A stretch of DNA of 64,000 bases from Camelus dromedarius. Taxonomy: Eukaryota. Every line of letters starts with the position of its first letter. Position 1 is the first letter of the stretch. The translations under genes were made by a program, and so were the position numbers. Under the pieces are notes generated by a model, which saw only the letters and a list, made by a program, of their open reading frames with translations, did no database searches and was not told the DNA's origin. This document shows, one piece after another, positions 1-64,000 of the stretch. The stretch covers positions 31,682,001 through 31,746,000 of the forward strand of contig NC_087452.1 of the NCBI RefSeq assembly GCF_036321535.1, written 5' to 3'.

Positions 1-1317
1 AATGTCTAACTGAAGTAGAAAAATATTTTAAAGACCATTTTTTATACTTCAAAAAAATTTTTCAATTAAAAAAATTAGCTATGCTTAAAAACTATAACAC
101 CCACCCCCAAATGCGTTACAGACCAATCAGCCACTGCAAGGATCACGAGTAGGTGTGCAGCCTTGGGCAGTGGTGGGGCTGCACGCAGACACGCCATGGC
201 CTGGTAAGGCCATGGCTCAGCAACTAATGTTCCGACTGAGCACGTCTGTGCGCACGGAACCCCACAACCAGGTGCACCCTGCAGCCCAGGAGCCTACTCA
301 GCGAATAACCCCAGGCCAGCCTGATGCTTCTGCCTGGCACATGCTCAAGCACAGAATACATTAACAAGGAACTCAACTACACATCACTGGGTGATTTATA
401 CACACATATGCAAGCGTGTGTGCTAAGGGCTGGGGGTCTTTTCTTAACATTTATCTCAGGCCTGTGATGAGGCATTCTGGCGGAAGTCAGATACATAATG
501 TGTGTGAGAACTTCTGTACAGAAAAAAATCCCCACTGAAAGATTCAAGCCTAAACTTGGACTGAAGAGAGATCCAAAATTTTAAGTTGCAAAGGAATCTG
601 TTATCACTTACAGCCTCCTTACTCTGCAGCTAAGACAAATGACAGATGCAGGTGCTAAGGCTGCCATTAAGATGGTGACAGTTCTATGGTAATAGTTGTA
701 CTGTACCTCCTGATTTGAAATTTCAAAAAATGCCTTTTTTCTAGCCAACTAGTTTTAAAATAAGAAAATGATACAAATGCCCCAGGTGATAAGAAGTGAG
801 CGCTTTTCTGGACTGGGCTGACTAGGACAGCTGGTACTGGCTGGGACCTGGTGAGCCCCTGGTCACTCTTCTAAGCCCCTCCCCTACACTGCACGGTCTC
901 CTCAAGGGCCCTGGGTCATCTCTCTCCAGTTCTTAAGAGGAATGGGACACAGGTTAAATGACTGACCTGGAATAAACTGTTAGAAAGCAGCAGGGCTGGG
1001 AGACAAACTTGGCTCTGCCTGTCTTTCAAGTCCACTGTTAGACATCCTGACCCAAAGCGGCGTGCTAGAATTCTCCATCAGATTCCACTTCACTGAATTT
1101 GAACACCTCTGCTCTAGAGGTTCTGGGATGAGGTCTGTCCCTGAGCGGGCAGGAGTACCAGGGCACAACGATCTGGAGGGAGACAGCACAGCAGCAGGCC
1201 GGGCAGAGGTGTGCCCTCTCACTGCAACACAGGGCTGCACAGGCCTGGGACACCCCAGTGCTGCTGGCTGGGGAGAGAAGCAGTGCTTCCTTGCCATTAA
1301 AATCCACACTGCCGAAG

Positions 1318-2460
1318 AATGAAACTGGACCCCAGTCTCACACCATATACAAAAATTCACTCAAAAGGGATAAAAGGACCTCAATGTAAGAGCTAGAACT
1401 ATACAAACTCTTAGAAGAGAAACACAGTTGTAAATCTCTGTGACCTTGGATTAGGCAATGGTTTCTTGGATATGACACCAAAAACACAAGCAACCAAAAG
1501 AAAAAAATAGATAAACTTCATCAAGATCTAAAATTTTTGTGTTTCTAAGAACAGTATTAGGAAAATGAAGACAACCCACATATCTTACTTCTGATAAGGG
1601 TCTAATATCCAGAGTATATGAAGAATTCCTACAACTCAACAAAAAAAATTAACCTAATTTCTTGAAGTGCAAAGGATCTGAATACATTTCTCCAAAGAGG
1701 ATATGCAAATATCCAATAAGCATTTGAAAAGCAGCTCAGTATTAGTAGTCATTAGCCAAATGCAAATTAAAACCACACTGAAACAGACACTTTTTGCCCA
1801 CCAGGATGGCTACCAAAAAAGTGGGCAGTAACAAGTGTTGGCAAAGATGTGGGGAAATGAGAACCTACCTATTGCTGGTGGGAATGTAAAGTGCTGACAC
1901 TATGGGAAAAAATGTGGCAATTCTTCAAGCTAAACAGATTTACCACGTAACCCAGCAATTCCATTCCTAGTATACACCCAACAGAAATGAAAATATAGGT
2001 CCACACCAAAACTCATATATGAATGTTCACAGCAGCAGCATTCATAAAAGCCAAAAAGTGGAAACAAATGTCCACCCACTAATAAACGGATAAACAAAAG
2101 GTGGTATATGGTAAAAATACAGCATTACTCAGCCACAGGATTGAAGTACTTATTTATGCTACAATGTGAATGGACACTGAAAACACTACGCTAAGTCAAA
2201 GAAGCCAGTCACAAAAGGTCACATGTTGTATGATCCCATTATTTATGAAATGTCCAGAATAACACAAATCCATGAAGATGGAAAGCACATCAGCGATTGC
2301 TGACGGGTATACAGTTCCTTTCTGAGGTGATGGATGTTCTGGAATTAGATGGTGGTGGTGGATGCACAGCTCTGTTAATACACTAAAAACCAGAGACATA
2401 CACACTTTAAATGAATGAATTTTACGGTATGTGAATTACACCTCATTTTTTAAAAAAAAT
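1318..2460 (+). mobile_element. Old L1 (L1M-type) ORF2 3' end plus 3' UTR, degenerate
   Basis: L1 hallmarks gaaactggaccc...cacaccatatacaaaaatt, cccagcaattccattcctag, gaagccagtcacaaaaggtcacatgttgtatga; many stops and frameshifts. Confidence 0.85.
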
Positions 2461-2665
2461 CCACACCTCAGCCAAACAGGGTTCCCTGGGTCCACCCTGT
2501 TCAAAGTCAGTCCCACAAGACGTGGAGTGTGTTGGGAACCGTTTCAGAGAAGACACTGATGGGGCATAGGTTACCAGAAACACTCCCTAAGGGCTCCCAG
2601 CCTGTAAAAAAGGCTGACAAACCTTCTGGGGTCCTGTCTGTTGAAATTCACCTGAAGATCAAGCA

Positions 2666-2883
2666 TAGTGATTCTCATTCAGGTACAGTGTGCCCCCAGG
2701 TGGATATGTGGCCGTGCGTGCAAACATTTTTGGTTGTTACAACTTAGTAGCGGGTGTGAGGGAGGGTGCTCCTGGCATCTAGTGAGTAGAGGCCAGACAT
2801 GCTGCTTAATAATGTACAGGATAAAATTCCCACAACAATCGTCCAGCCCAAGATGTCAATAGTGCCACAGCCGAGAAACCCTA
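2666..2883 (+). mobile_element. MER20 (hAT-Charlie) non-autonomous DNA transposon
   Basis: Matches the MER20 consensus as recalled (acatttttggttgt.acaact, ggcatctagtg.gtagaggccag, atgtcaatagtgcc, gagaaaccct). Confidence 0.85.
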
Positions 2884-3754
2884 ATTTACCTGAATGATGG
2901 GTCAATCACTTTTTTTAAAACATTAGATTTATATAACCCAGGAGCCCTCCTGATAACAGTAATTTCAAAGATGTCCAAACTGCTCCAAGCAGTAGAGCAT
3001 GCCTCAGATCAGAACCACAGGTGTAGGGCAGGCAGCAGGCCTAGCTCAGGCAAACCTATCTCAAAAGAGCAGTCCAGGCCTTCCCATGCTCAGAGCAAAC
3101 CTGAGGTAGCCAGGAGACCTCCTCCAAGGACCAGGTCTTAAGCAAGGCTTACAAAGGGCTGCCCATCAAGTTTTACCCTTAAATAGCTAATCAAAGCTTT
3201 CTGAAAGTACAGCGTTTCTTAAAATATTAACCAGTTAAGTTTATCTAGAAGACTCACATAAGGAAAGAAAATGTAAAAAAAAAAAAAAAAAAAAAGTCTA
3301 CAACAGGAAACCACTGCTAACCACATACACTGCTGGTATATGCCAAATGAAATCCAAAGCTATATATATATTCCGACATACATACGTGTATATATATATA
3401 TCTCCCATCTGTAAATGCCACCCTTTCCCCACACAGCTTCTCCAAGCCGAGGGGCCCACTGCTAGTGCTATCACCAGACTTCTATGCTCTAACACTTCAA
3501 GAAAGGTTCAGCTGTCTTACTCAGAAAATACCTCAATAGTTATTTTTTTAAACAAGTTTGGGCCATTAAGACCACAACCCTTCCTAAAAGGTGAGCCTGA
3601 AAAGCGAGTGGGTTTTTTCCTATCTTCATCACATAAAGGGAAAACAACTGAATGTAAATTACCCAAAAATCTACCACCCAAAGACAACTACTTCTAGTAT
3701 TTTGATGTACAACCTTCTAGAATTTTCGTAGGTAAACCTATTCACACAACAGTC

Positions 3755-4030
3755 CAGAAGGGAGTTGCAAGATATACTTTAAAATGATGAAAGGGAAAAA
3801 CCTACAACCAAGAAAACTCTATATAGCAACGCTCTCGCTAAGACAAGAAAACTCTATATAGCAACGCTCTCGCTAAGATTTGATGGAGAAATCAAAAGCT
3901 TCACAGATAAACAAAAGCTACAAGAATTTAGCACCACCAAACCAGCTTTACAACAAATGTTAAAGGAACTTCTCTCGTCACCAAACCATAAGAGAACAAA
4001 AAGAACAAAACAAACAAACAAAAGACCTAC
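3755..4030 (+). mobile_element. L1 ORF1 C-terminal / inter-ORF fragment with an internal 35-bp tandem duplication
   Basis: ggagaaatcaaaagcttcacagataaacaaaagctacaagaatttagcaccaccaaaccagc is L1 ORF1-like. Confidence 0.8.
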
Positions 4031-4560
4031 AAAAGACTGCTTTGGCAGTTCAGGGTCTTTTATGGTTCCATATAAATTTTGGAATTGTTTGTCCTGGTTC
4101 TGTGAAAAATGTTGTGCGTACTTTGGCAGGGGCTGCACTGGATCTGTAGATTGCTTTGGGTAGTACAGTCATTTTGATAATGTTGATTCTTCCAATCCAA
4201 GAGCACAAGATGTATTTTCATTTCCTTGTATCATCTTCAATTTCCTTCATCAATATTTTAGTTTTCAGAGTATAGGTAACCTCCTTGGTTAAGTTTATTT
4301 CTAGGTATTTTGTTGTTTTTGATGCAGTGAAAATGTTTGTGCCAGTTATAAAATTCTGGTTTTTGAAGTAGAAAAAGAAGTGAATGAAGGGCTGCAAATG
4401 GCAAAATATCCTTCTTTCTAATGAGTGAGTTGTATTCCATTACATATATATGCTCCATCTTCTTTATCCATTCACCTACTGATGTGCACTCCAAGATGCT
4501 TCCGTATCTTGGCAATTATAATGTTGCTGTTAATAAAGGGATGTATGTATCTTTTTGAAT
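4031..4560 (-). mobile_element. L1 ORF2 and 3' fragments, antisense
   Basis: ttccatataaatttt...ctgtagattgctttgggtagta...gttgattcttccaatcca is reverse-complement L1 ORF2; 4400-4560 resembles the L1 3' region. Confidence 0.8.
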
Positions 4561-5670
4561 TCTTATTTTGTTTGGCTTTATTCCTTTGATAACTATGTAA
4601 GTTTAAAAAGCTAAAGTTCTAAATGTTCTTAGAAACAATGAACAGTATGTATATGTAAATTTTAAAAAATACGGGCAGTATATTGTGTATATGCATTTAC
4701 ATGCAATATATTGTGTATGTGCAGTCAAATTGTAACAATTCTACCTAATAAAACTGAAAAATTTAAAAAAAGGAAGGTGAAAAAAAGTCTATTCACACAA
4801 ACTTTTTAATAAAATTTTCTGGCCTGCTCTTTTCATACAGAAATATACTAGTTTTCCTACATCCAACAAATCCACTACACCACTATTTTCCCAGCAGCAT
4901 AATATCCAAGTACACGGCTGCACCCTTTGTTTTTTCTTTTAAGTCACCTCCTGTTAGGCTTTTGATTATCTTCAGTATCTCATTATAATCCTGGGCTGAC
5001 TACCTTTGTACCTATATCCTTTCCTCAGCTGCCCAATTTTTTCCTTTAGAATAAATTCTCAGAAATGGAATTGGCTTTTTAACGTTTTGGTTTCACACTG
5101 CCAAACTTCCCTCCTTGAAGTGTGACAACTCATCCTGTCACCAGCAGCCCATGAAAGTTGCTCCCCCATCCAGAAGGGAGTTCAGAGCTGCTCAGAGACA
5201 TACACTTCCCTCGGAGGAAGCCATCTACCCTCACTCAGCACCTGGACTCCGACAATGACCTAAGATGGCAGCATTCTGCCAACACAGATCGATCTCTGAA
5301 TTAGTCTTGAGCCAGGAACCAACAACTCAACAACAGTCTCTGTCAGGCGTCAGCTGTTTCTAATCTAACACCATCCATTTGGATGGAAACCTAGCTCAGA
5401 CACCCGCAGGCTGCTTTTGCTAAATAAAATGCCTATGGTGGAGAAAAACCTCTCTGTGGCCACAGCCAGTCAGTCTAATTTAACACAAATCTGTCGATGA
5501 CTGTGCCGCTGTCCATACCCAACCCCCTAAGTGATGTTCCTCCATCTTCTAACCTCAGGGTTGAACTCCAGCCCACCTCTCCTCAAAACTGAGGTCTATA
5601 AGAGTTTGCTGCCTGGAGGTCTGGTGGCTATGGGCTTGCAGGCGAAGGACAAAACCCAAGAGGTACTTAC

Positions 5671-8600
5671 ATAGAAGTGAAAATGCAAGAAATGAGCCAG
5701 CACTCTGGGGGCCACATCAGGGAAGGTGGCCAAGAGTGTCTGGAGGTAGACTTCCAGGTCCTTCTCCCTCTTTTCCACCAAGCTCCTGGAGTTCTTCCCA
5801 ATTATCTTTTTGGGAGGAAGCAGACTCTTATCAATCTTCCTCTCGGCAACGAGCTGTAAGAAACATAAGCATGTGAACCACAGACCAAGAGGTTCTACAG
5901 CTGTGCAAGGCCAAGGCAAGCAGCCTGGAGGCAAGTACCCCTCTTGGCAGTAGTGACAAGATTAGTTATCAAACGAGTACACCTGGAATCTCCAATTCAA
6001 TTAGCACTAGAAATAGCAATTCAATTCTAGATGAGGAGCTCCACCTGGAGACATTCAACAAAATACCCTAAATCGAGGCCCCTAAAATCACCATCTTCTC
6101 CAAACCAGGATGAAACCCAATCAGGGCGGTGGCCTATCTTTAAAACACTCTCATGCTGCAAATAACCCAGACAAAGGTAACTCTCGCCAAAAGCAAAGAA
6201 AGAAATGGAATCACACCCAAATGTTAAAGCATCGGTATAGTCAGGTGCATCAAGTTCAAACCTGTTCCCTCCTCAGCAAACGGTCCCAGCATCTCACATC
6301 CAAGCTAAGACTGGCAACTTCAAAACCAAAGTTCAAATATGCTCCTTGTACACTGTCTCACGCTAAGGTTGAACTCCCAGGATCCACAGTCTTCTTGCCA
6401 GTTACATTAATAAAACCTTATTAGTGTAACTGGCATAGAGCCTATTTTGCCCTAAAACCAATGCATGGCATAATGGGAACTTGGTCTAAAATCCCCCTAG
6501 CCCTGAGACAGCTATCAAGGGTTACCTTTTCATGTAGATCATGGAAATCGCTGTAGCGGTGCTTGACTGTCCACTCATGGCTGCCATCAGTGACCTGGAT
6601 GATGTAAACCTAAAAGAGAAAATCGACAGCCCTTGCCGGCCAGCAACAAGGAAAGCCCCACCCTACCCTCAAGGATAGCTGCAGAACACCCAGGCCCTCC
6701 CAATCCCCAGGCCAAAGTTAAGCTGCTCTTGCCCACCAGCCTCTGCACCTGACCCTTACTGAGCAGCAGGACCCCCTCTCCACTTCCTCCACAGCCCTAG
6801 CACTGGATCTGGCAGGCACATGGGACAAATCTATGGCTCTATCCAACAGTGAGGATCAGAAAAGGTGGCTATCACAGCAAGAATCTTCAGTTGTTTCACT
6901 CCAGCCTTCATGTAATTTAAAGCCCAATCCAACCCGAGCTGCAGGCAAGGAAGGCCATTCCTTCTAAAGAAGGCAAAACAGGGTCAGGTTTGGTAGGACC
7001 AGCTTCTCTAATGTAACTTTTTCCTAGGTGCCCTGACTATATCCTGGAAGCAAGTCCTTTTCCAATGCTTTCAGCTGGTTCCCGGCTGTGATTCCTGCTG
7101 CTGAGCCAGGAGTCAAGGCACTAGGAAGCTGATGGGAGGCAGTGATAGACAAGCCCTAACAGAAGGGAACAGGCCTTGGAGTCAAGGAAGACCTGGGTTC
7201 AAAACCTGATTCTGCCATTTCCTGGCTATGGTTTATGTATGTCACTTACATAAGTGACTGGGAGCCTAAGTTCTCACTGAGCCTTAGCTCCTCCATCTTA
7301 AAATCTGGTAGGTTTAAGATCAAATAAATGCACGCATAGTACTTTGTACGGGGCCTTACATGTAGAAAATGTTCAATCAAAGGTAGATGTGTTAATAATA
7401 TTCAACTCAGTGTAACCAGACACAAGACGGGCTGGATCATCACCTCCCCCACACCCATTCAGAGAAGGGGATCAGCCCTGCAGAACAAAGAGAGCTTTTT
7501 GGAGCTGACCCCCTAAGCTGAATGCAGTGCAGGGGTGACAGCCATCCAGCCATCAGCTCAGAGACCTCGACCCTCACCTGGTGAGGCCCCCTCTGCTAGT
7601 GCCCCGCCCCTCTCTGCAGCACGCAGGGAAGGGGAGGAGAAAATAATCAGCTCAGCTGAAGCCTGGTTGAAGGAGCAGCCATTTCCCCAGGGCCAGCCTG
7701 TTGCTCCAGGATCCGCCCCCAGCCCCTCTTCCCAGCCTTGCAGCTTCCCTCCTCCTCCTCCGGCCCAGGAAATAAGAAAAAGCCAGAGGAATGACCCTCA
7801 GGAGGAGGGTAAGGATGAGGGCCAAGGGCTGGGCCAAAGCCCCCCACCACTCCTCACCCTCCGGGAACAAAGGACAGGAGGCGGGAGGTGCTGAGGATGC
7901 CCCTACCCCAGGGCCAGTCCCTGCCAGACAGCCTATCAGGCCCATAGGCCTGGTGTTCAACCCCATTCAGAACCAGAGGAGCCTCTAACTCCATAACAAT
8001 CTGGAACTTACCCCCTTTTCTCTTCTTTATCTCCCCCATAGCTTTGAAGTGTGCGTGGGCAGACTGCTGCCCCAACTCACCCCCACAGCCCAAAGCGAGG
8101 AAGACCCCTAAGGTTCCTGGGTCTTGGACTTTCAGCCCTAAGGGACTGCCTCAATTCCCGGTTCTTATCTCTGAGCTCCCCCATTCTTATCTGATCCCCA
8201 GAGCATTCCGGGCCCCAGATCCCCCGTTCCCTTACAGAGCAAATTTCAATTGCAACCTCAGCTCCCCCCTCCCCAATCAAGGCCCCGCCCCCTCTCCTTT
8301 TTGACCTGCAGAGGCCTGACCCTTTCTCCTGATTCCATCCAGGAGACCCTCCCCCCCCTTAATCCCCTCTTCCCGGACCCCCTGTCATGTCCTCCCAGGC
8401 CGACACCCTTCCATGGCTAGAGAATCAAGAGGGGCCTCCCCCTCATCTAGACTCCCGTCGTCCGCAGACCCTCTTTATCCCCTGACCCTCCCCAACCCTA
8501 GGCTTTTTCTAAACGCGTACCCTTCCCAAGCCCCTTCCCTGGGCCCCAACCACGACCCTCTTTCCAGACCTGCGGGGCCCAGGGTCGTTCCCCAGATTCT

Positions 8601-8848
8601 GCTATCCCAGGCCCCCTCCTCCAAGTCGCAGCCCCTCTACCCTATCCCCTCCGGTTCCCGGGCCCAGACCCCCTCCCCAACCCCCCAACCCCCGACGCAG
8701 ACTCCGCGTTCCAGCCGCCACCCAAGTTCGGGCGTCCGAGCCCCCAGCACACCGTATATGTGTCCACGAGCTCAGAGCCCACGACGCGCGCCTCCTTGGC
8801 CGGCTCGGCCTCCCGCTCGGGGCCGAAGCCGCGCGCCGCGGCCGCCAT
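5671..8848 (-). CDS. NISCH: Nischarin, 5' part only (coding exons 1-3, PX domain); gene continues beyond the left edge
   Basis: Exons 8753-8848 ([32 protein letters not shown]), 6526-6609 ([28 protein letters not shown]), 5671-5853 ([61 protein letters not shown]). All GT-AG, phase 0, and match the nischarin N-terminus. Exon 4 not found in 1-5670. Confidence 0.97.
7170..7320 (+). mobile_element. MIR SINE fragment
   Basis: gacctgggttcaaaacctgattctgccatttcctggct...ctgagcctt...ctccatct, MIR core. Confidence 0.65.
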
Positions 8849-9190
8849 GTTCCGGGATCCGTCTCCGCCGCTGCCGCCGCCGCCGCCGCAGCCCGGCGCA
8901 GACTGGCAGCAGCAGGGGGCGGGGTCAACGTCCCATCGCCCCCCGGCTCCCACCGCCCCCCGCCCCCGCTGCGCGCCGTGCAGCCATGTTGGCCCCACCA
9001 ACTCCTCGAGCCCCCGCCCCGCCCCTCGCGCGTAATTGACAGCAGCTGCGAACAACGCGCGTGCGCAGGCCGCCCGGGCCGGTCTTGCGTAATCTATACC
9101 TGCGTGGCACCACCCGCCCCACTCCTCGCAGCCTAGGGGAAACTGAGGTCCCAGGCGGGGATTGCTCTAGGCGTTGCCACTCGGTACCCG
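8560..9190. promoter_or_regulatory. CpG island / promoter of NISCH
   Basis: Dense CpG and GC boxes (e.g. ccccgccccgcccc near 9012-9025) around NISCH exon 1. Boundaries estimated by eye. Confidence 0.85.
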
Positions 9191-9725
9191 GGAAGGGTAC
9201 CTCCTAGGCTGCCCGAAGCAAGTGACTTGCTTCACCCGGCCTCAGTATCCCTCTCCGGAAAAGACAGTAATCACTTTTCACCTGGCTCTTGGGCTTATTC
9301 CCTGTAGGGCACGAGAAGGTTGGAGAAGAAAGGTATGAGCTGTGCCTAAAGCCCAAGCAGGACAGAATAACTCTGGTCCAGTTCTTAACCTTCAAGACTC
9401 AGAGATCTCCTCTGTCACATGGACTCCTGCAATGCCTGGCAGGCAAGGCAAGGAGCTGCTGTGGTTATCAAGAGGGGTATCTGTATGAAGAAGGGGGTGA
9501 AGGGTTGAAGGGTGAGGTGGAAGGAAGGGAAGTGTGCGGGCCATCCAGCACAAGATGGTGTCCTAGCAGAGCTTAAAATGATGGGGGAGGAGGGTTGGGC
9601 AGCAGGAACTACAATGCTGGAAAGGGGAAGCACAGGCATAGAGAAGGAGCCCTAACCCAGGGAAAGACCCAGACCTAGAGAAGGAAAGTGGTAACCCAGC
9701 TGGAGCAGGAGTCTCACACAGATGA

Positions 9726-10245
9726 TGTAATAGAAAAGAACAAATCTGACTCCATATTAGATCTGTTCCTTTGACTTTAACCTTGTGCTCTGTTTCTTAG
9801 GCTTAGTCTTGCTGGTTCTGCACCTTTTGTAAAATAATGTTGCCTATAGCCTGAAATAAACTGGATAGCCTATTCTAAGGCTCTGACCTTTAAGTATATT
9901 AACACTTCTCCATTCCTACAAAGGTAACAAACTGCAAATAGAAAATAACGTTTGTTTTGTTGGAGGTTAATAGGGACACCATGATCTGACCCATGTGGAC
10001 AGCTGCAAGAACAAAGAATTCTTACATCCAGAAGTTTGCAGCAACACAACATACCCCCTCCCCTTTTTAGTATAAAAGGATCCTGAATTCTGACTTGGGT
10101 AAGATGATTCTCTTGGACATTAGTCTGCCATCTTCTTGGTCTGCCGGCTTTCTGAATAAAGTCGCTATTCCTTGCCCCAAAACCTTGTCTCCTGATTTAC
10201 TGGCCTGTTGTGCAGTGAGCAAAACAAGTCTGGACTCAGTAATCA
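9726..10245 (+). mobile_element. Solo ERV1-class LTR (about 520 bp)
   Basis: Starts TG (tgtaatagaaaagaacaaatctgactccatattag), TATAAAA 10071-10077, AATAAA 10155-10160, ends ...gactcagtaatCA; AT-rich block in GC-rich surroundings; no internal genes. TSD not cleanly identifiable. Family assignment is from recall. Confidence 0.8.
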
Positions 10246-10799
10246 TAAGGCATCTGTAGGTGTGTTTGTTGAATGACTAGTTGAGTGCGGTCAAGCCCAG
10301 AGCTAGTACTACTCTCTCCAGGGAGATGAAATCTTGGGCATGGCTCCTCTGGGACACCTGGCAGAAGGGCTACAGACCACTCTCTCCTAAGGTAGGTCAG
10401 TGCCTTCCTTCCCCACCAGTTCCACAGCACCATACTCTAAGCTTGGCATTGAAGGCTCCTCTTGGAAAGACCTTACACTTCTAGCCTCTCCCTGCATACT
10501 GCTGCCCCCCACTTCAGAAAGGTTTAATTTAAGGCAGGGGATGCCAAGCCAGCCAGACCTTGAGCAAGTCACGACCACTCCGGGAGACTCACCCACCTCC
10601 CTGGTTGGGTAGGAGTTGAGCTGCTGTGTGTAGGGACCTGGCCTGGGACCCACTACATTGCAGCTTCTATCTCATCCTGGGCTTATGTTTTCATTCATTC
10701 AAAAAACCTTCCTAGAGAATCCCCTGGGGGAATGGGGGACAGAGGGAAAGAGACCTGGTCCTTGCAGCCCTTCATCTGCTCCTTGCCCTGGGCAGAGGA

Positions 10800-10959
10800 C
10801 ACAGGGATTCAGGCCAGTGTGAGATCACCAGAGCTGGGGGAGGGAGTGGAGGATACTGCAGACAGGGGTGGGCTGGGCGGGGAATGTGGCGGGGCAGGGC
10901 TATTTAAGCCCAGGGCCGCTGGCAACCCCAGCAGCCTGACTGCCCTGTGAGCCGCCAGT
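10800..10959 (+). promoter_or_regulatory. TNNC1 proximal promoter
   Basis: TATA-like TATTTAA 10901-10907, GC box GGGCGG 10875-10880, M-CAT-like GGAATG 10881-10886, and a G-rich CACC-type tract upstream; ATG at 10960. Confidence 0.75.
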
Positions 10960-13775
<2,816 letters not shown>

Positions 13776-13851
13776 TAGGAGCCCGGGGTCCCCAGGGTGT
13801 GAACTTGGGCCCTCCCTGACTACCTCTCCCAGCCCTGTCCTGGGGAATGCA

Positions 13852-13857
13852 AATAAA
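13852..13857 (+). terminator. TNNC1 polyadenylation signal AATAAA
   Basis: AATAAA about 140 nt after the stop codon, followed by a GT/T-rich tract. Confidence 0.85.
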
Positions 13858-15589
13858 GCCCTGCTCCCTGGAGGCCTAGTGTCTGGCTTTCATTCCCGAC
13901 TTTTCTGCAGGGTTCACGCCAGCTCATGCTCTCACCATCCTGCCTTCTGCAGGAGGGGTTAGATTAGATCAGAGACCACCACGCTCCATACCCTACTGGC
14001 TCCTCTCCGTAACTGCTGGTACCCAGGGCTCATCTCCAGTAATTCCATGTCCGGACTCTGCAGTGGCCCAAGAATCTGCATTTCACAGGCTCCTGGGGGC
14101 CATGGCTTTAGTCAGCCAGTTGGCAGCTGAAGGGTCCTGTACTTGGAGAGAGCAGTCATTGCAGCACTGGGCTAGGCCTGGATGCCACTTGGCACAGCAG
14201 GCCCAGCCGCTTCTCAGTTCTGGCTGGGGAGAAGCAGGGCACTGCAGGGGCCCAGCAGGCCTGCAGCTCCTATCTTTCTGCCCACTCACTTGGGTTTCCT
14301 GCTGGCAACATCGATTCCCAGGGACCAAGGGGCATATCGTCTACTCTACCTCCCCTTGCCCATTTGACAGGTAAGTACCCTAGGGTCCAGAGGCTTGGGG
14401 GCCTGTCAAGGTCACCAGTGAGTCTGGGGGAGAGCAGGGCCACCTGGCTCCCAGCCGAGGATTCTGTCTGATGGAATAGGTCCACATGGGCATAATTTCC
14501 AGTTCTCATGAACCTCAGCAGCTCCAGCAACCCACTCTCCCTCCCTGACAGGGAATGGAGGCACAGGGCCTGGTGGCTCTCAGCTTAGTCGGGTTAGTCG
14601 GCTCTCAGCTTAATCAGGCCAGAGCTACAGCCAGAACAGTGAAATTGGCTTTGGGGAGGTGGGGGGCTGCAAGGAAGTGGAGGTGTCAGCAGTGGTGCTT
14701 GTAAGAGGGACAGCTGCCACTGTGCCTAGGCTCCAGCCCGAATGTCAACAGCTGTCCCTGCTCCACTCAGCCACTCCACAGCTTCCCCACCTGTGCACCA
14801 GCCTTGGCATCCCCCAGACAGGCCCAGCATTCCAGAGGCAGTCTTTGAATTCTGGAGATGCCTCCAGTGGAGGCCAAAGCTGTCAGGAGCTGCCTGGTCC
14901 CTGGAGAGACCTGGGGGGAAGGTAGAAGTTCTCCTCAGGCCTGCTCTTAGGAGCTGGAAAACTCAAGGACCTACATGTACACCAAGGAATGATGACATTT
15001 CATGAGAGGAGGCATGGCCACAGTGGGCACCAGCAGTGCACCATTCCAGGGTTTAGTCACAGCCTTACCATGTGTCCAGCACTGGCTGGATGCTGGGACC
15101 CTTCAAAAGGAGGGCAGACATTGATTTTGTAGGAAGACAACTCAGGAAGACAAAGAGGGGGATGAGTGCAGTGAGGAAACCAATGTGCTGGAAGGGGGAT
15201 GGTAGTGGTGTGGTGGCCTTGAGATAGGGTGGTCTTGGAAGGCTTCCTGGAGGAGCTGGCACTGAACTGAGGCCTGAAGAACCACAGGGAACCAGCCTTG
15301 GAAGGGCATGGGGAAGATGCCCTTCTCAGCATTGGGCTGGGTGCAGAGCCCCAGCAGCTTTAGGATGAGAAGGCCTGGTGGCGCTCAGCACAGTGGAGCG
15401 AGACGGGTGGATTCAGGGCTTGTTTTGGAACTAGAATTGACAGACCTCACTGAAGGATTGAATGTAGCAAGTCAAGGATGACCTTTCATTTCAAGAATGA
15501 AACTGCCATTTCCTGAGATATGGAAGCCTGAGGGAGGCACAGGTTCTTGGAGTGGGGTATTGGGAAGTGGAGGTTCCTTTTTCCCTTTT

Positions 15590-15860
15590 GATTTCTTTTT
15601 AAAATTTCTAACTTTTCACTTTAAAATTCCAGGCTTTCAAAAAATAGTGGAAAGAAGTCCCACTTATGCTTCACACAGCTGCCCCAAACGTGAACATTTT
15701 AAATACCCACAATGATCAAACCCAGGAAATTAACACTGACACTCCACCACTAACTCATCTGCTAACCTCACGCAAATTTGTCAGTTGCTCTAAGAAGTCC
15801 TCTTCCAGGACCAGGATCCAAACAAGGATCACAAGTTGTGTCTTGTCATTCTGTCCTCTT
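15590..15860 (-). mobile_element. Old L1 (L1MC-like) 3' UTR fragment
   Basis: cccaggaaattaacactgac, ccaggatccaaacaaggatcaca..ttg resemble antisense L1MC 3' ends. Confidence 0.55.
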
Positions 15861-18629
15861 ACTCTGGATCCACGCTGGGCAAGGAGAAAGGGGGGCTCAA
15901 GGAAATGATGGCAGAATTGTGGCAGTGGGAATGCTGAGCACAGGAGGAGGCATCAGAAGAGGGATGTTCTGAACAGAGAAACTTCTGAGCTGAAGGCCAC
16001 GTCCTCATTGGTGGTGACTTGGAGGATGGGTGGCTGAGGTGGGGGAGACAGTAACTGGCAGTGAGGTGGACAATGACTGGGTGAACCCAGGGCATATGGG
16101 ATGATGATGGAATTGGGGGAGGAGAAGAGAGAAACCCCAAGAGTTAAACCCTTTGCGAATGAAACAGAAGGAAGACTGGGCCAGCTACAAAGAGGATACA
16201 AGGAGAGGGGTGGCTGGATGATGCCTTAAAGAAGGGGTCCACAGGTAGGGAGCCAGTGGGATTGTCCCAGTATCTCTGTTTCAGAATTATGTTGGTGGAG
16301 GAGGGACTGGGGGCATCTATTCCTTCCAGGAATGCCCACCCCAGAACTCTAGCTGGCAGAGGCTGGGCTGTGACCCTCCACATGCCTACCTGGTGGCACC
16401 TGGTGCATGACAACATTCACACAGATATACAGCCAAGGGCTGACAAGTTCCCACCAGCACATAGCACTGCACTCCCCTCCATACATAACCCAGTTGTGAC
16501 TATTTTGTTGTGTTTAGTCCTCTCCATTTCTTCTGGGCTGAATTATCCTTTGCCTAGATGTGCTGCCGCCATGAAGCCTCCCTTGACTTTCCCCATCAGA
16601 AGAAATCACTGGAGCATCTCCCACTGCCCCTGCCTCTTCGTGTTATGGTTTCCTCTTTTCTGCCTGCCATCCCAAGAGGCTGTGGTTTCTGCTGGGTGGC
16701 CGGATTGTCCATCACAGGGCCTGTTGCAGCAGGCAGCTTTAGGACCTCCTGCAATTCCTACTTTGTCCATTAGATGGCACAAGATGCCTGTAGCTGGGCC
16801 CATTGGTCCCAGATCTCAGGGGTATCCTTGGGGTCTTTTCCCCTGTGCAGCCAGCAAGCAGAGATCTTTACAGAAGATCCTTACCCCTGTCCCAGACTGG
16901 GAAACAGGCCCAGAGAGGAAAAGGGCCTGCTCGAGGCCATAAGACAAGTTTAGAGCTCAGGCTCCCAGCCCCTACCGCAGGCTACTTTCCTGCAGTGTGA
17001 AATGGGCCATCCCCCAATCCTGCTTCAGAAGACCAGGGCCGCCCCTGCAGCCCCAGCTGGGGACCTGGCTGAGCTTAGATCCCCAGGGTGAGTTGGCAGG
17101 CTGAGGAGCTGTTGGGGCTGCCGCCCACAGCTGGTGGCCACGTGTTGACTAGGGGCTGTCTGCCTCAATCTCCAGCCTAACCTGGACTATGGGCCAAAAC
17201 ATCTCCCTAGGGAAATGGACACAGAGGGCCCAGGATATGATCGCCACCATGGCAGACCTTGCACAAGCACCCCTCACCAGTTTATAGAACCTATTACATT
17301 CAAAATAGTTGGTCCCTGGCTCTGGAAGGAGACTGAGACCCAGAGAGGGAAGGGCCTTGGCTAAGGTTCTTCAGGAGAGCCAGAGGCAGGGTGGCCTCCC
17401 TGAGTAGCCCCTTCCCCAATCCCAGGTCAGGAGGCATGTATATGTCAGGGAGAGATGGAGGCGGGGAGACAGGGTCCAGGTCCTGGGGTCCTTCTCATGC
17501 TGATTTAAGAGGCTGATCTGTTTCCCTTTCAGGAATGAGCTAGGAAAGGAAGTGAGGTCTCAGTACCCTCAGGAGCCTGAGAAGCAAGAGAGTCCCAGGA
17601 AGGGGCAGGGCTGAGCAGGACCTGTCCTTACCCTACTATGTGGCCTGGGCCTGGTCCTTCCCTCTCTAATGCCCCAACATTTTCTGACCACCCTTTGAGG
17701 GCTCAGGCTGGTCCATCTGGGAGCATCTAACTTGCAGGCATTTCTAGAATCCTGGGAGCACAAATTCTGACTCAAGTTTGAAATCTTAGTACCCAGGGCC
17801 TCAGATTCTGAGGGTAGGAGTCTGGGGTGGGGCAGCTGTAGGAGGTGGAGACAGGGGCTACTATCGGGGAGGGGCATAGGGAGGTCTCCTCACTTGCCCT
17901 TATTCAGCCCCTCAGCCTCATCCCCACCTTGTTTCTCTTCTGTGATTCTTCTACCCCTAAATCAGAGCTCAGAGCAGAGGTCGTGGGGGTACGAGCACGC
18001 TCCCTCCACCCTCAGTCTGGAGGAATCATAGGCCAGCAGACAGGAACTTGGGAAAGAACCCACCACTCACCTGGTGACACTCTGGGCCCTGGTAGGACTG
18101 GAGGACTGAGGGAGGCAGGGTAATGGGGGGTTCCCTGGCATGGGGGTAGACCTTGTCCCCTGCCCCAGTGAGCTGGGATGAGACCCAAAGGCCACACAGG
18201 AACAGGTCTGGGTGGAAGAGTCTGGGCATTCATCTCTTGCCAATATCAGATCTGTGAAGTGTGGCCAGACCTCAAGCCCCCATCCAAAACATGGAGCCCC
18301 TTGGGCTGGAATGACCATCACCGCCCACCCCCCGCCCCAGGCAACTTGGGCCCTGCCAGGGGAGCTAGGGTGCCAGGCCAAGGATTCAGGGGTCTAGACC
18401 CTTGGTGTCAGGGACCTGAGTCCAGAATCAATTTGTGGGATTCTCTTTCATGGGCAGTGGAGGGGCAGGGAGCAAAGGAGAGCCCAGCTAGACTCTCACC
18501 CAGCCCAGCAACCTCTGATCTCTGATTTCCCTTTCAGGCTATCTCCCCCTTGACATTTTGCTGGAGGCTGGGGACTTGGATTTGTGGACATTTCTGTATA
18601 AATCATCCACATCCCAGCTGGGAAAAGAG

Positions 18630-18790
18630 TCTCCCCAATTAGGAACCAGCCAATCTGACACAGAGGCATCAACTGGGCCAGCCGAAGTGGAGGGAGAGGC
18701 TGCAGGTGGATGACTGGGCACTGGTCCCCTCCCTCTTCCTCCCCGCCTTCCTGGCCTGGGACGGGGTGGAGCTGCTGCTTTATAAGTGGC
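18630..18790 (+). promoter_or_regulatory. SEMA3G proximal promoter (two CCAAT boxes, TATA-like element)
   Basis: CCAAT at 18635-18639 and 18650-18654 (agccaatc); TTTATAAG at 18779-18786, about 80 nt upstream of ATG 18861. Confidence 0.6.
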
Positions 18791-18842
18791 AGGCCTGGCG
18801 GCAACCGAGCAAACTACAATCAGCAGCAGGACCAGGACCTAG

Positions 18843-27833
<8,991 letters not shown>

Positions 27834-30560
27834 GAGAGGGATGAGGAGAGGGTAGTTGGGATAGGCCGAGTGGCCAGCATGAGCCCCCAGCATCTCCCAC
27901 TCACCCACCCGGTTAGGGCAGAGGAGGCCAACGTGCCTGATTGTCTCTTAGAGATGGGAATTTCTGCCCCCAGACTCCTACCAGGTCACCCACAGGAAAC
28001 GCTGGGGCCTGATGGAGGGCCCTGTGTCTGAGGCCTATTCCCTGCCCCTCTCTGTGCTCAGTCCCAGGCTGGAACCAGCACCCTCTGGCTGCTGGCAACC
28101 CCAGTGGGACTGCTATTTGTTCTCAGACAAGGCCCCCGAGCACATTTCCGCTTGTGCCCGGGGGCCAGAGGCGAGAGGGCTGGGTGGTTCTCACCCAGCC
28201 TGCAGAACAATGGCCATTCTGAGTGACCCTTCCAGTGGGTGTGTGGGTGTGTGGGTGCGTCTGAGGAGGTGCCTGGGCAGGGGGCCCTCAGGCAGCCAAG
28301 GAGGGTAGAAGTTGCCTCCTAAGCTAGCACGGGGGAAGAAGACCTTTCCTGCGAGGTGGGTGGGAAAGTGGAGGCACTGAGAAGACGTTACAGCAAGACC
28401 CCCTCACACTCCATGCCCTGCAATCTTGGTGGTTCCCCACTGCCCACCACCTCTTCTCCATCTCAGAATCATAGAAGCATGGACTGCGAGAGCTCCCTGG
28501 GTCCTGGGGATGGTCTGGACCTCAGGCCCCACTTCACAAATGAAAGCAAGAGAACATTTCACAGCCTGACTTCCCTTCCCTAAGTCCCAGAGCTGCCAGG
28601 CCAAGTTTCCTGGGATGCCCACACTCCTGATGGGATTGGCCCTCCCTACCATCAGGGTCTCCACGCTGATGAGCAGGGAGTGGGGGGATTCTAGGAGAAT
28701 GTTATCCCCCATCTCTGTGGACTAGAGATAGGGAAAGGGGAGCTGGGAAAGTGTGGGGTAGTTGGAGGAGTGAGCTGTCTTTCCCAGGGCAATGCAACCT
28801 TGCCCACAGCCTGGAAGGGTGGGAATGTGACAGCTTTGTGAGCAAGCTACAGCTGGTGGGCAGGACCAGGGGCAGGGCTTTGCCTGGTGGGCCACAGAGG
28901 ACTGAGGCTTTTGAGATGAAAGGGGAAAGGGTGGGAGACCCTCGGATGGGCTTTGGAACCCAAGGGCAGGCATTCTCAGGGACCCAAGAAGGCATCGGTT
29001 AGCCCAGGAGCCAAGTATTTCCCACCCTGGGATCTTTGGTTTCTGCTAAATAAGGGTTTGTCATGGATGGTTCATTTATGAAAATTTTTCTCTTTTAAGG
29101 GAAAGAAATGTAGGGGAGAAGCTGCTAAATCCTGCTGGCTCTTGGGGGCGAGGCTCAGGTGGCCAGGATGCATTCTGTCTGGGCGCGTAGGGAGGTGTTT
29201 TTGCCATCAGCGGTAATGTGTTTCTTGGGCTGGGGAGCATGGAGGGGGAGGAGGAGGACTAAATGAAAAGTTGTTCCCAGACTGCGTATGAACAAGTCAG
29301 TGACGCACAAAACCGACAGGAGGGAGACAAGAGCATCAGGTTCGAGATTCCCTCCATTAAAAAATCAAGATGAAGAGAGGAAGGAAAAAAAAACACAGAC
29401 AAAAAGCAATACAGGGCTTCCTGCCCTGTTGAACTCAAACCCAGACTGTGTCTGCCTTGGATTTTATCCAAGACCCCCATGCCCCACCACCACCTCCAGA
29501 GAACTGGAATCTGAAACAGGCCCTTCTTTCTCCCTTTGGAGTAAGTGAAACAGAAGCACTGAGGTTACCTTGATAACACTTTGGGAAGCCGCTGGCCTGG
29601 GGTGGTTGTGGCTGAGATGTCAGCAGGTGAAAGCAGAGGAGAGGACTGTGGGGAGGGGCCTGGAGAAGAAAGGGGAGGAGGAGGTAGAGGCCACGGAAGA
29701 GGGTAGAATGGAACAGGTGTCAGAGCTGCAGCCAACTCTGCCCCTCTGTCCCAGGAAGAAGCAACTGGGCCTCTAGGCTGGGTCCATGTGTGGCCGGCTC
29801 CAGGCAGGGTCCCCTAGGGAAGTTACTCTGGAAAACAGAGGGAGAAGGAGTTAAAAATCCTGAACCAGGAACACCAGCATTTGGAAAATTATGGACAGCT
29901 TCTACTGATTGCCCACCCCTATCCCCCATGGTACTGTGTGTTATTAACGCCTGGAAATGCCTCTATGTGTGAATTCTATTTTTGTATTCATATGTTGAGA
30001 TGGGCCTTGTGGTTTCTCTGTCTTCAAAGCACAGTTCTCATAATTACTATTGTTCCTTTGTCACTGCCCCTCAGTGCTGGTGAGGACAGCACAGTGGTTT
30101 ACCACACAACCTACAAGGAAAGGGATGAAGTTAATATTTATATCACATAATTATATCGTTATTGTACCTGTGTATTTCTGTACTAAATTGTCTGATGCTA
30201 TGTTTGTGAGCTGGAAATGAAGAGCCTTCCCTGACCATTCTAGGAGGGATAAGCCACTCTGGGTGGTATTTCCTAGAAGAGGAGATAGGTATCAGGGGAA
30301 GGAAGGAGTCAGAGGGCTTTGCCTATGAAGTGGAGATTGCTTGTTAAATTAGGAAAATCCTGTCCCTTGGGCTTCTGAGACTTCTTGGAACTTCAGGAAG
30401 ATCTCAAGCCAGGAAAAAAAATGCTGGCAAAGGGTAGCTGGGCACGTAGGCTGCCCTGCTCCTTTTTCATAATTACACTTGACTTTTTGATAGCAACACT
30501 TGGCCTGGTGCCTGTCTTCATCAGCCACATACCAACGTGTATTAAGACCACCGTGTTGAC

Positions 30561-30745
30561 GGGGAGGGGATAGCTCAGTGGCAGAGTGCGTGCTTAGCAT
30601 GCACGAGGTCCTGGGTTCCATCCCCAGTGCCCCCATCAAGAAAAATAATAATTAAAATATAATATAAAATAATTAACATATAATATAAAAATAATAATTA
30701 AAAAATGAGTAAACCTAATTACTGTCCCCCCACCAAAAAAAAAAA
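30561..30745 (+). mobile_element. tRNA-Ala-derived SINE (camelid vic-1-like) with expanded AT-rich middle
   Basis: Head ggggaggggatagctcagtggcagagtgcgtgcttagcatgcacgaggtcctgggttccatcccc with A box and a degenerate B box; tail aaacctaattactgtccccccacc plus poly(A); diverged TSD aagaccaccgtgtt / aaggccactgtgct. Confidence 0.85.
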
Positions 30746-33439
30746 GGCCACTGTGCTCTTGCTGGTGGGGGCGGGGGGGCTGGGCTGTGTGGTGAGAGCT
30801 GCAGCTTCAGCAGAGGAGGGGGAGCCCCAGAGTCTGGCCTGCTGGGCTGCAGGAGGTGCCTCTCCCCCACCTCTCACTCCCCTAGTGACAACATGCTCCT
30901 GCCCAAAGAGCAGACTCCATCGGGGCTGGAGGGAGATGGAAAAAGCCAGGGGTACTTTAAAGATGGGAGGGACATCACCCCACATCACCAGGGAGAATAC
31001 CTTCTTTCTTGGATGGGCCCCTCAATCCGTGCTATAGACTAGGGGGTGCTTAATACAGGTCAGTCATCCATCCCATCTTGCACCCTGGCCCTAGGGTGGG
31101 ACCCATGCTTTTGCCCCCTGGACGCTGCACGAGCACCCAGGCCTGACAGAATGTGAAATCCTGTTGCCCTGCCCCAGGCCATCACCACCCCTTCCGAGAA
31201 GCCTCATCAGAGCCCCACTTTGTGTGGAGTGCCGGGCTGGGAGGGTGCGTGAATGCAGCCTCACAGCCCCTTCTCCCATGAGGAGCACAGCATCTCTGCT
31301 CCCACATGGCCACTACCCATGCCCCGAAGACCCCTTGGGTCTGGACTTCCCCTGGCCCCTCATTCCCCCTCCCTCCTCCCATCTCGAGCCCTATTTCCTG
31401 CCTTAAGGATTTCACTCTATCTTCCTCTCCCAGCTTTTTCCTCTAAGTCTCACACTTCCCCTGGTCTTGGGGCCTGTTTCATAATTTCCCAAACAGGTTT
31501 AGAGCCGGAAAAGGGCTTCTAGTCAAATGTTTTCCAAAATGGTGTTCTTCGGAAAAATTGTCCCATGAGATCCTTGACAATGGTCAAATAAACACGAGAT
31601 TTCTGCCCCCTTCGCCCCCACGGAGCTGTGCACTGGCTGCCTGCTTGCCCTGTGACATCCCCGAGGCACCCACAATGATCTGTTAATGTGCATGCCTACT
31701 ACATGCTACATGATCCTCCAAAACATGTGGTCCTCTATCCCTTTTTTTCCCATGGAGCAGTTACCATCTCATGTTTCCAGTGTTTTAAAGAGCATACTTT
31801 GGGAAAATGCTGGTTAGAGTAATCTCCTCCCTTGACATGAGAGATTAATCTTTGCCTCCTAAGCCTGTAAACTCTGGAGGCCCTGACTTTCTGGATGGAA
31901 CAGCCACTTCTTGGTTTCCCATGGCTGGTACCAGAGCAGGGCCTGCCACCCCAGGACCAGGGCTGCCAAGCCACCTGCCTGCTGTCTCTCGGACCTGGAC
32001 TCTGCCCTGCCTCTGGTTCCTGTCCTCCCACATCCAGCTTACCTCCTCAATCCACTTCCTGCCCCTCCTGTGTCTGGAAGGGTCCTCTGCAGAGGCTAGG
32101 ATTCACCCCAAGACTGAGCCTGTCCTGCAGTCCCAAAGACTAGTTTCTGAGGAAGGATGGCGGGCAGGGTGGAGGCAGAATAAGGGTGAAAAACAGTCCT
32201 TTCATTTCCTTAAATGGCTTCTATGCTTCCCTTTCATTCAGTTAAGCCCGGGTCAGGTCCCAGAAGCCTCTAGAATCCCCCAACTGCAGGAGTGGGCAGG
32301 CAGCAGCCGTCAGGAGCCAGGCCTGCCTCCTGCCCAGTTATCCTCTCTGTGGGCTGGCAAGGGCCCCAGATGCAGTTAGAGCTGAGTAGGTCCCAGAGAA
32401 CTCTCTCACGTGCCTCTGCCAGTCAAGCAAAGTGGGGGCGTCTCCAGCTAGCCACATCTCCTCCTTAAAACTAGCAGACAGTTGCTCAGAAACAGCCCAA
32501 TTTCCACCCGAGTTAAGGATCCACCCTAGCCTCACCCAAGTCCTGGTCTGCAGAGGCTCCCCACAGGGAGAAAGTTCAACACACGCCAAGGTCAAGTCCC
32601 CTGGGTTTTCTGAGATTACAAACTTGGCCCTGGTGTGCTGCGAGAATGGGTGGAGCTAGGTTTGGATATAATAACTGATAAGGAGCTTAAGGATTGTTGG
32701 TCCCCCACCCTGGCTCCTCTTCCGGACTCACCCCCTCCTGAAGCACAGGAGATGAAGTAACACCAGCTGCGAGCCCGTGCCCACTTCCCACCACCCAGCC
32801 CCAGCCAGTCTTTGCCGTGAGTACCACTGCTGGGCCCCACAACCTTGGAGGCTGTGTCCTAATGAATCCTTTCACTTTCCCTGATGGATTTTCTTAAAGG
32901 AAACTCCTAGTTCCTCAAATGCAGCCTTTTAAAAAAATCGCTCTCCACTGAGGACGGGAAATGCTGCACAGTCTCCAGGGGAGGCCTTGTAAGTGATGCC
33001 CACCCCCATCCCCACACTCAGCCTCCAGTAGTCAGCTAGTAACTTGCACTCAGGGACTCTGCTGTAAGGAGAACTCAGGGGACCAGTCTTGACCTCTCAC
33101 CCGCAGGGAGAAAGATGACTGCAGTGTACCTTAGTCCATCCCAATGCGGTGTGTTTCACTGCCAAGAGCATCCCATTGGGTAAAGAGGGAAGACCAGGGC
33201 AACGGGACAGTTGGGGGCTAGAGAGGATTCCAAATTAACAGAGGCCTGGAGCAGAGTCCAGGTGTCTGTCATCAAATGGAGGAGATAGTATTAGAGACAC
33301 TCAAAGCTTAGATTTGCCTGTTAGGAGGACAAGGGGGGCTCCACTCTCAGAGATAAAGGTATGGAAGAATGACGTGGCAGAGCAGCAGCTTGCTGTATGG
33401 GCATGACCTCATCTCTTCACTCTGCACCCCGTCAGCTGA

Positions 33440-33579
33440 NNNNNNNNNNNNNNNNNNNNNNNNNNNNNNNNNNNNNNNNNNNNNNNNNNNNNNNNNNNNN
33501 NNNNNNNNNNNNNNNNNNNNNNNNNNNNNNNNNNNNNNNNNNNNNNNNNNNNNNNNNNNNNNNNNNNNNNNNNNNNNNN
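33440..33579. other. Assembly gap (140 N)
   Basis: Run of N. Confidence 1.
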
Positions 33580-34236
33580 GGGCTTGTTTACAAATCTATG
33601 ATTTCCAAGGTAGGGGGATACAATGGGGAATTGTTTCTAGTGAGGCCAGAGTCCCCTCCAGAGTGCTCCTGGGGGCTGGGGATGGCTTTGATGGCCCAGA
33701 CAGATCTCAGATGCTCTGTGAGGGACGGACACTGATGGCGTAAATGCCTTCCTGTTTATCAGAGGTGCACGCAGGGCAGGCTTAAGGAACAAGTTTACAC
33801 CAAAGATGAGGGGGAGGAGCTCCTGTGCCTCCCTCCTTCTACTGGGGCCTCATGCTGTCACGCTACTCAGGGACTCCAGGGCTAGAGGTGGTTTACTAGG
33901 GAGAAGCCAGATTATTTCCTGGAAAACATCAACTCTTTGGTTTATGGCCTCCAACTGCCATGTTGTTTTTTGGAAAAGATGTACAAGGCATGAGACCCTT
34001 GCAAATAGCCAACCCCTCTGGAATGGGGCTCCCTGGTTTAGTCAGTTAGGGAGTCTTCTCAAACCAAGAGGCCCCTTTGATGCTGCAACTCACCTCCAGC
34101 CCCTGGGAGCACACAGGTAGCTGACAGTATCCCTGGGGTCAGGATCAATGGAGGTGCTGTTTCTCATAGCAACCTCTGGCCCTGCCCACAGGAGTTTAGA
34201 GCCTTTTAACCACCAGCCAGAGACCCCAGATGTCAC

Positions 34237-34280
34237 AGAGAGAGAGAGAGAGAGTGTGTGTGTGTGTGTGTGTGTGTGTG
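34237..34280. repeat. Compound microsatellite (AG)9(TG)13
   Basis: Read directly. Confidence 0.95.
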
Positions 34281-35569
34281 GTAGTAGGGTGGGGCAGAAG
34301 AGGAACAGAACCATATCACCCATTGCCCTTGGGACTTGCAGTCCCCATTTTTAGGGGTAAGAGGAGGACAGCTGGGGATAGAAGGATCACTTTGGGTCTG
34401 GAGAGACCATGAAGGCAGTCCTATCTGAGGATCTGACCTACGATAGAAGTGTCATTGGTGACTTTTGTATTAGTCTATAAATATAACAGGAGCACAACTC
34501 ATGAATAAACTCGAATGGATGTGCTTAGAATAAGCAAAGAGCAGTAAATCGCGTGCAATCCCAAAACAAAGCAAGCTTATAAGCCTTTCTCAGCCTTCCA
34601 GGTCTATAGCATTATAACCGTCTTCCTCAATATGCTCACAGCGCCCTCTGGTGTCGGGCAGTAAAACAACAGGCTTATAAATGAAGGGTTTGAGCACATT
34701 CCTCAAACTGCCTCTGAATGGGGGTCCTGAGCCAGACACCACGAAGGGGAGAAAGGTTAATAAGACAGACAGGTCCCTTCCCATAAGGGGATTCCAATCT
34801 AGTGGGAGAGACAATCATAGGACCAGATGGAGATTGAGGCAGGCTATAATAGGGGTACAAGCAGAGCCCACAGAGAGTGCCTAGGGATGAAGACGTGGCC
34901 CTTATGCTGGATTCACCAGGCTGAGGGTAGAGGTTATGGTCCACCCGACTGCAAATCTCATGCTCAGGGCCCAGTATTCAAGGGTAGTCATGGCAGAGTG
35001 CCTGTGGGAGGAGTTTCCTGAGAGGTGAAGCCACATGTGGGGACACATCTGTGGAAGCTTTAGATGCTAATCCTAGCGGGGTCCACCTAAATAAAGAGCT
35101 AGCAGATGTTTTATGGTAATTAGCAGAAGGGAAGAGGGTGGATGTGTCAGCAGAGCAAGTGGACAAAGGAAATCATGTGGAGAGAAGGCTTTTGCTGCAG
35201 TCTTGTAAGTCACAGGGGTCTTAGCTGAGCACTGGCTGTGAGATGGAGACAAGACAAACATCTGAAAAACAGTCAAATTGACAAGAAGGTGGTTGGGCAG
35301 AAAGGGAAACATAAGGAGATTCTGAGGTTTCTGGCCGTAGTTCATAGTTCCCACGAAAGTAATGATTAGAGGAAGGGGAGCAAGTGTTTTGGGGAATTTT
35401 TGCTTAACATCTATTCCTACCCTCCCCAAGTGAACTATTTGTTCTAGGTCTTAGGTTATAAAGTGGTAATTAATTCTAATAGGCTTATGATTGTGAAAAC
35501 AGGTGATTAAAATAGTCAAGGTGAGTCTGGGGCATCTTGTAGTGCCAAAAAGTAAAGAAGTTCTCAAAA

Positions 35570-36495
35570 CCAAGCCAAGCCAAACAAAATGAAGCACACT
35601 ATAATGGCAGTATGTGAAAAGGACATAGGAGTCCCAATGGCCAAAGCCAGAACAATCTGAGCAACAAAATACAGCAGTATTGGATTATAACCCAAAGTAT
35701 AATATACATATCCCTGAGTACATACTGATACAAATAATTGAATAAATAAGTAGGAGAGGATGAGTAAATCTCCCACGCAGAAGAACTCCGAATAATATAT
35801 GTAGATACTCTATCCTTAAAGAGGGAGGGGGCATAAATCCCCACTCATTAACTATGGGCTGCAGAGAGTGATTTCTTTCCAAAATTTACAGTATGAAAAG
35901 GGAGGAAAAAAGAGTAACTTTTCTCTTTCTGGAAAAGCTTGACAAACATTAACTTAGCCAGGTGACCAAGAGAAACATCAACATCAAGATAAAGTGATGC
36001 TCTGTTGATACATGTAACTTTGATTTGATGTAATGAAAATGGTCCTTCACCTGTGCGGTCTTACTCCCTCAAACCTATAACCCCAGTCTAATCATAAGAA
36101 AAACATTAGACAAATTCCAATTGAGGGACACCCTACAAAATACCTGACCAGTACTCAAAACTGTCAAAGTCACCAAAAACAAGGAAAATCTGACCAACTG
36201 TTAGAGCCAAGAGGAAGCTAAGGGCACANNNNNNNNNNNNNNNNNNNNNNNNNNNNNNNNNNNNNNNNNNNNNNNNNNNNNNNNNNNNNNNNNNNNNNNN
36301 NNNNNNNNNNNNNNNNNNNNNNNNNNNNNNNNNNNNNNNNNNNNNNNNNNNNNNNNNNNNNNNNNNNNNNNNNNNNNNNNNNNNNNNNNNNNNTACCACA
36401 CTTATGTAAGATGTTAATAATGGGCTTGAAGTCTCTGCAATATGTTCACAATTTTTCTTTAAATCTAAAATTATCCTAAATTAGAAGTTTAAGAA
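35570..36495 (+). mobile_element. L1MC-type 3' UTR, interrupted by an assembly gap
   Basis: gtattggattataacccaaagtata, cctataaccccagtctaatcataagaaaaacattagacaaattccaattgagggaca, aaatctaaaattat. Confidence 0.7.
36229..36393. other. Assembly gap (165 N)
   Basis: Run of N. Confidence 1.
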
Positions 36496-38417
36496 AAAAG
36501 CCCAGTTATTTACTGGAGAATGACTGACTAGGTCCAGATGAAGAAGCGAACATTTCAAAGTTGGATTTCCCAGCCTACGAGAATGGAGTTAGCTATTAAC
36601 ACTGATGGAGAGTAAGGGTATGCAGATTAAGAAATAGCTAATAGAGGTGTGTGCCCACATGTGCACTACTCTGATAGTTACCAACTGCACAGAGGCCAGG
36701 CAACTGAGTGTCTGGGTGACAAATGCATTCCCCATCTTCCCACCCCCGCCAAAAGCTCCACCTCCTACCCACTGCAGCTGGAGTCCAGAGGGCACTGTTA
36801 AGATGGTATTTCTAACACTTTAGTAGTATACAAATGGACTCTTTTTAAAGGAAAAGATACTACCGCAAATGTCTGAGAATATGCCTGGTGACCCAAGGTA
36901 TCGAAACTCTGTTAGACACTAAAATCTTAGTTTTGGAAGTATCTTTCAGCTGTGAATTACTGCTGCAAGTGTTGAGTCTTTAGGATTGGTAAAATACTGT
37001 TTTCAAGATGAAAATCGACAATTTAAGAACTCTCTTCTCACTTGCAGAGATCTGACAAAGTGTTCTTGGATGTCTAGATTAGGAGGTGCAACACTGAGTC
37101 ACCAAACCCATGGAGAGAAAAATGAAGGAAAAAGTCATAGTCATGGGGAGCCCTGGGCCCCTGTGTAGTGGGCCCATTGGTCTTCCAGAGAAGAAATGCA
37201 ACAGAAAGTGATCTGGTGCCTGGCCTATGAGGAAAAGTGTATTTTAAGGCAATTGATCATGTGGAACATTTGGGAAGAATTAGCCATAGATACATAGCAA
37301 ATTGAGCAAATAAAAAGAGGTATTCACTTAAGGAAAAAAAAAAACATGTATAGGAGAGGAAAAATAATCATAGTGTGCTGCTTGGCTCAGTAGTGAACAG
37401 TGTTTATATAGTTATAAACAAAAATTGTGATGCAATTATAAGAGACGGAGAGAATAAAAATGGGAAGGTTTTAAAGGTGCTAGATCTTTATGCAACATAA
37501 TAAGAAGTCAATAAGTCTAAGATGAATAAATCAAGAAATGGCTAAAAAAAGTAGAAAGTATTTGCCTTTAGGGGGTAGGACTGGGGGTAGGGAAGGGTGA
37601 GTCAAGAGAATACTTTTCATTATAATCCTTTTAGTACTTCCTGATTTCTTTTTAGAGTATCACTTTGCCACCCACGCCCTTGTGATTCCAAGTGAATCTG
37701 GTCAGATCCAAAGGTGATCACTGTGGCACATTTTGGATATTAAATCTCCAGAGGTCATTTGAATCAAGAACCCCATCCTCTGCAATTAGTGACGATGACT
37801 CATATCCTGAGAACTCAGTGCCTCTATCAGTAATGGTCCTGAGTTGCCCCAACTCCTGCAAATCCCACAAAATCATTAAAAACAAGCAAATATGAGATAG
37901 GTTCTATTCAATTTCTCCCAAGGACCAGCTGCCTTGCCTAATGTGACTGTCCTGGCATGGTCCCCTTACCCAAGCTGGAAATGGTCGAGCCCCTGAGCAG
38001 GAGGGCTTGAGTGGAGATGTGTCCTCATTCATGCTGGGAGGCACGCTGGAGTGAGGACACATCTCTGCCCCATGTGAGCACGGCAGGCCCCGGCCTGTTT
38101 GAGTCTAGGGCCCAAGCCTTGCAACAATGGCCTAGTCTCAGTCTAGTGTGGACTCCTTTGCTGGCTCACCTTCCTGATGAGATCCTGTGTGTTTATTTGC
38201 ACAACGATGAAATCTCTGTCCCCGTAAAATCCATTTCCCTGCAAACTGCTTCCTCCAAAGCAATGTGTCTAAGTTGAAAGTTCTATATTTAATTCACTGA
38301 GTTTCATAGATTAGAAGGATGAGTTTTCCTATTCCCTCACTCTACCCTGCAGATTCCTTAGTATGCTAGACAAATTCCAGAGTGAATTTGTAAGGAGGCA
38401 CCAATGGAGAGAAAACC

Positions 38418-38423
38418 TTTATT
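38418..38423 (-). terminator. PHF7 polyadenylation signal AATAAA
   Basis: tttatt on the + strand, about 330 nt downstream of the PHF7 stop. Confidence 0.7.
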
Positions 38424-38751
38424 TGCATAATAACAAATGTGGGTGAGGTAAGAAGAGGAATGTGAGAACTGATTAAGGTGGAAGGATCTCGGTGGAAAAA
38501 GAAGAGAAGAAAGAGCCCTTTGAGAATCAGGCAGAAAGAGCAGAGATGCTCTCATAGCCCCAGACATGCTCCACGGTTGGCACCAAGACTCCGCTCTGTC
38601 CTCATGTTCCCCTGGGACTTCTCTCTCCTTGGTTCAGAATCTCACTGCTGGCGCCCCTGTCTCACAGTCCCAAAGTGTTCTCGCCCCCAAACCGGATGGA
38701 GGAGCACAGCTTCGTACCCAAATGTGCTTGGCAGCGACTACTCAGAAACTG

Positions 38752-41700
38752 TTACTTGGACTTTTTGCAGCACTTAGTGATTTTGACATCCTTGGATTGC
38801 CAGGAGTGGCCCCTCCTGCCACCAGAGGACTCTGGTTTTTCTAATAAGGAAGGTTCTGGCCAATCAGTCCAAGAAGGGCCTGGATTCTCTTCTAGGCTGA
38901 TGTCTCTGCGGAAATGCTCCCTGGAGTGGAAGGTGCTGCTGCAACAGGGTATGTCACCTAAGTTTTCAGGTGTGTAGTCTGCGGTGAAAGAAAGGTAGGA
39001 AAGGAAAACTCGGTCTCTCTCCCAGGTACAGGTCCTTAAGCCCCTCCCTAGCTGCTTTCCTTCCCAAACTAAAGGCACCAACCAAAAGTCCCCATCTGGT
39101 AGCACAGCCTCCTCCTTTCCCAGGCACCGCAAGCCCCACTCCAGTTCTCAGACCAGACCGTCCCTCCAGTCCCACCTGTGGCTCCAGCAGAAGGTGCACA
39201 CTCCTCACACTCCCATTTCTTACAGTTGGATCTGAGAAAGGAGCAGTCCCTATGGGTCCCGTGGGATCCACATGTACAACACAGAATGAGGCGCCACCTC
39301 CTACAGGAAGAGCCAAGGGAAGGTTGTGGGACAAAAGTAACAGCACAGCCACTCGCAAGGTAGACTTGGGAAGGAACTGGCCTGAGCACTGCTCACTGGG
39401 CACAAGGGGAGCAGATCCTGCAGAGAGATCTGTTCTCTGTACATGAGTGAGTCCTGGGCGGGTCAAGGATGGGAGCTAGCAATTGTGCTCACCCTGAGGT
39501 CTGCAGACATAAGTGCGTTTTTTGCTCCTAATAAATGTGCCAAGGTCTAAGATGGCCCTTATGATGAGAGATCTTTCTAGCCAAGAGCCTTTCCCTACCC
39601 TTCGTCCTCAAAGCTGTCTCTTCCTTGTTCATACAGACACATGGGAGCATCACAATGCCGATAGCGCTGATAAAGCTCTGAGAAAGCCCCTGGCTCAAGT
39701 TCCCAGGCAGCATCTCTGCAGTGGGAGAAGAAACAGTGAGTAAGGGACACGTAACTGGTTGGTAAAACCTTTGTCCACCTGGGAGGAATGAAGGAGAACT
39801 CAAGCTGGTCCAGCAACAAGTTCAACAGGCTGCCTGAATGCTTTCAACATGGTGGGGTGAGAGGCCTGGCAGTGGGAGAGGCTTGAGGCAGATGAGTGGA
39901 ACACTGGGGTTCCTTCGTCCCATAGCGGCATTCAAGAACTCAAGGGATTCTGACCCCCAAAGCATCCTTTTCAGAAACATGTCTACCCACCACCCCAGCA
40001 CCCTTTCTTTTCTTTTGATAGTTGAAAAGCTTTCTCTGCACCCTCCCCTCTTCTTTGTATATCAGTGCCTCTGCTGCTGCGTCATTCTCTGAACCATCCT
40101 TACATCCATCTCCTCTCTAGGAATCTAGGCAACCCACTCCCTGGCTCAGTTCCTGCCCTAGAGTTTCCACTACCTGTCTGGAATATGAATTCCCATTCTT
40201 AGCATTTCTTGAGGGAACTCTTCTCGATTGTTACATTGCGGACATTTGAAGAAATGCTTTGCTGATGTATGGGCATATTTCTGTAAGAGAAACAAGGAAG
40301 AGCTCTGTGTTTGTAAAAAGACTATCTTTGGTCCCGTCCCTTCCACCCCACCCTCACCTCACAAAGAGGATGCTGCTAAGAGAGCTTGACTGAGGGTTAC
40401 AAGCCAAGGAATTTGAACGGACTAGGGTGAGGCCTGCAAATCCAGGTGTCACACCAGGGACCTAAAGCTCCAGAGAGCACCCAGGAGTGCCTCAGCTGTC
40501 GCCTCCAGCCATGGGGCCCCACAGCACTTGACCCAGTAGGGCTCAGGTACCTGGATATATGTTTCTCTTTCCTTCCACCCTGGGAAGCATGGCTGAATTT
40601 GAGGCTAATTCACTCATTCTAGAACGAGCTTACTTGCTGTAGCCATCCTAAGGATTTTGTTGAGTTTAAATCTTATGGATAAGGTCCTATATATAGGTCA
40701 AGGAAGACCAGAGACCAGGCTGACTTTCTTCTGACTGCACACAGACCTCAGCATGGAGTGCAGAAGCTGAGGGAACCTGGGCCTTCCCAGGGTGCCTGGA
40801 ACTGGGCAGTCGTGGAAGGGCCCCCGGGGGGAGAAAGCCCCACCTGTATGCACTTGCGGTGGTAGACTGTTTGACTACAACACGGGCTCTGGATGTTTTC
40901 AACACTGGCTTGGGATAAGTCTTCACAACACAAGACACAGCTTTCCTTCCCCACATTCCCCCGTTGGATGTTCTGTGTTGGGCGATGTTTCCCACAAAAT
41001 GATCTGTGGCGGAGTAAACAGACTTGGTTTCTGGTTTGTCACTGATGCAGTTTTCCAGCTGCCCAGCCTAGGAAGGGCAATCAACCACCCAGGCCGGTGC
41101 CCAGTGAATGTCCACGCTCATGGGGAGGAGGAGGGGTGGAGTGAAGAATAGCCACATGCCTTCTCACAGCTGCTTTCCCACTGAGCAAAGCTCCCGGGAC
41201 CATCTCCACAGCCTTCCGTTCCTGAAAACCCCGCTTTGTTCGGAGCAGCTGTCTAAGAACCCAGCTGTTTGTAATTTAAGGAGGGGATGGGAAGCAAGAA
41301 GTAACCCCTGTGAAATCACCAAGTCAAGACACTGTTTCTCATTATCCAATGGAAGGACAGATTCTCGGCTGAATCCAAACAGGCCCGTGAGAACCGGACA
41401 CGGGATTTCGAGATGCTAAAAAAATTGCAAAAAAGCAAAAGGGCAGCCCAACTTCTCCCCTTTGTCACTCACTTGTACTCTCCAAAAAACTGTGAAAGGC
41501 AACCCCTTTCTTGGCCACAAGGAAGATGGAAGTTTCTGACGCACTGATCCTTCTGGCAGTTGATGGCAGCTCCCTTTTTCTTGCATACAAAGCAGATCTG
41601 CAAAATGAGATCCCAGGCAGTGCTCAGGGCCCCAGGACAGATGGACAGACACTCTGTGGCATATGGAACAGAAATTCTGTGACGCAACAGCCATTCCCTT

Positions 41701-44700
41701 TCTTCAGTGGACCTGGATGCTCTAGGGCACATGAAGCTGAGCTTCAGGCAGCACTGAACGTTTTTTGGTTTCTCAGGGGATGTTGTTCTCTCTTCTCACT
41801 TAGGACACTTTACCCTAGAGAAACATGGAACTTAAGAGAAGGACCAGTTGGGAAATCCAAGAGTTCTTTGCCTTCTAAACTAGCAACTAGGGAAAAGAAC
41901 AGAAACAGGGGCAACTGAATGAAGTACAAGAAGAGGCCAACCCCAAGGCCCCCATCTCAGGGGACTCTAACCTTCCTAGAAGCCCGGGCTGCCTCCTTTT
42001 TGATGTCTTCAGGCAGGAATCCATGGAAACCTTTGTTGGACAGGCCCCTCTGAAGCAGCTTGCTAGACAGGATCTAGAGGTGCAGAGAACCAGGCTGTCA
42101 GCACTGATGATGGGTGAAACAGTGCAGTGGGTGAGGATGATGCTGGGTAAGAAAGTTACAAACTAGAGCTTGGTGGAACATATATGCATTTATAGGGTAA
42201 TTCACTTAACAAAGGCTTACATAGCATATGTGTTGAGTGCTCTAAGTGCTTTTCAAATATTAACTCATTTAATCCCCGTAACAGCGTTAAGACGTCATCC
42301 CCATTTTATAGGAGACATTATGTGACTGGTTCAAGACCACAGAACTCCAGAACCCGGGCTCTTCCCCTTTTTGTGCTATGCTGCCTCTCATCTACCGAGG
42401 ACTGCTTTTGTGTGCCGAGCACTTGGGAGAACGACTCCCTGTGTACTGACTCATTTTCTGCTCACCACAACCCTGTGCTACAGACGCCACTGTGATCTTC
42501 ATCTTACAGAGGCCACCGAGGTGCAGCGCGGGAAGTGACATGGCTGGGGTCACACAGCAAGGGGATCAGCAGAGCTGCACTCACATCTGGGCCCACAGAA
42601 GCCACACTCACCCTCCCACGGTCCTGCCCCTCAGTATAGAATAAATACTCTTCTTTCAGTGTATTCTCTACAGAAAGGGAAACAGGGCTTTAAAATCTCC
42701 TGATTATAGTCATTCTGCCTTATAGGGGAAGGGAAGGAATTGAACTTTTCTTTAAAAACATACTTTAAAGGACCTTTTGTTTCTGAAAAGCCCCCAGTCT
42801 AGAATGGGAAATTAAGGATTAAGATGCTGAACTATTACATGCCCATGCACAATGAATGTGTACATACTTTGGAAGAACATCACACCTAAGCCTCACCCCT
42901 AGAAGCTTCCAAAAATATTAAGGAGGGTGCTGGACTTCCTGCAGTAATTACATGTAATGTGTATGGGGGCTGAGGTTATTTCATTTTAACATCATAGGAA
43001 GAGAGACCCTGCAAGGTTGCATGACTTGAGGATGCTTGGATTATAGCTATATGCTCCCAATTGGGCTTAAAACATCTATTTTAGCACTCTCTCAGGGTTT
43101 TATGATGATATGAGTGATTTCTATTTATACTTTTAAATATTAATGTTTTCTACAATAAACATGTATAATTTCTATAAACAGAAAAATGAGTAGTGAAAGA
43201 TTAAAAACAATCTAAATGTCCCTTAATAGCAGTTTAATACTTTTTGGCACACCTGCACCATGAAATACCAACTAGCTATTAAAAAAACTAGATCAATACG
43301 TTCTATATGGAAAGATCTCTAGATGGAAAGTATAAGAGGTAAAGAGAAGTTAAATACAAAACACTATGTATAGTATGTTTATTTTTATGTTGAAAATGTA
43401 TATGTTTATAAATGCATTGAAATTAAACAAGACCTAACAGCCTCAATGTCCATGAACAGATGACTGGATAAAGAAGATGTGGTATATTTATACAATGGAA
43501 TACTATTCAGCCATAAAAACCGACAACATAATGCCATTTGCAGCAACATGGATGTTCCTGGAGAATGTCATTCTAAGTGAAGTCAGCCAGAAAGAGAAAG
43601 AAAAATACCATATGAGATCGCTCATATGTGGAATCTAAAAAAAAAAAAAGAACATAAATACAAAACAGAAACAGACTCATAGACATAGAACACAAACTTG
43701 TGGTTGCCAAGGTGGGGGTGGGAAGGGATAGACTGGGAGTTCAAAATTTGTAGATACTGACAGGCATATGTAGAATAGATGAACAAAATTATACGGTATA
43801 GCACAGGGAAATATATACAAGATCTTCTGGTAGCTCACAGTGAAAAAAAGTGTGACAATGAATATATGTATGTTCATGTATAACTGAAAAATTGTGCTCT
43901 ACACTGGAATTTGACACAACATTGTAAAATGACTATAACTCAATAAAAAAAAGTTTAAAAAAAAGAATGGATAAAAAAAGGATAATATACCATGACCAAG
44001 TAGAGTTTGTACCAGAAATGGAACGTTAATTTAACATTAAAGTATTCAATCAGTGTAACAGACCACATTAACAAAATACAGGAGAAACATCATGATCATC
44101 TCAATAGATGCAGAAAAAACATGACAAAATTCAGCACACATCACAATACCCTCAGCAAACTAAAAATAAAAGGGAACATCTTTAATCTGATGAAAAGCAG
44201 CTAAGAAAAATCTACAGCTAATATCATATTTTAATGCTGAAAACTGGATGCTGTCCTCTGATGTTAGGAACAAGACAGGATATTCATTTACATAACTTGT
44301 ATTCAACACTAGATTGAAGGTCCTGGCTAGTACAATAAAGCAAGAAGAGGAACTGAAAGACAAAGATTGGAAAGAAAGAAGTAGAACTGCTTTTATTTCA
44401 CACATGATTGTATACACAGGAAATCCTAAGGCATTTACAAAAAATTTAAAAATAAAAACAGCTACTGAACTAATAAGTGGATTTAACAAGATTGAAGATA
44501 TAAAATCAATATACAAAAATAAATTGCATTTCTATTACCAGCAACAATCTTGAAAATGAAATTAAAAAATACGATTTATAGTAGCATAAAAATCACAAAA
44601 CATTTATGATTATGTTTAACAAAATATGTGCAAGATTTCTTCCCTAAAAAAAAATTGCTGAGATAATTTTAAAAGACCCAAATAAATGGGGAAATACATC

Positions 44701-47668
44701 ATGTCCATGGATTGGAATATTCAACATTGTTTGTCAATTCTTCCTAATTTTTAAAAAATTCTTCTTAAATTGATCTATAAATTCAAAGCAATCCCAATCC
44801 CAATCCCAACAGGCTTTTTGAAAGAAAAATTGACAAGCTAAATTTAAGATTTATATGGAAAAGGAAAGCACCTGATAGCCAAAACAATCTTGGAGAAGAC
44901 TGCAGAACTTAAAATACTTAATTTCAAGATTCTATAAAGCCACAATAATCAAAACAGTGTGGTACTGGTATAAGGATCGACACGCAGATCAATGACATAA
45001 AACAGATCATCCAGATCCACAGATACATGGTCAACTGATTTTGACACAGGCAGAGGTAAATTCAATGGGTAAGCAAAGATTTCTTGGGACACACTAACAA
45101 GCACTAACTGTAAAAGGAAAAATTGATAAACGGAACTTCATCACAATTAAAAACTTTTGTTCTTCAAAAGACATCATTAAGAAAATGAAAATGCAAATCA
45201 AAGACTGGGAGAAAATAGTCACAATACATATATCCAAAAAATTATTTGTAGCCAGAATATATAAAGAGTTCTTATAACTCAGTAAGACAAAACAACCCAA
45301 CTTTTAAAGTGGACAAAATATTTGTACAGACACTTTGCAAAAGAAAATATGTGAATGGCCAATAAGCACACAAAAAAGCAGCTCAATATTTTAGGTCATC
45401 AGAGAAACCCAGATTAAAACCACAATGGGATACCAATACACACCTAGTAGAATTAAATTAAAGAGACCGACAATATCAAGTCTGGACAAGAATATTGTGC
45501 AACTGGAAATCTCATAAATTGCTAGTGGCAATGAAAACTGGTACAACCACTTTGGAAAGTGATTTGGCAACTTCACATAAAGTTAAGCACATAGTAATTC
45601 CACTCCTAGACATTTGCCCAAGAGAAGTGAAACCCGTATTCACAAAAAATCTTGCAGATGAATGTTCATAGCAGCTTTATTCACAACAGCCCCCAAATGG
45701 AAACGATTCAAACGTCCATCAACAAGTGGGTAAATAAGCAAATTATAATATATTCCTACAGCAATAAAAAGGCACAAGCTACCGACACATGCAATGTGGA
45801 TAAATCTTCAAAACACTGTGTTGAGTGAAAGAAGCCAGATTCAGAAGAGTACAAATTGTATGTTTTCATTTATATGAAGTAAAAGAATAGGCAAAAGTAA
45901 TCTATCAATCAGAACAGTGATTATCTCTGAGGGAATTGACTGGAAGAGGGCAGGAGGGAACTTTCTGGGGTGATGGAAATATTTATTTTGATTGGAGCAG
46001 TGCTTATCAAAACTCATCAAGCTGTACACTTAAAATGGGTGCATTTTATAGCATGCAAATTATACCTAATAAAGAAAGAATACTAGGGGAAAAAACAACT
46101 GGAAGGACCTTTGGTAGCATTTGCTTCTGGGGAGAGGGAGGATTGGGAATATTGTTTTGGGAAGAGACTTTTTATTGCACATACTTTATGTCATTAGGAT
46201 TTTATATCAGGCACATATATCTTTAAAAATTAGATTTTAAAAGAAAAAAGCTATTAAGAAAAACAAGCAAACAGGGCAATGGATCTGAGGCTGGATGCAA
46301 AAACAAAGAATAGACTGTTCAGCAAAGCCACAGGACATTCAAAGCAAAGGAGTCCTTATACTCACAAGACAGAAATAATGCACACTGAGATTGTCTTTCT
46401 GAAGAAATTCCCCTAATTTTTCGGGATCCCCAGGTTCTTGAAGGCATAGCCGGCAAACTGGAAGAGAGAATGTTAAAAATTCATCTTGGGGTCATGACTC
46501 TCTAAGTACAAGGAGGAGTGGGGTATTGGGAAGTGAGTAATTTTGACAAGGAGGAGGCTGGGATGAAGTGTTATTTGATATCAATTAGGTTTTGTATCGT
46601 CTTGGCCATATTTGAAGAAGTTGGCTGCAACTGCTCACTTCGCATACTTTTGCCTCAACTGTCTTGAACTTTGGATATGACACTTAAAAATTACACACCC
46701 TGAGTTCTTCAGGATCTTAGAGAATCTGGGAAGGAATTGACAGTGAGAGGAACAAGTCTGCTGCCTACACGGGTGGCCTTTGCTAAGGAGGGGAGGCAGT
46801 GGCCAAACAGAACCTCCAGTCTTTCTTACCAGGCCCTGAAGAAGGCTTCCTCTCGGTTACCCTCCTTGTCTTGGCAGATTGTCTATACAGGAGATGAAAG
46901 AAGTACAAGGTAGTCTTTGAGGATCCTGTTGACACCTCTTGTACCATTTCCCTCAAAATGCCATCCATGGGTCTGATGAAGGACCAAAACATCTCAAGGC
47001 TAAGACATCGGTTTTCTTTTTCTCTTTCATATTTTTGAAAGCACAAAATATCCCACTGAATTATTTGAATTATGGGAGCTCATAGCCATCTTTCTTTTTG
47101 AGTGCCTGTAGTGACTAAATGAATGCAAAAGCAAACTCCATTGGACTCTTGTACTGTTTCTGCCACCTACTCTGAATCTCAGGTGGTACCATGTTCACAA
47201 GCATAATAAGATGATACCAAAATCAATTAAGAATTTTTTTATTGCTAAGCAATATTCTCGGCTCTTTACGTGTATTTGCCCAGTGAATCTACAGAATACT
47301 CTAAAAAGCAGGTGCTATTACTCTGTATTTTCCAGATGAGGAAATTCAGGCCTAAAGAAATGAAGTAACCAGTCCCAAGCCACCTAGTCAGCAAGTATTA
47401 GAGCCGGGATATGAATTTAGGCAGTGGGGTCCAGGGCCAGGACTTTGCCAGCAGGGACAGCCCTGGGAGGATAGGTTACTGGGCAGCTTTCAAGGGACCA
47501 CTGGTGTGTGCTTCCGCACTAACAAACCCTAGCCCCCAAGACTATCAAAAGGGACAAAAAGTGCTGCATGCACCACAGGCCATTGGATAATTCCTCCCAA
47601 ACTCTCTTATGTCGCCTACTCTACCTCAATCTTTGATGTTCCTTCTTCTTTTCTTTTATAGTCTTCAT
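38752..47668 (-). CDS. PHF7: PHD finger protein 7 (383 aa; ePHD/RING/PHD, testis-enriched), 10 coding exons
   Basis: Exons 47625-47668, 46830-46882, 46366-46457, 41972-42073, 41473-41597, 40844-41003, 40174-40280, 39599-39715, 39176-39300, 38752-38978; total 1152 nt. [50 protein letters not shown]...[10 protein letters not shown]. Confidence 0.97.
42200..42362 (-). mobile_element. MIR SINE fragment
   Basis: gtgctctaagtgctttcaaatattaactcatttaatccc...ccccattttatagg. Confidence 0.65.
43427..43965 (+). mobile_element. Relatively young, 5'-truncated L1 3' end (camelid-type) in a PHF7 intron
   Basis: Intact-looking 3' region cagatgactggataaagaagatgtggtat...gacacaacattgtaaaatgactataactcaataaaaaaa plus A-tail. 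Confidence 0.85.
43975..46075 (+). mobile_element. Old L1M ORF2 remnant plus 3' UTR (about 2.1 kb), antisense to PHF7
   Basis: catgatcatctcaatagatgcagaaaaa, aacaagacaggat, acagtgtggtactgg, ...aaaactcatcaagctgtacacttaaaatgggtgcattttat...aataaa; heavily mutated. Confidence 0.85.
47235..47430 (-). mobile_element. MIR SINE fragment
   Basis: ctctgtattttccagatgaggaaattcaggcctaaagaaatgaagtaacc..cccaagccacctag. Confidence 0.6.
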
Positions 47669-48806
47669 TCGCTGCTATCTCTCTCGCCTATCTTGAATTC
47701 TTCTATACTATTTTGAGTACAATACAGGCTCTTCCAGCTATAAATATAAATAAGTCAGCAATTTAATTCTATATTTGGTTATCAAGTTCCAGAGGGTCAA
47801 AGCAATAATGCACCTCACTTAGCCCCACCCATGTGACAGAATAAAAGGGACCCACCCAGTATCAATACTAGTAATAGCCAATAATTATTAAATAGTGTCA
47901 AGAACTGTTCTGAGTATTTTCATGTAACTCACAAAAACCCCATGCAATAGGTACCATTTAATCCCCATTTTCAAGATGAGGAGACTGAGGCACAGAGAGG
48001 TCACAGTAAGGCACTTGACCAAGATCAGAGTTACTGCTATCACACAGCAGTATGAGAACTTGGAACCATTGCTTAAACTGGCTAAATGATTCTTTGTTTC
48101 CTTTGTGCCTACTAAGCACTGTGAGGTAGCGCTCAGGAAAAACGGCTCCTTTTGCCCCCAAGTAAAGGTACCTTCATTCTCAGTAAAAGCTAGATTAGGT
48201 AGCTCTTTTCTAGAAAGAGGAGCCTGTGAGATTTTGGCTGCCTAAAGCAAGAACTCCCTCTAGTGAGAGAAAAGAGAGAACACTGACAAACCAGCCCTGG
48301 GCACGTATCACTTCTTTTCACCAGGATCAGATGGTCACTGAGGTTTGGCCCGTTCTCAACATTTGTCTGGATGTGAGCCAAGAATAAAAGGCCCCAGAGT
48401 GGAGCAGACACCCTGCCAGTCCTTCCTGTACCAATGTCAGCTGACTACAAGTTCACACAGTTTTCACTGGTTAAGGGGGAAATTCCTGAGTGGGAAGGGA
48501 GGCAAAAGAAATAAAATCCACTTCTATGAAGGAAGGACTGTGTCCAGTCAGGGGAGAGAAGGACAGCGTTTCTTAGGAGAGTTGAGTGAATTAAGTCACT
48601 CCATGGACACACATTCCTGCACCCATGTCCTCATGGCACAGCTGGAGAGTGTGAACATCTTTAGGGACCGTCAACTATTCTGCATGACTGTATCTACTCA
48701 GGCAACTAGCGGTTCAGAAAACTAAGGCTCTATCTCCTCTTCTAACCCATGAGTTGCACTTGCATTGGTAATGACACTGGATGGCTTCTTATTCAACAAA
48801 AGCACC
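47669..48806 (-). other. PHF7: PHF7 5' UTR splice: non-coding exon 1 donor at 48806/48805, exon 2 acceptor at 47738/47737
   Basis: Acceptor tttatatttatag|ctggaagagcc is clear. The donor ccag|gtgctt is weaker and is inferred. Confidence 0.55.
47880..48075 (-). mobile_element. MIR SINE fragment
   Basis: atccccattttcaagatgaggagactgaggcacagagagg. Confidence 0.75.
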
Positions 48807-50028
48807 TGGACAGGCTGGAAGAGGAGAGAGAAGGGCACGCATTGGGGGATCCACTTTAGCTGGCTACTGAGCGGTTCCGAGTCTGTGGGGGAATCCCGAC
48901 CATCTAGCAATAGAAACAAAACCTTGAAACTTCAATTCTTTGCATCGCTGGACCAAGACGTTCCTTGAATGAGATTCCGTGCACGCTGGTAGTTACAGGA
49001 AGACACAACAATCTTCAAAGCATGTGAGGAGGGACGTTGCAAATGCCGGCTTCTACAAGCAGCTCAGTCCGAGATTTCCTAACCGAGCAGATGCTCCCTT
49101 GAAACGGTTACCAAGTTGTTTCACTGGATAAGTGCTGGGTAAACAGCTTGTTGAGAAATTTTTAAATAAATAAGCTTGTTCGGCCCCGCCGCCGCAAGAA
49201 TAAACAATGATTTATTTGGGAAAATACGTGTCGGTGTGGCCACAACCGTCCCCCGGAGGTAACAGCTAGAGAAGGGGCTCAAGGAGCATCCCGCGGTTGC
49301 CAGACTAGGCTCATGTCGCGCCTGCTGGGCGGCTAGTGCGGGGCCGGGCTGGAGAGCTCCTCAGCCGCTCGCTCCTCAGGGTAGCGCACGGGCTGCCGCT
49401 CCCGGCCGGGGCCGCCCGCCCAGCTGTCACCGAGGGCGCCGCTGTCTCGGAGCTTTATTCGTTGTCACAAGCCGTGGTAGCTACCTCCCGGGCGGCCGCC
49501 CCGCGCGGTGACTGCGCCGGCGAAAAGGGCGAGCGCGCAAACCGGAGCCGGGTCACGCGCACTGAGACCCAGGGAGACTGCGGCCGCGGGAACCATTGCT
49601 CAGCTGACCGTTGGCAGACCGGGACCGCTAACGGCCGCGCGCCCGCCCCGCCCCTTCTCGCGCCATCCGCGCTATCGGCCCGCCCCTCACCTCGCCCCGC
49701 CCCTCACCTCGCCCCGCCCCGTCTCGCCCCGCCTTTTCCTCTCGCGCCACCGGCGCCCAACATCGCCCTCGCCCCGCCCCTTCCTCTCGCCCCGCCCTCC
49801 TGAGAGCGCGCTGGTGTCTGGAATCAAGCCCGCGGAAGACAGCCCAGAGGCGGGGCGGAGACCGTCGCGCTGTGGTGACGTACTGCCGCCGGCGCGAGCG
49901 GGTGACGCGACAGGGCCCGTTGTCTGTGTGTGGGGCTAGGGGCCCCGGGGGCGGCGGGGGCTCCCGGCGGGGGCGGCGGTGGGTCGGGAGGGCCTGGACA
50001 TGGCGCTGAGGGGCTGCCCCGCGGGAAG

Positions 50029-57628
<7,600 letters not shown>

Positions 57629-58864
57629 GGACCGCTGGCCCTGACTCTGCCACCTGCTCTTGCCGCATGGCCCTCCCCAGGGTCCCTCCGCTGCCCCACT
57701 CGCCCTCTTCCCAGTATTACTGAGTAGTTGCAGTCAGAGAGCCCAGACCTGGGGGATGGGAGCCAGGCTGGGATTCTCTGCATCGTGCTCCAGGGCTTGG
57801 CAGGGCAGGTTGGCCCTGTCATGCTCTGAAAGCAGCAGTTGGAGCTGGGCACAGTGAGGTGCTGCAGCTTCCTCCACAGCTGGCTGTGGAGCAGCAGGAC
57901 CTGTCCTTCCTGCCTGGGCAGCAGAATATATATTTTACCTACAGAGACGTCTATTTTTTTGGGCTCTAACCCATCTTGGCACCACTGTGTTGACATAGTC
58001 AGCTTTCTGACTCTGTGCTCTCTCCTAACAGCTGTCATCCTGAAGGGCCCAAGTCCCTGCATCATGCCAGGGTCACTACTGCAGGGTCACCACTGGGGGC
58101 CTGGGTGGGCAATGGGCCCTGCTGCTCTAGCCCATCATTAGTTGTCCCTGTTGCGAGGAAGCCAGGTTTACTCTTCATTCCTCCTGGGAGAGCTCCAAAC
58201 TCAGGGACCCGGCTGCTGGGCTAGACTAGGAGCAGGATGTCCCAGCAGGGATGGGATGAACAGCCTGCTGGGGTCCCATGGCCTGAGCAGAGAGGTGTTT
58301 GAACTATTTGGTGGCCTGTAAACTCCCTTCCTGACTCCAGCTGGGCTTGTCAAGACTTCTCTCTGGCAAGGCCCTGGGCTCTTTTGTCTTCAGTGTTGTG
58401 GCCCTAGCAAGGGGCCTGTCTTGGGCTCTATCCCTTGGCTGAGAGGAGCCTCTGCCCAGCCCCTCAGTATTACTGTGTCTCCCTCCTCTTAGGGACAGCA
58501 GAGATAGGGCTGCTTGCAGGAAGCTGGCACCACTCAGCTCTCCCTGCCATGCCAGCTTTCTCAGCCTCTGCAAGGCACTCAGGGTGGGGGGCAGCAGGAC
58601 CAAGACAACCAGTTGGAGCCCCCGTGTTCCCAGAGGGCCTGATGCCAAGGGCTAATGGGACCAGCACTGCTTTTGGAGCTCAGGCCCCAAATATAGCCTG
58701 ATGGCCTCTGGCAGGTGGCTTTGAAGGTGACCCAAGTACCTTCAAGGCCCCTTATCTGTACATAGTGATCAGGGTAGGGGTTGGCTGGCAGTTATGGTAG
58801 CTGCCTCTCTGCACTGAGCACAGCCTGACCCCTCCGGCCCCTGTAAATATCAGATCAATGAATG

Positions 58865-58870
58865 AATAAA
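58865..58870 (+). terminator. BAP1 polyadenylation signal AATAAA
   Basis: AATAAA about 1.24 kb after the stop, with UGUA elements upstream and a GT-rich tract downstream. Confidence 0.85.
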
Positions 58871-59451
58871 ACTCTCCTAAAAAAATGAGCCCTCTTGTGT
58901 TTGCTGTCCTGAGGTTTGTAGATTAGGCTGCGGTGGGACTGAGGACCTACAAGTCCCCAGTGCCCTTTGTGTGACCAGAGAGGTAAGAAGTATGCACGCT
59001 TAGGCATCCAGCCTCCCCTTCTGGACCAGAGATTCTTGGGGCCCTAGGCCGGGGATTTAGGATCCAAGCTGAGGAGGGCTTTGGGTGGGCTATGGAATTT
59101 GAACAGTTGTGTGCAAGGTGTACTTTGGGAGGAGAGGGCCATGGCTCTCACCAGATCTGATGGCTTTGCAGTCTCGAGAGGTGTTGGGACTCAGTGGAGG
59201 GGGCAAAGCTGCCTCTAGTCCTTCCTGGTATGCTGTCACTGGAGGGACCTTGGGACCTTACAGGACTCTCTTGCATTTGGACACATCCAGGAGGTCAGGC
59301 TGCCACCTCTGCCGCTCTTCCCCCTGCTAACTACATTCTCTCTTGGGGGCACTGCAGCCCCTCACCCCCGCTGTTTCCATGGCAGTGGGTCCTACAGGGG
59401 GTGCCTGGTGTAAGCAGTGAAGGCTCAGCTGGACTGCTTCGGAAGTGCAAC

Positions 59452-59457
59452 TTTAAT
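59452..59457 (-). terminator. DNAH1 polyadenylation signal ATTAAA (very short 3' UTR)
   Basis: tttaat on the + strand, about 24 nt after the stop; I saw no AATAAA on - between it and the BAP1 end. Confidence 0.65.
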
Positions 59458-59480
59458 GGCTCCAGCCCTTCTGTCTGGGT

Positions 59481-62400
59481 CTAGTAGTCCAGGGCACAGA
59501 TTAGGGCCACACCACGCTTTATCCAGTGTCTCTGGGGCTGGTCGGTGGGGATCTCCACAGCGATGACGTAGTTAGTGGAGTGGCCTGTGGTTGATAGTGT
59601 TCCTGGAGCAGGCAAGAAGTGCGAAGGTTAAATTGTCTGCTTCAACTCGGTCAGGAACAGAGTACAGAGAGAGGCAGTGGACTTGGCAGACTGAGCTCGG
59701 GACAAGGAGGGCGCCCTGACCCAAGAGGAAGCCTGTCTGGCAAGTGTGGTCAGGGCTTAGGCCTGCCCCGGGTTACTGCACTGACAACTGAGGATGGGAA
59801 TGGGAGAGCTGATGCCCCTGCTTACTCCCTGCTGGACCCAACCCAGGCCCACCATGCCTCTTCAGGTCTGTTACCCTCTCTGAACCTCTGTTGGCTGGCT
59901 CCCAGGACCCAAGGTGGGTCTGCAGAAGGAGGCAAGAGGACGTGAGCTCGGGGCCACTCACTCTGCACAGATGCTGAACCAGCCCCTGGGCATCACCCTC
60001 CCTGCTGCTGGCCCAGCTCTGTCCTAGCCTGGTCAGTTTCAGGGGTGCCGACTGACCTCTGTCGGCCATCCTGTTCAGCTAACCTGGGTCAGCCTAACTG
60101 GCCTGGGCTGGCTCAGCCCTGGGCCCCCACCTGTGGTGTAGAATCCCAGCCCTGGGCCCCATACCAGCACGGGTCAGCGTCTTATAGATGGGGCACAGGT
60201 AGAAGGCCTGGTCCTGGGCCTTGCGGTTGGGCGTTGGCAGGAGCCAGATAATGGCCATCTCTGTGTAAAGCTCCTTGGGCCGAGACTCAGCCAGCTGAAA
60301 GGCCAGAGGGTCCCATCGGGCACCTTCCAGGAACAGTCCGTGGATGAAGCACCCATCTTTGGGCCTTGTCTTGAGCTCCGACGCTGACTCGTGCATCACC
60401 TGTGGTTGGCACAGAACCCCCCCGCCTCAAATGTGTAAACACCCACAATCTGGGTTAGGATTTGGGTCAAGAGGCGCAAGTTCCCTCCTGAGGGCTCTGC
60501 CTCCTGCCCGTCACCTGCCATTTTAGCTGGTAGCCTATAGTCTGTGCCCTGCCCTGATGGAATTACCTGGGGCTTATGGTCTCTTCTGGCCTGGGTCTCC
60601 CTGTCCCCCAACCCCCGCTTAGGGGTCCCCTGATTCTGCCAGCCCGCTGTGGCCACAGTGCTCTGCCTGCCTGGGCCACACCCCAGCCTGTCACCTGACC
60701 TGGCCCTGGCTGTGTCCAGACCTTGAAATCAAAGGAGATGGTGTCAATGGAGATCACAGACTTGCGGGCATAGTTTTGCAGGGTGCCTGTCAGGAAAGCC
60801 TGAGGGAAGAAGAAGCCACTGATCCAGAAGACAGCGGGGATGCCTCCATCTATCCAGGTCTGTAGGAAGTCTACGCGCTGCAGCAGGTCCATGACCCATG
60901 AGGACAGTGGCTTGAGTGATGGGTAGGCCTTGGCATTCCAGAGCTCGGGCACAGTGTTGTTGTATAGGCTGGCAGCCATCAGCTCCAACTGCGAGGACAT
61001 TACCACCAGCCCCTTGAGTGCCTTGAGCAGGTCTCTCAGCGTCTGTGTGATCACTTGCAGCAGCCGGTTGTACCTATGGAGCCAGTGGCAAGGAGGAAGG
61101 CAGTGGTCAGGGCCGTGTGGACCACTCTCCCCAGCTGTAAGACATAGACCAAAAAATGATGGCAGAACATAGGGCCTAAGAGCATAGAGCAGGGTTGGGC
61201 GGCCTAGGTACCAGTCCCAACTCTGGCTGTTAGTACACGTATGACCTTAGATAGGTCACTTAAACATTTTGGAACTTGATTTACTCATTTGTAAAATGGG
61301 AATAATAAAAATGTCGCTGAGTTAGAGGATGAGTTTATAGCACTTGGTGTGGCATCTGGCCCCTAGTGGCCCTTGCTGCATTTCTCTACAGTGGCCTGCT
61401 GACTCAGGGCTGGGGGTAGCAGGGGGATTACCGTATGACCTCCTGTACTAGCACTGTGTTCATTGACTCCTCATACAGCACGGGGTACTTGTTCATCACC
61501 TGCTGCAAGTTGATGGGCTCAGGCAACTTGAGCAGAACGATCTGGGCCACATCTTCCACTACCTGTGGGGACGAAGGGACATTGGGGGTCAGGGCTGGTC
61601 CCCCTTCACACTTAACAGGGTTCTACATGCACAGAGTTCCTTCCCACAGGGGAGCAGGCAGGACGGTTGGGTAGAAGACTGGCCCTGCCTAACCACGGGG
61701 CCCCTTCCGCTACAGCCACTGACCTCCTCCCAGCTCTGGCCACCTATAGAGGACGATTTGGGTTGTAGCTGGACGATGGTGCCAAGCAGGGTGTAGGTCT
61801 CATTCTGGGCGAAGGTGATGTTGGCATTGTCATGCAGACCGAAGATCTCAGGCATGTCGTTGAGTGGGAGGCTCTTGATGTAGGAGAGGTAGCCCTGGGA
61901 GGTAGGAGGATCACGCTGAAACCCCTGCCCTGTTCTACCCTCAGCCTGGAGGGTGGCCCTACAATTGAGCCCATCCCTGACACGTCACTCTTGGTTGCAA
62001 CCCTTACACATCTCCCTGGGACCTTTGGGACTCCATGATCTCTGCTCCCTCCTAGCCCCCTTTTCCCTGCTGTGCAGCATTCTGCTGCCTTTTTTTAAAA
62101 TTGAAATATAGTTGATTTACAATGTTGTGTTTCTGGTGTGTAGCATAGTGATTCAGTTAAATATATGTATACCTCTTTTTCATTATAGGTTATTACAAGA
62201 TATTGACTATAGTTCCCTGTGCCATACAGTAGGACCTTCAGCATCCTGCTTCTTTATTCAGCTGCTGAAACCTATCACAGCCCCTCTTGCCATAGGCCCT
62301 TTACACTGCGGTGCCCCACCCTGCCCTGCCTGCTCCTCACACATCTTAGCTGAAACATCATTTCCTCAGGGAGCCCTCCCTGATCGTGTGGTCTGGGTTG

Positions 62401-64000
62401 GTTACCACCTCAGCGCCTCTGCTGGCAGAATCAGAGGAGCCACCCTCCTTCTTTACAGAGTAATTACCCTCAGGCAGGGGCTGAGAGGCTGGAGTTTGCC
62501 TCTCCCCACAAAACCTGAGCTCCGGGGATCAGTCAATGAAAAGGAGCTACTGGAGGGCAGGGCCAGGTCTCCCAGCACCCAGGTGTTCATGGCACCCCAC
62601 AACCCCAGCCTGGCAGGCCACCCAGGTGTGTGCTCACGTTGAGGTCGTAGGTGGGTTGGATCTGGTGGTAGATGCCCGAGGCGCTGTAGCTGTGCTCTGG
62701 GAAGAGCACAGAGGGGCTGTAGAAGTCCTCCAGGATGTTCATGACGCAGCGGCGGTCCCAGTCGTCGGTGACGCGGCCCCCATAGTTGATCTCCCCTGCC
62801 GTGTACTTGAGGACCTACTGGGTGGGTGGGTGGGTGAGTGAGGCCCCGCAGGCACCCAGCCCCCCATCCCCAACCCGTCCCCAGCCCACCTTGTAGGGGA
62901 TGTGGTCATACTCGTCCAGGAACATCTTGAGCTGGCTGATGCAGATGCGCAGGTCCCCGTCGGTGAACTCGTAAGGGATATTGAAGCCCAGGGGCCCAAA
63001 CTTACGACGCTCCAGGGCGTTCCCATGGAACAGGCACAGAGACAGCAGCAGGCACTTGAATTCCATCACCTGCAGGAGGTGGGGGACAGAAGATAGGGGG
63101 CATAAGGGGAGGGGCTGGAAGCGAGGCAGGTAGGGTGGGGCACACGCCGAGTGTGTCTCACCTTGTGACAGGAATTGAGGAAGTCATCACTGAGGCTGCT
63201 GTAGGACTTGAGCAGATTGGCCTTGACCCCACGTGGCGGCTCAATGGTCATCTTGGAGCCGTTCTGCAGAATTGACACTGGGAACTTGTTGCTGGGCAGG
63301 CTGGTGAGCCACAGGCGGAAGTCCCGGTGCACCTGGTGGCCACACTCCACATGAGCACTGACACTCGTCCCTGGTGGCTGCCCCAACACCAGGCTCCCAC
63401 CTACCCCAGGACCCTGGGCCACCCTCAGCCTGACTCCACCCCTGGGTTGGGCCAGGCCAGGCTGCACGGACCACTGGTTAATCATATGGGCTTCAGCAAG
63501 TCCCAGGGTCACTGGTCTGTGCCAGGTGGCCGTGGGCAAGTCACATCACGACTGGTAACAATAACCTGGGAGGGCACTGGAAAGATAAATCTAGTTGATG
63601 CACGTTGTGTGGTACTCCCCTAGCCCACTGCGTGCACAGGACTGGGCTGAGTGCTTTGCGGGATGACCTCATTCAACCTCATTAGTCCTGGGCGGGCAGA
63701 TTGGTATTCCCTTGGCGCACCTTGTCGGGATTGATGTGCTCAATGAGACGCTCCAGGGCTGGCATCCAACTCGGTGCCAGGTGGCAGTTCTGGAAGAAGA
63801 CCCACTTGCCCCTCTCTATGGAGCTGCGCATCATGGCTTCTGCCCGAGGACCCTGTCAGGACAGGAGTGTTGAGTAGCGGGGGAGCAGCTGGCTCAGCCA
63901 GCCAGCCCCACTCCTCCTGCCCAGCCTGCCTTTACCTGGCCCTGGCCCAGGGAGATGGCAGAGAGCTTCTTGGAGAACTTCATCTCCTCGGCAAACTTGT
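59481..64000 (-). CDS. DNAH1: Dynein axonemal heavy chain 1, last 10 exons (5' part lies beyond the right edge)
   Basis: Exons 63936->64000 (partial), 63721-63852, 63162-63332, 62890-63069, 62638-62814, 61724-61894, 61432-61562, 60722-61073, 60165-60399, 59481-59602. Dynein C-terminal motifs [40 protein letters not shown]; ends [15 protein letters not shown]. Confidence 0.97.
61180..61350 (+). mobile_element. MIR SINE fragment
   Basis: tatgaccttagataggtcacttaaacatttt...tactcatttgtaaaatgggaataataa. Confidence 0.7.
62090..62238 (-). mobile_element. Short 5'-truncated L1 3' end with TSD in a DNAH1 intron
   Basis: ttttttttaaaattgaaatatagttgatttacaatgttgtg...gatattgactatagttccctgtgccatacagtagga; TSD cagcattctgctgcc (62075-62089) / cagcatcctgcttct (62239-62253). 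Confidence 0.8.

Follow-up and report, generated by a model that had tools for sequence, protein, structure and literature searches.

The window analysed here, a stretch of 64,000 nucleotides of Camelus dromedarius DNA, carries BAP1 on its forward strand, and the promoter, leader and first exon of this gene lie together in a CpG island. The start codon was checked by joining exons 1 to 3 (50029-50065, 50164-50193 and 50303-50357), which gave the BAP1 N-terminus. Reading of the sequence and a scan of the window both place another ATG upstream of it, at 50000-50002 on the same strand, in the context gacATGg with G at -3 (49997) and at +4 (50003). This ATG opens the frame ATG GCG CTG AGG GGC TGC CCC GCG GGA AGA TGA, ten codons long, whose TGA (50030-50032) shares two bases with the BAP1 ATG (50029-50031, context aagATGa) in the overlap ATGA (50029-50032). 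With an in-frame stop on the strand of the main AUG, it is an upstream open reading frame (uORF) in the usual sense of the term. A preliminary description of this DNA had reported the ATG at 50000, its strong context, the ten codons and the TGA/ATG overlap, all of which our reading confirms. It had also noted no other AUG from about 49870 onward; this holds and can be extended, as the window scan found no further ATG on the forward strand of 49313-50000 (686 nt upstream).

49200-50149, no strand assigned: CpG island with the BAP1 promoter, leader and exon 1
50000-50032, forward strand: ten-codon upstream frame from ATG 50000 to its TGA; position, length and frame common to human, rhinoceros, rat and echidna
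50029-50065, forward strand: coding part of BAP1 exon 1, ending with the first base of codon 13, with the splice donor at 50066

The stop-start layout taken alone is not unusual and does not go beyond chance: when the 130-nt leader was shuffled 20,000 times with its dinucleotides preserved, one or more upstream ATGs arose in 69% of the shuffles, and in 16% an upstream frame closed precisely on the ATGA overlap. The upstream TGA is moreover not an independent feature, because it is forced by the BAP1 Met1-Asn2 codons (ATG AAY), which are unchanged in all nine vertebrates compared.

Indications of the transcript start conflict with one another. The GC skew changes sign, from about -0.59 to positive values, at about 49800-49860, that is 140-200 nt upstream of ATG 50000, and the human annotation gives a leader of 130 nt in which c.-30 is position 101 and the upstream ATG is at +102 of the transcript. 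Both put the ATG well inside the leader, whereas the human editing data described below suggest that the part of the leader before the ATG is scanned by few productive ribosomes. Shares of the words of the stretch found in sequencing runs, RNA runs as well as runs of unknown kind, top out at 0.62 in many cases, a ceiling that may be a filter effect. Folding of the RNA from 49935 to 50065 gave -61.7 kcal/mol (z = +0.62), no better than shuffled sequences.

Other features were recorded in and around the island. GC-box-type, C-rich tandem repeats lie upstream of BAP1 at 49675-49733 and 49775-49799, in the part of the island with a skew of about -0.59, and consist of a 17-nt unit (TCGCCCCGCCCCTCACC) in 2.7 copies and of a 13-nt unit. 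The 7-mer ATGGCGC occurs twice in the 64-kb window, at 50000 on the forward strand and at 49666 on the reverse strand, the two copies pointing apart within one CpG island; the reverse copy opens a 12-codon frame (MAREGAGRARGR), and no counterpart of it was found within 600 nt upstream in eight other species. G-quadruplex-type motifs (four runs of at least three G) occur on the forward strand at 49969-49992 in the leader, ending 8 nt before the upstream ATG, and at 50073-50117 at the start of intron 1. A 2026 paper describes binding of RBM5 to G-quadruplexes in the human BAP1 promoter; human single-base changes over c.-70 to c.-30 are nearly all neutral in the editing data. In the rhinoceros, an opposite-strand PHD-finger gene (L003:1-451, minus strand; PF13771 and PF13832) terminates about 1 kb before the BAP1 start, so that the BAP1 promoter of this species is probably shared and divergent. 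The window also contains two runs of N, at 33440-33579 (140 bases) and 36229-36393 (165 bases).

Conservation of the BAP1 leader

Full-length BAP1 proteins were found with the exon 13 piece of the window (56028-56504), and the genomic loci encoding them were then compared: rat (L001), echidna (L002), white rhinoceros (L003), saltwater crocodile (L004), mousebird (L005), thorny skate (L006), python (L007) and spotted gar (L008), a set without tenrec, opossum, chicken and coelacanth. The preliminary description had pointed to a near-identical leader in human BAP1, and correctly so, as human and window are identical at 65/70 positions (c.-70 to c.-1) with no indel and have the same ATG (c.-29), frame and stop. 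By eye, the differences fall at c.-61, -54, -45, -44 and -14. This agreement between two species says little, because intron 1 is also identical at 82/98 positions. The difference at c.-14 (C in human, T in the window) turns upstream codon 6 from Arg in human into Cys in the window, and it also creates, at window 50014-50016, a CTG in frame with BAP1 that lies 15 nt upstream of the ATG and is absent from human. The corresponding human change, c.-14C>T, has a neutral editing score.

The upstream ATGs of the eight other loci are as follows, positions being relative to the BAP1 start.

Rhinoceros: ATG at -29, gacATGg; ten codons, ending in the ATGA overlap (MALRGRPAGR)
Rat: ATG at -29, gacATGg; ten codons, ending in the ATGA overlap (MALRDRSAGR)
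Echidna: ATG at -29, gacATGg; ten codons, ending in the ATGA overlap (MAQRPGPGGR)
Mousebird: ATG at -28, gacATGg; crosses the BAP1 ATG, TAA at +6 to +8 (MAARPGPREDE)
Crocodile: ATG at -28, gacATGg; crosses the BAP1 ATG, TAA at +6 to +8 (MAAGSGPREDE)
Python: ATG at -28, gtcATGg; stop at -7 (MALRPD)
Skate: ATG at -20, gtgATGg; ends in ATGA (MESGART)
Gar: no upstream ATG close by

The ATG at -29 and the ATGA overlap are common to five mammals (window, human, rhinoceros, rat and echidna), and a shift of 1 nt removes the overlap in mousebird, crocodile and python. An alignment of mammalian leaders had been suggested in the preliminary description as a check on the conservation of AUG, frame and stop: the ATG turned out to be kept well beyond mammals, whereas the frame and the stop are kept in the five mammals and differ in the bird, the crocodile and the snake. 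A further upstream ATG, within gATGACGCG, is present in mousebird at -79 (L005:1422-1424) and in crocodile at -73 (L004:14527-14529), in both cases in the frame of the -28 ATG. In the crocodile gene model the first exon is a different one (L004:1501), which precedes the canonical BAP1 exon 1 by about 13 kb; the canonical start with its CATGGCG block is at L004:14600.

An alignment of six amniotes (window, rhinoceros, rat, echidna, mousebird and python) contains two invariant blocks of interest.

49999-50005, forward strand: CATGGCG, the sole invariant run of at least 3 nt in the leader (-94 to -5), with a YY1-type core, GCCAT, on the other strand
50025-50036, forward strand: GAAGATGAATAA, invariant block at the BAP1 start that takes in the -3 A (50026) and the bases of the upstream TGA

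Outside these two blocks about 23% of the leader columns are invariant, and an invariant run of 7 nt would be expected with a probability of roughly 0.003 over all positions, a figure that ignores shared ancestry and alignment bias; CATGGCG is accordingly unlikely, on the alignment, to be a product of chance. Crocodile, outside the six-amniote alignment, carries the same block. In skate and gar CATGGCG is found at -121 and -302 respectively, with none at -29 in either. Conservation thus covers the motif, together with its strong context and its distance, and leaves out the frame, the stop, the overlap and the peptide. ATG 50000 would accordingly be the centre of an ancient CATGGCG element placed 28-29 nt upstream of the BAP1 start codon, and selection would have kept this element and its distance rather than a reading frame, a stop position or a peptide.

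Saturation editing of the human leader

Every single-base change of human BAP1 from c.-70 onwards has been scored by saturation genome editing, with the growth of HAP1 cells, which need BAP1, as readout (Waters et al. 2024, PMC11250367). As a null reference we used the start-lost and nonsense changes of exon 1, which score about -0.11 to -0.21 (mean -0.17). Significant scores were obtained for 11/210 leader changes (c.-70 to c.-1):

c.-29A>C, c.-28T>C, c.-28T>G, c.-27G>A, c.-27G>C and c.-27G>T, upstream ATG: depleted, -0.018 to -0.023
c.-25C>T, C of ATGGCG (window 50004): depleted, -0.018
c.-43G>T, new in-frame ATG in human (window 49986): depleted, -0.019
c.-3A>C: depleted, -0.053 (31% of null)
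c.-3A>T: depleted, -0.095 (57% of null)
c.-22T>G, upstream codon 3 (window 50007): enriched, +0.017

Depletion is concentrated on the upstream ATG, with 6/9 changes affected against 2/192 of the others from c.-70 to c.-4 (Fisher p = 2.7e-8), and its size is 8-11% of null in the direction of loss of function. The remaining scores around the motif are less uniform: c.-28T>A is not depleted (+0.010), the changes of c.-26G range from -0.005 to -0.009 and are not significant, the nine changes of the GCG that follows the ATG are all zero or negative with one (c.-25C>T) significant, and the four preceding bases (c.-33 to c.-30) are neutral. It is to be noted that the upstream-ATG scores lie near the assay threshold, about 3 standard errors from zero, that some library pairs disagree, and that a separate analysis judged the standard errors given for these data to be unreliable. 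In this region the fixed protective edits are in the coding part, away from the upstream ATG. Our search of the text and supplements of PMC11250367 found no mention of the upstream-ATG signal, and the tables examined contained no leader deletions.

Changes at c.-3 have a different basis. None of the three alters an amino acid of the upstream frame, which makes the depletion of c.-3A>C and c.-3A>T an effect on BAP1 itself through its Kozak -3 position (window 50026); c.-3A>G is neutral. Ribosomes that make BAP1 would depend strongly on the -3 A of its AUG. The expectation that variants in these 33 nt could matter is borne out in human cells, where effects are measurable both for the upstream ATG (about 10% of null) and for c.-3A>C/T (31-57%).

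Two explanations of the upstream-ATG depletion were considered and dropped. An RNA structure in which CAU pairs with the main AUG is predicted, and it fails to explain why all three changes of the upstream-ATG G are depleted. The CA at 49999-50000 was ruled out as an initiator element, the human c.-30C changes being neutral.

The upstream ATG might also have no function at all, its weak scores being noise or a local artefact of editing. About half of mammalian leaders carry upstream ATGs, the layout found here arises in 16% of shuffles, and scores some 3 standard errors from zero, with disagreeing library pairs and questioned error estimates, are what such a bystander could show. Against this, the leader on either side of CATGGCG diverges from monotreme to snake but the motif stays unchanged and at a fixed distance, the 6/9 depleted changes fall in a single codon compared with 2/192 elsewhere in the edited region, and the protective synonymous edits sit in the coding part and not near the ATG. 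We therefore consider a functionless ATG improbable.

Changes that alter the structure of the upstream frame, as opposed to its ATG, had little effect. Removal of the upstream stop by c.4A>C, c.4A>G or c.4A>T, after which the frame would read on 58 nt into the coding sequence before meeting a TAG in exon 2, was neutral in each case (0.001, 0.001 and -0.005). Early stops introduced into the upstream frame (c.-5G>T and c.-2A>T) were likewise neutral, and so were new upstream ATGs in 4/5 cases, namely c.-62 and, in strong context, c.-50, c.-40 and c.-35, the ATG at c.-40 being out of frame and overlapping the BAP1 start; the fifth, c.-43G>T, is the depleted one listed above.

Possible translation through the upstream frame

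The preliminary description had envisaged leaky scanning or termination-coupled backward reinitiation. The latter, taken as a main source of BAP1, would have ribosomes end translation at the UGA and step back by one base to begin again at the BAP1 AUG, as at viral AUGA or UAAUG junctions. The ATGA overlap of window, human, rhinoceros, rat and echidna invites this idea, and a short upstream frame favours retention of initiation factors (review PMC10275272). However, c.4A>C/G/T all remove the UGA and are all neutral, so that BAP1 output is independent of termination at the overlap; the overlap itself is lost in mousebird, crocodile and python by the 1-nt shift, and the TGA is forced by the Met-Asn codons. 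Comparison with the calicivirus and influenza B systems that depend on a TURBS points the same way. The ATGA-type four-base overlap of these viruses is also present in the BAP1 leader (PMC10275272), but the viral junctions follow a long ORF whereas the BAP1 upstream frame has only 10 codons, and they carry a UGGGA tether, complementary to 18S rRNA, whereas the BAP1 leader has no UGGGA (no TGGGA in 49899-50032) and loss of its stop has no effect in human cells. The BAP1 overlap is not conserved outside mammals. Viral junctions need their tethering element and are 3-20% efficient even so, and where reinitiation follows a uORF, the codon used for it is one beyond the stop, in the downstream direction (PMC10275272). 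The upstream frame is thus real and shared with human, but termination-coupled reinitiation is not supported; in human cells it is already largely refuted, and we find it barely credible as the main source of BAP1.

The preliminary description had further expected most ribosomes to enter the upstream frame, and had suggested a conserved dosage control. If the majority of productive ribosomes had to pass a newly made strong upstream AUG, the scanning model predicts a several-fold loss of BAP1, and no such loss is observed: the new ATGs at c.-62, -50, -40 and -35 are neutral in HAP1 cells, while a single change of the Kozak -3 base reads 31-57% of null. The neutrality of the strong new ATGs implies either that most productive HAP1 transcripts start near or after about c.-35, or that upstream AUGs are poorly used. 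As for dosage control of a simple repressive kind, it predicts more BAP1 when the ATG is lost, and what is observed is weak depletion, as for loss of function.

A classical repressive uORF can nevertheless be reconciled with depletion if excess BAP1 is mildly harmful to HAP1 cells. A sizeable share of ribosomes would then be captured by the upstream frame, whose end is too close to the BAP1 AUG for restart, BAP1 would be made by leaky scanning, and loss of the upstream AUG would raise BAP1. Several observations suit this scheme. An ATG with G at -3 and +4 is found at -28 or -29 in every amniote examined; the amniote frames have 6-11 codons and end between -7 and +8, which is poor for reinitiation; the annotated human leader includes the ATG, at +102; and in human, the -3 G>C, -3 G>T and +4 changes of the upstream ATG trend negative and -3 G>A does not, as Kozak context predicts. 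In addition, a 2026 study found that inhibition of eIF4E cap binding raises BAP1 protein synthesis with mRNA unchanged, and named uORFs as a possibility, raised as an untried idea (PMC13262746). The scheme has difficulty with the strong new ATGs at c.-50, c.-40 and c.-35, which are neutral in an assay where a Kozak -3 change gives 31-57% of null. Their neutrality implies that upstream AUGs capture few BAP1-making ribosomes in HAP1 cells, and with so small a capture the loss of the native AUG cannot raise BAP1 enough for toxicity. Nor does the scheme agree with the neutrality of c.4A>G, which is expected to raise initiation slightly, or with the pattern of near-cognate codons, CUG being the most depleted and AAG not depleted, and it leaves the invariant GCG after the ATG without explanation.

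The 5-codon uORF in the leader of TP53BP1 V3 (PMC10193022) offers a useful comparison. Like that of BAP1, it is a short frame in good context whose stop is too near the main AUG for efficient restart, so that the main protein loses the ribosomes that translate it. Removal of its AUG raised main-ORF output in reporters (PMC10193022), whereas the BAP1 effect is weak and opposite, in the direction of loss of function, and added upstream AUGs had no effect in BAP1 (4/5 neutral). On balance we regard a repressive uORF as a less probable explanation of the BAP1 data, and as the main rival of the reading preferred below.

A proposed YY1/TISU-type element in the BAP1 leader

The reading that we prefer, at a probability of roughly 0.45, takes CATGGCG for a YY1/TISU-type element with a mild positive effect on BAP1 expression, the short frame being a by-product of it or a weak damper. 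What we observe is the sequence, its conservation and the published fitness effects; YY1 binding, the transcription start site and the direction in which BAP1 levels change are what we infer from them. The TISU consensus is SAASATGGCGGC (PMC3177215), and the window matches it as follows.

49996-50007, forward strand: TISU-like 12-mer GGACATGGCGCT, 9/12 against SAASATGGCGGC, in full agreement over positions 5-10 and with mismatches at positions 11-12

Mousebird and crocodile (GGACATGGCGGC) match at 11/12 positions and python at 8/12. In TISU elements, positions 5-12 are needed for transcription and YY1 binding and positions 1-4 are not, and in 36% of TISU genes the element precedes the main start codon (PMC2518114). 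The BAP1 motif has the ATGGCG core in sense orientation in common with TISU, and the ATG of TISU is likewise often an upstream ATG. TISU elements are found no more than about 30 nt downstream of the transcription start (PMC3177215), whereas the BAP1 motif is at about +100 in the human annotation.

According to this scenario, CATGGCG would mildly favour BAP1 expression, most likely through promoter-proximal binding of a YY1-type factor, and might also serve as a TISU-like initiator on transcripts with short leaders. Since the motif holds an ATG, it would always open a short frame ending within 8 nt of the BAP1 AUG, and this frame would divert at most a modest share of ribosomes. BAP1 would be made by ribosomes that do not translate the upstream frame, either through leaky scanning or from transcripts starting close to the motif.

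Several lines of evidence argue for a YY1/TISU-type element. The invariant run comprises the seven bases CATGGCG, more than an ATG alone, and it is conserved while the frame differs between mammals, bird and crocodile, and python; its presence at -121 in skate and -302 in gar is a further point. The editing footprint, strong on the ATG, weak on the GCG and flat on the four preceding bases, fits the requirements reported for TISU (PMC2518114). Changes to the structure of the frame (three losses of the stop, early stops and 4/5 new ATGs) are neutral, and the neutral ATGs from c.-62 to c.-35 in particular would fit transcription starts close to the motif. Other observations are at odds with it. 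The human annotation places the ATG at +102 and the GC-skew switch lies 140-200 nt upstream. The fourth base of YY1 sites, a G that corresponds here to c.-26, is critical, yet the c.-26G changes are not significant, and c.-28T>A is not depleted. TISU positions 11-12 are mismatched in mammals, a selected upstream start codon would likewise show up as a conserved ATG flanked by G at -3 and +4 in all amniotes, and the weak scores lie near threshold in a data set whose standard errors have been questioned. A literature search returned no paper on an upstream frame, a TISU element or a YY1 site in the BAP1 leader, and none that reports initiation by ribosomes at the upstream AUG.

A more elaborate version, which we think quite improbable, would make CATGGCG a two-level switch, acting both as a YY1 site in DNA and as a TISU-like, cap-dependent initiator in the RNA of short-leader transcripts. 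BAP1 is known to form a complex with HCF-1 and YY1, and this complex could feed back on the promoter of BAP1 itself through the YY1 site, while the use of the TISU-like initiator relative to the BAP1 AUG would shift with eIF4E activity. If true, such a switch would explain the rise in BAP1 synthesis under inhibition of eIF4E cap binding.

Discussion

Non-coding variants close to the start of BAP1, a dosage-sensitive tumour suppressor, are difficult to classify. Our analysis suggests that the constrained unit of the BAP1 leader is a 7-nt CATGGCG motif, about 300 million years old, and not the stop-start overlap. New here are the pattern of conservation, an editing signal that had passed without remark and the evidence against a stop-start reading; the type of element is itself ordinary. 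Changes of the upstream ATG behave as very weak loss-of-function alleles, at about 10% of null, in human data that are published but had drawn no comment, and within the same 33 nt c.-3A>C and c.-3A>T, at 31-57% of null, deserve clinical attention. CATGGCG is also a concrete candidate for the rise in BAP1 translation under eIF4E inhibition. Where an upstream ATG forms part of ATGGCG, its role in a promoter or initiator motif may come before its role in opening a reading frame.
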